64,000 bases of DNA from an uncultured Gemmatimonadaceae bacterium (GTDB lineage: Bacteria; Gemmatimonadota; Gemmatimonadetes; Gemmatimonadales; Gemmatimonadaceae), in NCBI GenBank assembly GCA_963790305.1, contig CAWBOC010000005.1, positions 448,001-512,000 of the forward strand. Direction: 5' to 3'. The notes below the pieces were generated by a model, which saw nothing but the letters and a program-made list of their open reading frames with translations, ran no database searches and had not been told where the DNA came from. Positions 1-64,000 of the stretch are shown here, piece by piece. The position numbers and the translations under genes are program-made. How positions within the stretch are numbered: position 1 is the first letter of the stretch; the number at the start of each line of letters is the position of its first letter.

Positions 1-4
1 CGGC

Positions 5-388
5 GTGATCGAGCGCGCGATGGCGGCGGCAGCCACGATCGTGGTGCCGGTGGCACTCCGCACGCTGCCCTTCCGAACGACGCTGGCGATCTGCGACGCA
101 TGGCCGAGGACGCCGGGTGCGCGCGCCAGCGCCCCGGCACTCGCCCGCCGAGTGGATCGGTGGCTGGCGCGCGGCCCTTTTCTGTGGCGCTCCACGTGCC
201 TTACGAGGACCATGGTGCTCTACACCATGCTCCGGCAACATGGCTACCGGCCTCGCGTGCACATCGGGGCGGCCGGCACGGCAGGCCATTTCCGCGCCCA
301 CGCCTGGATATCGTTAGGTGGGGTGCCACTGGCCGAGTTCGAGAGGTCTCCCGACGTGTACGGCGAACTACTCGTGCACGATGCGTAG
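5..388 (+). CDS. Lasso peptide biosynthesis B2 protein (transglutaminase-like leader peptidase); may be 5'-truncated
   Basis: Motifs 'TCLTRTMVLYTML...RVHIG...FRAHAW' match the Cys/His core of lasso B2 peptidases. Confidence 0.8.
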   Translation: MIERAMAAAATIVVPVALRTLPFRTTLAICDAWPRTPGARASAPALARRVDRWLARGPFLWRSTCLTRTMVLYTMLRQHGYRPRVHIGAAGTAGHFRAHAWISLGGVPLAEFERSPDVYGELLVHDA

Positions 389-1403
389 CGGCGCTCCGTA
401 TGACCTCATGGTGGCCGTGCTTGCCGGCGAGACGCCGGCAGCCTGCGTGGTCGACCGCGCGTTCGCCGCGTCGCCCGGCTTCTGGAAGCGCGCCCTGGCG
501 CTCGAGGCGTGTGCCGTTCAGTTCGATCGCGCGCTTCGCGCGTCCGGCCTGGCGGACATGGCACCTGCACCGTTGCGTCAGCTACTGCGCGACGCCACCG
601 CACGAGCCGTGAGACACACTTTCCCGCTGCCCGGCCAAATGGCTGAGCTGGCGGACGCGGCGCGCGAGTTAGGCATCCGGATCATGATACTCAAGGGCGC
701 GGCGCGACTTCTGGATGCAGGGGTGTCGGGAGCGCGCTCCATGTCGGACATCGACGTGCTCGCAGCTCCGGCTGACGCCGCGCGTTTGCACCATGTCCTG
801 CGACACCGTTGGGGCTACGAGCCCATGTCGGCTTCCCCGGAGCACCACCTGCCGACACTGATGCGCGCCGGTGCGCTCCCGATTGAGGTTCACATCCAGT
901 TGGGGCCTCGTCGCACCAGGCTCGACGCGAGAATCTGGCGCGACGCGCGTACTGTGATGGGAACCGATTTCATGGTGCCCTCGGCGACGGCCGCCTTGTT
1001 GCACGCGGTGGAGCATGGGGCACTCGTTCACTGGGCGGTGCGCTATCGGCTGCGTGATCTCCTCGATGTCGCGGAGGCGTGGAGTGGGGACGTCGATCGC
1101 GAGGAGGTCGCCCGCTACCTCGACCGCCACCCGCAGCGCGTTGCGCTTTCGACAATGCTCGGGGGAGCGCGCCGGTTCGCGGCAGGCATTCCCATTGGCC
1201 GCCACTTGGCGTGGCGTACCGTGCGCCGGGTGGCGCGCGCTCGGCACCTGGTCGCGGCCTACGTCACGGATGGGGCGTACGCAACGTCGTTATGCATCGC
1301 GGGCGGCGTGCTGGCCGAGGCATCGCCCCGGGCGCTGCTTCGCCCGGCCCAGCTCGCGATCTTTGGCGTCAAGCAGGCACGCGTTGCCCCGGCGCCGTCA
1401 TGA
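381..1403 (+). CDS. Nucleotidyltransferase family protein (NTP_transf_5 type, common in lasso clusters)
   Basis: 'ILKGAA...ARSMSDIDVL...IEVH' motifs; ATG at 381 overlaps the end of B2. Confidence 0.75.
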   Translation: MRSGAPYDLMVAVLAGETPAACVVDRAFAASPGFWKRALALEACAVQFDRALRASGLADMAPAPLRQLLRDATARAVRHTFPLPGQMAELADAARELGIRIMILKGAARLLDAGVSGARSMSDIDVLAAPADAARLHHVLRHRWGYEPMSASPEHHLPTLMRAGALPIEVHIQLGPRRTRLDARIWRDARTVMGTDFMVPSATAALLHAVEHGALVHWAVRYRLRDLLDVAEAWSGDVDREEVARYLDRHPQRVALSTMLGGARRFAAGIPIGRHLAWRTVRRVARARHLVAAYVTDGAYATSLCIAGGVLAEASPRALLRPAQLAIFGVKQARVAPAPS

Positions 1404-1499
1404 GAAGGACATCCTGCGCCGCGTAACGGTTGGCTGCTGCGAAAGTGCGCGAAAATCAGTATCGTTAAGCGCACCGCCACGCCTCCTCGAGACCAGCGC

Positions 1500-2135
1500 A
1501 TGACCATCGGCTACTCCGATCGCATCAATCACGCACTCGCGTACGCCACGAAGCATCACGACCAGCAGGTCCGGCGAGGCACACGGTCTCCCTACCTGAC
1601 CCGTCACGCGAACGTCGCGGTCATCCTCGCACGCTACGGTGGGGACGAGGATACGGTGGTCGCCGGCATCCTGCATGACGTCGTCGGCAATGGCGCGCGG
1701 GCGGGAGTGACGCGCGAGTCACTGATCGGCCGCGTGGGCGAAAAATTCGGCGGGGATGCGCTCGATCTGGCGCTCGCCGTGTCGGAACGGCGGGTTGATG
1801 AGGACGGAGTCGAGCTGTCCGCGGACGAGCGTCGCGAGGACCTGCTCGAACGTCTCGCCAACGCACCGGAGCGTGCACGCTGGGTGGTGGCGGCCGATAC
1901 ACTCCACGAAGCAGGAACGCTCCTCGCCGAGCTGCGACGCACCGAGTTTCCCGAGTCTGTGTGGGGTCGCGGACCCCGCGATCAGGGGCTGGAATGGCTC
2001 CGGAGGGTCTACGACCGGCTTACCGAAGTCGGCTTTTCGGCGCCGATCATGACTGAGCTGCGGGCCCTGGTCGAAGAGCTCGACCGCCACTGGCGCGCGG
2101 TGGCGCAGGCGCCAGCCGGGGGGAAACAGGGCTAG
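1500..2135 (+). CDS. HD-domain protein, small alarmone hydrolase (Mesh1/SpoT-HD)-like, degenerate
   Basis: '[18 protein letters not shown]', 'VAGILHDVV', 'FG..AL..A.AVSE' pattern. Confidence 0.7.
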
Positions 2136-3379
2136 GCTGGGGTCCCCGCGCGGTCGGTGGCGTTCGGCGCCGGGTATCGTGTCGCGACGTAGCTCTCCAG
2201 AATCACCAGGAACTCTTCGACGATCCGGTCCCCGCGCAACGTCGTGACCAGCTTGCCGTCGACGTAGACCGGCGCCTTCGGTTCCTCGAACGTGCCAGGG
2301 AGCGAGATGCCAATGTTGGCGTGCTTGCTTTCCCCGGGCCCATTCACGACGCATCCCATCACGGCGACCTTCATCTCCTCGACCCCCGGGCGAACCTGTC
2401 GCCACTGGGGCATCCGCTCCCGCAAATAGACCTGAATGTCTTCGGCCATCTGCTGAAAGAAGGTGGACGTCGTTCGTCCGCATCCGGGGCACGCGGTCAC
2501 CTGAGGCGTGAAGTGCTGCAACTGCAACGACTGGAGGATCTGCTGGGCGACGAGAACCTCCTCAGTGCGATCTCCGTTTGGCCGCGGAGTCAGCGAGACA
2601 CGAATGGTGTCGCCAATCCCTTCGGCGAGAAGCATTGAAAGGCCGGCCGTGGTGGCGACGATGCCTTTCACGCCGAGCCCGGCCTCGGTGAGACCCAGGT
2701 GGAGCGGGTAGTCACAGCGGAGCGCGAGACGACGGTAGACGGCAACGAGGTCAGGGACGCCGGACACCTTCGCCGACAGGATGATACGGTCATGTCCCAG
2801 CCCGGTTTGCTCGGCGAGCTCGGCCGAGCGCAGCGCGCTCTCGAGCATCGCCTCGATGTAGACGTCCTTGGCGTCCAGCGGCTCGGCTCGCAAGGCGTTG
2901 GCGTCCATCAGCTGGGTCAGGAGATCCTGGTCCAGGGACCCCCAGTTCACACCGATGCGGACCGGCTTTCCGTGATCGATGGCCACCTGCACGATCGTTC
3001 GGAAGTGCTCGTCCCGGCGCTTGCCCCCGACGTTACCGGGGTTTATCCGGTACTTGTCGAGGGCCCGGGCACACGCCGGAAAGCGGGTGAGCAGAAGGTG
3101 ACCGTTGTAATGAAAATCCCCAATGACGGGCGCGTCGGATCCCTCCCCCCGGATGCGGTCGACAATCTCTGGGACGGCGGCGGCGGCCTCGTCGTTATTG
3201 ACCGTAATCCTGACGAGCCGGGAGCCCGCTCGGGCCAGCTCGAGGATCTGCCCCGCGGTGGAGGCCGCGTCCGCCGTGTCGGTGTTCGTCATCGACTGCA
3301 CGACCACGGGGTGTGAAGACCCGATGGCCACGTTGCCGACGTGGGTGGTGACGGTCTGTCTGCGAGGGGCGAAAGACAC
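2132..3379 (-). CDS. ispG: 4-hydroxy-3-methylbut-2-enyl diphosphate synthase
   Basis: 'VQSMTNTDT', 'RINPGN', 'RIGVNWGSL', 'HLGLTEAG', 'CPGCGRT', '[10 protein letters not shown]'; probable GTG start at 3379. Confidence 0.95.
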
Positions 3380-3456
3380 TAGTGTAGTGAGTCGAGATTC
3401 CGAGGCGCGGGGAGCGCGCGCTCGAGGAAAACTACTCTTCCCTCGTACCCCGAACC

Positions 3457-3912
3457 ATGGCCAATGACATCGAGCAGCCGCCGCGAGGCTACAACACGGA
3501 AGACGTGAAGGCGGTGGCGGAACCGGAGCCTCCCCCGCCCACGCGTCGTCGCTCCCGGTGGAAGCTGTTTGTGGTGGCGCTCGTTCTTGTCCCGCTCCTG
3601 GCTTTCGCACTGTGGACGTGGGTCGCGCTCACTTGGTCCTACTCTGACGGATACCGGCCGGGGTTTGTCCAAAAAATCTCGCGCAAGGGATGGCTGTGCA
3701 AAACGTGGGAGGGAGAGCTGGCGCAGTCCGCCGTGCCTGGGTCCATGCCCAGTGTGTTCCACTTCAGCGTTCGTGACGATTCCGTTGCCCGGCAGATCGA
3801 CGCCCTCTCCGGAAAGCGGGTGTCGCTGCACTACGAGGAGCACCGCGGCATCCCGACCTCCTGTTTTGGCGAGACCAACTACTTCGTAACGGGCGTTCGC
3901 GTGCTCGACTAG
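3457..3912 (+). CDS. Conserved single-TM hypothetical protein
   Basis: TM helix followed by '[27 protein letters not shown]...GETNYFV'. Confidence 0.75.
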
Positions 3913-3965
3913 CTGGACAGCATGAAGCTTGCACTGCTGTCCGGTCCTAAACGGAGGTGGACGCA

Positions 3966-4487
3966 ATGGACAGAGGCATGGATTTCCTGCGCAGCCAGAT
4001 CAACAACGCGGTCATGCAGCATCAGACTTTCCTCGAGTCGCTCGTGGATCATGAGCGCGAGGCGAAGGATGCACGATTCCGCGACCTGTGCAGCCGACAT
4101 ATCCCAATGATGCGTGAGCATCAGCGGATGCTCGAGCAGTATCAGCAACAGCTCGGCGCCCAGTCCGGCGTCGGGAAGAAGATGCTCGGAAAGGCGCTCG
4201 GTATCGCCAAGGACCTGGCCGACGTCGCGCGCGAGAGCGACTTCCTGCGCCTCGTGCAGGACATCGTCATGGCGCGTCAGTCGGAGGACACGTTCAAGAC
4301 GTTCCGTGAGGCGGGCAGGGAGCTCGGCAACGAACAGCTCCGGCAGATTGGCGACACGGGCGAGCGTCACCACGACGAGTACGTGAAGGAAGCGAACCGT
4401 CTCTGCGCGCAGCTGTTCGTCGAGCACGTGCGCGGCGAGGGCGCGGTCGCGGCGACGGCGGAGACCCGAACGACTCCCGGCGTCTGA
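3966..4487 (+). CDS. Ferritin-like four-helix-bundle protein (inferred)
   Basis: Helical, with E/H motifs (HQRMLE, HHDEY); GGAGG RBS upstream; start could also be 3957. Confidence 0.6.
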   Translation: MDRGMDFLRSQINNAVMQHQTFLESLVDHEREAKDARFRDLCSRHIPMMREHQRMLEQYQQQLGAQSGVGKKMLGKALGIAKDLADVARESDFLRLVQDIVMARQSEDTFKTFREAGRELGNEQLRQIGDTGERHHDEYVKEANRLCAQLFVEHVRGEGAVAATAETRTTPGV

Positions 4488-4512
4488 CCCCTTGTGCCTG
4501 GGTGGGCAGGTA

Positions 4513-4540
4513 TTGCCCAACGTGCGAAACTTGATATATT
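4513..4540 (+). promoter_or_regulatory. Putative sigma70 promoter of the cold-shock gene
   Basis: TTGCCC-N16-TATATT with extended -10 TGn. Confidence 0.5.
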
Positions 4541-4565
4541 CGGGTCCGGCGACACCCGAATAGAC

Positions 4566-4597
4566 GACCCGGGCGACATTCGCCCGGGTCTTTTATT
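4566..4597 (+). terminator. Intrinsic-terminator-like hairpin
   Basis: GACCCGGGCGA-cat-TCGCCCGGGTC (11-bp stem) followed by TTTTATT. Confidence 0.75.
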
Positions 4598-4694
4598 TGG
4601 TTCGCTGCCTAACGCGGGGGGTCTTGGGGTCCCGCACGTCACACATTTGTCAGGGCGGCACAGTCCGTCCGACAAAACATCTCAGGAGCAGGGC

Positions 4695-4907
4695 ATGCGT
4701 ACGACCGGCAAGGTGAAGTGGTTCAACGACGCGAAGGGGTTCGGATTCATCACCCCGGACAACGGCCAGAAGGACTGTTTCGTGCACTTCAGCGCGATCG
4801 AGGGAAAGGGCTTCAAGTCGCTCGCTGAAGGCGACGCCGTTGAGTTCGACATCGTCGAGGGGCAGAAGGGGCCCGCGGCGGAGAAGGTGAGGAAGATTGG
4901 CGCCTGA
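4695..4907 (+). CDS. cspA: Cold-shock protein
   Basis: '[15 protein letters not shown]...FVHFSAI...GQKGPAA'; AGGAG RBS. Confidence 0.95.
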
Positions 4908-4930
4908 CGCGTCGCACCGCGCCGCCAGGG

Positions 4931-4957
4931 ACGGGGCACCCAGTGGGTGCCCCGTTT
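4931..4957 (+). terminator. Terminator hairpin after csp
   Basis: ACGGGGCACCC-agt-GGGTGCCCCGT-TT. Confidence 0.6.
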
Positions 4958-5077
4958 GGCATCTGGAGGGCCTGACCTAACGGTGACTCTTCTGGGGATT
5001 GCGGTGGTCCTCGTCATGCCCAATACTAGGGCAACATCTCGAAGCGTTGCGGTTCGCAGTGGCAGCAGGAGGCCCCC

Positions 5078-5752
5078 ATGTATCGCTCGTCGCTCGTGCT
5101 CGTAGTCACCGTGGTCGCGCTCGCCGGATGCGCTACCATGGGACGGCAGGTCGAAACGGACTCCGGTGACCTGGCGACGGACCTCGAACAGGCGCGACAA
5201 GACACCGTTCGGGCGCGGGCGGCGTACGACACGGTGATCGGACAGCGCCGAGCGGTCAATGCGCGCACCGTCGCGTTCGAGGACAGCCTCAGGCGTGCGC
5301 GTGAGGCGGCACTGGCCGCCGCGGCAGCGGCACGTGATTCCGCGCAGCGAGTGGCCGCCGCCACCGTCACCACGCCCGAGCCCGGCGGTGGTGAGCGAGC
5401 GCTGTCGGACGCCGAGGTCCGCGTCATGTCACAGCAGCTCTACTTCTCGACGAACAGCGCGCACCTCACGAACGCGGCGCGCGCGCTGTTACGCGAGAAG
5501 GCGGCCATCCTGGCTCGCAACCCTGCCCTCACCCTTACCCTCACCGGCCACGCCGACGCTCGGGGCGCAGCCGACTACAACCAGCGACTGAGCGAGCGAC
5601 GAGCGGCGGCGGTGCAGCGCTTCCTCGTCGAGCTCGGGATCGAGGCCCAGCGTCTCACCAGCGAAGGTCGAGGCGAAGAGGCACCGGCGATCGAAGGATC
5701 TGGCGAGCGGGTATGGCAGCGTAATCGGCGGGTCGAGTTCATGATCTCCTGA
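5078..5752 (+). CDS. OmpA/Pal-like peptidoglycan-binding lipoprotein with coiled coil
   Basis: Lipobox LAGC; 'GHADARG..YNQRLSERRA...RNRRVE'. Confidence 0.9.
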   Translation: MYRSSLVLVVTVVALAGCATMGRQVETDSGDLATDLEQARQDTVRARAAYDTVIGQRRAVNARTVAFEDSLRRAREAALAAAAAARDSAQRVAAATVTTPEPGGGERALSDAEVRVMSQQLYFSTNSAHLTNAARALLREKAAILARNPALTLTLTGHADARGAADYNQRLSERRAAAVQRFLVELGIEAQRLTSEGRGEEAPAIEGSGERVWQRNRRVEFMIS

Positions 5753-6046
5753 CCGACGTCACCCCTGTCATGACGGGCGTGGTCGCTTGCGACCGCGCCC
5801 GTTTTGCATCCGGGCATTGGAGATGATCCGGGCCGCACGCATCCGCTGACGTCTTTCTGACGGATTTCGACATCGTGCCGGGGTCGCGCACAGAGTCTCG
5901 TGGCGCAGCTGGCACGGGACTTCAAAGCGGTGACTGGACAGAACCGCACGAGGCGCGGCTCACGACGGTGGAGCGATGGAGCCGCCGCGTGACCCCAATG
6001 GCGCGCGTCGCCATCACACTCCATTGAACCATACATGGAGGTTCAC

Positions 6047-6238
6047 ATGCAACCGATCACATCGCTCGGCGTTGCCGAGCTGACGCAGGATGAGCTGGTG
6101 GCGGTCGCGGGCGGAAGTGACGCGTGTTGGTGCAGCGGCCTCGCGAGCAAGCTGGGCTACGCAATCGGCTACGCACTCGGCGAGCTGGTCGACGCGCTGG
6201 TGAGCCCAGAGGATAACAACTCCTTCCTGGGCAAGTAG
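6047..6238 (+). CDS. Double-glycine leader precursor peptide 1 (bacteriocin-like)
   Basis: GGAGG RBS; leader ends 'ELTQDELVAVAGG'; 40-aa core SDACWC...FLGK with GxxxG repeats. Confidence 0.85.
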   Translation: MQPITSLGVAELTQDELVAVAGGSDACWCSGLASKLGYAIGYALGELVDALVSPEDNNSFLGK

Positions 6239-6289
6239 CCGGATCGAGGATGCACCATCACAAACTTCCCACCTGCGAGGAACACCACC

Positions 6290-6490
6290 ATGCTCGATAC
6301 CCACATGCTTGCCGTCGACGGCGAGCACATCACCCTGCTCGATGAGCAGACACTGGCCTCCATCGTTGGAGGCGATGGCATCAGGGATTGGCTGGCCAAG
6401 AAAGTCGGAGAGCTGCTCTTCGACTGCCTGGCCGGAAGTCTCGACACGATCATTTCCGCCGCTGAAGAAGGGTATGGCGACGCGCGCTGA
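6290..6490 (+). CDS. Double-glycine leader precursor peptide 2 (bacteriocin-like)
   Basis: GAGGA RBS; leader ends 'LDEQTLASIVGG'; 38-aa core DGIRDW...GYGDAR. Confidence 0.85.
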   Translation: MLDTHMLAVDGEHITLLDEQTLASIVGGDGIRDWLAKKVGELLFDCLAGSLDTIISAAEEGYGDAR

Positions 6491-6571
6491 AGCCCGCGCG
6501 CACCGTGTCCGGCGCGCCAGGCGCGCGCCGGACCGGGTGCGTACCCCCGTGGCGGCAGGCGAGCGCTCTGA

Positions 6572-7441
6572 ATGGCACGGCGGCTTCGGAGAGGAGGGCG
6601 AGTCCGGTCGCTCCTGAGTGCCGTGTTCTCCATTGCGTGGACCTATGCGTGGATGGTTCCTGTCGTCGCCGCGCTCAAGATGGATGCGGTTGAGGCGATC
6701 GCGGTCCTGGTGGGCACAGTCGCTCTCTTCGTTGGCCTCTGCGTCATTCGCCCACTGAGAGCAAACCCGCGGGCCGCGGCGCTTCTCCGCTTGCGCTCCT
6801 GTCGTGTCTACCTCCCGGCGTTGACGCTTGCGACCGCCATGAAGCTGCTTCTCATGCTTTCCACGCTTGCCCTACACGAGCAACTCGCCGCGCGTCGCCT
6901 GTTGCCGAAAATGCCGGATGACGGGGACGTCATTACGGCCGAGCTCCTGGCGCAGCCGTTAGGTCAGGTCGCGCTATTCCTCGGAATCGTGGTGATGGCT
7001 CCATTGATCGAGGAGTTTGGCTTCCGCGGTCGTGTGCAGCACACCCTCGAGCACGCATTCGGCGTGGTTCCGGCCATCGCGGCGAGCGCTGTGCTGTTCA
7101 GCGCGCTTCATGGAAGGATCAATGCGGCGCACCATCTTGCCTTCGGCGTCTTCGCTGGATGGGTGGTGTGGCGAACCGGGTCCATCTGGTCGGCCGTGTA
7201 CATGCACGCGCTCAACAACGCCGCCGCCCAGCTCCTGCTGCACCTCACGACCATCTCGGCTGCTGACTGGAGCGACAAAACCGCCGGGCTCGGGCCGTAC
7301 GCGATCGTCGCCGCGCTCGTCGGCCTCAGCGGGCTGGTCGCCGCGGGCGCCCGCATCCACCGCACAGCTCGAGCAGAAGGGCGCGGCGGCCACAACGGGA
7401 GAACCCGGTCGGCGCGAATGGCGGTTTCGCCGGTGGCGTGA
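6572..7441 (+). CDS. CPBP/Abi (CAAX-type) intramembrane protease, putative immunity protein
   Basis: 'EEFGFRG', 'FSALH', 'HALNN' motifs; multiple TM helices. Confidence 0.9.
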   Translation: MARRLRRGGRVRSLLSAVFSIAWTYAWMVPVVAALKMDAVEAIAVLVGTVALFVGLCVIRPLRANPRAAALLRLRSCRVYLPALTLATAMKLLLMLSTLALHEQLAARRLLPKMPDDGDVITAELLAQPLGQVALFLGIVVMAPLIEEFGFRGRVQHTLEHAFGVVPAIAASAVLFSALHGRINAAHHLAFGVFAGWVVWRTGSIWSAVYMHALNNAAAQLLLHLTTISAADWSDKTAGLGPYAIVAALVGLSGLVAAGARIHRTARAEGRGGHNGRTRSARMAVSPVA

Positions 7442-7444
7442 GCC

Positions 7445-8635
7445 GTGAGCCGTGAGGCAATGGTTCCCGCTCCGCTCGTCGAGGATTGCGTCGAGGTTCA
7501 CCTCGCGCGACATGCCCCGACTGGTCGCGCGCTGTACCTGACGATCCTGGCGACGACAACCGCCGCGGCCATGGCCATGCCCATCGTACAGGTGCCGGTG
7601 ACGGTGCAGGCCAACGGCGTGATCCGTCCGGTCATTGAGCGCCAGGATGCCCGGGTCGCAGAAAGCGGCATCGTTCACATCGTATACGCGCGCGACGGCG
7701 ACAGGGTTCGGGCCGGCGACACCCTGATCGCGCTCAATGCCCGCACCGTCAGGATTCGCCTCGCCGCGTCCGATGCAATCGCGCACGCGCGGGAAACCGA
7801 GCTCGCTGATCTCGAGCAGCTCCTCAATGCGGGAGATTCACTCGTCTCGTGGCAGAGCCTCGCGACGCCGCACCGCCGACAGCAGTCTCGTGAGCATGCG
7901 GCGATCATGACGGAGCTCGAGGCTCGAGCGAGGGCGGAGGGCCGGGAAGCCGACCGCTTGCGTACACTCCTGGTCGGGGGCTTCGTCGCGCCCGAGCAGC
8001 TCGAGAGACAGGATGCGGCTCGCCGCACCGCACAGGCAGCGGTGCGCGAGCACGTCGAGCGGATGCGGTCGAACTGGTCTGACGCACGCGCCCGAATCGC
8101 CAATGATCTCCGCCGCCTCGACAGCGAGCGCGCCAATGCGGGAGAAGCGCTCGCGCGGCGTGTCGTAATCGCCCCGGTCGATGGAACGCTCGAAATGGCT
8201 GCCTCTCTCTCGCCAGGGAGCGTGCTGCAGCAGGGCGAGCGCGTCGCCACCATCTCGCCGAACACCGATCTGGTTGGCGAAGCGCTACTGACGGCGCGCG
8301 ACATTGCGCTCGTGCGACGCGGGACTCCAGTGCGCCTCATGATCGACGCACTCAACTACCGTGACTGGGGCGTGGTGGACGCGACGGTGATCGATGTCGC
8401 CGACGACGCGTCTCTGAGCGCCGAGCAGCCTGTGTTTCGGGTGCGCTGCCAGCTTTCGCGCCATGACTTGCGCCTTCGCGACGGACACCGCGTCGCCCTG
8501 GGCAAGGGACTCACATTTCGCGCGCGATTCGTCATCGCCGAGCGCTCATTGTTACAGCTGCTGTTCGATGATGTCGATGACTGGCTGAATCCAGCGCGGG
8601 GCCGGCCGGTCCCGGCGGCAACCGTTAGGCTGTGA
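7445..8635 (+). CDS. HlyD-family membrane fusion protein
   Basis: N-terminal TM, 'GIV..V..RDGDRVRAGDTL', coiled coil, 'IAPVDG', 'DALNYRDWG'. Confidence 0.9.
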   Translation: MSREAMVPAPLVEDCVEVHLARHAPTGRALYLTILATTTAAAMAMPIVQVPVTVQANGVIRPVIERQDARVAESGIVHIVYARDGDRVRAGDTLIALNARTVRIRLAASDAIAHARETELADLEQLLNAGDSLVSWQSLATPHRRQQSREHAAIMTELEARARAEGREADRLRTLLVGGFVAPEQLERQDAARRTAQAAVREHVERMRSNWSDARARIANDLRRLDSERANAGEALARRVVIAPVDGTLEMAASLSPGSVLQQGERVATISPNTDLVGEALLTARDIALVRRGTPVRLMIDALNYRDWGVVDATVIDVADDASLSAEQPVFRVRCQLSRHDLRLRDGHRVALGKGLTFRARFVIAERSLLQLLFDDVDDWLNPARGRPVPAATVRL

Positions 8636-10800
8636 GGCTGCGCCGATCGGTTCCGCCGGTGCGCCAGCGCGACAGCTCTGACTGCGGCGCCGCCTGTCTC
8701 GTGAGCATTGCCGGATGGTATCGGCTGCGTCTCCCGATCGCGCGCGTACGACAGCTCACACATACCGACCGGCGTGGGACCACGGCGCTCGGCCTCGTGG
8801 AAGCCGCGACGAGACTGGGGTTCCAGGCCAAGGGCGTACGCGCGACACGAGAGGCGCTCGGGGCACTTCCGCTCCCGGCGATCGCCCACGTGACCCGCGG
8901 TCACCTGCAGCATTGGGTGGTCCTCTCGCGTCTCGAGGCGAGGCATATGGAGATCATGGACCCGGCCTCGGGAGCACGCGAGCGCGTCAGTCGGGAGTCC
9001 TTCGAGCGTGAATGGTCGGGAGCGATGGTGCTGCTCGCGCCTGCGAGTCGATTCGCTGCCGGGGACCAGCGAACCTCGATCGTTCGCCGCTTTATCGCTC
9101 TCATCGCGCCGCATCGAGCCATCCTCACCATGGCCCTCGTGGGCGCAGTGATCCACACCGCGCTCGGGCTGACGACGACCGTCTACGTGCAGCAGTTGGT
9201 GGATCACGTTCTCGTCGACGGCAATCGAAACCTGCTCAACCTGATGAGCGTCGCCGTGCTGACCCTGATTGCCGCGCAGACGCTCGTGGGCGGCATGAAG
9301 GGTCTCCTTGTTCTCCATATCGGCCAGCGGATCGACGCGACGCTCATCCTTGGATATTACAGACACCTGTTGAGCCTGCCGCAGCGTTTTTTCGACACAA
9401 TGCGGATTGGAGAGATCACCTCTCGCGTCGGCGATGCGGTCAGGATTCGCGCGCTCATCAACGACATTGCCGTCGAGCTCATCGTCAGCACGCTGGTGAT
9501 CGCGCTGTCACTCGTCCTGCTATTCCTGTACAGCGCGACGCTCGGTCTGCTGGTTCTGGGAACCTTTCCGATCTACGTTGCCATTTGGGCGCTGGCGAAC
9601 ACGCGGAACCGACACGCGTCGCGCGCGCTCATGGAGCGGAGCGCGGAGCTCCAGTCACAGATCGTGGAGTCGGTCTCCATGATCGGAACGATCAAGCGCT
9701 TTGGGCTGGAGACGGACATGGAGCTGCGCACGGAGGTTCGCTTCGTCCGACTTCTCCGGGCCGTGTTCCGGTCGGCGGGAACCGCTCTCATGACAAGCAC
9801 AGCGACCGGCGCGGTGTCACGGCTGGCAGTCGTCGCCGTGCTCTGGACAGGGTCAGTCCTCGTGATCGAGCGCCGGCTAACACCCGGCGAGCTCATGTCT
9901 TCCTATGCGCTGCTCGGATACCTGACCGGTCCACTACTGACGTTGATCACCGCAAACCGAAGCATTCAGAATGCGCTCATCGCCGCGGATCGCCTGTTCG
10001 AGATCCTTGACCTGGAACAGGATCGCGTCACCGCGCATGCAACGATGGATGTGACCATCGGTGGCGACATCGACTTCGAGCACGTGAGCTTCCGCTACGG
10101 GGCGCGCGCACCGGCGCTCCGAAATGTGACACTACGATTTCGTCGTGGTGCCATCACGGCGGTCGTCGGCGACAGTGGTTCCGGGAAGAGCACGATCGCC
10201 GCACTCGCGCAGCGCGTGTATGTGGCGGACGACGGCCGCGTTCGCATCGGGGGCATCGACGTTCGACACCTGAGCAGCGAATCGATACGCGCGCTGGTCT
10301 GTACGGTGCCACAGCGCATCGATCTCCTCGCGGGGTCGATTGTCGAGAACATTGCCCTTGGTGATTCAGAGCCCGACATGAGACGCGTCCTCGAGGCAGC
10401 GCGGGCCGCAGGAATCGTCGACATGATCGATCGCCTTCCGGCGGGAGTCGACACCGAGCTGGGCGAAAATGGCGCCACGCTGTCAGGGGGCGAGCGTCAG
10501 CGCCTCGCGATCGCGCGCGCTCTGTACCGGGATTCGGAGATTCTCATTCTCGACGAGGCGACATCATCGCTCGATGGCCCGTCGGTGCAGCGGGTTCGTC
10601 AGCTCACCGAGGAGCGTCGCGCTCGCGGGCGGACGGTGATCGTGATCGCGCACAGCCCCGATCTCGTGATCGGCGCGGATCACATCGTCGTCATGCGAGA
10701 CGGGATCGTCGTCGAGGAGGGGACGCACGCCGACCTCATCAGCCGGCGTGGCGCCTATCATGCGTTATGGGAAGGCCGAAGCCTTGGGCGTGTGGCGTAA
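8632..10800 (+). CDS. Peptidase C39-containing ABC transporter (PCAT)
   Basis: 'QRDSSDCGAAC', 'HWVVL', 'IMDP' catalytic residues; Walker A GDSGSGKST, LSGGERQ, ILILDE, H-loop. Confidence 0.95.
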   Translation: MRLRRSVPPVRQRDSSDCGAACLVSIAGWYRLRLPIARVRQLTHTDRRGTTALGLVEAATRLGFQAKGVRATREALGALPLPAIAHVTRGHLQHWVVLSRLEARHMEIMDPASGARERVSRESFEREWSGAMVLLAPASRFAAGDQRTSIVRRFIALIAPHRAILTMALVGAVIHTALGLTTTVYVQQLVDHVLVDGNRNLLNLMSVAVLTLIAAQTLVGGMKGLLVLHIGQRIDATLILGYYRHLLSLPQRFFDTMRIGEITSRVGDAVRIRALINDIAVELIVSTLVIALSLVLLFLYSATLGLLVLGTFPIYVAIWALANTRNRHASRALMERSAELQSQIVESVSMIGTIKRFGLETDMELRTEVRFVRLLRAVFRSAGTALMTSTATGAVSRLAVVAVLWTGSVLVIERRLTPGELMSSYALLGYLTGPLLTLITANRSIQNALIAADRLFEILDLEQDRVTAHATMDVTIGGDIDFEHVSFRYGARAPALRNVTLRFRRGAITAVVGDSGSGKSTIAALAQRVYVADDGRVRIGGIDVRHLSSESIRALVCTVPQRIDLLAGSIVENIALGDSEPDMRRVLEAARAAGIVDMIDRLPAGVDTELGENGATLSGGERQRLAIARALYRDSEILILDEATSSLDGPSVQRVRQLTEERRARGRTVIVIAHSPDLVIGADHIVVMRDGIVVEEGTHADLISRRGAYHALWEGRSLGRVA

Positions 10801-10808
10801 CACCCGCG

Positions 10809-12296
10809 TCAGGGCGTTACCAACCTCAATTCGTTCCCGCGTGTGCTGTCCCACTTCTCGGTGAGCGACGCACGGGCGGCGTCGATTTGCGATCGAACGG
10901 CTCCCGGCCCCGTCCCCCCTTCCGCCTCCCGTCGCTCGACCGATCGCAGCGCCGACAGGGCGTCGAACACATCGCGCTCGAACTCCGAATGCGCCGACGC
11001 GAAGGACTCGAAGGGGAGCGTGTTCAGCTCGCAACGCTTCTCTTCTGCTTCGCGCACCAGCTTCCCGACCGCGGCATGCGCCTCGCGGAACGAGGCGCCC
11101 TTCTCCACGAGATAGTCCGCGAGATCGGTTGCCATCATCGAGCTCCCCAGCGCCGACTTCATTCGCTCCGGGCGAAACGCCAGCTCGGCGAGTGTTCCGG
11201 TGACTGCCGGAAGCACCAGCAGCATGGTGTCGACCGCATCGAACAAGGCTCGCTTGTCGTCCTGCAAATCCTTGTTGTAGCCGGTGGGCAGGCCTTTGAT
11301 GGTGCCGAGAAGGGCGACCAGATCCCCCAGCAGTCGCGCACCCGAGCCGCGCGCGATCTCCAGCGCATCCGGATTGCGCTTCTGCGGCATCATGCTCGAT
11401 CCGGTGGTGAACGAGTCGCCGAACTGCACGAACCCGAACTCGCTGGACCCGAACAGGATGAGATCTTCGGCCAGGCGCGACAGGTGGGTGGCGAGCATCG
11501 TCGTCGCGAACAGAAGCTCCGCAACGAAGTCACGATCGCTCACCGCATCGATGCTGTTCCGCGACAGGCCGGCGAACCCGAGGCTTCCCTGAAGCAGCAC
11601 GCGGGAAATCGGGAATGCGCAGCCCGCGATGGCGCCAGAGCCTAACGGCAGGACGCCAGCGGCGCGCGATGCGCCCTCGATTCGGGCGCGGTCGCGATCG
11701 AGCGGCCAAAAGTGCGAGAGCATCCAATGGGAAGCGAGCACTGGCTGTGCGCGCTGCAAGTGCGTGTACGACGGCATGAGCGTCGCACCCAGCTCGACCG
11801 CCCGGTCGAGCATCGTACGCTGCAGGGCACGCACGGCCGCGTCCAGCGTCGTACACGCCTCCATCGCCCACAGGCGCGTGGCGGTCGCCACCTGATCGTT
11901 GCGCGACCGCCCGGTATGAAGCTTGGACGCGATGTCCCCGATCTCTTCGTGCAGAAGGCGATCGATGAGCGTGTGCACGTCCTCGTCGGACGCGATCGGA
12001 GACTCGCCGGCGCCGAGGCGTTCGGCGACAGCGTCGAGTCCGTGCTCGATGGCCGTACTCTCTTCCAGGGTGAGGACGCCTGCATGCCAGAGCGCCACCG
12101 CCCAGGCCTTGGAAAGCTTCACGTCGAACGGCCAGAGACGGAGATCGGTCCCGATCGACCGGTTCAGAGCATCGAGCTCCGGTGCCGGGCCGGTCGCGAA
12201 GCGGCCACCCCACAACCGATGTGTGCCGCGGGCGGTGCGCTGCGCGGCTGTGTCGTCCGCGCCGGTATCGGGCTCGACTACGAGGTTGGGAATCAT
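10809..12296 (-). CDS. argH: Argininosuccinate lyase
   Basis: 'LWGGRF', 'HTGRSRNDQ', 'YTHLQRAQP', 'GSSMMPQKRNPD'. Confidence 0.97.
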   Translation of the reverse strand: MIPNLVVEPDTGADDTAAQRTARGTHRLWGGRFATGPAPELDALNRSIGTDLRLWPFDVKLSKAWAVALWHAGVLTLEESTAIEHGLDAVAERLGAGESPIASDEDVHTLIDRLLHEEIGDIASKLHTGRSRNDQVATATRLWAMEACTTLDAAVRALQRTMLDRAVELGATLMPSYTHLQRAQPVLASHWMLSHFWPLDRDRARIEGASRAAGVLPLGSGAIAGCAFPISRVLLQGSLGFAGLSRNSIDAVSDRDFVAELLFATTMLATHLSRLAEDLILFGSSEFGFVQFGDSFTTGSSMMPQKRNPDALEIARGSGARLLGDLVALLGTIKGLPTGYNKDLQDDKRALFDAVDTMLLVLPAVTGTLAELAFRPERMKSALGSSMMATDLADYLVEKGASFREAHAAVGKLVREAEEKRCELNTLPFESFASAHSEFERDVFDALSALRSVERREAEGGTGPGAVRSQIDAARASLTEKWDSTRGNELRLVTP

Positions 12297-12303
12297 CTCA
12301 GCC

Positions 12304-13566
12304 TCACGCGATCGCGAGAGAGGGTTCAGGCTCCGCTTCCTGCTTCTCCGTGGACTCCTCGACTGCGTCGCGAGCTTCGGCGTCCTTGAGCGCGCGGACA
12401 CGCGCGGGAAGGGCGAACAGGCGAATGAAGCCGCCCGCGTCTGCCTGTTCGTACACGTCGTCCTCGCCGAACGTCACGAAGCGCTCGTCATAGAGCGCGT
12501 GGTCACTCGCGCGACCAGCGATGATCACATTGCCCTTGTAGAGGCGCAGTGTGACGGTCCCGGTCACGCGTTCCTGCGTCACCGATACGAACGCATCATA
12601 GGCTTCGCGCTCGGTGGTCCACCACCGCCCCTCATAGACGAGGTCGGCGTATCGTGGCGCGATGAGATCCTTGGCGGCAAGCGTTCGGCGATCGAGGACC
12701 AGCTGCTCGAGCTCCGAATGCGCCGCGTAGAGGAGCGTCCCGCCAGGCGTCTCGTAAATACCGCGAGACTTCATGCCGACCAGTCGATCCTCCACGAGGT
12801 CAATGCGTCCAACGCCATGACGGCCGCCGATCGTGTTGAGCGTTGACACCAGCGTCACGGGATCCAGGCGCTCGCCATTCACCGCGACCGGGGTTCCGCG
12901 CTCGAACTCTATCGTTACGTCCTCGTGCTCATCAGGCGCCTCGGCCGGCGAGGTACTGAGCATGAACAGATCGTCGGGCGGAACGGCCGAAGGATCCTCG
13001 AGCATCCCGCCCTCGTGCGAGATGTGCCACAGGTTACTGTCACGCGAGTAGATCTTCTGCGCGGTGGCCGCGACCGGGATGTTGCGCTTCGCGGCATACG
13101 CGAGCGCATCCTCGCGGCTCCGAATATCCCAGACGCGCCATGGCGCGATGACCGGAAGCTCGGGGGCGAACGTCGCGTAGGTGAGCTCGAAGCGCACCTG
13201 GTCATTCCCCTTGCCGGTGCATCCATGTGCGAGCGCATCTGCCCCGATGGCCTTGGCAACCTCGCACTGGCGGCGCGCGATCAACGGGCGCGCGATGGAC
13301 GTGCCGAGGAGGTATTTCCGTCCGTAGATGGCCCCGGCGCGAAGCATGGGCCACAGGAAGTCCTCGACGAACTCCTGTCGAAGATCCTCCACGTAGCACT
13401 CGTCGGCGCCGGAGGCGAGCGCCTTGGCGCGGACGCCTTCGAGCTCGTTCCCCTGGCCGATGTCGGCCGCGACGCAAACGACCCGGGCCTCGTAATGCTC
13501 CTTGAGCCAGGGAACGATGATCGACGTGTCGAGTCCGCCGGAGTAGGCGAGGACGATAGTGCGCAT
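12304..13566 (-). CDS. argG: Argininosuccinate synthase
   Basis: '[10 protein letters not shown]', '[14 protein letters not shown]', '[12 protein letters not shown]'. Confidence 0.97.
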
Positions 13567-13579
13567 TGGCAGCCCCAAT

Positions 13580-13632
13580 TGAGAGAATATGCAGTGCGGA
13601 TGCATAATCTCTCGTTTACGCCCGATTGTCAA
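13580..13632 (-). promoter_or_regulatory. argGH promoter with tandem ARG boxes
   Basis: Minus-strand TTGACA(13632-13627)-N17-GATTAT; two 14-bp box cores (13580-13593, 13601-13614) 7 nt apart. Confidence 0.75.
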
Positions 13633-13676
13633 GTGAAAGGGTCACCTTCCGCGAGGCCCCTGGCGGAGGCAGTCGG

Positions 13677-14138
13677 CTACCGCCCCGCCAACGTTCGGAT
13701 TCGCCGAACCAGGCGCTCGCGGGCGGCTGTCGAGCGGCAGATCAGCAGGATGGTGTCGTCACCGGCGAGCGTGCCGAGGATGTCCGGCCACGCCTCGGCG
13801 TCGATGGCGCGTGCGATCGGCTGAGCGCCGCCCGGGACGGTGCGGATCACGACCATCTCGCCGACGCCGTCGACGGTGTTGAACAGCGGTGGAAGGACCG
13901 CCTCGAGGACCGGGTTTCCATCACTGGCGGAGGCGCCGCCCGCGGCCAGGGTGTAGCGCGCGCCCTCGGGCGTCGATACCCTCGCAACCCCGAGCTCCCG
14001 CAGGTCTCGAGAGAGCGTTGCCTGCGTCACATCCCATCCGCGCTGCCGGAGCATCTTGCGGAGCTCCTCCTGACTGCCGACCTCACGTGCCTCGATGAGC
14101 TCGCGGATGGTCGCCTGGCGCACGCGCTTGTTGGCCAT
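13677..14138 (-). CDS. argR: Arginine repressor
   Basis: 'SQEEL', 'VTQATLSRDLREL', 'GTLAGDDT'. Confidence 0.95.
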   Translation of the reverse strand: MANKRVRQATIRELIEAREVGSQEELRKMLRQRGWDVTQATLSRDLRELGVARVSTPEGARYTLAAGGASASDGNPVLEAVLPPLFNTVDGVGEMVVIRTVPGGAQPIARAIDAEAWPDILGTLAGDDTILLICRSTAARERLVRRIRTLAGR

Positions 14139-14222
14139 GCCGATAAAGTGGTGGCTCCGTGGCGGTGGGTCGAGGGTCACCGGCGACATCGCGCATCTTT
14201 TTCAGGAAGCGTCCCGAAGGTC

Positions 14223-14272
14223 TTGACCACGCCGTCTTGCATGTATATTCATTCCCTGTGCATAAACTTCCC
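14223..14272 (+). promoter_or_regulatory. argCBD promoter with tandem ARG boxes
   Basis: TTGACC...TATATT; TGCATGTATATTCA (14238-14251) and TGCATAAACTTCCC (14259-14272), 7 nt apart. Confidence 0.75.
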
Positions 14273-15337
14273 GTTGGGGTGCTCGGCGCGTCTGGCTATG
14301 CCGGCCGTGAGCTGTGCGCCCTCATCGCGCAACACCCCGCGCTCGACCTCCATTTCGCGACCGCCAACGAGCGAAAGGGAGAACGTGCGCGCCTGGGTGG
14401 CCAGGAGGTGCGATTCGTCGCGCACGATGATGCGCATCTGGAAAAGTGCGCTCTGGTTTTCAGCGCGTTGCCGCACGGTGCGTCGGCTCCCTGGGTTCGA
14501 CGCGCCCGAGAGGCGGGAGCCAAGGTGGTCGATCTCTCTGCCGATCTGAGACCCGGGTCGACCACGAAGGAAGGCGCACGGGGAGTCACGAATGTGGTGG
14601 CTGCATCCGCGCACGGGGCAGCTGCGGAGGGACGTGCTCCGGGCGTTGCGACAGCCGCGCATCCGCAGGTATTGGCGGGGGCATCGTCGACCGTTCCGTA
14701 CGGTCTCACCGAGCTCAATAGGGCCGCCATCACCACGGCCGACCTCGTCGCCAATCCGGGGTGTTATCCCACGGCGATCCTGATCGCCCTCGCCCCGCTT
14801 GCCGAACGACAGCTCATCGCTCCGGGCGCCACGGTGACTGCGAGTGCCGCCAGCGGAGTCACCGGGGCGGGCTTCACTCCGCGCGCCGATCTTCTTTTCG
14901 GTGAGGTGACGGAAGACTTCCGTCCGTACGCGGCGGGGAACGAGCATCGTCACCTCCCCGAGATGACGGCAACGCTCGCGCGATGGGGCGCGGATTGCGA
15001 TCTGATCTTTGCGCCGCATCTGCTTCCAGTGGCACGCGGCATTCTTGCCACATTGTCGATCCCGCTCACCGCGCCCTTGCCCACGCCGAACTCGCTGTGG
15101 CGTGAGCGATTTGCCGGGGAACCGTTCATCGAGATCGCCGATGAGCTTCCTGCCTTGCGAGATGTGGTGCGGCGCAACGTCGTTCGCATCTGCGCGACCA
15201 CCACCGCAAACGTCCGCACACCAACGCTCGTGGTTTACGCGGCGATCGATAATCTGGTGAAAGGCGCGGCTGGCCAGGCGCTGCAGAACGCGAACCTCAT
15301 GCTCGGCCTTCCCGAGCAGCAAGGACTGCCCTCGTGA
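14258..15337 (+). CDS. argC: N-acetyl-gamma-glutamyl-phosphate reductase
   Basis: 'GVLGASGYAG', 'ALPHG', 'VANPGCY', 'SGVTGAG', 'IDNLVKGAAGQA'. Confidence 0.93.
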   Translation: MHKLPVGVLGASGYAGRELCALIAQHPALDLHFATANERKGERARLGGQEVRFVAHDDAHLEKCALVFSALPHGASAPWVRRAREAGAKVVDLSADLRPGSTTKEGARGVTNVVAASAHGAAAEGRAPGVATAAHPQVLAGASSTVPYGLTELNRAAITTADLVANPGCYPTAILIALAPLAERQLIAPGATVTASAASGVTGAGFTPRADLLFGEVTEDFRPYAAGNEHRHLPEMTATLARWGADCDLIFAPHLLPVARGILATLSIPLTAPLPTPNSLWRERFAGEPFIEIADELPALRDVVRRNVVRICATTTANVRTPTLVVYAAIDNLVKGAAGQALQNANLMLGLPEQQGLPS

Positions 15338-16119
15338 TCCGCCTGGTGAAGATCGGTGGGCGCGCGCAGCAGTCGGCCTCGCTCATCCCTGCCCTCGCCT
15401 CGGCGTGGCGCGCCACTCCTGGCGCGCTCGTCGTCGTGCACGGCGGCGGCGACGAAGTGACGGCACTCCAGCGCACGCTGGGACGCGATCCTCAGTTCGT
15501 CGATGGACGCCGGGTAACGACCGATGACGACATCGCGATCCTCCGCATGACCCTGTCCGGGGTCGTCAACAAGCGGCTCGTGGCCGCGCTTGTCGCGGAC
15601 GGAATTCCGGCAGTCGGCATCTCAGGCGAGGATGCGGCGGTATTGTCGGCTGAGCCTATCAATGCGGCGACCATGGGTCGCGCGGGAGAGCCCGCGCATG
15701 CGAACGTGCACCTCGTGCGGCATCTCCTCCAGGGCGGGTTCCTGCCGGTGATCTCACCTCTCGCCCGAGACGCACGCTCGGATTCCGGCGACGCGCTCAA
15801 CGTCAACGGGGACGATGCGGCGGCTGCCATCGCAGGAGCGCTGGGGGTTGGGGAGCTGCTCTTCATCGCCGACGTGCCCGGAGTCCTCGAGGGCGGCAAC
15901 GTCATTCCTACGCTCGATTCCGAGCGCAGGCGCGCACTCATCGCCGCTGGCACCGTCACTGCCGGGATGATTGCGAAGCTCGAGGCCTCGCATCGTGCAC
16001 TCGCGGCTGGAGTGCCCCAGGTGCGCATTGGCGATCTCGACGCGATCGCGGACGCTGGCCGGGGAACTCGAATCGTGACCGCGTCCGTGCCGCAGACCTT
16101 CACTTCGGTACTCGCATGA
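15334..16119 (+). CDS. argB: Acetylglutamate kinase
   Basis: 'VKIGG', 'VHGGG', 'GRRVT', 'NVNGD', 'DVPGV', 'GMIAKL'. Confidence 0.92.
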   Translation: MIRLVKIGGRAQQSASLIPALASAWRATPGALVVVHGGGDEVTALQRTLGRDPQFVDGRRVTTDDDIAILRMTLSGVVNKRLVAALVADGIPAVGISGEDAAVLSAEPINAATMGRAGEPAHANVHLVRHLLQGGFLPVISPLARDARSDSGDALNVNGDDAAAAIAGALGVGELLFIADVPGVLEGGNVIPTLDSERRRALIAAGTVTAGMIAKLEASHRALAAGVPQVRIGDLDAIADAGRGTRIVTASVPQTFTSVLA

Positions 16120-17309
16120 CCGCTACCGTTCAACTCGCGGCCCCGCCGCACGAGGAAGCCTTGCTCCCCGTCTATCGCCGAGTCCCGCTCGAGATTGTGC
16201 GCGGCGAAGGGGTATACGTCTATGACCCCGATGGGCGTGCCTATCTTGATTTCGTCAGCGGCATCGCCGTCAACGCACTCGGGTATGGCGACGACGGCAT
16301 TCGCGCCGCCATCGAAAGCGCCCTCTCGTCAGGCGTGCTGCACGCGTCGAACCTGTATCACACGGCGCCGGCGCGCGCGCTGGCCACGGCTCTCGCGGAG
16401 CGGTCCTTCGCCGCGAAAGTCTTTTTCTGCAACTCGGGGGCGGAAGCCAACGAGGGTGCGTTCAAGTTCGCGCGGCGCTGGGCGCTCAGCCACGGCGGCC
16501 CAGGGAAGCACGAGATCCTCGCCCTTCGGGGCAGCTTTCACGGCCGCCTCTTCGCATTGCTTGCGGCGACGGATCGACCGTCGTACCGCGCACCGTTCCG
16601 TCCGCTCGCTGGCGGCGTCGGGATCGTCGAGCGGGATGTGAGCGCTCTCGACATCGCGCTCAATTCCGAGACGGTGGCCGCGCTGATCGTCGAGCCGGTG
16701 CAAGGCGAGGGTGGTGTGCGCGTGCTGGACGGCGATTTCATGCGCGCGGTGCGTGAGATGACGCAGACGCGCGGGATCGCGCTCATTCTCGATGAAGTGC
16801 AGTGCGGGCTCGGCCGGACCGGCCACCTGTTCGCCTACGAGCGGTACGGTGTCGAGCCGGATCTCCTTACGCTCGCGAAACCATTGGCTGGAGGACTGCC
16901 GATGGGCGCGGTGCTGCTCAACGAGCAAATCGCGTCAGCCGTTCGGCCCGGTGATCACGCGACGACCTTCGGCGGCGGACCACTGGTCGCGAGCGTCGCG
17001 CTGCACGTGCTCGAGCGCGTGAGCAACGCCGCTTTCCTCGCTGGTGTGCGCGAGCGCGGTCTGTGGCTCGGGCAGCAGCTCCGTGCACTTGCCACCCGCA
17101 CCAGCCGGGTGCGCGCGGTGCGGGGAGTCGGATACATGTGGGGTGTCGATGTGACCGTGCCTGCATCCGAGCTCGTCACCGCGGCGCTCGAGGAGGGTCT
17201 GCTGGTGTGCACGGCAGGCGAGCATACCGTGCGCCTATTGCCGCCGTTGATCGCCACGCGGGACGAATTGGCCCACGGGCTGGGGGTGCTCGAGCGGATT
17301 CTCTCCTAG
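16116..17309 (+). CDS. argD: Acetylornithine aminotransferase
   Basis: 'FCNSGAEANE', 'SFHGR', 'DEVQCGLGRTG', 'AKPLAGGLP', 'TTFGG'. Confidence 0.92.
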   Translation: MTATVQLAAPPHEEALLPVYRRVPLEIVRGEGVYVYDPDGRAYLDFVSGIAVNALGYGDDGIRAAIESALSSGVLHASNLYHTAPARALATALAERSFAAKVFFCNSGAEANEGAFKFARRWALSHGGPGKHEILALRGSFHGRLFALLAATDRPSYRAPFRPLAGGVGIVERDVSALDIALNSETVAALIVEPVQGEGGVRVLDGDFMRAVREMTQTRGIALILDEVQCGLGRTGHLFAYERYGVEPDLLTLAKPLAGGLPMGAVLLNEQIASAVRPGDHATTFGGGPLVASVALHVLERVSNAAFLAGVRERGLWLGQQLRALATRTSRVRAVRGVGYMWGVDVTVPASELVTAALEEGLLVCTAGEHTVRLLPPLIATRDELAHGLGVLERILS

Positions 17310-17462
17310 CCTGGCGACTGGCCGCGCGGCCGTGACGCCGCGTACCGCGTTGAAATCGCGACCGGGTGTATCTATGTTGTCGCGCAGCCGGTGTGTGTTC
17401 GGGTCGATGAGGACCAAAGACGCCCCGGTGTGCAGGAATCCCAACGCCTAAGGAGAGTGTCC

Positions 17463-18017
17463 ATGAAGCGCGTCGTTTCGTTGTTTGCCGCCGTCGCCAT
17501 GACCGTTGTCATGGGTGCGAGCGCCGCCGAAGCGCAGAGTCCGATTCGGTTTGGCCTTGCGGGCGGGCTGACACTGCCGCAGTCCGATCTCGGAGACGTG
17601 TTCGAGAGCGGTTTCCATGGTCAGGTAATGCTCGGCTTCGGCATGATGGCCTTGCCGGTCAAGCTGCGCGCGGACCTGACGTATCACAGCCTTGGTATCG
17701 AAGGCGACGGCGGTATCGGCTTCGATGACGACGATGATCTGCGCGTGATCAGCGGTGCGCTCAACGCCATCGTCGGCATGGGTGGCATTGGAGTGAAGCC
17801 GTACCTCACGGGTGGTGTCGGTCTCTACAACTCGAAGTTCGGTGACTTTGACGCCGAGAATGACTTCGGTCTCAATGGTGGTGTGGGCCTCGAGTTCAGT
17901 CTGACCGGTATGAGCACGTTCCTCGAAGTCCGCTACATCAAGGTCTTCGTTGGCGATGATGACGGCGAGGACATCAGCGCCGCGATCGTGCCGATCACGT
18001 TCGGGATCATGTTCTAA
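17463..18017 (+). CDS. Small outer-membrane beta-barrel protein
   Basis: AGGAG RBS, signal peptide (AEA|Q), alternating beta strands, C-terminal Phe. Confidence 0.8.
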   Translation: MKRVVSLFAAVAMTVVMGASAAEAQSPIRFGLAGGLTLPQSDLGDVFESGFHGQVMLGFGMMALPVKLRADLTYHSLGIEGDGGIGFDDDDDLRVISGALNAIVGMGGIGVKPYLTGGVGLYNSKFGDFDAENDFGLNGGVGLEFSLTGMSTFLEVRYIKVFVGDDDGEDISAAIVPITFGIMF

Positions 18018-18112
18018 AGCGGCTGCGAACTGCGAGCTGCGAACGAAAGGCTCTCGGGAAGCTAGATTTCCCGGGGGCCTTTTGTTTCGCAGCTCCCCAG
18101 TTCGCAGCCGCT
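18018..18112. repeat. Long inverted repeat built of CTGCGA(A/G) heptamers, terminator-like
   Basis: Perfect 15-bp outer arms AGCGGCTGCGAACTG / CAGTTCGCAGCCGCT enclosing an inner stem. Confidence 0.8.
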
Positions 18113-18281
18113 ATTTGTCTCTCGCCTTGGACGAACCCGCGTCCATTCCGGATGGCACCCGTATCGCCGCGGGGGGCGAACGCGTCTATAAGTGACGGTG
18201 ACACAACGAAGTAGCGAACGCTCTCGGGCGGCATCTGCCGTGCGTCGAAGCGTCATCGACCTCATCCGCGGAAGCGACACC

Positions 18282-19460
18282 ATGCGGCCGATACTCTCGT
18301 CACGCGCAGTCCTCATTTTCGCTCTGTCTTCGGTCTTCCCGGTCACCGGGATCGCGCAGTCACGTCACGCGATCGCGTTCCACCTGGGGCGCAACGATGC
18401 GCTTCCGACGGAGGCTACCCTCGGGGGGCTCTCGTACACGTCATGGGCGGGGATGCTCGGCGTGCGCGGAAGTGGAGCGATGTCTCTGGGCCGCGTCGAC
18501 CGTACGCCGAACAACGAAGATGGGACAACGAAAATCACCGCATGGACCGCTGACGCGGATGTCATGCTCTCGCCGTTCCGAATTCTCCCCCCCATCGTCA
18601 CCCTCGGCTTCCGTCCGTTTGCTCTGGCGGGTATCGGCGGTCATGGAGCTCGTTATCCAACCGGAGACCGGGCGTCGGTGGCGACTGTGAGCTACGGCTG
18701 GGGAGTGGCGTGGAATTTCTCTCGTGCGCTTTCGATCGAGTCGACAGCGCGCCGGAGGACACTCCTCCTGAAGGACGACATCGACCTCCCGGCCGGCTTC
18801 GCGAACGACTGGGAGTATCGTGTCGGGATCGGCATCGAATTCGGCGGCCGCCGTCAGCCGGATCGTCCAGCCCGTCGGCGTCGCGACCCGGTCCGAGAGG
18901 ACCGTCATGAGCGCGACGACGCTCGTATCGAGGATCGCCGTCCGCCCGTACTGGCCAAGCCGGGGCGGATGCCGGCAGCGTCGGCCAGCGCAGCCAGCCT
19001 GATTCGCACCGCCAACCGGTACGAAGGCATTCGATACTCGTACGGCGGCGCCAGCCCGACGAAGGGGTTCGACTGCTCCGGGTTCGTGCAGTACGTCTTC
19101 GCACGTCACGGAATCGATCTCCCGAGGACGGCTCGTCAGATCGCCGAAGTTGGCGAGCCGGTGTCGATGAACCGGGATGAGTTGCGTGAGGGGGACCTGC
19201 TCTTTTTCGCCGGCAATGGAACTCGCATCGACCACGTCGCCATTTACCTGGGAGACGACCGCATCATTCACTCGACCGCCAGCGGCGGTGGCGTTCGCGA
19301 GGAAAGTCTGACGTCGGCGCGAGGTGAATGGTTCGACCGGCGCATGGTCGCGGCGCGACGTATCGTCGAGGGTGGCCGGCCTCTGGTACGCCCGAGCGAC
19401 GTGGATCAGGAGCCGGATTCACTGGATCCGCCCGACAAGGCGCCGCCCCCGGCGCGTTAG
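18282..19460 (+). CDS. Beta-barrel-like N-terminal domain fused to NlpC/P60 (C40) peptidase
   Basis: Signal peptide; barrel-like strands ending 'YRVGIGIEF'; 'GFDCSGFV', 'LPRTARQ', 'DHVAIY', 'IIHST'. Confidence 0.85.
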   Translation: MRPILSSRAVLIFALSSVFPVTGIAQSRHAIAFHLGRNDALPTEATLGGLSYTSWAGMLGVRGSGAMSLGRVDRTPNNEDGTTKITAWTADADVMLSPFRILPPIVTLGFRPFALAGIGGHGARYPTGDRASVATVSYGWGVAWNFSRALSIESTARRRTLLLKDDIDLPAGFANDWEYRVGIGIEFGGRRQPDRPARRRRDPVREDRHERDDARIEDRRPPVLAKPGRMPAASASAASLIRTANRYEGIRYSYGGASPTKGFDCSGFVQYVFARHGIDLPRTARQIAEVGEPVSMNRDELREGDLLFFAGNGTRIDHVAIYLGDDRIIHSTASGGGVREESLTSARGEWFDRRMVAARRIVEGGRPLVRPSDVDQEPDSLDPPDKAPPPAR

Positions 19461-19523
19461 GGCGCCTCGAAACGCGATGCGCGGATGCCACGTACGGAGC
19501 ACCGCCGACTTTTCCAGGATCTC

Positions 19524-20259
19524 ATGATGCGACACACATTCATTGCTCGTTTGGTGGGCGCGCTGGTGGCGGGTGCCGTGCTCACGGCCTCGCCCGTTCA
19601 GGCGCAGTACAGGGACGTCGATGAACCCCGAGGTCCCAGCCGGGCATTCGCCGGCGTCCATCTCGATGGTGGCCCAGCCGTTAGGCGAGTTCGACGACTA
19701 CATCGACTGGGGCGGCGGCATCGGCGGCGAGTTTCTGTACGCCTTCGACAGCCAGGGTGCCGTCGGGCTCCGGGCCAATCTTGGAATCATGATCTACGGG
19801 CACGAGACGAAGCGCGTACCCCTGAGCGAGACGCTCGGCCGCATTCGCGTCGATGTCAGCACCAGCAACAACATCTTCGTGTTCGGCGTCGGCCCGCAGG
19901 TGATGCTGCCCAGTGGCGCCGTTCGCCCGTATCTGAACGGCACGGTGGGGCTCTCGTATTTCTTCACGCGCTCCTCGGTCGAGGGAAGCGCCGATCTCGA
20001 GCCGTTCGCGAGCTCGACGAACTTCGATGACGCGACGTTCGCGTGGGCAGCCGGCGGAGGATTGTACATCCCGCTTCGCAAGGGACGGAAGAATCCGTTG
20101 TCGCTCGACATTGGTGCGCAGTATCACGCCAATGGGGAAGCGCGCTACCTGCGTGAAGGGAGCATTCAGGAAGACGGGACAGGCGACATCTTCTTCGATC
20201 CGATTCGCAGCCAGACCAACTTGATCACCTATCGCCTCGGGATCACGGTGGGGCTGTAA
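19524..20259 (+). CDS. Outer-membrane beta-barrel protein (frameshift near 19660)
   Basis: Signal peptide in one frame and barrel strands ('RPYLNG', 'YRLGITVGL') in the next. Confidence 0.7.
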
Positions 20260-20326
20260 GCGCTGCGAACCGCGAACTGCGAGCGCCGCCTTTCGGGATC
20301 TGACAGCGGCGGTAGAATTGAGTCTC

Positions 20327-22115
20327 ATGACTCTCCGCCACCTTCCGCTCGCATTCGCCGCCCCGCTCCTGATCGCGTGCGCGCGCACCGCCGCCGTTCC
20401 CGCACCATCCACGACCGCCTCGAGCGACACCGCCGAGGCGCGTCGTGTTTTCGAGGGCAACATCAGCGCCATTCATCAGCGCGATCGGGCGCGGTACCTC
20501 TCCTACTACCTCGCATTCTGATCGTCTGGCGCGCACCGGTCCAGGCGGCCTCGAGCTCGGCTTCGACGGCTGGTCCGCTCGGCGTGATTCGACCTGGCCC
20601 GACACGCTCGTCGCGCGCGACCTGAGACTCGTGCCCGTCGCGCCTGGTGTCGTGTACGGTACCTATCACTACCGAGTGACGCAGTCCGGTGTGACGAGTG
20701 AGGGCGTGTCGGAGCGCGTGTTCGTCCGCACGCCACAGGGGTGGAGAATTGCGGTGAGCACGGCGTTCGGGCTGCCGGCAAACGCCGCGCCTCCGCCGGT
20801 CGCCCTCGTTGGCGGAACCCTCGTCAATCCAGGAGCGTCACCGGTCGCCAACGCCACGGTGGTGGTCGTGGGCGGGCGGATCGTGTGTGCGGGCCCGGCA
20901 TCGGCGTGCGCTCCGCCCCCAACCGCTGAAGTCGTCCGCGTCGATGGCGCTTTCATCGCTCCAGGTCTGATCGACGCGCACGTCCACTATTCACAGACCG
21001 GATGGGTCGACGGCAGGCCCGATGCGATCGATCTCCGCGCCGAGTTCCCCTATGACTCCGTCAACTCGGCCATGCGGATGGAGAAGAGCCGCTTCGACCG
21101 AGCCTATCTCTGCTCGGGGATCACATCCGTCTTCGACGTCGGCGGATATCCGTGGACGATCCCACTCATGCAGGCCAACGAGCGTGCGCTCGACGCACCG
21201 CGCGTCGTCGCCGCGGGTCCGTTGCTCGCTACGGTGGACCACTGGTTGAATACGCCGACCATGCGGCAGTTCGTCCACATGGCGAGCGATTCGGCGACAC
21301 GTCGCGCGGTGCGCGAGAATGCGTACTTCGGGTCGCGCGCGATCAAGGTGTGGTACCTTCAGCCGAGCGACTCGCTCCGCCCGGTAATGCGCGCGCGACT
21401 GGAGCTCGCGGGAGAAGAAGCCCGGCGCGCCAAATTGCCCTTCATCGTGCACGCCACGCAGCTCGCGCGCGCGAAGGAGGCAATCCGTGCCGGGGCAAAC
21501 GTGCTCGTGCACTCCGTGGCGCCGGAGGCGATCGACGATGAGTTCATCGCGCTGGCGAAGGAGCGCGGCACGATCGTGATTCCGACGCTGACGGTCTACG
21601 AGGGCTATGCCGACGTGTTCGCGGGCCGCTCGCCGGCCGCCCGCTACCCACTCGACTGCGTCGACCGCAGCACGCGCGCGAAGCTCGAGAGGGTACTGCC
21701 GGAAGCGCAGCGCGCGCCGGGGCTGGAAGGGCTGGTGCGCCGTGGCCGGGCCGATTCGCTGTACGCCGCGATCGCGCGAAACGTGCGCCGGATGCGCGAC
21801 GCCGGCGTGCCGATCGCGGTCGGTACGGACGCCGGGAATCCTGGGACGGCGCACGGTCCGAGTCTCTATCGCGAGATGGAAGCACTGCAGTCGGCGGGGA
21901 TGTCGGCCGCGGAGGTGCTCGCGTCGACGACCATCGTTGCCGCTCGCGCCATGGGGCGCGCGTCGGACGTTGGGACGATCGAAGCGGGCAAGCTCGCCGA
22001 CCTGATCGTCCTCGACGCGGACCCGCTCGCGGACATCGCCAACGCACGACGCGTCCGTCTCGTCATGAAGGGCGGCGCCCTCTACGGACGAAACGAGCTT
22101 CTGCCGCGCCGCTGA
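20327..22115 (+). CDS. Secreted amidohydrolase with N-terminal SnoaL/NTF2-like domain (frameshift near 20512)
   Basis: Lipoprotein-like signal; 'PGLIDAHVH', 'VGTDAG', 'GTIEAGKLADL'. Confidence 0.8.
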
Positions 22116-22142
22116 TCAGCGACGCGGCAGAAGCGGTACTGC

Positions 22143-22415
22143 CTAACGGGATGAGCGCTTGCGAGATGAGCGCTTGCGACCGCCTGAGGCACGCTTGCGA
22201 CCGCCGCTCTTGCGGCGCGGGACCTTGGCGCCCTTCTTCCGCGCTTCGGAGAGGCCGATCGCGATCGCCTGCTTGCGGCTCTTGACGCGACCGCCCTTTC
22301 CACCGGGCCCGCTGCGCAATGTTCCCTTCTTGCGGCGTCGCATCGCGCTTTCGACGCGCTTGGTTGCGGCGCGACCATACTTGCGCCGTCCTCCAGACTT
22401 CTTTCTCGCGGCCAT
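22143..22415 (-). CDS. Small basic protein (DUF6496-like)
   Basis: 'GRVKSRKQAIAIGLSEARKKGAKVP' core with K/R-rich tails. Confidence 0.8.
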   Translation of the reverse strand: MAARKKSGGRRKYGRAATKRVESAMRRRKKGTLRSGPGGKGGRVKSRKQAIAIGLSEARKKGAKVPRRKSGGRKRASGGRKRSSRKRSSR

Positions 22416-22452
22416 GGGATCTCCAGTGAGTTACGACTGTCTCCGGGGTCGG

Positions 22453-22468
22453 TGCAATCGCCGCGCCG
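22453..22468 (-). promoter_or_regulatory. Putative sigma54 promoter
   Basis: Minus strand CGGCGCG-GCGA-TTGCA (GG-N10-GC), about 40 nt upstream of the ATG. Confidence 0.45.
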
Positions 22469-22538
22469 CACGTGAGTGCGGGCAAGAGGCAGCTCACATC
22501 AACGTGACGCGCGGGATGCCGCGCGCTAACTTCGTGGC

Positions 22539-24143
22539 ATGAATCATCTCCTTCGTCTCCACATCGCCGCCCTCGCTTTCCTGTGTGCGGTGCCGCTCTC
22601 CGCGCAACGTCGGCCGGTCGCAGGTGCGCCGCGTCCGTTGCCGGATCCCGCACGCGCTCCAACGCTGGTCGTGTTTCTCACCGTCGATCAGCTCCGGCCA
22701 GACTACTTCGAGCGCTGGCGCACGCAGCTCACCGGCGGACTCGGGCGACTCGCGCGCGGCGGAGCGTTCTACACCAACGCCTTTCAGGACCACGCGCTCA
22801 CCGAGACCGCACCCGGTCACGCCGCCACGATGTCCGGACGGTTTCCACGTCGCACGGGCATCGTACGCAACTCGGCGGGCGTACAGGATCCGCAGCAGCC
22901 GTTGATTGGTGCCCGCGGAGCGGGAGCATCGCCTTTTCGCTTTCGTGGCACCACGCTGACGGATTGGCTGCGCACGAAGAATCCTCGTTCGCGTGCGCTC
23001 TCGGTATCCGGCAAGGATCGCGGTGCCATTCTTCCGATTGGCCGTGACGCACAGCAGGTGTTCTGGTACGCATCGCCGGGTTTGTTCACGACGAGCACCT
23101 ATTACGCGGACACGCTGCCCGATTGGATCCGTCGCTTCAACGAGCGGCGGCTTCCCGACTCTTTGATGGTGAGGCCGTGGACACTGCTCATGGCCGACAG
23201 CGCCTATGCCGAGCCGGACAGCGTCGCCGACGAGGCCAACGCGCGCGATTTCCGGTTTCCGCACGTGGCCGCGAACGATCCTGACTGGGGACTTCCCGCC
23301 ACGCCGTTCTACGATGAGCTCACACTCGGAGTGGCGCTCGAGGGTCTGCGTGCGCTCGAGCTCGGGGCCGGACCTCAGACCGACATTCTCGCGATCTCCC
23401 TGTCTGCCACCGATTACATTGGACACAAGTATGGGCCGGACTCGCGCGAGATCCATGACCAGATCCTCCGGCTCGATCGCGCCCTCGGTGCGTTTCTCGA
23501 TACGTTGTTTACCCTCCGTGACTCGACGAAGGTGATCATCGCGCTCACGGCCGATCACGGCGTGGCGTCGTTTCCGGAAGTGCACACGCGGCGCACTGGA
23601 GAAGAGGCGTTTCACGTCGACGTCGCGCCGGTGGTGTCTCGTGTTCGCGCGCAGATGGCCGCGCGCGGCGGCGACAGCACGGCGCTGCAGTTCGACGCGG
23701 GGATGATTTTCCTCGATCGTCGGGCGATGACGCGTGCACGCATCAACTCGGACTCACTCCTCCGCGCCCTCGCCCGCACGCTCGCCGCGCTTCCCGGAGT
23801 CGCGCGAGTAAACCGGCCGAGTGACCTCGGTATGCGAGACACGACGACCGATGCCTCCGCGCGGCGCTGGCTCCACACGATCGCGCCTGATGTTCCCGTG
23901 GAACTCGTCGTGACGCTGCGCCCGTACAGCGTGTGGAACACGACGCCACGGTACGCCGAACACGGTTCGCCAAACGATTACGACGCGCACGTCCCCGTGA
24001 TCCTGTACGGACCGCCCTTTTCACCAGGGCGTCGTACGCGGCCGGCGCGCGTGGTCGATATTGCGCCGACGCTCGCGTGGGCGACATCGACGGTGCCGCT
24101 CGAGCCGCTGGATGGGCGCGTGCTTTGGGACGCGCTCCGGTAG
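22539..24143 (+). CDS. Alkaline phosphatase superfamily protein (PafA/PhoK-like), secreted
   Basis: 'VDQLR', 'TETAPGHA', 'KDRGAI', 'TDYIGHKYGP', 'TADHG', 'EHGSP..YD'. Confidence 0.9.
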   Translation: MNHLLRLHIAALAFLCAVPLSAQRRPVAGAPRPLPDPARAPTLVVFLTVDQLRPDYFERWRTQLTGGLGRLARGGAFYTNAFQDHALTETAPGHAATMSGRFPRRTGIVRNSAGVQDPQQPLIGARGAGASPFRFRGTTLTDWLRTKNPRSRALSVSGKDRGAILPIGRDAQQVFWYASPGLFTTSTYYADTLPDWIRRFNERRLPDSLMVRPWTLLMADSAYAEPDSVADEANARDFRFPHVAANDPDWGLPATPFYDELTLGVALEGLRALELGAGPQTDILAISLSATDYIGHKYGPDSREIHDQILRLDRALGAFLDTLFTLRDSTKVIIALTADHGVASFPEVHTRRTGEEAFHVDVAPVVSRVRAQMAARGGDSTALQFDAGMIFLDRRAMTRARINSDSLLRALARTLAALPGVARVNRPSDLGMRDTTTDASARRWLHTIAPDVPVELVVTLRPYSVWNTTPRYAEHGSPNDYDAHVPVILYGPPFSPGRRTRPARVVDIAPTLAWATSTVPLEPLDGRVLWDALR

Positions 24144-24151
24144 AGCGCCAA

Positions 24152-24778
24152 ATGGCCGAGGGTCGCCGACGGGACGCGCGTCGCAACGGGATCGTCGCGC
24201 TACACCGCGCGCTCGATGAAGCGCGCTTCGGACGCGAGCGGACGCTGAACCTGCGTGCAACCCTCCCCCGGCCCAAGGAAGCCGAAGTCCGCTGCGAGGC
24301 GTGGCTGCGTGAGCGTCAGGTGGCCAAGTCGGACGAGCTGCTCGTGATCACCGGACGCGGGATCAACAGCTGGGACGGGGAATCGGTCGTGCGCGAAGCG
24401 ATCGTACGGCTCCTGGGCTCGCTGCGCCGACGCGGCGTCGTCGACGCATGGCACGAGCACACGCCCGGGTCATTCGTCGTGACCGTTGCGCCGCTTCGCG
24501 CGCTTCGTGAGTCGCCCCGTCGCTCCGGCGAGCGTCGGAGAATCACGACCGATCCTGTCGCGCTCCGTGGCATCGCGCCTTCGACGCGCGCCCGCCTGCG
24601 GGAGCTCGCGCAGCTCGCACTCGAGCAGCTCGGCATTCGGGACACCAATGCGTTCCTCGAGGATGAGATGGTTGCGCAGTTCTCGATGCTGGCGCGCGGG
24701 GTTCCGGAGGGACCCGATCGCGAGCAACGGCTCCGCGCCGCGATCGAGCGGACCATTGACGACTACATAGCGCGCTGA
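24152..24778 (+). CDS. Stand-alone Smr-domain protein
   Basis: 'LLVITGRGINS...VVREAI...PGSFVV'. Confidence 0.65.
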   Translation: MAEGRRRDARRNGIVALHRALDEARFGRERTLNLRATLPRPKEAEVRCEAWLRERQVAKSDELLVITGRGINSWDGESVVREAIVRLLGSLRRRGVVDAWHEHTPGSFVVTVAPLRALRESPRRSGERRRITTDPVALRGIAPSTRARLRELAQLALEQLGIRDTNAFLEDEMVAQFSMLARGVPEGPDREQRLRAAIERTIDDYIAR

Positions 24779-24873
24779 CGCGCGGCGGCGTACTCTTCCC
24801 GGGCTCGAGCGTCCGCGATGTCGCGGACCTGTTGCCATCCTCCCGGCGTTGCGCCCTGAGCTTCTTCGGAAAA

Positions 24874-25473
24874 ATGCCTTTCTTCGAGAATGGGCGCGAC
24901 GAGAGCGCCGGGCGCGACCGTGGCGAGCCCCCTGAGCAGGCTCCCGCGGTACCCACCGCTCGATCACCCTACGATGTGCTCCTCGGGCTGATCGATGAGG
25001 TTATCGGTGAGTGGCGGACCCTGGTAATGCGAGAGCCGTGGGCGAAGCTCCCTGGATCGCGCCTCGTCGACTCATTTCCAGACATCCTGCCCAAGATGCT
25101 TCGTCTCGCGCGCTCGGGCGCGACGCACATCGACGATGGGTTACGCGACCTGATCGCCAATGCGCACGGACACTTTCGTCGCCTCGATGGCGTGCCGCTC
25201 ACGTCCGTGACTGAAGAGTGGGCCCATCTCAAGCGGGCGTGCCGCTGCGTGCTGGACACGCACGGGATTAGCAATGGTGACGCCGACCGCGCCATGGAGC
25301 GTCTCGACATCCTCGTCGACGACGCGGTGGGGTATACGCTGCGAGGCTATTATCGTCCCGAGCTCGATTCACTCCGGGGGCGCGGTCTGGAGCGGCGCGA
25401 AGGCGCCGACCGGCGCGAGATCTCCGATCGACGCAGAGGGACTCAGGATCGGCGCGATCGTGGCGAGAGCTGA
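24874..25473 (+). CDS. Hypothetical protein, RsbRD-N-like helical domain
   Basis: 'AHGHFRRLDGVPLTSVTEEW..LK' pattern; ERR-repeat tail. Confidence 0.5.
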   Translation: MPFFENGRDESAGRDRGEPPEQAPAVPTARSPYDVLLGLIDEVIGEWRTLVMREPWAKLPGSRLVDSFPDILPKMLRLARSGATHIDDGLRDLIANAHGHFRRLDGVPLTSVTEEWAHLKRACRCVLDTHGISNGDADRAMERLDILVDDAVGYTLRGYYRPELDSLRGRGLERREGADRREISDRRRGTQDRRDRGES

Positions 25474-27598
25474 GCGGGTCGCCTGGCGAGAACGCGTCGC
25501 CGGATACGTCGCAGTCGCCGCCGCCCTCATCCTTGTCGCTCCCGGCGCGCGGGCGCAGGACATGGTCGGCTACAGTGCGCGCACGACGGCGGCTCAGCGC
25601 GCGCTCGAGCGTAGCGTCGCGCGAAGACCGGACGCAGCGCGTGCGATGGCCCACTCACGTGCGCTCTCCGCGCGCAGCCACATCGCCGGGACTCCCGCGC
25701 AGGCGATCACCCGCGACTACGTGATCGATCGCATGCGTGAGTGGGGTCTCGAGATCGAGACGCGTGAGTATCAGGTCTGGATGCCCCATTCTACCGAAGC
25801 GCGCGTGTGGCGGGTGTCGCCTGATACACTGGAGCTCGTGCTCGCCGAGGGGCCGATCCCCGGCGACTCCGTCACCATGGAGTCGGGTCAGATCGTCATG
25901 GCGAACGGGTACTCCGGTGCGGGCGACGTCTCGGGGGAGGTCGTCTACGTCAATTATGGATTGATCGAGGACTACGCGCGCCTGGATTCGTTAGGTGTGT
26001 CCGTGAAGGGGAAAGTCGCCATCGCGCGCTACGGACGGTCGTTTCGCGGCATCAAAGCGCGCGAAGCGGAGCGCAACGGCGCCGCCGCGCTGCTCCTCTA
26101 CAGCGATCCGGCCGACGACGGTTTCGTGCGAGGCGACGCCTACCCCGAGGGTCCAATGCGTCCGGCCACGGGCGTCCAGCGCGGCAGCGTGATGAACGGC
26201 ACTGGAGACCCCACCACGCCAGGGTGGGCGAGCGTGCGTGGCGCGCGGCGTCTCCCGCTCGATTCCGCGCGCGTCCCGCGAATCCCCGTGATTCCGCTGT
26301 CGTGGAGCAATGCGGCCGAGCTGCTCCGCGACATTCGCGGGACCGTGATTCCGCAGGAATGGCAGGGCGGACTTCCGTTTCGCTACCACGTTGGACCCGG
26401 GCCGGTGCGCGCTCGCGTCGTCGTGAGGCTCGACACTGCGGCCAACGCCATCAAGTCCATTTGGAACACATACGGCACGATCCGCGGAACGACCTATCCC
26501 AACCAACTCGTCGTGCTCGGCGCGCATCGGGACTCCTGGGGGCCGGGAGCGGTCGACAATGTGAGCGGGACGGTCAGCATTCTCGAGGCCGCACGGGCGA
26601 TCGCCGAGGAAGCGCGTGCGGGCCGTCGGCCGAAGCGGACCATTGTGTTCGCGACCTGGGACGCCGAGGAGTGGGGACTCATCGGGTCGACCGAGTATGT
26701 CGAGGACGATTCGGCGCGCCTCACGAGTGGCGCGGTGGCGTACCTCAATCAGGATGTCGCGGTCGGCGGACCGAGCTTTGGAAGCGGTGGGTCGCCCTCA
26801 CTGCGTGCTGTGCTGCGCGACGTCGCCAAGGGCATCGACGACCCCTCCGGGCGTGGCACCATCTACACAGCGTGGCGCGCGGCAGCTGCGGTTGCCGATA
26901 CGGTGGAGCCGGCCATGGGAGATCCCGGCGGCGGATCGGACTTCGCGGGGTTCTACAACCACCTCGGGATTCCGCATCTCGACTGGGGATTCGGCGGGCC
27001 GGGAGGCGTGTATCACTCGGCGTACGATACGTTCGAATGGATGTCGCGGTTCGGCGATCCGGGTTTCCGCCGTCACGCCGCGGCCGCCCAGGTGGGCGCG
27101 ACGCTCGCGTTTCGGCTGGCGAATGCGGATGTGCTGCCTTACGACTACGCCGAGTTCGCGCGAACGATGCGGGCGCACGTGCCGGCGTTGGAGCGTGCGG
27201 TGCGAGAGCGCGGCTGGGAGATATCCGTCGATACGTTGGCGCGGGCGATCGAGGGCATGCATCGAGCTGCCGTCGAGCTAGCGCGGGTGCGCGATGCCGC
27301 GCTGGCCAAGTCCTCGCTCCCGCGGCGCACTACCGAGCGCGCAAACGAGGCGCTGCTGCGCGTAGAGCGCGTGCTCACGCGCCCTGAGGGGCTGCGAACA
27401 CGGCCCTGGTTTCGCGGGCTCATCTACGCGGCCGACGAGAACAACGGCTACTCGACAATGGTCCTCCCCTCGGTGAACGAGGCCATTCGCGCCAGCGATC
27501 GGCCGCTTGCCGTCCGAGAGGTGGCCGACCTGGCCGGGCGTTTCGCGGCGGCAACTCGCGCCCTCGACGAGGCAGCCGCGGCCCTTCGGGGTCGGTGA
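25460..27598 (+). CDS. M28 glutamate carboxypeptidase II-like peptidase (PA and TfR dimerisation domains)
   Basis: 'YVNYG', 'FRGIK', 'GAHRDSW', 'GAVDN', 'WDAEEWG', 'GGSD', 'YHSAYD'. Confidence 0.9.
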   Translation: MARAERVAWRERVAGYVAVAAALILVAPGARAQDMVGYSARTTAAQRALERSVARRPDAARAMAHSRALSARSHIAGTPAQAITRDYVIDRMREWGLEIETREYQVWMPHSTEARVWRVSPDTLELVLAEGPIPGDSVTMESGQIVMANGYSGAGDVSGEVVYVNYGLIEDYARLDSLGVSVKGKVAIARYGRSFRGIKAREAERNGAAALLLYSDPADDGFVRGDAYPEGPMRPATGVQRGSVMNGTGDPTTPGWASVRGARRLPLDSARVPRIPVIPLSWSNAAELLRDIRGTVIPQEWQGGLPFRYHVGPGPVRARVVVRLDTAANAIKSIWNTYGTIRGTTYPNQLVVLGAHRDSWGPGAVDNVSGTVSILEAARAIAEEARAGRRPKRTIVFATWDAEEWGLIGSTEYVEDDSARLTSGAVAYLNQDVAVGGPSFGSGGSPSLRAVLRDVAKGIDDPSGRGTIYTAWRAAAAVADTVEPAMGDPGGGSDFAGFYNHLGIPHLDWGFGGPGGVYHSAYDTFEWMSRFGDPGFRRHAAAAQVGATLAFRLANADVLPYDYAEFARTMRAHVPALERAVRERGWEISVDTLARAIEGMHRAAVELARVRDAALAKSSLPRRTTERANEALLRVERVLTRPEGLRTRPWFRGLIYAADENNGYSTMVLPSVNEAIRASDRPLAVREVADLAGRFAAATRALDEAAAALRGR

Positions 27599-27654
27599 GC
27601 GCAACCCGAGTCACCGTGCCGGGTATGATCACTGAACGATTTCTCGAGGTTCGA

Positions 27655-28098
27655 ATGCGGACGACGATCGTGTTGCTGGCCATCGCCGTGCTCGCGGTCG
27701 CGGTCCTGGGGGCCTGCCGCGCGGAAGACGATGAAACGCCCGATAGCGCCGCCGCCGACACCGTCTCCGCGAATGACACGGTGCCGAGCGGCGACACCGT
27801 CGCGGCGCACAGCGCCTCCCTGGCAACGTCGCCGCGTCAGCGCCCACCGCGTTCGATACCAACCATTCGCCGCGCCGGAGATACCGTGACCGATTCGACG
27901 CTCCCCCCAGACGACTCGATCCGCGCCATGCGCCCGGAGATGCCGAAAGTCACCCCGGAAAAGCGGCCGCGCACCTGGCGCGGCTTCAAGCTTCCGGAGG
28001 AAATGCCGGTCCGTCCGCCGGTGGAGACGCTCCAGCAGGTGGAGCGCCTGCCTGATTCCGTGACGAAGGGCGATTCGACGAAACCGCTGTTGCCCTGA
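27655..28098 (+). CDS. Hypothetical lipoprotein, low complexity
   Basis: GAGG RBS; lipobox LGAC. Confidence 0.6.
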   Translation: MRTTIVLLAIAVLAVAVLGACRAEDDETPDSAAADTVSANDTVPSGDTVAAHSASLATSPRQRPPRSIPTIRRAGDTVTDSTLPPDDSIRAMRPEMPKVTPEKRPRTWRGFKLPEEMPVRPPVETLQQVERLPDSVTKGDSTKPLLP

Positions 28099-28101
28099 CC
28101 G

Positions 28102-29004
28102 TTAGGCGGTGTCGCTCTTCTCGAGCCGGGCGAGCGCGACGGAGCCTAACACGATCGCCGTCGCCGTCGCTTCGCGCACGCCGAAGCGCTCGTTGAGGAT
28201 CAACGCGCCGACGATCACCGCCACGATGGGATTCACATACCCGTAGAGCGAGACCTTCGCCACCGGCAAGTGCTGGAGCGCGTACACGAACGCGACGTAT
28301 CCCAGCAGCGATCCGAACACGAGCAGGTAGAGGAACGCCTCCCACCCGCGCCGGTCCGGGCTCAGGTGGGCCCACTCGCCGAAGAGCGTGCCGATCAGAA
28401 GCATCACGATGCCGCCGGCCAGCATCTGTAGACCCGCGGCCAACAGCGGTGGAACGATCGCACGGCGACTCACGACGTACACGGATCCCGCCGCCCACGA
28501 GATCGACCCGAGCTGCAGCATCACGACGCCCCAGAGAAACTCCCGATTGGCGGGCCGCGGGCTCGCGAGCTCCGGCCACACGAGCACGACGACGCCGGCG
28601 AGTCCTGCGAGCAAGCCGAACCAGTTCAGTGGAGCAAGGCGGTGACCGCGCGGCGTGAGCGCGCTGATGACAACGGTCCAGATCGGCATCGTACTGACCA
28701 TGACCGCCGTAATTCCGCTCGGCACATGCCGCTCGGCGAGAATGACCGCCGCATTTCCTCCGACCAGCAAGAGGGTCCCGGCGATCGCCGTCTCCCGCAG
28801 CAACCGGGCGTCGCGAGGAACCCGGACACCGCGCAATCGCATCGCGAGAATCACGATCGTCCCGGCGGCGGCGAAGCGAAGCCCTCCGAAAAGAAAAGGC
28901 TCCCACGTCGTGACCGCCACGCGGATGGCGAGGTAGGTCGTGCCCCACAGGACGCACACCGCGCCCCACGCGGCCCACGCGAGCCGCCGTTCACGCGACG
29001 TCAG
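28102..29004 (-). CDS. EamA/DMT family transporter
   Basis: 'LWGTTY', 'LRFAAAG', 'YGYVNPIVAV..G..IL.E'; start either CTG 29004 or GTG 28959. Confidence 0.9.
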   Translation of the reverse strand: MTSRERRLAWAAWGAVCVLWGTTYLAIRVAVTTWEPFLFGGLRFAAAGTIVILAMRLRGVRVPRDARLLRETAIAGTLLLVGGNAAVILAERHVPSGITAVMVSTMPIWTVVISALTPRGHRLAPLNWFGLLAGLAGVVVLVWPELASPRPANREFLWGVVMLQLGSISWAAGSVYVVSRRAIVPPLLAAGLQMLAGGIVMLLIGTLFGEWAHLSPDRRGWEAFLYLLVFGSLLGYVAFVYALQHLPVAKVSLYGYVNPIVAVIVGALILNERFGVREATATAIVLGSVALARLEKSDTA

Positions 29005-30908
29005 CGGTCGGGCGGAGTGGGAGCGGGCTCGAGAGAGCGCTCGATCGTGTCGAGTCGCGCGCGCCGGTGCTCGAGCTCTCGACGAATCGCTTCACGCTCG
29101 ACGGAATCAGCGGCCCGCCGCGACGCCTCGCGCGCCAGCGCCACGGAATCGGCGCGCGCTCGACGAACGGGCGAACGTCGACGCGTACGCGCGACGGGAT
29201 AGCGGGCGTTTCTCGACGGCACGACGGCCGCGACGCGCAATGACTCCTGCAGCGGTGCGCGGTCAGGCGGAGGTGTCGCTTCACGCGCCGCCGCGGTATC
29301 TGTGAGGAGTGTTTGAGGCGCCACACCGCTGTCGGGCAACGGGAACGTCAACGGAGGAAGACTGTCGAGCACCGCCGGAGCCGGGGCGGCGATGCCTGAC
29401 GACTCGGTCGTAACACGCCCGTCTTCACCGCGCAGGGTGACGAACGCGACGAACGCGACAGCTACCGTCGCCGCGGTCACGATCGCGGCGCGCGCGTGAT
29501 CAGATGCCGGCGGCGGCGGTACCGGACGCAACTCCTCAGCGGGGATCGGGACGACGACCGAACGAGGGGTTGGCCGTGGCGAAGGAGGCGCCGGTTCCTG
29601 CACCGCCGTTTCCACCGCAGCTACCTGCCCCTCGGCCGGTGGCGCGACGACCGGTTCCGACGCAGCGGTCGCGACCACCGGCGCTATCGAAGGTGTCTCG
29701 GCCGCCTGTCTCTCGTTCGCGGGCGGGTCTTCGACAACCGGCTCAGCGACGCGCGTGACCGGCGGGGTCACGGTGGCGCCGCCCTCCGGCGGAGTGCGAC
29801 GTCGCGCTGCGTAGGCGCGCGGAAGCACCTGACCGCCCTCGGTGCGCGCGAGCGGGACTGTTTGCGCAGCGCGCGCCACCACTGGTGCCGCCGCCTTTCG
29901 ACGGCGGGCTTCCTCCTCGGCAGCCGCGACGGTGTCCACAGGGACTGGCAGGAGTGGTGGCAGCGGTGGGGAAGGTGCGGGCGGTGGTGCGGGCGGTGGC
30001 TCGGGCAGTCGCTCCGGCGGCCGCTCGTCAGGCGGTGGCGGGGCGATGCTCACGGCCGGCTCGACGTCGCGCACCTCGCGCGGTCGCGTGGAAATCACCG
30101 GCAGGGCGCGGTCCACGTCGACCGCGACGTTGGGATCGATTACATCACTCCCTGCGCGTGGCGGCTCGAGCGCGACGACCGAGGGACGCGCCGCCTCCGG
30201 AGCAACTCCGGGACGTGCACCTGCGCAGTGACAGCCAAGCGAAGGTGCCACGTCGAAAAGCACGCGATCCCTGAAGAGCAGGCGCTGCGCGAGCTCGGTC
30301 TTCCAGTCATCGGTGATGATCTCTTCGAGCGCATGCGCATTGGCTTCGCTCACGAGCATGTCCGATGTAGGCGCCCCCCCTGGGACGGAGCGGTATCGGC
30401 GACGGTCCGGTGGGAGCACGGACTCGAAGACCTCCGGCTGCGCGTGCAGGTCGATGTCCAGCTGCGTCAGCACGCCGAAGAATTGCATCGGCGTCAGACG
30501 CGCGTCGATCGCGGGGTCGTGCGCACCCGGACACGCCCCGACGTACGTAATGCGGACGCGGTTGTAGCCGTAGAGGGCGCGAAGGTACCGCGCGCACGCG
30601 ACGGGCGGTGCCACGAGTGGTACGAGAAAGCGAGCCAGGTCGGACCCGACTTCCAGCAGCGCATCGCTCACATGCGGACATGCGCAGAAGATGGCCGGGT
30701 CATCGCCACGTGCGGCAACCCGCCGCATGCATGCTGTGGCGAGCAGCTCGTCCCCCCATGTCACGGGATAGACGGCAGCATAGCCAGCAGCCTGGCACGC
30801 GTGTGCGAGTTGCACGGGCGTTGCCGGCCGCGCCGCGAGCAACGCATCGACGCCAAGGATGGCGACCGATGGCAGTGGCGCGCCCGACGTATTCGAAGCG
30901 GGCGACAT
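29001..30908 (-). CDS. Membrane-anchored protein with degenerate iron-hydrogenase (Fe_hyd_lg_C-like) domain, Pro-rich linker, TM helix and coiled-coil tail
   Basis: 'PVQLAHAC..AGYAAVYPVTWGDELLA', 'IFCACPHV', 'VAPPVACARYLR', 'YVGACP', 'LGCHCAG'. Confidence 0.6.
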   Translation of the reverse strand: MSPASNTSGAPLPSVAILGVDALLAARPATPVQLAHACQAAGYAAVYPVTWGDELLATACMRRVAARGDDPAIFCACPHVSDALLEVGSDLARFLVPLVAPPVACARYLRALYGYNRVRITYVGACPGAHDPAIDARLTPMQFFGVLTQLDIDLHAQPEVFESVLPPDRRRYRSVPGGAPTSDMLVSEANAHALEEIITDDWKTELAQRLLFRDRVLFDVAPSLGCHCAGARPGVAPEAARPSVVALEPPRAGSDVIDPNVAVDVDRALPVISTRPREVRDVEPAVSIAPPPPDERPPERLPEPPPAPPPAPSPPLPPLLPVPVDTVAAAEEEARRRKAAAPVVARAAQTVPLARTEGGQVLPRAYAARRRTPPEGGATVTPPVTRVAEPVVEDPPANERQAAETPSIAPVVATAASEPVVAPPAEGQVAAVETAVQEPAPPSPRPTPRSVVVPIPAEELRPVPPPPASDHARAAIVTAATVAVAFVAFVTLRGEDGRVTTESSGIAAPAPAVLDSLPPLTFPLPDSGVAPQTLLTDTAAAREATPPPDRAPLQESLRVAAVVPSRNARYPVARTRRRSPVRRARADSVALAREASRRAADSVEREAIRRELEHRRARLDTIERSLEPAPTPPDR

Positions 30909-31064
30909 CGTGGGTTTGTGTCCCGGGGGGAGACACCCCAATAGAAGCGAATATCGGGCTCCTGTCCAGCGCGGCCCATTCATTGCTGAAGTGCAACACG
31001 TGGGTGCGCGGTGCTCTGCCCGCGACACGATTCACCTCAAGCGCAGTCGTCTGCAGGTCGTGAC

Positions 31065-31799
31065 GTGACAGCCGTAGCCGTAACGAGGATCGCGCGACTC
31101 TCGCGCGACGACCGAGATGCACTCGCGGCCTTCGGGGCGCGAGCGACCTGGCCGAGTGGATTCGCGGTGTACGAGCGTGGAACCCCGGCCGATGGAATTT
31201 TCATCGTCCTCCGCGGACAAATCGTGCTGCGGAATCGGCTCGGCGCCGGACGCAGCTTCGTGCCGTGGATCGCCACTGCCGGAGAGACGTTCGGCGGCGA
31301 AGGCCTCGTGCACGGTGGTCGCTACGTGAGCGACGCGCGGGCCGAGGAGGAAAGCGAGACGCTGCACCTGACCACGTCGCGCGTGAGCGCGCTGATGCGG
31401 GAGCAGCCAGCCGCGGCGCTCGCTCTCGTCCGGCAGATCATGGCCGAGAGATCCGAGCTTCTGGAGCGATTCGGCGAGCACGCGACGCTGACGGTCGAAC
31501 AGAGGCTCATCGCGGCGCTGCTGCGACTGGCCCAGAGCCGGACGCCTGGTGACGGCGCGGCCACATCGGCGGTGTTGCCACGGCGCCTGCTCGGAGAGCT
31601 CGTGGGCGCTACGCGCGAATCGATATCCCTGGTGCTGGGCAGGCTCACTGCCGACGGGCTGGTTCAGCGTGAAGGCAACGGCCTGATCATCACCGATCTC
31701 GAGGGGCTCGCCCGGCGTTTCGAGCAGTCTGGGCGCGGGGGAGTGAGTGCCATCGACGTCCATGACGACCGTCCCTCACTGCATACCTCCGTCGGGTAG
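31065..31799 (+). CDS. Crp/Fnr family transcriptional regulator
   Basis: cNMP fold 'VYERGTPADGIFIVLRG...GETFG'; HTH 'LGELVGATRESISLVL'. Confidence 0.9.
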   Translation: MTAVAVTRIARLSRDDRDALAAFGARATWPSGFAVYERGTPADGIFIVLRGQIVLRNRLGAGRSFVPWIATAGETFGGEGLVHGGRYVSDARAEEESETLHLTTSRVSALMREQPAAALALVRQIMAERSELLERFGEHATLTVEQRLIAALLRLAQSRTPGDGAATSAVLPRRLLGELVGATRESISLVLGRLTADGLVQREGNGLIITDLEGLARRFEQSGRGGVSAIDVHDDRPSLHTSVG

Positions 31800-31905
31800 G
31801 CGCTTTCGCCGGAGGACCTGATCGCTCGACGCGCCGCTGCGGACCACCACAGCGGCGCGTTACTATTCCGGCGATGGCACCCCCGACACCGCATCGCTCC
31901 GCGGC

Positions 31906-32835
31906 GTGACGACCACGATCGTCGCGCTCGTCCTCATCATCGCGGCGTTCGCGGTGGCGCGCAGCGCACGCGCATGGTGGGTCGCACGCGGTGTCGCGCT
32001 GCGCCTTCCTGTCGGACCGAGTGGGATCATCGAAGGCGCCGAGCCAATCGTGCGCGAGCGCGCCGGAACGAGGGAGGCCGTACTCCTCCTGCATGGCTTC
32101 GGTGATACGCCGCAAACGCTGACCTATCTCGCGGATGAGCTCCACACGCGCGGGTGGGATGTGCACGCGCCACTGTTGCCGGGGCACGGGCGCACGCTTC
32201 GCTCGTTCGCATCGTCGCGCTCGCAGCAATGGGTGGGCGCGGCGCGCGAGGCGCTGGACTATCTCCTCGCGCGGTACCAGCGCGTCGCGATCGTGGGACT
32301 GTCGATGGGGGGAGCCCTCGCCGCGATACTGGCCGCCGAGCGTGACCGGGTGGTGGCGCTGGCGCTGCTCGCTCCCTACGTCGAGCTCCCACCGCGTCTG
32401 CGCCGGCTCGTGAGGCACCACCAAATGATCCACGCGCTCACACCCGTGCTCCGAGGAAATAGCGAGCGCTCCATTCTCGACCCCGCCGAGCGCGCGCGAA
32501 GTCTCGGATATCGCGCGATGACACCAACGCTCGCGCGGGAGCTCTCCATGCTGGCGGAGCGTGCGCGAACGGCCCTCCCCCGCATCCGCGTGCCCACGCT
32601 GCTCGCGCAGTCGCGCCAGGACAACCGCCTCGCATCAGCAGTGGCCGATCGAGCTTTCGCCGCACTCGGCGCGAAGGACAAGGAGCTCGTGTGGCTCGAG
32701 GGCGCAGGCCACGTGATCACCGTGGACTACGGCCGCGAGAAGCTCAACGAGACGGTCGCCGCCTGGCTCAGGCGATGGGCGGACGCCGGCGGTGCCAGTC
32801 CGTACGAGTCTGATACTCCGACGCCGCCGCAATGA
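31906..32835 (+). CDS. Alpha/beta-hydrolase carboxylesterase, N-terminal anchor
   Basis: 'LLLHGFG', 'PGHG', 'GLSMGG', 'AGHVITVD'. Confidence 0.88.
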   Translation: MTTTIVALVLIIAAFAVARSARAWWVARGVALRLPVGPSGIIEGAEPIVRERAGTREAVLLLHGFGDTPQTLTYLADELHTRGWDVHAPLLPGHGRTLRSFASSRSQQWVGAAREALDYLLARYQRVAIVGLSMGGALAAILAAERDRVVALALLAPYVELPPRLRRLVRHHQMIHALTPVLRGNSERSILDPAERARSLGYRAMTPTLARELSMLAERARTALPRIRVPTLLAQSRQDNRLASAVADRAFAALGAKDKELVWLEGAGHVITVDYGREKLNETVAAWLRRWADAGGASPYESDTPTPPQ

Positions 32836-34192
32836 GGAGCGTCTCCTCGAAGACGCGTCCAGTGAAGGTGAGAGAGGTCGGCAGCTGCTCGAGACCGAAT
32901 CCGTTGGGGACCGCGAGACCGGGAAGCCCGGCAATGTTCGCTGCCGCGCCGAGTGGCTGAGTACGAATCCCTGGAGGCACGGGGACGGTTGGCCACGCCT
33001 CATTGAACGGCTTGCCGATGGGGAACGCGACGGTCCCGCGCGTTGGCGATACGACCGCGTCGTAGCGCGCGAACACCTCATCGAGGGCACGACCCATCGT
33101 GCCGCGGAGTCGCAGTGCCTTGAGGTAGTCCTTCGCGAGCACGACAGTGCCGGAGTATCCGCCATGTCGGTCTTCCGGTGCGCTGAGCAGCTTCGCGCGT
33201 CCGGTCTCCAGGAGATCCTCGAACGCGCTCGCTCCCTCGGCGTCAATGATCAGCGACGCCGCGGTACCGTACGGGTGATCGGGCAGCTCGACGTCGGGGA
33301 CGAGCTCGGCAAAGTCGGCGACAACGCGAAGCGACGCGTCGAAGTTGTCGGCAACCTCCTTCTGCACGCCGGCGGTGGCGTTCTTCAACACGCCAATGCG
33401 AAGCCGACGTCGCCGAGCCTGCTCGGGCGCATGCGCGAACTCTCGGGTGCTCGCGGATGGATCGCGCGGGTCGGGTCCCGCGATGGCGGCAAGCACGAGC
33501 CCACAGTCGTCGGCGGTGCGACACATTGGCCCGAGCTTGTCCATCGACCATGACAGCGCCATCGCGCCGTGTCGGCTCACGCGCCCGTAGGTCGGACGCA
33601 GTCCGGTAATCCCGCTGAACGCCGCCGGCGTGGTGATCGACCCCCACGTTTCACTCCCGATTGCGAACGGCACGAGCGCCGCACTGACGGCAGCGCCTGG
33701 TCCCGATGAGGAGCCTCCCGCCCAGTAGCGAAGATTCCATGGTGAACGAGCCGGGCCGGTGAACGAGGCATCCGCCTGACGATATCCAAAGCCTCCGGCT
33801 AGCTCGATCATGGCGAGCTTCGCGACGAGCACCGCGCCCGCGCGCGTGAGGCGCTGCACAACCGTTGCGTCGAAGTCGAAGCGCTGCTCGCGATATGGTG
33901 CCGCGCCCCATGTGGTGAGGTCGCCGGCGGTGGCGAGGAGATCCTTCACCCCATACGGAATTCCGTGAAGTGGCCCGCGCCACTGCCCGGCAGCGATCTC
34001 GCGCTCAGCGGCGCGCGCCTCGCGTAGCGCACGGTCGCGCGTGATGGTGACCACGGCGCCGAGCCTCGGCCCGTACTGCTCCAGTCGCTGCAGGTACGCT
34101 TCCGCGAGCTCGACGGGGGATAGCCTCCGTGCGCGGATGGCATCGCTCAAGTCGCGAACGCTGCCGTAGAGAACGTCGTCGGGGACGGTCAC
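32768..34192 (-). CDS. Amidase-signature (GatA-like) amidase
   Basis: 'HGIPYGVKDL', 'GGSSSG', 'GSETWGSI..PA...G..GLRPTYGRV'. Confidence 0.92.
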   Translation of the reverse strand: MTVPDDVLYGSVRDLSDAIRARRLSPVELAEAYLQRLEQYGPRLGAVVTITRDRALREARAAEREIAAGQWRGPLHGIPYGVKDLLATAGDLTTWGAAPYREQRFDFDATVVQRLTRAGAVLVAKLAMIELAGGFGYRQADASFTGPARSPWNLRYWAGGSSSGPGAAVSAALVPFAIGSETWGSITTPAAFSGITGLRPTYGRVSRHGAMALSWSMDKLGPMCRTADDCGLVLAAIAGPDPRDPSASTREFAHAPEQARRRRLRIGVLKNATAGVQKEVADNFDASLRVVADFAELVPDVELPDHPYGTAASLIIDAEGASAFEDLLETGRAKLLSAPEDRHGGYSGTVVLAKDYLKALRLRGTMGRALDEVFARYDAVVSPTRGTVAFPIGKPFNEAWPTVPVPPGIRTQPLGAAANIAGLPGLAVPNGFGLEQLPTSLTFTGRVFEETLLIAAASEYQTRTDWHRRRPPIA

Positions 34193-34521
34193 TGGTCGCC
34201 TCCCCGGTGGACCGCGAACACGACATCGGGCTCGGTCCCATTGGGCAACAGGATGGCGCGCAGCCGGTCGGATGCTCGAAGCCCGCTCACAATGTCCTCT
34301 CGTACGCCCGCCATTTGCTCGTCGGTGAGGTGTGCACCGTACCGGCGCCTCACGAGTTGCGCCATCGCGTCGGCGAGCGCTGCGTTGCCGTCGGCATCCG
34401 CGCTCGACGGTGATGCATTTGGAGCAGGAATACTCGGTGCGGGCGGGACGGGCGGCGTTCCGACGCAGGCGCCCAGGGTGGCGGCGCCGAGCGTGAGCGT
34501 GAAATCACGACGAGTGGGCAT
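34189..34521 (-). CDS. Small Tat-lipoprotein, GatC/AtzG-like amidase partner (inferred)
   Basis: 'MPTRRDF...LGAC'; C-terminus 'LPNGTEPDVVF'; stop overlaps amidase start (GTGA). Confidence 0.6.
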   Translation of the reverse strand: MPTRRDFTLTLGAATLGACVGTPPVPPAPSIPAPNASPSSADADGNAALADAMAQLVRRRYGAHLTDEQMAGVREDIVSGLRASDRLRAILLPNGTEPDVVFAVHRGGDQ

Positions 34522-34548
34522 GCGATCCTCGGTGGGCGCTGGATGCAA

Positions 34549-34574
34549 GACGGGGCGGCATTTGCCGCCCCGTC
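34549..34574. terminator. Hairpin downstream of the histone-like gene
   Basis: GACGGGGCGGCA-tt-TGCCGCCCCGTC. Confidence 0.55.
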
Positions 34575-34599
34575 ATCGTGCACCACGGTCGCCGCGCGA

Positions 34600-34968
34600 T
34601 CAAGTCACCCGATCGACCAGATTGCCGATGACTTCCGGCACGCGCTGCGCTGCATCTCCCGCCTGCTTCATCACCGTCGATGCCACACGCTTCGCGCGCG
34701 CGACTGGTGACTGCTTCCGCGCGCGCTTGCGACCACCAGACCGCTTGCGGCCACCGGAGCGCTTCCGCGCGGATGACTTCCGAGCCGAACCCCGTGCGGA
34801 TGATTTGCGACGGGACGACTTGCGCGCTGCGGATTTCCGTCCGCCGGATTTCCTGCGCGCGCTCTTTCTACCGGTCGACTTTCGACCGCTCGACTTCCGG
34901 CCGGCCGACTTCCGGCGCCGCCCACCCGAACGCGCTTTACCGCGAGACGACCGCTTCTTCGTCGCCAT
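34600..34968 (-). CDS. Histone H1-like basic protein with RKSxx pentapeptide repeats
   Basis: GGAG RBS; about 10 tandem RKS(A/S/T/G)(G/A/R) units. Confidence 0.75.
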   Translation of the reverse strand: MATKKRSSRGKARSGGRRRKSAGRKSSGRKSTGRKSARRKSGGRKSAARKSSRRKSSARGSARKSSARKRSGGRKRSGGRKRARKQSPVARAKRVASTVMKQAGDAAQRVPEVIGNLVDRVT

Positions 34969-35049
34969 GGCAATGCTCTCCAAGTTGAGAGTTGGGTGCT
35001 CGCACGTCTTGGCAAGAATCGCGCGCGCGCAGCACCGTGGCGCGGCGCA

Positions 35050-35343
35050 TTATGGAGCATCGGAACGTGGTCGGCGCTGCATCGCGGTCCACCGTGCAAG
35101 ACGACGCGCCAGCTCCGCATCATCCCCCGCGAGCGCGCGCAGCTCCGTCAGTACCGCGTCGCGGGATGTGCCTCGGGCTTCCGCTATCAACGGCGGCTCC
35201 CCTATGCCCTGCCGCTCCGGATCGGCGCGTCGCTCGACCTGCAGCCGCGCGACGACGTCATTCGGGTCTCGCTCATCGACCGTGATGATCACGATGCGCC
35301 CGCCGGGCGAATCGTGCCGGTACACCGTGAGACCGTGCTCCAT
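35050..35343 (-). CDS. Hypothetical protein (paralog of 43459-43710)
   Basis: Shared 'VERRxDPxR..G.EPP.IAEARGTSR..V..EL'. Confidence 0.65.
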   Translation of the reverse strand: MEHGLTVYRHDSPGGRIVIITVDERDPNDVVARLQVERRADPERQGIGEPPLIAEARGTSRDAVLTELRALAGDDAELARRLARWTAMQRRPRSDAP

Positions 35344-35422
35344 GACACGTGAACATGGACGAACGACGAACGTCGCGGAAGGGAAGACGCATTGCGGATT
35401 GCGGATCGAACTGCATGAACCC

Positions 35423-36451
35423 TCATGCTCGTTTGACCCTCGTCTCTCCATGCGCCAGGACCCACAGGTTCTCCTCCGGCAGCGCCGCGCGCTTCCACGC
35501 TTCCCGCGTACGTCGCGGAGGCTCTAAAACCGGCTCGTCGGTGAGACGAAAGGTCCCCCAATGAATTCCGACCATTGCAGCGTTCCTGGCGAGGCCGTGG
35601 TGCGCATGTAGTGCACGAAAGGCGCTCACCGCGTCGTCCGGGTTGACGTGAACGGCCTGCATGAACCATCGCGGCTCATAGGCGCCGATGGGGATCGCGC
35701 TGACTACGAACGGACCGAACCGCTCACCAATGCGCGCGAACTCCGGATGGAACCCGGTATCGCCCGCGTAGAAAAAACGCCCCGCGGAAGTCGCGACCGC
35801 GAAGCCGCACCACAGCGTGCGATTGCGGTCGAAGGGCGTGCGAGCGCTGAAGTGTCGCGCCGGCGTGCACGCGACCGTCGCGTCTCCCACGCGTCGCTCG
35901 TCCCACCAGTCCAGTTCTGTGATGTAGCGCACTCCCAGCGATCGCACCAAGCCGCCGAGTCGCAGAGGGACAACCCACTGCGCATCGGACTGCGCCGCGG
36001 CGAGGGCTCGCACCGTCCAGGCGTCGAGATGGTCGTAGTGGTTGTGCGAGAGGAGGACGATGTCGATAGGTGGCAGCTCCGCGATCGGCAGCGCTGCCGG
36101 GATGAGGCGTCGCGGCCCGACCGTGCGCCACGGCGATGCCCTCTCGCTCCAGACGGGATCGGTGAGAATGTTGAGCGGACCAAGCTGCACGAGCAGTGTC
36201 GAATGACCAACCCAGGTGATTGCGATCTCGTTCGACCCCGCGCGGGGTGATCGCAGCGACGACGGCACGGCGTGCAACGTCCGGGCGCCGTCATCGCGGG
36301 GAAGCGGATGTCGCATGCGGTTCCAGCGCCACTTCAACAAGCCCGCGAACCGCGACTCGGCGAGGCCCCACGGATTGCGAAACTTCCCGTTGGGCGTGTG
36401 GTGCGATGGAGCCTTTGGCGGCGAACCCTCGGCGTGCTCTCTCTCGCTCAC
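35423..36451 (-). CDS. MBL-fold hydrolase (NAPE-PLD/RomA-like)
   Basis: 'WVGHST', 'TDPVW', 'SHNHYDHLD', 'AGDTG', 'PIGAYEP', 'IHWGTF'. Confidence 0.92.
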   Translation of the reverse strand: MSEREHAEGSPPKAPSHHTPNGKFRNPWGLAESRFAGLLKWRWNRMRHPLPRDDGARTLHAVPSSLRSPRAGSNEIAITWVGHSTLLVQLGPLNILTDPVWSERASPWRTVGPRRLIPAALPIAELPPIDIVLLSHNHYDHLDAWTVRALAAAQSDAQWVVPLRLGGLVRSLGVRYITELDWWDERRVGDATVACTPARHFSARTPFDRNRTLWCGFAVATSAGRFFYAGDTGFHPEFARIGERFGPFVVSAIPIGAYEPRWFMQAVHVNPDDAVSAFRALHAHHGLARNAAMVGIHWGTFRLTDEPVLEPPRRTREAWKRAALPEENLWVLAHGETRVKRA

Positions 36452-37560
36452 TCGCCGAATGCAGCGAGATTTTCGTCCAGATGTGCGATGCTCCGCATTC
36501 CGACGAGCGCCGTCGATACCGGAAGACTCGTGACGAAGGAGAGCGCCCGCTGCGCATCGGTGGAAAACCCGGGAAGCGCCTCGCGAACCTCCGGGGGCAG
36601 GCCCGTGGCGAGACGCGCCTGCAACAGCGATGCACTCGCGACCACCGAGATCCCGAGCTCAGCCGCGGCGTGCATGAACGGCATCTCTCGCCCGCGTACC
36701 CGCTGCGTCGGCACGCGCACCGCCTCGGGCATGGCCAGGTTGATGGGAAGCTGCACGACACGAAACCGATGGTCGGGACCGCCAACGTCGTGCGCGGCGG
36801 CGACGACCTCCGCCAACTCGAGATGACCTCGCGTTCCCCGGGCCGCCCGGAAGCCGTTCCACGTCGCGCACCCATAGCGGGCGATGTCCCCTGCATCGCA
36901 CCGCGATTCGAGCATGGCGAACGTCTCGCGAAGCCGGTCGAGCAGCTGTGAGGGCTTGATCACATCGAGCTGCTGCTCCGGATTGTGCACGTAATACACG
37001 TCGATCGTCTCGAGCCCCATGTTCTCGCGACTGCGACGGAGCTGATCGGCCAGGAATCCCGGTGCGACGCTATGCGCATCGGCGACGACGTCGTCCGGGG
37101 AAAGGACTCCGTTCGCGAAATACTCCCGCTCGAGAAACGCGCGGTATTCCTCACGGGATGCCGGGGCGTTGTTGTCGAGCGGGATATAGCCGCCTTTCGT
37201 GCAGAGGACGATCTCCTCGCGCGCCACGAGCCCGCCAGCGATCGCCGCGCGAACTGCCCGGCCGACGACTCGCTCAGACCGCTGACACCGGTAGTTGATC
37301 GCGGTGTCCAGCAGGTTGATGCCACGTTCAATCGCCGCGCGAGCCGCGGCGTCGTAGCGATCGTCATCCGCCTCATCGCACTCGCCCAGGTAGGTCCCGA
37401 GCCCCACCGTCGACACGCGAAGCATCCGGTCGAGCGGACGATGGAACTCCTCGCCTCGGCGCTTCGCGAATCGCTCGGCGTGGCGCAACGTGGCTTTCGC
37501 CGTCGCTCGTCCAACCAGTAGCGGCACGGTCGCGGTGGCAGTCACGGGTGTCTTCACCAT
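36448..37560 (-). CDS. Aldo/keto reductase
   Basis: 'GLGTY', 'DTAINY', 'CTKGG', 'DVYYVHNPE'. Confidence 0.88.
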   Translation of the reverse strand: MVKTPVTATATVPLLVGRATAKATLRHAERFAKRRGEEFHRPLDRMLRVSTVGLGTYLGECDEADDDRYDAAARAAIERGINLLDTAINYRCQRSERVVGRAVRAAIAGGLVAREEIVLCTKGGYIPLDNNAPASREEYRAFLEREYFANGVLSPDDVVADAHSVAPGFLADQLRRSRENMGLETIDVYYVHNPEQQLDVIKPSQLLDRLRETFAMLESRCDAGDIARYGCATWNGFRAARGTRGHLELAEVVAAAHDVGGPDHRFRVVQLPINLAMPEAVRVPTQRVRGREMPFMHAAAELGISVVASASLLQARLATGLPPEVREALPGFSTDAQRALSFVTSLPVSTALVGMRSIAHLDENLAAFGE

Positions 37561-37650
37561 GCTGACGCTACGCGATGAGACAACGCGCGCAAGGGCACGG
37601 ACATGTCACGAACGACAAAAATGATCGTCTTTGCCTCTGGAGGTAGCTTC

Positions 37651-37666
37651 GGGCACGATGCGTGCT
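37651..37666 (+). promoter_or_regulatory. Putative sigma54 promoter
   Basis: GGGCACG-ATGC-GTGCT (GG-N10-GC) about 90 nt upstream of the desaturase. Confidence 0.45.
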
Positions 37667-37757
37667 TAAGTTACGAGTAGCCGGCCCGGGCCTCGCATAC
37701 TCGAGACCGGGCCGTTCCGTCACCATTGCGGCAGTCGCTACACGGAGGAGCACCAAG

Positions 37758-38504
37758 ATGTTGGATTTTGCCAGCTGGGCGTCGCACTGGTGGATACCAG
37801 TGCTGTTCGTCATCGTCGCGGGACACCTCACGAATGTCTGCGTGACGTTGTTCCTGCACCGCATGCAGACGCACCGTGGAGTCCAGTTCCACGCGCTGGT
37901 CGCCGTGCCGATGCGCCTCTGGCTGTGGCTCTCCACGGGTATCATCACGAAAGAGTGGGTCGCCTGCCATCGCAAGCACCACGCGTTCGCCGACCGGGAA
38001 GGCGATCCGCATTCGCCGCTCCTCGAGGGGCTGCGCAACATCGTCCTCAAGGGCGCGCTCTATTATCGCCAGGCGATTCGTCAGCCGGGCATGGTCGACA
38101 AGTACGGCAAGGGCACGCCGAACGACTGGCTCGAGCGCACGCTGCTGACGCCGCTGAACTGGCTCGGCATCGTCGTAATGCTCACCGTCGACATCTACCT
38201 GTTCGGCTTCTTCGTCGGCGGGCTCGTCTGGGGCGTTCAAATGCTCTGGATTCCCTTCTGGGCCGCCGGCATCGTCAACGGCATCGGGCACGCGCTCGGG
38301 TACCGCAACTTCGACGTGAAGGATGAGAGCCGCAACATTACTCCGATCGCGATCTGGCTCGGGGGCGAAGAGCTGCACAACAACCATCACGCCGACCCCC
38401 ACTCCGCGAAGTTCGGCGCGAAGTGGTATGAGCTGGACATTGGCTGGGTCTACATCCGGCTGCTTCAGGTCTTCGGGCTGGCGAAGGTCAAGTACGCCCG
38501 GTAA
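37758..38504 (+). CDS. Delta-9 acyl-CoA-type fatty acid desaturase
   Basis: His boxes 'HRMQTH', 'HRKHH', 'HNNHH'; GGAGGAG RBS. Confidence 0.92.
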   Translation: MLDFASWASHWWIPVLFVIVAGHLTNVCVTLFLHRMQTHRGVQFHALVAVPMRLWLWLSTGIITKEWVACHRKHHAFADREGDPHSPLLEGLRNIVLKGALYYRQAIRQPGMVDKYGKGTPNDWLERTLLTPLNWLGIVVMLTVDIYLFGFFVGGLVWGVQMLWIPFWAAGIVNGIGHALGYRNFDVKDESRNITPIAIWLGGEELHNNHHADPHSAKFGAKWYELDIGWVYIRLLQVFGLAKVKYAR

Positions 38505-38608
38505 CACGCGGTACGGGCAGGCCAAGACGTGGGTCGAGGGTTATCGTTCAACGACGAGCCCTTGACCCTTTTTCTTGGCCTCCAGTCCGCTTTACCACGA
38601 GAGGACCC

Positions 38609-38887
38609 ATGACCGACATAGCCTGCTCTCGCTGCGGCAACACGCGCGCGGGTTTCGAGCGTTCACCCTTCCCCGGTGCCGTAGGCGAGCGCGTTCAGCG
38701 TGAGATCTGCACCGTGTGCTGGGGCGAGTGGAATCGCCAGCAGATGATGCTCATCAACCATTACGGGTTGAACCTCATGGACCCGCAGGCGCGCCAGTTT
38801 CTCACCAAGAACATGGAGGCGTTCCTGTTCGGCGCGGGACCGAGCGAGCAGGTCGACACCACCAAGCAGGGAACGATCAACTGGTGA
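38609..38887 (+). CDS. yggX: Fe(II)-trafficking / oxidative damage protection protein
   Basis: 'PFPGAVGERV...IC..CW.EW..QQMMLINHYGLN.MDP.AR.FL'. Confidence 0.85.
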   Translation: MTDIACSRCGNTRAGFERSPFPGAVGERVQREICTVCWGEWNRQQMMLINHYGLNLMDPQARQFLTKNMEAFLFGAGPSEQVDTTKQGTINW

Positions 38888-39729
38888 ACGGCGGCCGGCA
38901 TCGCGTCCGCCGCGCGTATCGCAATCTCTTCGTAGCGTCCTCCCTCCTCGCCGCGTGCACGGACACTTCCTCGATCGGGATCGAGGAGGAGCGCGAGATG
39001 GGCCTCGCCGTCGCGGAGCAGGCCGCGCGCGAAATGCCGCTGCTGCAGGACGAGCCAGTCGTCCGCTTCGTGCGTGAGCTCGGCGGCCACATCGTGGATC
39101 GGGCCGACACGACCGGTCGAGCCTACGAGTTCCGGGTCATCGACTCCGAGATGGCGAACGCGTTCGCCATCCCTGGAGGGTTCATTTTCGTCAACCGCGG
39201 CATTCTCGAGCGCGCCGAGAGCGCCTCGGAGCTCGCCGGCGTCCTGGCCCACGAGATCGGGCACGTGGTCGAGCGCCACGGTCTCGAGCAGATGTCGAAG
39301 GCGCAGAATACGAATGTCATCGTCAGCCTCGTCTACGTACTGCTTGGGCGCGCTCCGGGCGGTGCAGAGCAGGTGGCGCTCCAGGTCGCGGGCAGCGCGT
39401 GGATGGCGAAGCATAGCCGCGAGGCGGAGCGTGAAGCCGACCGGGTGGCGGTCGTCTATCTCGCACGCGCCGGGCTCGACCCGCGCGGCATGCCTCAGTT
39501 TTTTCAACGACTGCTCGATGAAGATCGCACCAGTCCAAGCGAGCTCCTCGCGTGGTTCTCGACGCATCCCGTTACGGAAGATCGCATTGCCGACACCGAA
39601 GCGATGATCGCGCAGCTTCCGCCTGCCGCCGTCGAGCGCGCGGCGACCGACCTCCCGCAGTTCGCCCAGATGCGGCGCCGTCTGGCGAGTCTTCCCGCAG
39701 CTCCACCGGATCCTCGCACGCTTCCATGA
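38884..39729 (+). CDS. M48 metalloprotease lipoprotein (BepA-like)
   Basis: LAAC lipobox; 'NAFAIPGG', 'HEIGH', 'EREAD', 'STHP'. Confidence 0.9.
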   Translation: MNGGRHRVRRAYRNLFVASSLLAACTDTSSIGIEEEREMGLAVAEQAAREMPLLQDEPVVRFVRELGGHIVDRADTTGRAYEFRVIDSEMANAFAIPGGFIFVNRGILERAESASELAGVLAHEIGHVVERHGLEQMSKAQNTNVIVSLVYVLLGRAPGGAEQVALQVAGSAWMAKHSREAEREADRVAVVYLARAGLDPRGMPQFFQRLLDEDRTSPSELLAWFSTHPVTEDRIADTEAMIAQLPPAAVERAATDLPQFAQMRRRLASLPAAPPDPRTLP

Positions 39730-39777
39730 TCATGGTGAGGCGGCGCGCGCCGTCTTACATTGCCGAGCACCCATCCG

Positions 39778-41644
39778 ATGCATGTGTTGAATAGGGCCAC
39801 GACCTTCGCGAGGGCACTCGCGCTCATCGCACTCTCCGCGTGCGCGGGGTCGACGCCTACGCCAGCGGCCGCCCCTCCGATCTCGACCGACTCCGGAAGT
39901 GTCGCCGTCGCGCCCCCTCGGGCCGCGGCCGACTGGGTGGATTCGGTGCTCGCGTCGCTGTCGCTTCGAGAGAAAGCGGCGCAGATGGTATGGCCGACCG
40001 TGTACGGAGATTATTCCTCGAGCGATTCCCCACAGTGGGAGACGCTGAGACGCCTGATCCAGGAAGAGCGTGTCGGCGGGTTCACGGTGTCGGTGGGATC
40101 GCCCGTGGAGATCGCGGTAAAGCTCGACGCCATGCAGCGGATGAGCCGCGTTCCACTGCTTTTCGGCGCCGACTTCGAGTTTGGCGCCGGCTACCGCGCA
40201 CGGGGCGGTTGGTTCCTCCCGAACGCCATCGACCTGGGTGGCGCGGTCGTCTTTCCGCCGCAAATGGCGCTTGGAGCCACCGGCGACACGTCGCTCGCCT
40301 ACGAGCAGGGTCGAGTGACAGCGCTCGAGGGACGGGCTCTGGGCGTCCACGTCGCCTACGCACCGATTCTCGACGTCAATAACAATCCCGCCAATCCGGT
40401 CATCAATACGCGGTCCTACGGCGAGGATCCAGCACTGGCGGCGCGGTTGGGCGCGGCATTCGTGCGTGGACTTCAAGACCACGGCATGATCGCGACCGGA
40501 AAGCATTTTCCCGGACACGGCGACACCGAGGTCAATTCCCATTCTCGCGCTGCCGGTCGTTGGAGTTTCGAGGGCCAGGCTCGACACGGTCGAGCTCGTG
40601 CCATTTCGCGCATCGGTCGCCGCTGGCGTCGGCGCCATCATGACGTTCCACGGTGCCATGCCAGCGCTCGATTCGACAGGAGCGCCAGGGACGCTGTCGC
40701 GGAAGGTGCTCGGCGACCTGCTTCGCGGTGAGCTCGACTTCGAGGGTGTCGTGATTTCAGACGCGATGGACATGCGCGGCGTCCTCGACAAGTATGGCGC
40801 CGTCGAGGCGGCCATCCGCGCCGTGGAAGCTGGCGCCGACGTGCTGATTCAGCCGCTCGATGCGCGTCAAGCCATCGAAGCGATCGTGCAGGGCGTGTCG
40901 AGTGGTCGATACGACGAGGCGCGAATAGACGCGTCCGTTCGTCGGTTACTCGAGGCCAAGCGACGCGTTGGTCTCGATCGGCGCCGCTCGATCCCGATCG
41001 ACAGCGTGAGATTCGCGGTCGGGGATTCCGACCACGTTGCCATCGCGCGAACGATCGCTGAGCGATCGATGACGCTCGTCCGTGACTCGCTCAAGCAGCT
41101 ACCGCTCTCGAGGCTCCCACGCTCGCGACGTGTGCTGTCGATCACGCTGGCGCGTCGGACGGACCTCGGGGCGGGTGGCGCATTCGACGCCGAGCTTCGC
41201 CGCCACTTCTCGTCGGTTCGCTCGGAGCTGGTGAATGCCGATGCTCCGGCGAACGCCGAATGGGAACGGCTCCTCCGCTTCGCCAGATCCTTCGACGTCG
41301 TGATCGTGAGCTCCTACGTGTCCCACGCCTGGAATGCCACGAGCGCCGAGGCTCCGAAGGAGTTCGCGAACTTCGTGAAGGCGCTGGTGACGGCGCGCAA
41401 GCGCCCGATTGTCGTTTCCCTCGGCAATCCGTATCTCTTGCAGCAGATTCGCGGCGTGCCTGCGTATTTGATCGCATGGAGCGGGATCGGTGCTTCACAG
41501 CGAGCGGCGGCTCGTGCCTTGCTCGGCACGAATGCGATCACTGGACGGTTGCCGATTCGCATTCCACCAAGTACATCACTTGGTGCGGGATTGATGCGCG
41601 GTGGGGATTCGGTGAGCGCTCGCACTTCTGGAACGCAGCGCTAA
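39778..41644 (+). CDS. nagZ: GH3 beta-N-acetylglucosaminidase lipoprotein (frameshift near 40543)
   Basis: 'NPVINTRSYG', 'KHFPGHG...SH', 'ISDAMDM', C-terminal 'GNPY'. Confidence 0.85.
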
Positions 41645-41660
41645 CCGGCGAGCGTTCTGA

Positions 41661-41776
41661 TTGACGGGTTAGAAAGAAACCGCTATATAGTCGCGCTTCG
41701 CGACGAGCAGCATCGATAGGCGCGGAACGCGACCAATTTCGGGGAGACTTGACATTAGTGACTGAGTGTGACTAAT
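41661..41776 (+). promoter_or_regulatory. Tandem sigma70 promoters and putative NrtR operator
   Basis: TTGACG-N17-TATATA at 41661; TTGACA at 41749; inverted repeat ATTAGT-N11-ACTAAT (41754-41776). Confidence 0.55.
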
Positions 41777-41785
41777 TCGCGCCCG

Positions 41786-42511
41786 ATGCGCGAGCGTCCC
41801 CAAACAACCGCCCCGGCCGGCCGCCCAGCCGTCGCAGCCCGTCCCGTCATTCGACGGGCGCTCCTCTCCGTCGACGTCATCCTCTTCACGCCTCATGGGC
41901 GCCGCCTGACCGTATTGTTGGTGCGCGCGGCGGATCCGAACGCGCGTGAACGGTGGGAGCTCCCGTGGGATGCCGCGCGTGCCGAAGAGGCGCTCGATGT
42001 CGCCGCTTCCCGCATCGCACGATCGGCGTTAGGCGCAGGTGCGGCGTGGACGCGACAGGTCGTGGCATCGGGCAGCGAGCAGCGGCACCCCGGTGAAACC
42101 GAATTCTCGATCGCGTACCTCGGCCTCGTACCGGCGGGCACGCCGCCGCCAGTCGGCGGTGAGGCGAGCTGGTTCCCGCTCGATGAAATTCCGCCGCTCG
42201 CGCCACGCCACCGCGCCATGGTGGATTCCGCCCTCGCAATGCTTCGGCTGGAGCTCGATCAATCTCCCGTCGCCTTCCGCTTGCTCCCGGCGACGTTCAC
42301 GCTGAGTCAGCTTCAGGAAGTCTACGAGGTCCTTCTCGGTCGCAAGCTGCACAAGGCCAGCTTCCGCCGCGCGCTCCACGCCGCCTGGCTCGTGGAGCCT
42401 ATAGATGAATGGCGCAGCGAAGGCAGAGGGCGACCCGCGCAGCTCTTCCGCTACGCGCCGAAGAAGAGACGGACGGGTCGGCGCGGGGTGAGGTTCGATC
42501 TCCTAGGCTAG
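41786..42511 (+). CDS. nrtR: Nudix-related transcriptional regulator with degenerate Nudix box
   Basis: 'SVDVILF', 'WELP', wHTH 'FTLSQLQEVYE..LG..L.K.SFRR', 'GRPAQLFRY'. Confidence 0.85.
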   Translation: MRERPQTTAPAGRPAVAARPVIRRALLSVDVILFTPHGRRLTVLLVRAADPNARERWELPWDAARAEEALDVAASRIARSALGAGAAWTRQVVASGSEQRHPGETEFSIAYLGLVPAGTPPPVGGEASWFPLDEIPPLAPRHRAMVDSALAMLRLELDQSPVAFRLLPATFTLSQLQEVYEVLLGRKLHKASFRRALHAAWLVEPIDEWRSEGRGRPAQLFRYAPKKRRTGRRGVRFDLLG

Positions 42512-42652
42512 GGGTCGGGAGTCAGGAGTCAGGGATCAGGGATGGAAAGGGGCCGCGGCGCTTCGCGCCTGCGGCCCTCATCAGATGAGCGCGGCAGCTA
42601 TGCTGCCGCGCTTTTCCATCCCTGATCCCTGATCCCTGACTCCTGACCCCTA
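42509..42652. repeat. Inverted heptamer-repeat element (GGAGTCA/GGGATCA units) enclosing two hairpins
   Basis: Arms of about 40 bp, near-perfectly complementary; inner hairpins GGGCCGC..GCGGCCC and AGCGCGGCAGC..GCTGCCGCGCT. Confidence 0.85.
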
Positions 42653-42658
42653 TCGTCA

Positions 42659-42730
42659 CCGGTTAGCTAACCGGAACAAAAACGTGACCCCAAAGGTACA
42701 CCCCTTGCGTTACCTTATTAGTACCAATAC
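42659..42730. promoter_or_regulatory. AT-rich regulatory region with palindromes
   Basis: Perfect 16-bp palindrome CCGGTTAGCTAACCGG; AAGGTA-N12-TACCTT. Confidence 0.5.
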
Positions 42731-42763
42731 GTATATTACTACGAAACACACGGAGGGAGCCGG

Positions 42764-43039
42764 TTGCTCGCCTACCTGGACGCGCTGTGTGCCGCTTTGC
42801 TTGCGCGTGACACCAAGGAGATTGATCGCCTTGGCCGTCATCCACTTGCACGCGCCCTGCCGCGGACGGTACGTGAGGAAGTCCTCGCGATTCGTCGCGT
42901 TGGACCCGGCTCCCTTCGCGCGCCCATAGAGACCCTTCGCCATTACCACCGCACGGCCCATCTGGCAGGAATCGCGCGCGACCCAGCTTCCCAGGGCGCG
43001 CAGGCGGAGCTGCCGCTGGCTGCGGGAGGCGCGGGCTAA
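42764..43039 (+). CDS. Hypothetical protein
   Basis: GGAGGGAG RBS before TTG; stop overlaps the next ATG. Confidence 0.6.
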   Translation: MLAYLDALCAALLARDTKEIDRLGRHPLARALPRTVREEVLAIRRVGPGSLRAPIETLRHYHRTAHLAGIARDPASQGAQAELPLAAGGAG

Positions 43040-43416
43040 TGGGCGTTCTTCGCCGCAAGCAGGGGAGCACCGTGCGGCAGTCGGGGGCGACGCCGGCGCT
43101 GACCGAGGCTACGCTTCGTCGCCTGTCCGACCAGGGTATCAGCGAGACGCCGGTTCCGGCGCGCGTCCTCGAGACGCCCAGCGGACAGCGGTGGCTCGTC
43201 GTTCTCATCGCGCGACTGGCCTCGGTCGATTCGGTTGGCGAGACCCGCGGCGCACGACTGATCGTTCGCGCCGAGCCCTTGTTCGGCGGACAGGATCGCG
43301 CCCGCATCGTTACCGTGAGAGCTGTCTCGCTGGACGAGATGGACGGATCGGTCCTGCGGGATGCGCTTCTCCGGCGGCGAGGTAGTGAGCCGGCGACCAA
43401 GCGACGCAGAGGATGA
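43039..43416 (+). CDS. Hypothetical protein
   Basis: TAATG translational coupling; followed by a hairpin. Confidence 0.55.
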   Translation: MGVLRRKQGSTVRQSGATPALTEATLRRLSDQGISETPVPARVLETPSGQRWLVVLIARLASVDSVGETRGARLIVRAEPLFGGQDRARIVTVRAVSLDEMDGSVLRDALLRRRGSEPATKRRRG

Positions 43417-43447
43417 AAAACGGCGGCCAACGATGGCCGCCGTGTTC
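43416..43447. terminator. Terminator between convergent genes
   Basis: AAAAACGGCGGCCA-acga-TGGCCGCCGTGTT. Confidence 0.65.
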
Positions 43448-43458
43448 GTTTATCGACC

Positions 43459-43710
43459 TCAGTCGTGTCGTCGCAGCAGTGCCCGCGAGATCGCGGTATT
43501 GTCCCTGGCGATCGCGTAGAGCTCCCTGAAGACCGTAGCTCGAGACGTTCCGCGCGCTTCCGCGATGATCGGGGGCTCGTGCCCCGCACGGCGAGAAGGG
43601 TCTGACCGCCGCTCTACCGCTAGAAAGGCGTGGTGCAGTCCGCCTTCGGAATTGTCGGCTTCGATCATGACGAAGCCTCCAGATGGTAGCTCGCGACTGT
43701 AGAGCAGCAC
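43459..43710 (-). CDS. Hypothetical protein (paralog of 35050-35343)
   Basis: AGGA RBS and GTG; shared motif with the paralog. Confidence 0.65.
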   Translation of the reverse strand: MLLYSRELPSGGFVMIEADNSEGGLHHAFLAVERRSDPSRRAGHEPPIIAEARGTSRATVFRELYAIARDNTAISRALLRRHD

Positions 43711-43769
43711 GGGTCATCCTTCATTGGATGGACAATGGGCACCCCGCATCGGGTGTCCGCCTACGCGCG

Positions 43770-44387
43770 CTAATATACGACTGGCGGCTCCCGATAAAGC
43801 AAGGTGTTTTCCATCTCGGGTGGAGCGCCGCGCTCCCTGGCGCTGGCACTTACCGGGAGCTCGATGACTCCCTCTGCGGGCAGGACGCGCCTGACCGCGA
43901 TCAGACGCCGTCCAAACCAGGTCGGACGGGCCCGCGTGCCGCCGAAGCGATCGAGCCTTACCCGCTTTCCGGTGCTCGAGGCGTGAATGATCGTATCGCC
44001 GCCAACGTAAACGGCGATGTGCTGGGCGCCGCGACCGCCGAAAAAGAACAGCAGATCGCCGGGCTGCAGATCGCCCGGGACGGGCGCGTCGCCTACGGCG
44101 GCCTGTTCCTTCGCAGTGCGCGGCATCCGAACGCCGTGCTGCGCGAAGATCCAGCGCACGAAACCGGAGCAGTCGAATGCGCGCGGTGTCGTGCCGCCGA
44201 GGACATAGCGCACGCCGAGGTATCGCTTGGCGGTGCGTACAACGTCCAAGCCGTGCACGGGCGCGCGCACCTCGATGGTGCGCATAGCCGTAAGCGACGG
44301 CGCCTGCCGAGCCTGGGCCGAGAGCTGACCCGGCGCCGTCAACAGGGCCGCGCAAATGACAGCGAATCGCGCGTTGATGGTTGTCAT
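43770..44387 (-). CDS. Secreted NlpC/P60 (C40) peptidase
   Basis: 'YVLGG...FDCSGFV', 'MPRTAKEQ', 'HIAVYVG..TIIHAS'. Confidence 0.9.
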   Translation of the reverse strand: MTTINARFAVICAALLTAPGQLSAQARQAPSLTAMRTIEVRAPVHGLDVVRTAKRYLGVRYVLGGTTPRAFDCSGFVRWIFAQHGVRMPRTAKEQAAVGDAPVPGDLQPGDLLFFFGGRGAQHIAVYVGGDTIIHASSTGKRVRLDRFGGTRARPTWFGRRLIAVRRVLPAEGVIELPVSASARERGAPPEMENTLLYREPPVVY

Positions 44388-44461
44388 CTTGGCGATGACG
44401 ACCCAAAGGCTGCGTGGAAACGTCCCGAACGTTCTGCGAAAGTGTTTTCGCGACCGAAGAA

Positions 44462-45509
44462 TTACCGACGCGATCTCACCTTGCGGGACTGAGCCTCGAG
44501 AAGCGCCCGTACGGAGTTTCCGTTCTTCATGGCAGGCGCCCAAATGTCACCACTTCGCCGAAGGCGATCGGGGACGGTCTCGATCGTGAAGTCGCGGGGG
44601 TCGAGCGTCTTGTCGACCTCCTTCCATGCGAGGGGCGTGGAGACGGTCGCGCCTGGTCGTGCGCGGACCGCGTAAGCTGCCGCCACCGTTTTCCCGCGGA
44701 TGTTCTGCAGATAGTCCACGTACACCGTTCCAGCCGGGCGCGCGCTGACCGACCGCTCGATGGTGGCAATGGTCGGTGCGCGCGCAGCGACCCGGGTCGC
44801 GATCAACTGCGCGGCGAGCACCGCCGTCTCATCGGAAACGCCCGGCCGAAGCGGGATGACGATGTGCATTCCTGAAGAGCCTGATGTCTTCGGGACAGCT
44901 GTGAGCTCCAGGGCATTCGAGCTCCTCGTGCACCAGCTTCGCCACTTCGACCACTCGCGAAAAAGGCGCTGTCGGCCCGGGGTCGAGATCCAGGATCGTG
45001 AAATCGGCCAGCTCGAGCTTCGGAACGCGCGAGTGCCACGTGTCGACCGAGATGGCGCCGAGCTGAACGGTGTAGAGCAGCGTCGCCAGATCCCCGCCAA
45101 TGAATCGCCGCTGCTGCTCTCCCTGCTCATTGCGAATCGTCTCCGCGCGTACCGCGGGCGGCACCTTGTCGGGTGCCTTCTGCTGATAGAACGACTGACC
45201 CTCGATGCCGTCCGGATATCGCTTGAGCACGAGGGGTCGATCGCGCATCACAGGCAGGATTGCCTCTTCCACGCGGGCGTAGAAGCGCATCACGTCCCCC
45301 TTCGTGATGCCGTCGCGGGGGAAAAACACTTTGCCGAGGCTGGACACTGACAGCGTGGCGCCGCGGCCGAGCTCCACCGTGCCGTCGCCTCTGTCGCGCT
45401 CGATCGCCTCCAGCTGCGTGACCACGGGCGACTCGGAGGGCGGCGATGCCTTCGAGCGGGTCGTCCGTGCTGCGGCCGACGCCGGCCGCTTTGCCGTCGC
45501 GCGTTTCAT
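44462..45509 (-). CDS. ligD: LigD polymerase (primase-like) domain protein (frameshift near 44915)
   Basis: 'KVFFPRDGITKGD', 'LKRYPDG', 'DLDP', 'KTSG..GMHI', 'YVDYLQN.RGKT', 'STPL.W'. Confidence 0.88.
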
Positions 45510-47208
45510 GGCTTCTTGCGCTGCACGCTCTCGGGCTCGCGTCCTACGTCACGCGCGGGCTTGTCGTCGCGGACGCCAAGGAAGATCGGCTGACGAAGCT
45601 TCCCGTCGGCCGTCCACTCGTTGAACTTCACTTCGACGACGACTTCGGGGCGCGTCCAATGCGCGCGCTCATTCGTCCGCGGCGGCGTCGCGAAGGGCGG
45701 CGTTTTCCGCTCGAGGCGGGCGAGCCGGCGATACATGTCCTTGAGGCCCGCCCGGGTAAACCCTCCGCCGGTGTGCCCGACATAGATGAAACGATCGCCG
45801 TCGAAGTAGCCAAGCAGAATCGCGCCGATATGCTCGCGCGTATTGCGCGGCTCGGTCCAGCCGCCGACGACGAACTCCTGGCGATGCTCGACCTTCAGCT
45901 TCAGCCACGCTTTCGATCGGACGCCCGGCTCGTACTGAGAGCTGGTGCGCTTGGCGATCACCCCTTCCCACCCGTCCCGCCGCACGCGTTCCAGCATCTC
46001 CTCGTCCATCGGCGGGAATCGACTCGCTGAGGCGGAGGCGATTGCTGGTGCGCCGGCGGAGCACCCGTTCGAGATGCTTTCGACGCGTCGTCCACGGCTC
46101 CTTGAGCAGGACGTCGGGACCGTCGATGAGAATGTCGAAAAGCGCGATCGCGGCGGGCTGCGACTCTGCAAAGTCGCTCGATGGCGACGGCGTCCTTCAC
46201 GTGCATGCGATCCTGCAATGCCTGAAAGCGGGCGACTTCACCGTCGACGACCGCGATGATCTCTCCATCAACCACGAGCTCGCGTTCCGCCTTTCGGCCA
46301 AGTGCACGGAGCGCTTCAGCGATCTCCGGAAACTGTTTCGTCTTGTCGTTGCCATTGCGGGTGATGAGACGAACCGCGTCTTTCGTCACGAACGCGAGGA
46401 CACGGATGCCATCGTACTTTGGCTCGAACGTCCATCCGTCGCCGTCGGGTACCGAGGCCCCAATGCTCGCGTACATGGGCTCGAGGCGGGCGGCGGCCCG
46501 CGAGAGGGCGGGCGCCGCCGATGCCTTACGAGTGCTCGGCGGTGCTCGACGGCTCGCCGTGGGTGACTTCCCGGCTTTCGCGGTGCGTTTTTTCCCGGCG
46601 GCGATTTCGTCCATGGTGCGGCCCGTCGTCACCGACGTCGTGGTTTCAGCGACGATGTCGACGTCGTCGCGCGCCTCGTCGTCGCGATGCTTGATCCAGA
46701 GCCATTGGGGCTTCGAGGACCCGGAATCGCGTCCGCGCATGCGAACGAGCACCCACGAGCCCCGCAGCCGCTCGCCCTGGAGCGTGAACTTGAGATCCCC
46801 TGCGCGATAGCCGCGCCGGATCGCGCTTTCATCATCCCCGTCATCGGCCGCGTCTGCCCGGTACGTGCCGCGATCCCACAGCATGACAGTGCCGCCGCCG
46901 TATTCCCCCTTCGGGATGGTGCCCTCGAAGGTGTTGTAGTCGATGGGATGATCTTCGACCTCCATGGCGAGGCGCTTGACGCTCGGGTCGAGGCTGGGTC
47001 CTTTGGGGACCGCCCAGCTCTTCATCACTCCATCGAGCTCGAGGCGCAGGTCGAAATGCAGGTGGCTGGCGGCGTGCTTCTGGATGACGAAGCGCAAGGT
47101 TCCCTTTCTGGCGGGAACGCGGTCGACATCTCCGGCAGGCTCTGCCGTGCGGGAGAAGTTGCGCTTGCGCCGGTACTCCGCCAGCGGTGCCGAGCGAGTG
47201 CGCGGCAC
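45506..47208 (-). CDS. ligD: LigD phosphoesterase plus ATP-dependent ligase domains (frameshifts about 46010-46170)
   Basis: 'FVIQKHAASHLHFDLRLE', 'SWAVPKGP', 'EPKYDG', 'EGVIAK', 'WLKLK'. Confidence 0.88.
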
Positions 47209-47214
47209 GGCCCG

Positions 47215-48096
47215 TTAGGCGGAGCGGCGTGATTTGGGTGGCGTGCGCTCCTTGGAGGCTGCAGACTTCCGCGGCGCGCGAACCGCTCCCGACCGTGTGC
47301 CCTTGCCGCCGGATCGCGCCTTCTTGCCCTGCTCCAGGCTTTCGCGAAGGCGCGACATCAGGTCGAACACCTGCTCGTCGGCGGGCTCGGCCTCCTGCAT
47401 CGGCTCGAGGTCGGCCTTCTTCCCCTTGAGCTTCGCCTTGATGATGCGCATGAGGTTCGCGCGATAGTCATCGGTGTACTTGTCGGGCGAAAAGGGCTCG
47501 GCGAGGTTGCCGATGAGCTGCTCGGCCATCGTGAGCTCCTGCGGCTTCACGACCTCGGCGGTCGGGAAGGAGAACTCCTTGGTGTCGACCAGCTCGTTGG
47601 CGAACCGCATGAGCTCGAGCACGAGCGCATCGCCGACGACCTTCACGGCGGCCAGATTCTGCTTCTGACGGATAATGATCTTGCCGATGCCGATCGCGCC
47701 GGTGCGGCGCATTGCTTCGCGAAGGAGCGCGTAGGGTCGCTCGCCGCCCTTCGAAGGCACGAGGTAATACGGCGTCTCGAAGTAGCGGGGATCGATCTCT
47801 TCCTGCTTCACGAAGTCGAGGATGTCGATGGCGCGTGAGCCTTCGAGGGCGGCGCGCTCGAAGTCCTCATCGGTGAGCACGACGTACTTTCCCTTCGTGT
47901 ATTCATAGCCCTTGACGATCTCACTCCATGGGACCGGCTGACCGTCTTCGGCGCACACGCGCTCGTACTTGACCGGCGAGAGGTCTTCGGCGTGGAGCAT
48001 TCGGAACGAGATGCGATCTCCCCGCACGGCGGTCCGAAGCTCGACGGGAATACTGACGAGTCCGAAGCTGATGGCTCCTTTCCAGATCGCCGCCAT
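47215..48096 (-). CDS. ku: Ku DNA end-binding protein
   Basis: 'WKGAISFGLVSIPV', 'KGYE', 'PYYL.P', basic C-terminal tail. Confidence 0.95.
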   Translation of the reverse strand: MAAIWKGAISFGLVSIPVELRTAVRGDRISFRMLHAEDLSPVKYERVCAEDGQPVPWSEIVKGYEYTKGKYVVLTDEDFERAALEGSRAIDILDFVKQEEIDPRYFETPYYLVPSKGGERPYALLREAMRRTGAIGIGKIIIRQKQNLAAVKVVGDALVLELMRFANELVDTKEFSFPTAEVVKPQELTMAEQLIGNLAEPFSPDKYTDDYRANLMRIIKAKLKGKKADLEPMQEAEPADEQVFDLMSRLRESLEQGKKARSGGKGTRSGAVRAPRKSAASKERTPPKSRRSA

Positions 48097-48143
48097 GACC
48101 TGCTCTCCGCGTTGGGGTTCGCCAGGATCGCGATGTGTAAGAA

Positions 48144-48159
48144 GGCAAGAGCGGGGCCA
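48144..48159 (-). promoter_or_regulatory. Putative sigma54 promoter of the ku-ligD operon
   Basis: Minus strand TGGCCCC-GCTC-TTGCC (GG-N10-GC), about 48 nt upstream of the ATG. Confidence 0.5.
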
Positions 48160-48206
48160 CCTGTGGAAAAGAACATTTGTGATCTGAGAGTGTGAGTATG
48201 CACAGG

Positions 48207-48240
48207 AAAAGGCCCGGGCAGCGTGGCCCGGGCCTTTTTT
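48207..48240. terminator. Intrinsic terminator after the second csp
   Basis: AAAA-GGCCCGGGC-agcgtg-GCCCGGGCC-TTTTTT. Confidence 0.8.
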
Positions 48241-48264
48241 CTGAGGGGTCGTTCGAAGGTCCGA

Positions 48265-48471
48265 TCAAGCCTTCGTGACGTCCGATGCCTGCGGTCCCTT
48301 CTGTCCCTGAACGATCTCGAACTCGACGCGATCGCCCTCGGCGAGTGACTTGAAGCCTTCGGATTGGATCGCGCTGAAGTGGACGAACACGTCTGGACCT
48401 CCCTCACGGGAGATGAATCCGTACCCTTTCGCGTCGTTGAACCACTTCACGGTGCCGGTGATGCGTGCCAT
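48265..48471 (-). CDS. cspA: Cold-shock protein
   Basis: '[15 protein letters not shown]...VFVHFSAI...GQKGPQA'. Confidence 0.95.
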
Positions 48472-48666
48472 GGTGCGCTTCCTCTTCCCTTACGGGGCTG
48501 ACGGTGGTGCGTGGTCACGTTGGACGACCGGATGTAGCGCGTCCCGCGCGGCCTAAACAGGTGACGTCAAAGGTAAACACCTGAGACGCAAGCAAAAGGG
48601 GGCGGTGCGCAAAATCCGCTCCGCCCCCCCGTTCGACTGTGAGACACCTCTATCCGCTGTCGGCGG

Positions 48667-48876
48667 TCAAGCGGCCCCTGCAATGTACTTTGCCACCCGT
48701 CCGCACTTCGAGCACCGCAGCGTGACGTGCGAGCGCGGAGGAGGAGGCATCTGCTGCGGATCGCGCATGATCTGCCCCGAGCATGATGGGCACGACAATG
48801 GCGATCCGGTGCGATCGTGTGAGATGAGCTGCAGGGCCTGCGCAGGATTGTACGTCGCCGGACGGGGCTTTCGCAT
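48667..48876 (-). CDS. Small zinc-ribbon protein
   Basis: GGAGG RBS; CPSC...CSKC. Confidence 0.65.
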   Translation of the reverse strand: MRKPRPATYNPAQALQLISHDRTGSPLSCPSCSGQIMRDPQQMPPPPRSHVTLRCSKCGRVAKYIAGAA

Positions 48877-48951
48877 GAGGACCTCCGTGGGTATACGACT
48901 AACCATTCCGGCGGGCGCGGGGGTTCCGGCCGAAACAATGCTGCGAATAGC

Positions 48952-49680
48952 GTGACGCCACAGCGACTGCTGGCTCTAGCAAGACGGCTGTTGGCGGTCC
49001 CACTGTGCGTCGCTTGGGCTGGCTGCGGGCCCCGTCTGCATCTTCCCGCTCCACCATTCAGCCCCCCGGGCGCGCTCCCACCGGGAGACGCTGGCGCCAC
49101 GCTGGCACGGCAACTGGCGCCTGTCTTGTACCTACAGCCCGACGAATGGTTCCCGCTGGTCCGGGCGGTGGCCGTGCTTCACCCCACCCGGCCCATCATC
49201 GCCTATCATCTCTTGTGGCGGGACGACGCCCACGGGGCCTGGGTACCCTTGACCAAGCCTTCCGACCAGGAAATCGTGTGGGTCGGCTACGACTCAACGG
49301 GGGCCCCTGTCGATCTCTGGACCTACTGGCACGGAGACGTCCTCCACGTTCCCTGGCCCAAGCGGCAGGTTCTGGTCGACGTCCAGTGGGGGAAGCACGG
49401 GTCGCTTCCGCGGTCGACCCGCCCCGAGTCCCTGCCGGTGGGGAGATCGCTCGAGGCGTTCTATCTCCTGACCTGGGCGGGGATCCCGGATCTATGGCTG
49501 GGTCGCCTGTCGCGGCGCGGGCCGCTGTGCTTTTGCGGCAGCTATGCGCGCTACGCGGCGTTCACCAGGCCACTCGGGTTGGCCGGCCGAATCGACGTCG
49601 TGGCGCGCGCGGCCGATCCCGCCGAGCTGCTGCGGTCGGTGTTCGGGCCGCGCTATTCGCGAAAGCGACCGTGGCCGTAG
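48952..49680 (+). CDS. Hypothetical lipoprotein
   Basis: WAGC lipobox; 'LAPVLYL', 'IAYHLLWRDD', 'WGKHGS'. Confidence 0.6.
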   Translation: MTPQRLLALARRLLAVPLCVAWAGCGPRLHLPAPPFSPPGALPPGDAGATLARQLAPVLYLQPDEWFPLVRAVAVLHPTRPIIAYHLLWRDDAHGAWVPLTKPSDQEIVWVGYDSTGAPVDLWTYWHGDVLHVPWPKRQVLVDVQWGKHGSLPRSTRPESLPVGRSLEAFYLLTWAGIPDLWLGRLSRRGPLCFCGSYARYAAFTRPLGLAGRIDVVARAADPAELLRSVFGPRYSRKRPWP

Positions 49681-49972
49681 CCCGCGCCTAACGAGTCACG
49701 CGGCGCGACCCCGTCGGGGTTCCTTCGACCTGATCGGACGAAATGACCTCGCAGCGACCGGTCGTCTTGTCTGACTCGTGTGTTGCATGCCTGCCTCACG
49801 AGTGCATTGATCCCTTCCGCGTTGCGTCAACCGGCGTGCCGTACTCGGAATATGAATTGCCTAATCCGAGGGCGCTTGCCACGCATGGCGAGCGGCCCGC
49901 ACCTCGACCGTTTCTCGGGAGAGCGCCGGCGCAGGAATCGGAATCCCAGCATCTCGCTCACCGGAGTCATTC

Positions 49973-50542
49973 ATGTTCGCCACGCGACGTTTCGCTTCCC
50001 TTCTCGCGCTTGCGCTCGCCGCCGTCATGCTGACGTCGTGCGCCGACGATCACGTGCCTACAGCGCCGCCGGCTCCGCCAGCGATGGCGCCCGATCCTTC
50101 ATTACTCGGCGATCTCATTGGTGGTGTCACCGGGACCGTCGGCGGCCTCGTGAACCAGCTGGGACTCGTCTCCTGCAACGTGCGGACGACACACACGGGT
50201 TCGGCCGAGATCGGCCCGATGGGTGGCGTCGTGTGGGTCGGTCCGCATCGCCTCTTTGTCCCGCCGTACGCGCTGCGTGAGAGGGTCCGCATCACCGCGG
50301 TCGCGCCGAAGGGCCAGTACGTCCAGATCCAGTTCGCGCCCGAAGGGCTCGAGTTCCGTCGGCCGACGCTGCTGACGATGAGCTATTCGGAGTGCAGCCT
50401 GCTGAGCCCGCTGCGCCTCAAGATCGTGTACGTCAACGACAGACTCGAAATCCTGGAAGTGCTGCCGACGCTGGTCAGCGTGCTGACGCGTACGGCAAAC
50501 GCGCCCGTCGATCACTTCTCGCGGTACATGTTGGCTGACTGA
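49973..50542 (+). CDS. Lipoprotein with ZU5-like domain ending in an HFS motif
   Basis: LTSC lipobox; 'IGPMGG...L.VPP.AL...I...F.PEGL.F..P..L..SY..C...VDHFSRY'. Confidence 0.65.
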   Translation: MFATRRFASLLALALAAVMLTSCADDHVPTAPPAPPAMAPDPSLLGDLIGGVTGTVGGLVNQLGLVSCNVRTTHTGSAEIGPMGGVVWVGPHRLFVPPYALRERVRITAVAPKGQYVQIQFAPEGLEFRRPTLLTMSYSECSLLSPLRLKIVYVNDRLEILEVLPTLVSVLTRTANAPVDHFSRYMLAD

Positions 50543-50549
50543 CCTGCGC

Positions 50550-52158
50550 ATGACGACGAGCATTCGTCCATTCGCGGCGTTTACGGCGCCGGGGCCCGTT
50601 GGGCCCCGGCGCCCCGTCGTCTTTCTTGGTGAAGCGCGCGAGCACGAACGCGCGGGACGCGTCGTCGAAGCGATCAAGTGCTACGAGTCCGCGATCGACA
50701 ACGCGGATCCCACGATCGACGGACCCGTGCTCGCGGAGGCGCTGCGGCGACTCGGCGTCGTCCGGCGCCGGCGTCACGAATACGACCAGGCGATTGCGCT
50801 CTGTCAGCGAAGCCACGAGGTCGCGATGGCGCGCAACGATGGCTTGCTCGCCGCCGAGGCGCTCAACGGCATCGCGCTGGTCCACGTGGAGCGCGGCGAG
50901 TGGTCACAGGCGCGCGAACGTCTGAGTCGCGCCCTCGAGCTCGGCGCGGAGAGCAAGGAGCTCGTGGGGCGAATCGAGCAGAATCTCGGAATCATGGCGA
51001 ACATCCATGGAGATCTCGCGGCGGCGATGAATCACTACCGTCGCTCTCTCGAGGCGTTCCGTCAGGGCCGCGATGAGCGCGGGTGCGCCATCGCGTACCA
51101 CAATCTCGGGATGCTCAGCGCCGACCAGCGTCTGTGGGATGATGCGGAGCAGTACTATCGCGCGAGTCTCGAGGTCGCGGAGGCGACGGGCGACGTCCAC
51201 CTTCGCGGACACGTGCTGCTCAACCGCACCGAGGTTCACCTCGCGCGCGTCGCGGTTCGAGCCCGCACGTCAGGATGCGGAAGAGGCACTACGGATCTTC
51301 GACTCGCTCGGCATGGCCGGCGGAAAGTCGAGCGCTTATCGCTTTCTCGGAATGGTGTATCGAGAGACAGGGCGCACGACACTCGCCGAAGCGCGACTGC
51401 GGTCCGCGGTGCATCTCTCGGCTGGTGTCGGCGCGGCACTCGACGAAGCGGAAGCGTCACGCGAGCTGGCGCTGCTCTACCAGGGACTGGGGCGGAGCCA
51501 GGAAGCGCTGCGGCTGCTCAACATGTCGCACCGACTCTTCCGCCGTCTCGATGCGCGCGTCGACCTGGTTGACGTCAAGGCCAAGGTGGGGCACCTCGAG
51601 AGCGTGTACCTCGAGATCGTGCGAGAGTGGGGACGGTCGATCGAATCGAGCGATACATATACGCACGGGCATTCCGAGCGTGTCGCGACCTACGCGGCGG
51701 CCCTCGCAACGGGCATGGGTCTCGACGAGACGGAGCTGCAAACCATCCGCGTTGGCGCGTACCTTCACGACCTCGGCAAGGTGAAGATCCCGCACGAGAT
51801 CCTGAACAAGCCTGGCCGCCTGACGAACGAGGAATTCGACGAGATGAAGCGACACCCGGAATACGGGATCGAGCTGCTCGCGTCAGTCGAGTTCCCGTGG
51901 GACATTCGCCCGCTGATTCGGTCGCACCACGAGAAGCTCGATGGCTCGGGCTATCCCGATCGTCTGCGTGGCGATGAGATCCCGCTGACAGCGCAGCTGA
52001 TCTGCATCGTGGACGTCTACGACGCGCTGACGACGACACGCTCCTACCGTGGCGCGATGCCTCACCAGACCGCGGTCGAGGAGATGATCCGAAGCGAGCG
52101 CTGGTGGAGGCCGGACGTCATGGCGGGCTTCAGGGCGAGCGTCGGGAAGGATTCCTGA
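50550..52158 (+). CDS. TPR-repeat plus HD-GYP phosphodiesterase (frameshift near 51250)
   Basis: Multiple TPRs (NLG motifs); 'YTHGHSERV', 'LHDLGK', 'HHEKLDGSGYP', 'VDVYDAL...RSYR'. Confidence 0.88.
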
Positions 52159-52159
52159 T

Positions 52160-52214
52160 CGAATGCGGAAAGCGGAATGCGGAGTTGGTATCCGCATTCC
52201 GCTTTCCGCATTCG
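52160..52214. repeat. Perfect 24-bp-stem hairpin of GAATGCG/GAAAGCG heptamers between convergent genes
   Basis: CGAATGCGGAAAGCGGAATGCGGA-gttggta-TCCGCATTCCGCTTTCCGCATTCG. Confidence 0.9.
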
Positions 52215-52222
52215 CATCCGAA

Positions 52223-52453
52223 TCACCCGACGTAGACGACGTCCCCCTCCGGATCTATCCCCATCTCCTGAATGTGGCCGCAGACGCCGCACACCATCGT
52301 CGCGTGCCAGGCCTCGTTGAACTCCTTCCGGTGCTCCTTCGCGGCCTCTTTGACGGTGACCTTCTTGTAGCTGTACTCCCGACAATGCTCGCAGGCGTGC
52401 CCGCGCGCTATGCGCTCGGCACGCTCCCGCGAGATCTTCTTGATCTTCGGCAA
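52223..52453 (-). CDS. Small zinc-finger protein
   Basis: GAGGAG RBS and TTG; CEHC...CGVC. Confidence 0.65.
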   Translation of the reverse strand: MPKIKKISRERAERIARGHACEHCREYSYKKVTVKEAAKEHRKEFNEAWHATMVCGVCGHIQEMGIDPEGDVVYVG

Positions 52454-52454
52454 C

Positions 52455-53542
52455 TCAGCGCTCCTCGTCGGGATTCCGCAGCGTCGCGCGCGCGGTCGGG
52501 CGGGGCTGCTGATACCCACCAGGGGGCGGCGCAGCCGGCTCGCGCGAAGGGCCGGCAGCAGCCTGGGCCGCTGCGCCCGCCTTCGCCGAGCAGCTCGCGC
52601 ATGCCCCCGAGCGCACCGAGGACGCCGGTGGCCTCAGCGGGCAGGAAGATCGTCGTGCCCTTGCCCTGCGCGACGTGCGGCAACGCCTCGAGATACTTGA
52701 GGCCGAGCAGATACATCGCGGCCTGGCCCTCGGGCAGTGAGTTGGCGATGCGTTGAATGGCTTCCGCTTCGGCGTTGGCCATCGCCAGGCGTGCCTCCGC
52801 GAGGCCCTGGGCGCGCAGTACCGCCGCTTCCTTTCTCACCTTCGGCTTTGCGAACCTGCGCCTCGCGTAGTCCCTCGGACTCGAGAATCGCGGCGCGCTT
52901 GCTCGCCTCGGCGTTCGTCACCGCGGCGCGGCGCTCTCGCTCGGCGCGCATCACCAGCTCCATCGACTGCTGAATGTCGCGCGGCGGCTCGATGGCCTGG
53001 AGCTCGACGCGCGTGACGTCGACGCCCCAACCGATCGAAGCCTCCTCGATGACTTCCCGCATCTTCTTGTTGATCAGATCGCGGCTGGCGAGCGTCTGAT
53101 CGAGCTCCATGTCACCGACGATGTTGCGGAGCGTCGTGCGCGTGAGCGTCTCGAGCGCGTACGGGAGATTCTGAATCGAATACGTGGCCTTCTGCGGATC
53201 GGCGATGCGGTAGTACAGGACGGCGTCGATGTCGATCGTGACGTTGTCCTTGGTGATGACAGGCTGGCTCGGGAAGTTGAGCACCTGCTCACGCAGATCG
53301 ATCCGCGACGTCGAGCCGGAAGTAATCTTCTTCACGCCGTTGACATCGGCCTCGAAGTACCGCACGTCGATGGGGCGGGGCCGCTCGATGAACGGGATGA
53401 GCATGTTGAAGCCCGACCGGGCGAGGCGATTGAACTTGCCCAGCCGCTCGATGACCAGTACCTCGGCCTGGCCGACGATCTTGAACGACTTCGTCGCTAT
53501 CAGCAGCGCCAGAAGCGCGATTATTCCAAGGCCGATGAGCAT
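52455..53542 (-). CDS. SPFH/band-7 (QmcA-like) protein (frameshifts near the 3' end)
   Basis: 'ERLGKF', 'IDLREQ', 'ITKDNV', 'TLRNIVG', 'MRAERERRA'; 3' end uncertain. Confidence 0.88.
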
Positions 53543-53587
53543 GCCTACACCTCGAAGAGGGGGGATCTCATTCTACGCGCCTGACGA

Positions 53588-54652
53588 TCACTCACGCCAG
53601 TCGGCGACGAAGATGTTGGTCTCGCCCTGCTGCGCTGCGTGCCGGTTGGAGGCCCAAACGAGGCGCTTGCCATCCGGGCTGAACATCGGAAACGAGTCGA
53701 AGTCCGCGTGCGTCGTCACACGCTCGAGGCCGGAGCCGTCGAGGCCCACCAGATACAGGTCGAAGTCGCGCCCGCGCGGATTGGTGTGATTCGAGGCGAA
53801 GATGATTCGCCTTCCATCGGGCGTGAAGTACGGGGCGAAGTTGGCCCCGCCGAGGTTGGTCACCTGCCGCTGATTGCTGCCGTCTGCATTCATGACCCAG
53901 ATCTCCATGCGCGAGGGTCGAACCAGCCCCTGCGCGAGGAGTCCCTTGTACTCGGCGAGGGAGGCCGAGTCGGCCGGATGGCTGGCGCGATAGACGATCT
54001 GCGATCCATCGGGGGAGAAGAATGCTCCGCCGTCGTAGCCGGGTGTCGTCGTCAAACGGCGGACGTCGCTGCCGTCGGTGCGCATCGTGTAGATCTCGAG
54101 GTCGCCATCCTTCGTCGACGTGAAGACGATCCGCGAGCCGTCCGGCGAGAGCGTACCCTCCGCGGTGTAGGCGTTCCAGTCCGTGAGGCGGCGCATGCCC
54201 ACGCCGTTTGCGTTAGCGGCGTAGATCTCGAACCGGTCGAGCCGCCACACATACCCGCGAGAAAAATCGGGGCGCGGCGGGCACGCGCTGTCGGCGTGGT
54301 GGGTGGACGAGAAGAAAATGCGGCGGTCGCCATCGAAGAAATAGCCGCACGTGGTCTTGCCGGTTCCGTTCGACACGCGGCGCAGATTGCCGCCGTCGGC
54401 GTCCATGACGAACTGTTGGTCGCAGGAGCGGCCGTCGCGCGTCGACTGGAAGATCAGGCGCGTTCCGTCGGCGCTCCAGTACGCCTCGGCGTTCTCACCG
54501 CCGAAGGTCAGCTGTCGGATGTTGGCGAGGTGGCGCTCGCCGGGCTCGGACGACCGAGCCACTGCGAGCTGCGACCTGCGAGCACTGCCACATGCAGCAG
54601 CGGCCACCGCAAGGGTGGCCGCCGCTGTGAACACTACGAGGCGTCGGCGCAT
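53588..54652 (-). CDS. TolB-like (PD40) beta-propeller lipoprotein
   Basis: Repeated 'SPDG..I.F.S'; 'GGENAEAYWS'; AAAC lipobox. Confidence 0.85.
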   Translation of the reverse strand: MRRRLVVFTAAATLAVAAAACGSARRSQLAVARSSEPGERHLANIRQLTFGGENAEAYWSADGTRLIFQSTRDGRSCDQQFVMDADGGNLRRVSNGTGKTTCGYFFDGDRRIFFSSTHHADSACPPRPDFSRGYVWRLDRFEIYAANANGVGMRRLTDWNAYTAEGTLSPDGSRIVFTSTKDGDLEIYTMRTDGSDVRRLTTTPGYDGGAFFSPDGSQIVYRASHPADSASLAEYKGLLAQGLVRPSRMEIWVMNADGSNQRQVTNLGGANFAPYFTPDGRRIIFASNHTNPRGRDFDLYLVGLDGSGLERVTTHADFDSFPMFSPDGKRLVWASNRHAAQQGETNIFVADWRE

Positions 54653-54672
54653 GCCGACAATTTAAGGCACCG

Positions 54673-56310
54673 TCAGCGAGACGCGCGAGCCACGGCGAAA
54701 AGGTCCTTTTGCGTGTTGCCCTTCTTCATGAGCTCGATGGCGCGGAGCAGCTGCGGGTCATCGGGAATCTCGCGGCGCGCCGCGGCGGCATCGCCGAAGG
54801 CGAAGCGCGTCACGAAGTGCGACAGCCACTTGTCGATCGTCGGGCGGGCCGCGTCGAACAGCTGCTTGTCGACCTCGACCTTGGCAGCAGTGAGCCGGCG
54901 ATAGAACTCCTCGCGCCACTCGGGCTGCACCTGGAAGTTGGGATTCGACACGCGAGCCTTGAGCTCCTGGGCATAATTCCAGAGCGCGATGCGAACCTGG
55001 GGCGACTTCGGTCCGATCGCCTTGAGGAACTCCTGCTCCCGCGTGGTGACCGTGTCATCAGGAATGATCACGTCGGGGGTAATGCCGCCGCCGCCGTACA
55101 CGATGCGCCCCGCGTCGGAGCGGAACACCGGCCGGGTCTTCTTCACGGCGTCGGTCTCCAGCGAGTCAGGCGGAACATCCTCCCGCTGGCCCGTTGGGTT
55201 GACGCGTGCCGCCGCGGTGGTGTCTCCGGGGCGCGCGCCCGACGCGAGAAGCTGCGTTTCGTCCTTCCGCTCTTTCTGGATGGAACGCCCGACGGGCGTA
55301 AACCACTTCGCGGTCGTGAGCTTGAGCGCGTACCCACCCTCGAGCGGGAACACGGTCTGGACGAGTCCCTTTCCGAACGAGGTGGTGCCGACAACGAGCG
55401 CACGGTCGTGATCCTGGAGCGCGCCCGCGACGATCTCCGACGCCGACGCGGTGTAGCCATCGACGAGGACGACGAGCGGCATGTTCGGCATCTTCGGCTT
55501 GCCCTTCGCGACGAACTGCTGCGACATCATTCCGCGTCCGCGAACGCTCGCGATCTCGTCTCCGCCCTCGAGGAAGATGTCGGCGACGGCGAGGCCCTGG
55601 TCCAGAATGCCACCGGGGTTTCCACGGAGATCGATGATGATGCCGTTTGCGCCCGCCTTCAGCATCTGATCGACGCTGGTCTCGAGCTCTTCACCCGCGC
55701 TCTCGTTGAACGACTGCAGCGGGATGTACCCCACCTTGTTCTCGAGGAGGAGCGCGTAGGGAACCGCTGGAATGTGAATCGTCGCGCGCGTGAGGCGGTG
55801 CGAAATCACCTCCGTCACACCGGGCCGCACGAACCGCACGTTGACCTGGGTGCCGGGGGTACCGATCAAGGCGTTGGACACCTGTTCCGTAGACCACCCG
55901 CGGGTCGACGCGGTGTCGACCTGCACGATCCGGTCGCCTTCCTGGATGCCGGCCGCTTCCGCCGGAGTGTTGGGAAAGACCTGGACGACGGTGATGACGC
56001 CATCCTGATCCTCGATCCGCATCCCGATACCGCCATAGCGTCCCGTGGAGTTCGTCGAGAAGCGCTGCAGCTGCTTCGGGGTGAGGAGCTCCGAATACGG
56101 ATCCTCGAGCTCCTCGACGAGGCCCCGCGCCGCCTTTTCGTAGAGCGCAGCGTTATCGACGGTGTCGACGAAACGGTCGGCAACCAGTGAGAGCACCTGA
56201 TCGAACAGCCGCGCGCCGTCGCGTGTCGCGCGATCCTGAATGACGAACCCGCCGACGAGGGCGGGTGCGACGACGACTGCGATCAGGGAGAGCTTCCGGA
56301 AACGATTCAT
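54673..56310 (-). CDS. ctpA: S41 carboxyl-terminal processing protease (PDZ)
   Basis: 'GIGM', 'DLRGNPGG', 'TASASEIVAGALQD', 'SFGKGLVQ'. Confidence 0.92.
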   Translation of the reverse strand: MNRFRKLSLIAVVVAPALVGGFVIQDRATRDGARLFDQVLSLVADRFVDTVDNAALYEKAARGLVEELEDPYSELLTPKQLQRFSTNSTGRYGGIGMRIEDQDGVITVVQVFPNTPAEAAGIQEGDRIVQVDTASTRGWSTEQVSNALIGTPGTQVNVRFVRPGVTEVISHRLTRATIHIPAVPYALLLENKVGYIPLQSFNESAGEELETSVDQMLKAGANGIIIDLRGNPGGILDQGLAVADIFLEGGDEIASVRGRGMMSQQFVAKGKPKMPNMPLVVLVDGYTASASEIVAGALQDHDRALVVGTTSFGKGLVQTVFPLEGGYALKLTTAKWFTPVGRSIQKERKDETQLLASGARPGDTTAAARVNPTGQREDVPPDSLETDAVKKTRPVFRSDAGRIVYGGGGITPDVIIPDDTVTTREQEFLKAIGPKSPQVRIALWNYAQELKARVSNPNFQVQPEWREEFYRRLTAAKVEVDKQLFDAARPTIDKWLSHFVTRFAFGDAAAARREIPDDPQLLRAIELMKKGNTQKDLFAVARASR

Positions 56311-56376
56311 GGGACTGCCGGCAGAGGTGAGGAGGCTACGTCTCCTTAAATACGATCGAGACAGGGCGAGGTTCCG

Positions 56377-56562
56377 CTATCCACTCATTCCGCCAGAGCC
56401 TTCTTCCGTTCCGCCCTGCCAGAGCGATCGCCAGGACATTTCGCGCCCCTTGCGGAACCCCTTCTGCGTGAGCTTCACCCCGTCCGGGGAGATCGTCACG
56501 GTGTAGGGCTGCCCATCAATGTCAATTTCGCGCTTGAGCGTCTTGTCGAGTTTCGTGGTCAT
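56377..56562 (-). CDS. Small hypothetical protein
   Basis: Protein-like sequence 'MTTKLDKTLKREI...KG.RKG...W'; GGAG upstream. Confidence 0.7.
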   Translation of the reverse strand: MTTKLDKTLKREIDIDGQPYTVTISPDGVKLTQKGFRKGREMSWRSLWQGGTEEGSGGMSG

Positions 56563-56683
56563 TGCGAGAGGAGCTCCGTGCTGGGGGAGGTGTCGAAACC
56601 GAGGACTGACGGAATGCGGAACAGACTAAGGGAAGCATGAACCAGCCTGTGCAGTAAAGTCACTGGCTGGGGGGTCAACAGTC

Positions 56684-56715
56684 AATCAGCAATCCGCAAT
56701 CCGCATTCCGCATTC
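56684..56715. repeat. Tandem heptamers A(A/T)TCCGC
   Basis: aatcagc-aatccgc-aatccgc-attccgc-attc. Confidence 0.8.
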
Positions 56716-56726
56716 TGAGCGGGCCC

Positions 56727-57600
56727 TCAGGCCGCCCTCGAGGCCAGGACATAGTCGACGTACCACTGCCTCTTTTGCTGGCGAACGGCCACATCCCGGA
56801 GGAGTCCGGCCTCCACGAGCATCTCGTGGGCGGGCTGGAGGACGCGCTGGAGGTGGGACGGGTAGCGCTGTGTGAGGGGGAGCTGAAGGGCGAGTTGATC
56901 CAGAGCGACACGCCAGGTGACCGTACCCTCCATGCGGGCGACCTCGAGCAGGCGATACAGGCGGCGGGCGACCGGGGACGAGAGCTCGAGGTAGTGATTC
57001 GCGGACAGCGAAACGGTGTGTCCGGCATTGACGTTGGCCCGCGCCAGCGGCGACAGCGCGACGCGAGCGACACCAGGCTCCGAGACGGTCAACGTCGGGA
57101 ACAGGGTGAGCTGATCGCGGTCGGCACCGCGGCGCCGATCGATGGAAACCGCCGTGAGCAACGTGAAGGCGGCGTCGATCGGCCCACCGGCGGTGGCGCT
57201 CCAGTACGCGGCCTGTGATTCGAGTGTCGTCCGCTCGAGGCGCATGAGCGCGGAGCGGAGCTGCTCGTAGGTGCGTCCGTCGACGCGCCGCCCCATCGAG
57301 CGGAGGAAGGCGTGGAGGGTGAAGGTGATGACGCCATCGTCCGGGCAGCTGGCCTCGTTCCATCGATGCCACAGCTCGACGTAGACGTCCTGGTCGAAGG
57401 TGCCAGGGAGCCGGTCGCCCGGACTGGGCAGCACTCGCCATCGGCCCCCCGCTCGGCGGCTCGTACGCGATAGCGGAGTCCTCGGCGGAATCACTGAGCC
57501 GGAAGAGCGGAAGGGCCTCGAGCGAGCGATCGAGGACGATCGTTCGCGCGGCGGTTCGGCGTCGTGCCGCGAGGGACATGGAAACAAACTGGACTCCCAT
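56727..57600 (-). CDS. Plasmid-type replication initiator (RepA-like, winged helix) (frameshift near 57445)
   Basis: 'LPLFRLS', 'LPGTFDQDVYVEL', 'GRTYEQLRSALMRL..T', 'YLELSSPVARRLYRLL'. Confidence 0.65.
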
Positions 57601-57618
57601 CGGGGGAGAGTCCAGACA

Positions 57619-57701
57619 CGAATGCGGATTGCGGAATGCGGATTGAGGACTACGTGCTACTAATCGTCACAATTTTATCCGCATTCCGCATTCCGCATTC
57701 G
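57619..57701. repeat. Inverted heptamer repeat (GA(A/T)TGCG units) with AT-rich spacer
   Basis: cgaatgcggattgcggaatgcggat ... atccgcattccgcattccgcattcg. Confidence 0.85.
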
Positions 57702-57704
57702 CCC

Positions 57705-58423
57705 TTACCCTAACGCGATGACCTGTCCGGTCATCGGTCTCGATGCATCGGAGCACAGCCAGACGACCATGCGCGCCACATCGTCGCGCTCCACGTACCG
57801 CGCGTCGCTCCCCATGCTCTTTTCGTTGGCGGCGGTGCGAATCGAGGTGGGGGCCAGTGCATTCGCGCGGACGCCGTTCGCACGCTCCTCTTCGGCGAGG
57901 GCGCGCATGAGTGTGAGCACTCCGCCCTTTGCCGTCGCGTAGGCGGCCATGTTGGCGACGGATGCGCCGGGGAGCGCCGCCGCGGATCCGAAGAACACGA
58001 ACGCTCCGCGCGATGCGCGAACGAGCGGCAGGAAGGCGCGCGCCGTGAGCGCGGCGGTGGTGAGATTGAGCGCGAGCTGCTTCTGCCAGACGGCGGGCGT
58101 GCTGTCGGCGATGCTCGACATCGCGAACCCGCCGGCGAGATGCACCACCGCATCGAGCCGGTTGTCGGTGTCTCGACGCGACGGCCTCGGTGAGCGCCTG
58201 AACGGCAGCTTCGTTGGTGAGGTCGCAGGCATAGGCATCCGCGCGACCACCTCGAGCGCGAAGCGCCGCGGCGCGGGCTTCGGCCGCATCGCTCGAGCAG
58301 ATCCACCGCGGCGATCGCGGCTCCGGCATCGACAAGCGCGGCCGCGACCGCTTCGCCGACCTGCCCTTCTCGTCCAATCCCGGTGACGAGCACCGAGCGA
58401 CCAGACAGTGCCCCGTGAGCCAT
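57705..58423 (-). CDS. Short-chain dehydrogenase/reductase (frameshifts near 58180 and 58290)
   Basis: 'VLVTG....GQVG', 'YATAK', 'GVRANALAP', 'TGQVI'. Confidence 0.85.
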
Positions 58424-58540
58424 GGCGGGAACAATGCGATCCCGGGCGGAAAGCGCAAGCACGGATATTGAGTGGCGAAATGGTGAGAGCTATGCTCTCC
58501 GCCGTCACGTGACGGTCGCCATTTCTTTCATCGCGATACT

Positions 58541-59837
58541 GTGCGCGCTCTCAAGACCACCGGACTCATTACCGCCGGCGTTCTGCTGTCTCGGGTTCTC
58601 GTGCGTGGGGGTGCTCTATCTCACCCGTGGCACGCCCGTAAAATCGGTCAGAACGTTCGGCAAGGCCCCGCCTCCCGGCGTCATCGATCCCCTCTTTCGT
58701 CGCACCATCGAGCTGCTCGCCGGCATGACGATGCAGGATGGAAACGATGTCGAAGTGCTCTTCAACGGCGATCAGACGTACCCGCGACTGTGGGCCGATC
58801 TCAAATCGGCGCGCCAGACGATCACGCTGCAGATGTACTACGGCAATCCGGGAAAGGTGGCGGATACGGTCAAGAACATTCTGATCGAGCGAGCGCGAGC
58901 GGGCGTGCGCGTGCTCTTTCTGCATGACGCGATCGGCTCGCAGAATCTGAAGAAAGAGTGGCGGGATAGTCTGAGCGCAGCGGGAGTGCAGGTGGCGGTA
59001 TTCCGGCCGCCACGCTGGTATCAGCTCGACAAGGCCGGACACCGCTCACACATTCGCGTTGTCGTCATCGACGGCCACATCGGCTACACCGGCGGCTTCG
59101 GCATCGATGACAAATGGCTCGGCGACGGCCGAACCAACGGAAGCTGGCGCGATACCAACGTTCGCTTCCTGGGTCCCGCCGTCATGCAGCTTCAGGCCGC
59201 GTTCGCCGCCGGCTGGGCGGAAGCGACCGGAGAGCTGATCACGGGGCAGCTGTTCTTTCCGATCGAGGAATTCCGGAGTGACGGCGACGACTTCGGTGCC
59301 TTGCTGCACATGGCGCCAACGATCGGCAGCACGCCCGCCGAGCGCTTTCTGGCGCTCTCGATCGAGGGGGCGCGGCGGACGATGTACATCTCGAACTCGT
59401 ACTTCGTGCCTGACGATGACTTTCGCCGTATGCTCGTGGCGGCTGCCCAGCGCGGTGTCGATGTGCGCATCCTGACCGCAAGCGACAAGACCGACATCAA
59501 GACCACGTGGTATGCCGGCCGGAAGCGGTACGAAGAGCTGCTGGAAGGGGGCGTCCGCGTGTACGAGTACGCGCCGACGATGATGCACGCGAAGACGTTC
59601 GTGATCGATGGGGTCTGGAGCACGGTCGGCACGATGAACTTCGACAACCGGTCGCTCGCCTACAACGATGAGTCGAACCTCGTCGCCTTCGATCGACGGG
59701 TCGGTGCCACGATGGACTCGATCTTCCTCGAGGACATCAAGCACTCGACCGAGATCAAGCTCGAGACGTTCCGCCGTCGCCCCTGGCATCAGAAGGTCTT
59801 CGAGAGGGGCGCGAACATCCTGTCGCGTCTCCTGTGA
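58541..59837 (+). CDS. cls: Cardiolipin synthase / PLD family (probable frameshift near 58588)
   Basis: 'HIRVVVIDG', 'WRDTN', 'YFVPD', 'MHAKTFVIDG', 'GTMNFDNRS'. Confidence 0.85.
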
Positions 59838-62800
59838 CCCGGTTCTCGTTTCAGGCGGACCACGCGCGTGTGAGCGCCCGAGGCGCATCGGCGGCGCTGC
59901 GCACCTTTCATCCGCTGGTGCGGGCGTGGTTCACCGAGACGTTAGGCTCGCCGAGCGAGCCGCAGCGGCAGGGCTGGCCGGCAATCGCGAGTGGCGGTCA
60001 CACGCTCATTCTGGCGCCGACCGGCACCGGCAAGACGCTGGCCGCGTTCCTGTGGGAGCTCAACGCGCTGATCGTCGCGGGACTCGCCGCGCCGCTGCCG
60101 AATGCCATTCGCATCCTCTACGTCTCGCCGCTCAAGGCGCTCAATAACGACATCCAGCGGAATCTGGAGGCGCCGCTGACGGATCTCCGGCAGCGGTTCG
60201 AGCGCGCCGGTGAGGCGTTCCCCGAGATTCGTGTCGCGGTTCGCACGGGAGACACGCCCGCGTCCGCCCGGGCGCGCATGCTACGCAAGACGCCGCACAT
60301 CCTGATCACGACGCCGGAATCGCTCAACATCATGCTGACGAGCACGCGGGGTCGAGGGATGTTTTCCGACGTGCGCGTGGTGATCGTCGACGAGATTCAC
60401 GCGGTGGCGGGCACGAAGCGAGGCGTGCATCTCGCGCTGCAGCTCGAGCGGCTCGAGGCACTGACGGGCCGATCGCCACAGCGCATCGGGCTATCGGCGA
60501 CGGTGAGGCCGGTCGGTGAGATCGCCTGGTTTCTGGCTGGGGTGAGGAAGAGCAGGCGGCAACCTCGATGACCGGCCTGCCACCGTACAGGTGGTCGATT
60601 GTGGACTCGTCAAGCAGCTCGACATCGCCGTTCGCGCTCCTGTGCCCGACCTCGCCAACGTCGGGGGCAGCGTCTGGCCGAAGGTCATCCCACTCGTGCT
60701 CGAGCGGGTCCGTGAATCCCGAACGACGCTCGTCTTCGTCAACAATCGCGCGCAGGCGGAAAAGATCGCGGCGCGGCTGAATGCGCTCGCGGAGGAGGAG
60801 ATCGCGCAGCCGTATCACGGCTCGCTCGCCCGAGAGCGGCGACTGCGGCTCGAGATCGCACTCAAGGCCGGGGAGCTTAGGGCGCTCGTCGCGACGAGCT
60901 CGCTCGAGCTCGGCATCGACATTGGATCGGTCGACCTGGTCATCCAGCTCCAGTCGCCCAAGCGTGTCACGTCGGGACTCCAGCGCATTGGGCGCGCGGG
61001 ACACACGCTCGGCGAGACGAGCCGCGGTGTGCTCGTTCCGACGTTTCGCGATGACCTGGTCGAGATCGTGGCGATCGCCGAAGCGATGCGCGAAGGCGAC
61101 GTCGAGCCGACCATGGTGCCCCAGAACGCGCTCGACGTCCTCGCGCAAACCATCACGGCCATGGTCTCGGTGGACGATTGGCATGCGGACGATTTGTTCG
61201 CGCTCGTTCAACGCGCCTACCCGTACCATCGTCTGACCCGGGCGGCGTTCGATGAGGTCGTGTCGATGCTCGCCGGGAAGTATCCATCGGACCTCGCTGG
61301 CGAGCTGGAGGCGCGCATCACGTGGGACCGCGTGAATGGCGTGATCACCGGCTCGCGAGCAAGCCGGATGCTGGCGGTCATCTCGGGCGGAATGATTCCC
61401 GATCGAGGGCTCTATGCCGTCACGCTTCCTGATCGCACACGGCTCGGCGAGCTGGATGAGGAATTCGTGCACGAATCGCGCGTCGGCGACGTCTTTCAGC
61501 TCGGATCCTCGACCTGGCGGATCGCGACCATCGAGCACGACCGCGTCATCGTGCACCCAGCACCCGGTGCGCCAGCGCGGATGCCGTTCTGGCACGGCGA
61601 GTACGGCGCGCGCGCCGTAGGGATGGCGCGACGCGTCGGCGCCGTGCGACGGCTCGAGACCCAGCGAGCGGACTCATCGGGTACGTCGCACGTCTCAGTG
61701 GATGACGCATTGATGACGTCGCTCGAGCGCTACGTCGGCGAGCAGCGGGCGGCAACGGGGGCGGTGCCTGACGAGCGCACCATCGTCGTCGAATACTTCC
61801 GCGACGACCTCGGCGCGTGGCGCATCGTGCTGCATTCGATCTTTGGTGGCCGTGTGAACGCCCCGTGGGGCATGGCGCTCGCGCAGCGCCTGCGTGAAGC
61901 GCTCACCGCGAGCATGGCGGGACCGGCAGAGCCAGGCGTGACGCGGATCGACATTCAGGTACAGACCACCGATGACGGCATCATGCTGCGCCTGCCCGAT
62001 CTGGGCAGCGCTCCGCCTGTTGACCGGGTGTTGGGTCTCACCGCGGACGAAGCCCGCCGTCGGGTGATCGAGGAGGTGGGCACCACCTCGCTCTTCGGCG
62101 CGCGCTTTCGCATGAACGCGGCCCGGGCACTGTTGCTTCCTCGCGGAACCGCCCGACGGCGCATGCCGCTGTGGCTGCAGCGCCTCAAGGCAGCGGATCT
62201 TCTGGAGACGGTGCGTGCGTGGCCCGAATTTCCGATTCTGGTCGAGACCTATCGTGAAGTGCTCCGTGACGCCTTCGATCTCGAGGCGTTGCTCGACGTC
62301 CTCAAGGAAATCGCTGCGGGCCAGATCGCCGTACGCGTGGTGGAAACCGCGCAGCCGTCGCCGTTCGCGGCCAGCCTCCAGTTCGGGTTCGTGATGGATT
62401 GGCTCTATGGCGATGACACGCCGAGAGCCGAGCGGCGTGCGGCACTGTTGGCGGTCGATCGGGCGCTGCTCGACGATGTGATGCTGGTGGAAGGCGCCGA
62501 TGATGACCTGCGGAACGCCATCGAGGAGCTGCTGGCGATACGGCGTGGGACGGCGACAACCCGGCGTGCGCGGAGTGCCGATGAGCTGGCGCAGCTCATT
62601 GACCGCGCTGGCGATCTCACCGCGACCGAGGTGCGCGAGCGGATCGCCGAGCCGGCGACGTGGAAGCGTGGTGACCCACTCGATGAGTTGCTGGAAAGCG
62701 GGCGGGTCATCGCGATCCCGGTCGTAGCTCGTGGGGATCCGGAATGGCGGTTCATCCTCACCGAGGATTACCCGCGATACGCCGCGGCGCTCGGGGCGGA

Positions 62801-64000
62801 ATCGTTAGGCACCGTGCGAGGCCGCGCGGAGCTGCGCGAGCTGACCGCGGCGGCGGCAGTACCGGATGCACTGCGGACACCGGCGCTGGATCCGATCGCG
62901 GCGCGGCGAGAGGTCATGGCGCGGTTCCTCGCGCTATCGGGGCCAGTCACGGCTGGTGAGGTCGGCGCGCGCTATGGATGGGATGGAGGCTGGGTGGGAG
63001 CGCGACTGGCGGATTGGGAGCGTAGTGGCCGACTCGTGCGTGGCCGCTATCGACGCGAAGTGCGGGAGCCGGAATGGTGCTCGCGCCGCGTCGTGGAGCG
63101 CGCGCGCCTGCGCGCCCTGGCGGAGCTGCGGCGACAGATCGCGGCGGTGGAGATGCCGGCGTTCGCCGCGTTTCTCCAGCGGTGGCAGCACGTAGATCCA
63201 CGCCATCGCATGAGCGGATCGGACGGCGCGGAGCGCGCTCTCGCGCAGCTGCTCGGAATCGCCCGACCGCCCGATGCCTGGGAGCGGGACTACCTTCCCG
63301 CGCGTCTGGACCTCTACGAGCCGACGTGGCTGGCACAGCTCGGAGCATCCGGACGCTTCGTGTGGGCGGGAACGCCTCGCGTTGATCCGAGCGGCCGGGC
63401 GATCGCGCTGAATGCGCTCCGCTTCTTCGAGCGCGGCTCGGGGTCGCTATGGATGGCGCCGTCCTCGGACGAGCTCCCGTTGAGCGAGCAGGCGCGTGCG
63501 ACGCGCGCGGCGCTCGCGCAGCACGGCGCGTCGTTTCTCGCCGATTTGCAAGCGGTCACGGGCATCTCCATGCTCGCGCTGCGTGACGCACTGCGGGAGC
63601 TCGTCGCCGCGGGGGAAGTGACGAATGATGCGATCGAGGCGATGCGCGAGATCACACGAACGCGGCCATTGCCTAACCGCACGCGGCCCGGCGCAGCCGA
63701 TCCGGCGCGGTGGCTTCCGGTCGACTATGCGCCAAGTTCCGGACGGCGGGTGGTACAGCGTCGGATGTCGGTACGCCGGTTGCCGCGATGGCGCCGGCCC
63801 GATCGGAGTGGATCGGTGTCGGGATGGGTCGGCCGCTGGTCGCTCGTTCGCACGCCCGGAACCATGGGTCAGATGCCGTCGCCCGAGGAGCATGCGGCGG
63901 CGATCGCGCGCCAGTGGCTCGAGCGATATGGCATCGTCGCGCGCAACTGGTGGCGGCGTGAGCGTCCGCCAGTGCCGTGGCGCAGCATCTATCTCGAGCT
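59834..64000 (+). CDS. lhr: Lhr-family ATP-dependent helicase, 3'-partial (frameshift near 60550)
   Basis: 'APTGTGKT', 'SPLKAL.ND', 'TTPESL', 'DEIH', 'SAT', 'YHGSL', 'SSLELGID', 'QRIGRAGH', 'MPFWHGE'. Confidence 0.92.

Follow-up and report, generated by a model that had tools for sequence, protein, structure and literature searches.

The locus that we describe lies within a stretch of 64,000 nucleotides from a Gemmatimonadaceae bacterium (hereafter the window) and holds a unit of five genes, which in order encode the peptide precursors pepA and pepB, a CPBP protease, an MFP and an exporter of the C39-ABC type; the catalytic motifs are complete. The genes and the two hairpins that punctuate them are as follows.

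5773..5805, + strand: hairpin with a short T run, 3' of an OmpA-lipoprotein gene; -34.9 kcal/mol, stem kept in 9 genomes
6047-6238, + strand: pepA, 63 aa, a 23-aa double-glycine (GG) leader and a 40-aa core; ribosome-binding site (RBS) GGAGG at 6037-6041
6290-6490, + strand: pepB, 66 aa, a 28-aa GG leader and a 38-aa core
6500..6542, + strand: hairpin 3' of pepB and ahead of the CPBP gene; strong fold, inner stem arms kept in 9 genomes
6572-7441, + strand: CPBP/Abi intramembrane protease (PF02517, E 7e-19), the predicted immunity protein
7445-8635, + strand: MFP, HlyD-type (HlyD_3, E 7e-14)
8632-10800, + strand: PCAT exporter (C39 E 2e-33; ABC membrane and ATPase domains)

An earlier, sequence-only reading of this DNA had described two tandem GG precursors followed by CPBP, HlyD and C39-ABC genes, and we find the open reading frames where it placed them, each larger protein matched to its domains. 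Its claim of an intact C39 Cys/His/Asp holds across the genus, as the Q-x-D-x-x-D-C-G, His and Asp motifs occur in 9/9 genus copies; the CPBP motifs EExxxR, FxxxH and HxxxN are equally complete (9/9). It had also stated that the cluster lacks TolC and modifying enzymes, and we find neither in the stretch that runs from the OmpA-lipoprotein gene to argH, which is convergent. An alternative in-frame ATG of pepA, at 6035, has no RBS of its own. The hairpin at 5773..5805 is likely the terminator that bounds the cassette upstream (our terminator scan requires 5 T and therefore leaves it unflagged), and the one at 6500..6542 likely stabilises the peptide mRNA or limits read-through. Elsewhere in this genome we find TolC-family genes at 7 loci and VKOR at one. 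The PCAT is the sole C39 match, and leader and core profiles identify no further GG precursors for it in the genome.

The core sequences and their net charges are as first written. Core A (4136 Da, net charge -3) combines a CWC motif, a GYxxG glycine-zipper helix and a polar tail, and core B (4070 Da, net charge -4) is amphipathic and helical, with one Cys and a GYxDA end. Conservation shows the two peptides to be no chance finding: among 81 homologs of A and 116 of B, the GG is kept in every one, CWC is found in 81/81 A homologs and the B cysteine in 115/116, making all three cysteines near-invariant; the A homologs also share an invariant C-terminal motif. Core lengths across homologs run from 37 to 41 aa, with 12-13% glycine. 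Class IIb bacteriocins carry GxxxG or a GxxxG-like motif in both partners. A looser small-xxx-small motif occurs in 115/115 B cores, a pattern easily met by chance, and GxxxG in 80/80 A cores vs 23/115 B cores. The proposal that A and B share LA.K(L/V)G and GEL does not survive this wider comparison: the first motif occurs in just 18/81 A and 4/116 B homologs, the second in 17/81 and 41/116. Profile alignment, at only 4% probability, does not support A and B as paralogs.

Gram-positive class IIb peptides are mostly cationic, and it is only against these that the charge of our cores stands out. The sequence-only reading had called anionic cores unusual, and this does not carry over to microcins, which are mostly neutral or anionic according to passages of PMC10233263, nor to a Phocaeicola plasmid with the same layout, whose first core has net charge -4. 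The anionic cores fit receptor-mediated action better than charge-driven action.

No precursor rises above the cut-off of any bacteriocin family in HMM searches: PF10439 scores them at 18.3 and 13.2 bits (curated cut-off 27.1), TIGR03949 gives 12.6 bits (cut-off 21.5), and the lactococcin G alpha/beta models leave both below cut-off. In the PDB, the A profile matches PlnK best, though weakly (E 0.04, range 0.04-0.48), with GYAIGYA common to both, and the B profile matches no bacteriocin. AlphaFold single-chain models show helices at low confidence (mean pLDDT 53 and 57, too low for a fold search), and look-alikes in the ESM Atlas, at 0.86-0.91, are unnamed or leader-driven only. Searched against 1.84 billion representatives, the A profile returns 4 matches, namely 3 family members and 1 repeat artefact. 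Six matches outside Gemmatimonadaceae have E values of 1e-4 to 5e-4 and mostly span 20-25 residues.

The layout of the cassette is shared with known systems. Two different precursor genes stand side by side in 14/14 loci where both are visible, accompanied by a CPBP gene with a putative immunity role, and their leaders, at 23 and 28 aa, lie within the 15-30 residues of class IIb and come with a dedicated C39-ABC exporter. Plantaricin JK (PlnJ/PlnK, with the Abi immunity protein PlnL) likewise has two adjacent GG precursors, short helical cores and a CPBP/Abi gene, but here the host is a diderm, export would run through MFP and TolC, the cores are anionic with invariant cysteines, and B resembles no solved bacteriocin. 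The cassette also has the genes expected of a class IIa microcin, for precursor, putative immunity protein, MFP and PCAT, and judged from gene content its peptides would go unmodified apart from any disulfides. Microcin S (mcsS-mcsI-mcsA-mcsB, class IIa) has the same order of precursor, CAAX protease, HlyD and peptidase ABC, cysteines, and no modifying enzyme in the portion of PMC3316575 that describes it, where its CAAX gene is shown to confer immunity; it differs in having one precursor rather than two and in being plasmid-borne rather than chromosomal and genus-fixed. Size separates the systems too: class II microcins are single mature peptides of about 5-10 kDa (passages of PMC10233263), whereas we find two cores of about 4.1 kDa. 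Immunity proteins of the Abi family also serve the two-peptide plantaricins EF and JK as well as sakacin 23K (PMC8538875, in part), and the resemblance to class IIb or microcin clusters noted earlier is one to a known layout. An uncharacterised cassette on the Phocaeicola salanitronis plasmid pBACSA02 (NC_015168.1) carries two GG peptides, a CAAX protease, HlyD and a PCAT (49% identical) in the same order; unlike our cassette, it has its own TolC and unrelated, shorter cores, and it is mobilizable.

We favour, with modest confidence, the view that the cassette encodes two unmodified peptides acting as a class II bacteriocin-like pair, with immunity provided by proteolysis. This agrees in part with the earlier suggestion of an antimicrobial or signalling pair from a poorly studied diderm lineage, given an unmodified class II-like cassette, precursors below every family cut-off and conserved cysteines. 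The exporter would cleave each leader behind its GG, and the cores, of 40 and 38 residues, would leave the cell via a TolC from another locus. The helices would then likely pair, possibly linked by a disulfide, with a membrane protein of related soil bacteria as their receptor, while the CPBP protease likely shields the producer. For PlnJK the reported receptor is an APC transporter (PMC4985602 and PMC5607208, in the parts dealing with it). Such a family would bridge Gram-positive class IIb (PlnK-like helix, Abi immunity) and microcin-type export. Our literature searches returned no paper on such peptides in Gemmatimonadota; the cores are short enough to synthesise and come with some 80-115 natural variants each, which makes two-peptide action, cysteine linkage and protease immunity testable in a diderm.

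The distribution of the cassette complicates the picture of a weapon. The earlier reading had proposed synteny across related genomes as a check: in 9/9 examined genomes of one little-studied Gemmatimonadaceae genus the cassette occupies the same chromosomal site, its genus-wide fixation being a new observation, and the open reading frames are conserved under purifying selection (core dN/dS 0.18 for A and 0.24 for B). The gene trees broadly resemble that of argH. Taken together, fixation, argH-like trees and purifying selection speak more for a core function than for a weapon, and fixation in a genus poses the question of why some 'microcins' act like core genes. Microcin matches occur in 8.2% of A. 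baumannii strains (a section of PMC13188072), and Cdz-like toxins differ strongly among strains (a section of PMC5380434). The most divergent genes are pepB (down to 42% identity) and CPBP (down to 47%), a tendency that we infer to be like that of toxin-immunity pairs. CPBP, with dN/dS 0.31, evolves fastest in the cassette. Beyond the genus, the complete five-gene order recurs in G061 (Gemmatimonadaceae) as well as on the Phocaeicola plasmid, and the A+B+CPBP triplet in G122. G385 carries an A-like gene, but neither a B-like nor a CPBP gene is seen ahead of its MFP, and in G116 no CPBP gene is seen within the visible stretch; pairing and immunity are thus not obligate across the family.

A structural role would account for genus-wide fixation, and this is one reason to weigh the strongest of the alternatives, still an unlikely one: that the peptides stay on the producer surface as aggregates or amyloid, serving as matrix or adhesion and perhaps contact killing, like Caulobacter CdzC/D or Acinetobacter MccAB1. 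Microcins can scaffold biofilm independently of killing, according to part of PMC13188072. Peptide A shows the four Cdz-like features listed in an excerpt of PMC5380434 (60-151 aa, a GG leader, a charged-flanked uninterrupted glycine zipper and a polar tail), and the zipper GxxxGxxxG is found in 54/80 A cores. B, however, has no glycine zipper (0/115) and falls outside the Cdz-like description, the cores reach only about half the CdzC/D length (precursors of 86 and 84 aa) with glycine at the low level given above, and the models, although of low confidence, show helices. CdzABCDI of Caulobacter crescentus shares with our cassette a diderm host, two small glycine-rich proteins, type I export and a TolC encoded elsewhere, but here only A is zippered, and shortly so, the cores are shorter and contain cysteines, and an operon CPBP gene replaces CdzI. 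In the Cdz system a small membrane protein confers immunity, and a CAAX gene close by proved dispensable (PMC5380434, in part), which argues against carrying the Cdz model over to this cassette.

The cysteines may be put to a different use than the linkage that a bacteriocin-like pair would allow. A CxC pair suits an internal disulfide poorly, and the invariance of CWC and of the B cysteine could mark a functional group that binds a soft metal such as copper or is modified by an enzyme encoded elsewhere, with the leader RNA described below perhaps sensing the same ion or metabolite. An rSAM-target model gives weak scores to the A leaders of 7/9 members, and the genome has two SPASM-domain genes. 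These, however, lie more than 150 kb away or on another contig, YcaO and MNIO are not found in the genome, and related cassettes of other genera differ in cysteine number, with 1 in the A peptide of G122 and none in the B peptides of G116 and G061. We consider this explanation very improbable.

Control of the bacteriocin-like pair seems to be written into the region ahead of pepA, which contains the following elements.

5847..5862, + strand: direct repeat TGACG-N6-TGACG, 11-bp period; predicted SARP/OmpR-type activator site
5871..5876, + strand: -10-like hexamer, 8 nt 3' of the repeat; predicted start near 5883
5883..6046, + strand: 5' leader of about 165 nt, with P0, P1, P2, then an anti-Shine-Dalgarno (anti-SD) strand and the RBS
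5883-5889 with 5953-5959, + strand: P0, 1/7 pairs changed on both sides
5960-5992, + strand: P1, 6/13 pairs changed on both sides
5975..5981, + strand: P1 loop, near-invariant; 7-nt complement to 6019-6025, a predicted pseudoknot freeing the RBS
5997-6015, + strand: P2, 3/7 pairs changed on both sides
6019..6025, + strand: anti-SD strand, invariant; predicted partner either the RBS (6037-6041) or the loop of P1

The leader, new to this analysis, has covarying stems and is a candidate translational switch for pepA, its pairing being predicted from 13 distinct, related sequences in which the pseudoknot pairs barely vary. Between loop and anti-SD strand 100% of cells are paired, 6/7 pairs never vary and one changes from G-U to A-U; without the pseudoknot, pairing of the RBS is predicted at 0.64-1.00. 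The anti-SD strand on the RBS would then mean off, and on the P1 loop, on. With a covarying conserved structure, a position upstream of a gene and an expression platform, the leader has the structural marks of a riboswitch class, and it resembles pseudoknot translational riboswitches in the predicted alternative pairing of the anti-SD strand. It differs from the known ones in belonging to no Rfam family (no covariance model matches; best E 0.87 in the window region and 0.71 at two orthologous loci) and in being found only at the cassette locus in this genus. Away from the locus the motif matches only within coding sequence, once and weakly in this genome and twice among 150 family genomes, and the leader model has no match on NC_015168.1. 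Two other kinds of control were considered and rejected: CsrA acting at ANGGA-like sites, as PF02599 is found in 0/9 genomes (71-100% complete; control positive in 3/14), and leader-peptide attenuation, as the short open reading frame ending at the anti-SD strand shifts frame among the 14 loci.

Going further, the leader may be an undescribed riboswitch-type RNA whose P1-loop pseudoknot is locked by some ligand or condition, which frees the ribosome site and switches on a disulfide-linked peptide heterodimer; a whole soil genus would keep this heterodimer as a core trait, for kin discrimination or as matrix, rather than as a passing weapon. This combined reading is unlikely. Should the leader respond to a ligand, it would represent a new class of riboswitch linked to antagonism; otherwise it stays a clear candidate for an element that gates translation of a peptide toxin operon.

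Transcription of the operon would form the first tier of control, with a SARP/OmpR-type activator acting at the repeat. The repeat is present in 14/14 genus loci and 4/5 other-genus peptide loci, compared with 21/20000 random 480-nt stretches, and NANNNT follows it by 8-9 nt in 13/14 genus loci, with hexamer positions A2, T3 and T6 invariant in the alignment. As in SARP/OmpR-type promoters, for which PMC4393881 gives the layout rule, an 11-bp repeat ends 8 nt before a -10-like hexamer. We add to the earlier description a predicted promoter repeat of this type common to cassettes of other genera.

The conserved activator-type repeat, along with BTAD regulators encoded in the genome, could also speak for a secreted density or kin-recognition signal, which the CPBP protease processes or clears and whose response feeds back on the repeat. 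Gram-positive bacteria have double-glycine pheromones, and the fixed position, purifying selection and invariant C-terminal motif of A point the same way. Pheromones, though, are usually single and shorter than these long amphipathic helices, neither a sensor kinase nor a regulator is encoded within or adjoining the cassette, and the occurrence of this layout, with unrelated cores, on a mobilizable plasmid fits competition better. A signal is on these grounds improbable, and we retain the bacteriocin-like pair as the preferred reading. A large regulon for the repeat was considered and rejected, as the 11-bp spacing is unenriched relative to neighbouring spacings. In this genome 12/33 matches lie outside crude gene calls, one of them ahead of a frameshifted-looking winged-helix/BTAD/AAA gene, and across 9 genomes the repeat pattern outnumbers its reversed control by 144 to 43.

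All five open reading frames of the cassette lie where the sequence-only reading had placed them:

6047-10800, plus strand: the cassette, in the order pepA, pepB, CPBP, MFP, PCAT
6047-6238, plus strand: pepA, double-glycine (GG) precursor A
6290-6490, plus strand: pepB, GG precursor B

Family scans matched the last three genes to a predicted CAAX/Abi protease (CPBP, PF02517), a HlyD-type fusion protein (MFP) and a C39 peptidase-ABC exporter (PCAT); pepA and pepB scored weakly against double-glycine models, below the cut-off. The C39 domain had been called intact, and its catalytic motifs are indeed present in 9/9 copies of the genus, as are those of CPBP. PCAT is the sole C39 match in the source genome, no other GG precursor was found there, and TolC-family domains occur at seven loci elsewhere in that genome.

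We find that both peptide genes are real and constrained. A is represented by 81 homologs, 57-100% identical (a broader alignment adds few, distant members), in which GG, CWC and GYxxG are invariant, while B has 116 at 36-92%, with GG invariant and the cysteine retained in 115. Pooled dN/dS against the source genome is 0.18 for the A core (the part after GG), 0.24 for the B core, 0.31 for CPBP, 0.16 for PCAT and 0.08 for argH. The motifs claimed as common to A and B are not conserved across homologs, and profile comparison showed no A-B homology. With one frameshift-like row excluded per set, 79/80 A cores and 115/115 B cores have a negative net charge. This had been held unusual, but for diderms it is not, most microcins being neutral or anionic and receptor-using (PMC10233263, in excerpt). 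Predicted class II bacteriocins, from 34 of 56 phyla, have a net charge below that of antimicrobial peptides, in a survey whose main text, as excerpted, does not mention Gemmatimonadota (PMC12648112). Against the PDB, the A profile finds its best match in the plantaricin JK peptide PlnK (E 0.04), with a GYAIGYA helix common to both; with a single core as query E is 0.48, and the resemblance, drawn from sequence, is therefore a lead. The same search gave B no comparable bacteriocin match. The peptides are a new family and the cassette a variant of a known layout; we found no report of such Gemmatimonadota peptides in the open-licence literature, supplements aside. The charge is less strange than first held, and the fixation of the cassette and its leader RNA are of greater interest.

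That leader RNA and a promoter repeat were both missed by the sequence-only reading. TGACG-N6-TGACG stands upstream of the cassette at 14/14 genus loci; in other genera it occurs at 4/5 peptide loci, no more than 480 nt from the reference point (for G032, from another Gemmatimonadaceae genus, that point was an upstream ATG, some 120 nt ahead of the likely start), compared with 21/20000 random stretches. At 13/14 genus loci a -10-like hexamer follows 8-9 nt after the repeat. OmpR-family proteins bind in a manner like that of SARP activators. The geometry of repeat and hexamer is typical of SARP activators (PMC4393881, in excerpt), and the source genome has 12 BTAD matches. The 11-bp spacing is not enriched genome-wide, which counts against a broad regulon. 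Elsewhere in the source genome, the repeat lies 64 nt ahead of a SARP-like (winged-helix/BTAD/AAA) regulator gene, apparently split across several reading frames (L100:1288-4534; G000 C3 near 150.8 kb). It also precedes two tandem lipoprotein-like genes of 332 and 293 aa (L101:3342-5414; G000 C6 near 358.9 kb), which match no Pfam family above cut-off and whose products are candidate co-regulated secreted proteins.

The predicted leader (about 5883-6046) folds as stems P0, P1 and P2, with z-scores of -1.0 to -4.7. Pairs changed on both sides number 6/13 in P1, 3/7 in P2 and 1/7 in P0 (13 of 14 loci); the P1/P2 covariation score was reached by 0/500 shuffles, a control that related sequences can pass. 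The P1 loop is complementary over 7 nt to the anti-SD strand 6019-6025 in 13/13 distinct sequences; the only variation there is a single G-U to A-U change, and none of the pairs is compensatory. Through four invariant bases this strand also pairs with the RBS, which nested folding predicts to be paired at 0.64-1.00. When the two are compared as isolated duplexes, pairing with the loop comes to -7.3 to -7.7 kcal/mol, no weaker than pairing with the RBS (-5.2 to -7.0). The predicted anatomy is that of a translational on-switch, invariant pairs being no proof of a pseudoknot; the P1 loop could instead be read by a protein or the ribosome. An Rfam search of the leader gave no match, and a leader motif model, applied with strict filters to 151 genomes, matches in this genus only. 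CsrA control was rejected because CsrA was found in 0/9 genus genomes (71-100% complete), and a conserved leader peptide because the short ORF changes frame among the 14 loci.

We lean, somewhat, towards a scheme inferred at every step: an activator would switch the operon on, the leader RNA would gate translation of A, PCAT would cleave and export both cores, these would jointly target a competitor membrane protein, and CPBP would confer immunity in the manner of McsI and Abi proteins. McsI gives immunity for microcin S (PMC3316575, in excerpt), and Abi proteins have been proposed as PlnJK immunity (PMC8538875, in excerpt). The main difficulty for this explanation is that the cassette behaves like core genes. 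A close MFP ortholog is found in 9/9 genus genomes. The synteny check bore out the gene order: OmpA lipoprotein-A-B-CPBP-MFP-PCAT-convergent argH is kept in eight congeners (split across two contigs in G001, and in G003 on a contig that stops short of ompA), and 7/7 metagenome contigs are consistent with it as far as each extends. Gene trees have their main groupings in common, distances correlate with those of argH at 0.71-0.90 (nine related genomes, no formal test), and the cassette genes are apparently vertically inherited. Because of this behaviour other readings stay live beside the antagonistic scheme: that the peptides form a surface aggregate, which we consider unlikely, that they are a signal, which is less likely again, or that their function lies in cysteine chemistry, which seems improbable. 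The congeners carry the label 'Gemmatimonadaceae bacterium' in their records and in the names of their proteins.

Across the family, the A profile matches 11/401 genomes (the nine of the genus, G122 and G116) and the PCAT subfamily is present in 16/401 (G164 counted in). G061 has the complete five-gene order. G122 combines an A-like gene with CPBP and with a B-like gene whose cysteine is retained; its exporter lies on a separate contig. No CPBP was seen in G116, with three GG peptides, or G385, with one. The closest plasmid PCATs (47-49% identity) come from Bacteroidota and rhizobia. Among four such regions examined, a Phocaeicola salanitronis plasmid carries two GG peptides, CAAX protease, HlyD, PCAT and TolC, two rhizobial regions have GG peptides ahead of HlyD/PCAT with transposases around, and in the fourth no GG peptide was found. 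Since it is found in other genera and on plasmids, the layout is a recurring diderm cassette.

The Phocaeicola cassette (L083:1432-7638, NC_015168.1), complete from two peptides to TolC, has its genes annotated as hypothetical proteins; the plasmid is mobilizable and from a cultured strain, an easier test model for the two-peptide layout. The rhizobial peptides (L084:2517-3214, L085:995-3162) are unannotated or hypothetical and have a common leader type. In G116 the GG peptides are two A-like (two Cys each) and one B-like, upstream of MFP/PCAT (L061:593-1613) together with a 62-aa ORF without GG that may be a small immunity protein. G032 has a related exporter and unrelated, very hydrophobic GG peptides, with a small membrane ORF between (L031:7659-8476) and three TGACG copies upstream.

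Directly upstream of the cassette, in all genus loci reaching there, is a gene for an OmpA/Pal-like lipoprotein whose N-terminal part is coiled (5078-5752 here), separated from it by a terminator-like hairpin. At 5-1403 a protein that scores above cut-off as lasso peptide B2 (NF033537) is followed by an NTP_transf_5 nucleotidyltransferase, likely the end of a lasso cluster extending left of the window; the nucleotidyltransferase has a matching place in three congeners and one metagenome contig. Downstream, 10809-17309 is, judging by the translated sequences, presumably an arginine biosynthesis cluster (argH, argG and argR on the minus strand; argC, argB and argD on the plus strand), with 8 nt between the end of argH and the PCAT stop.
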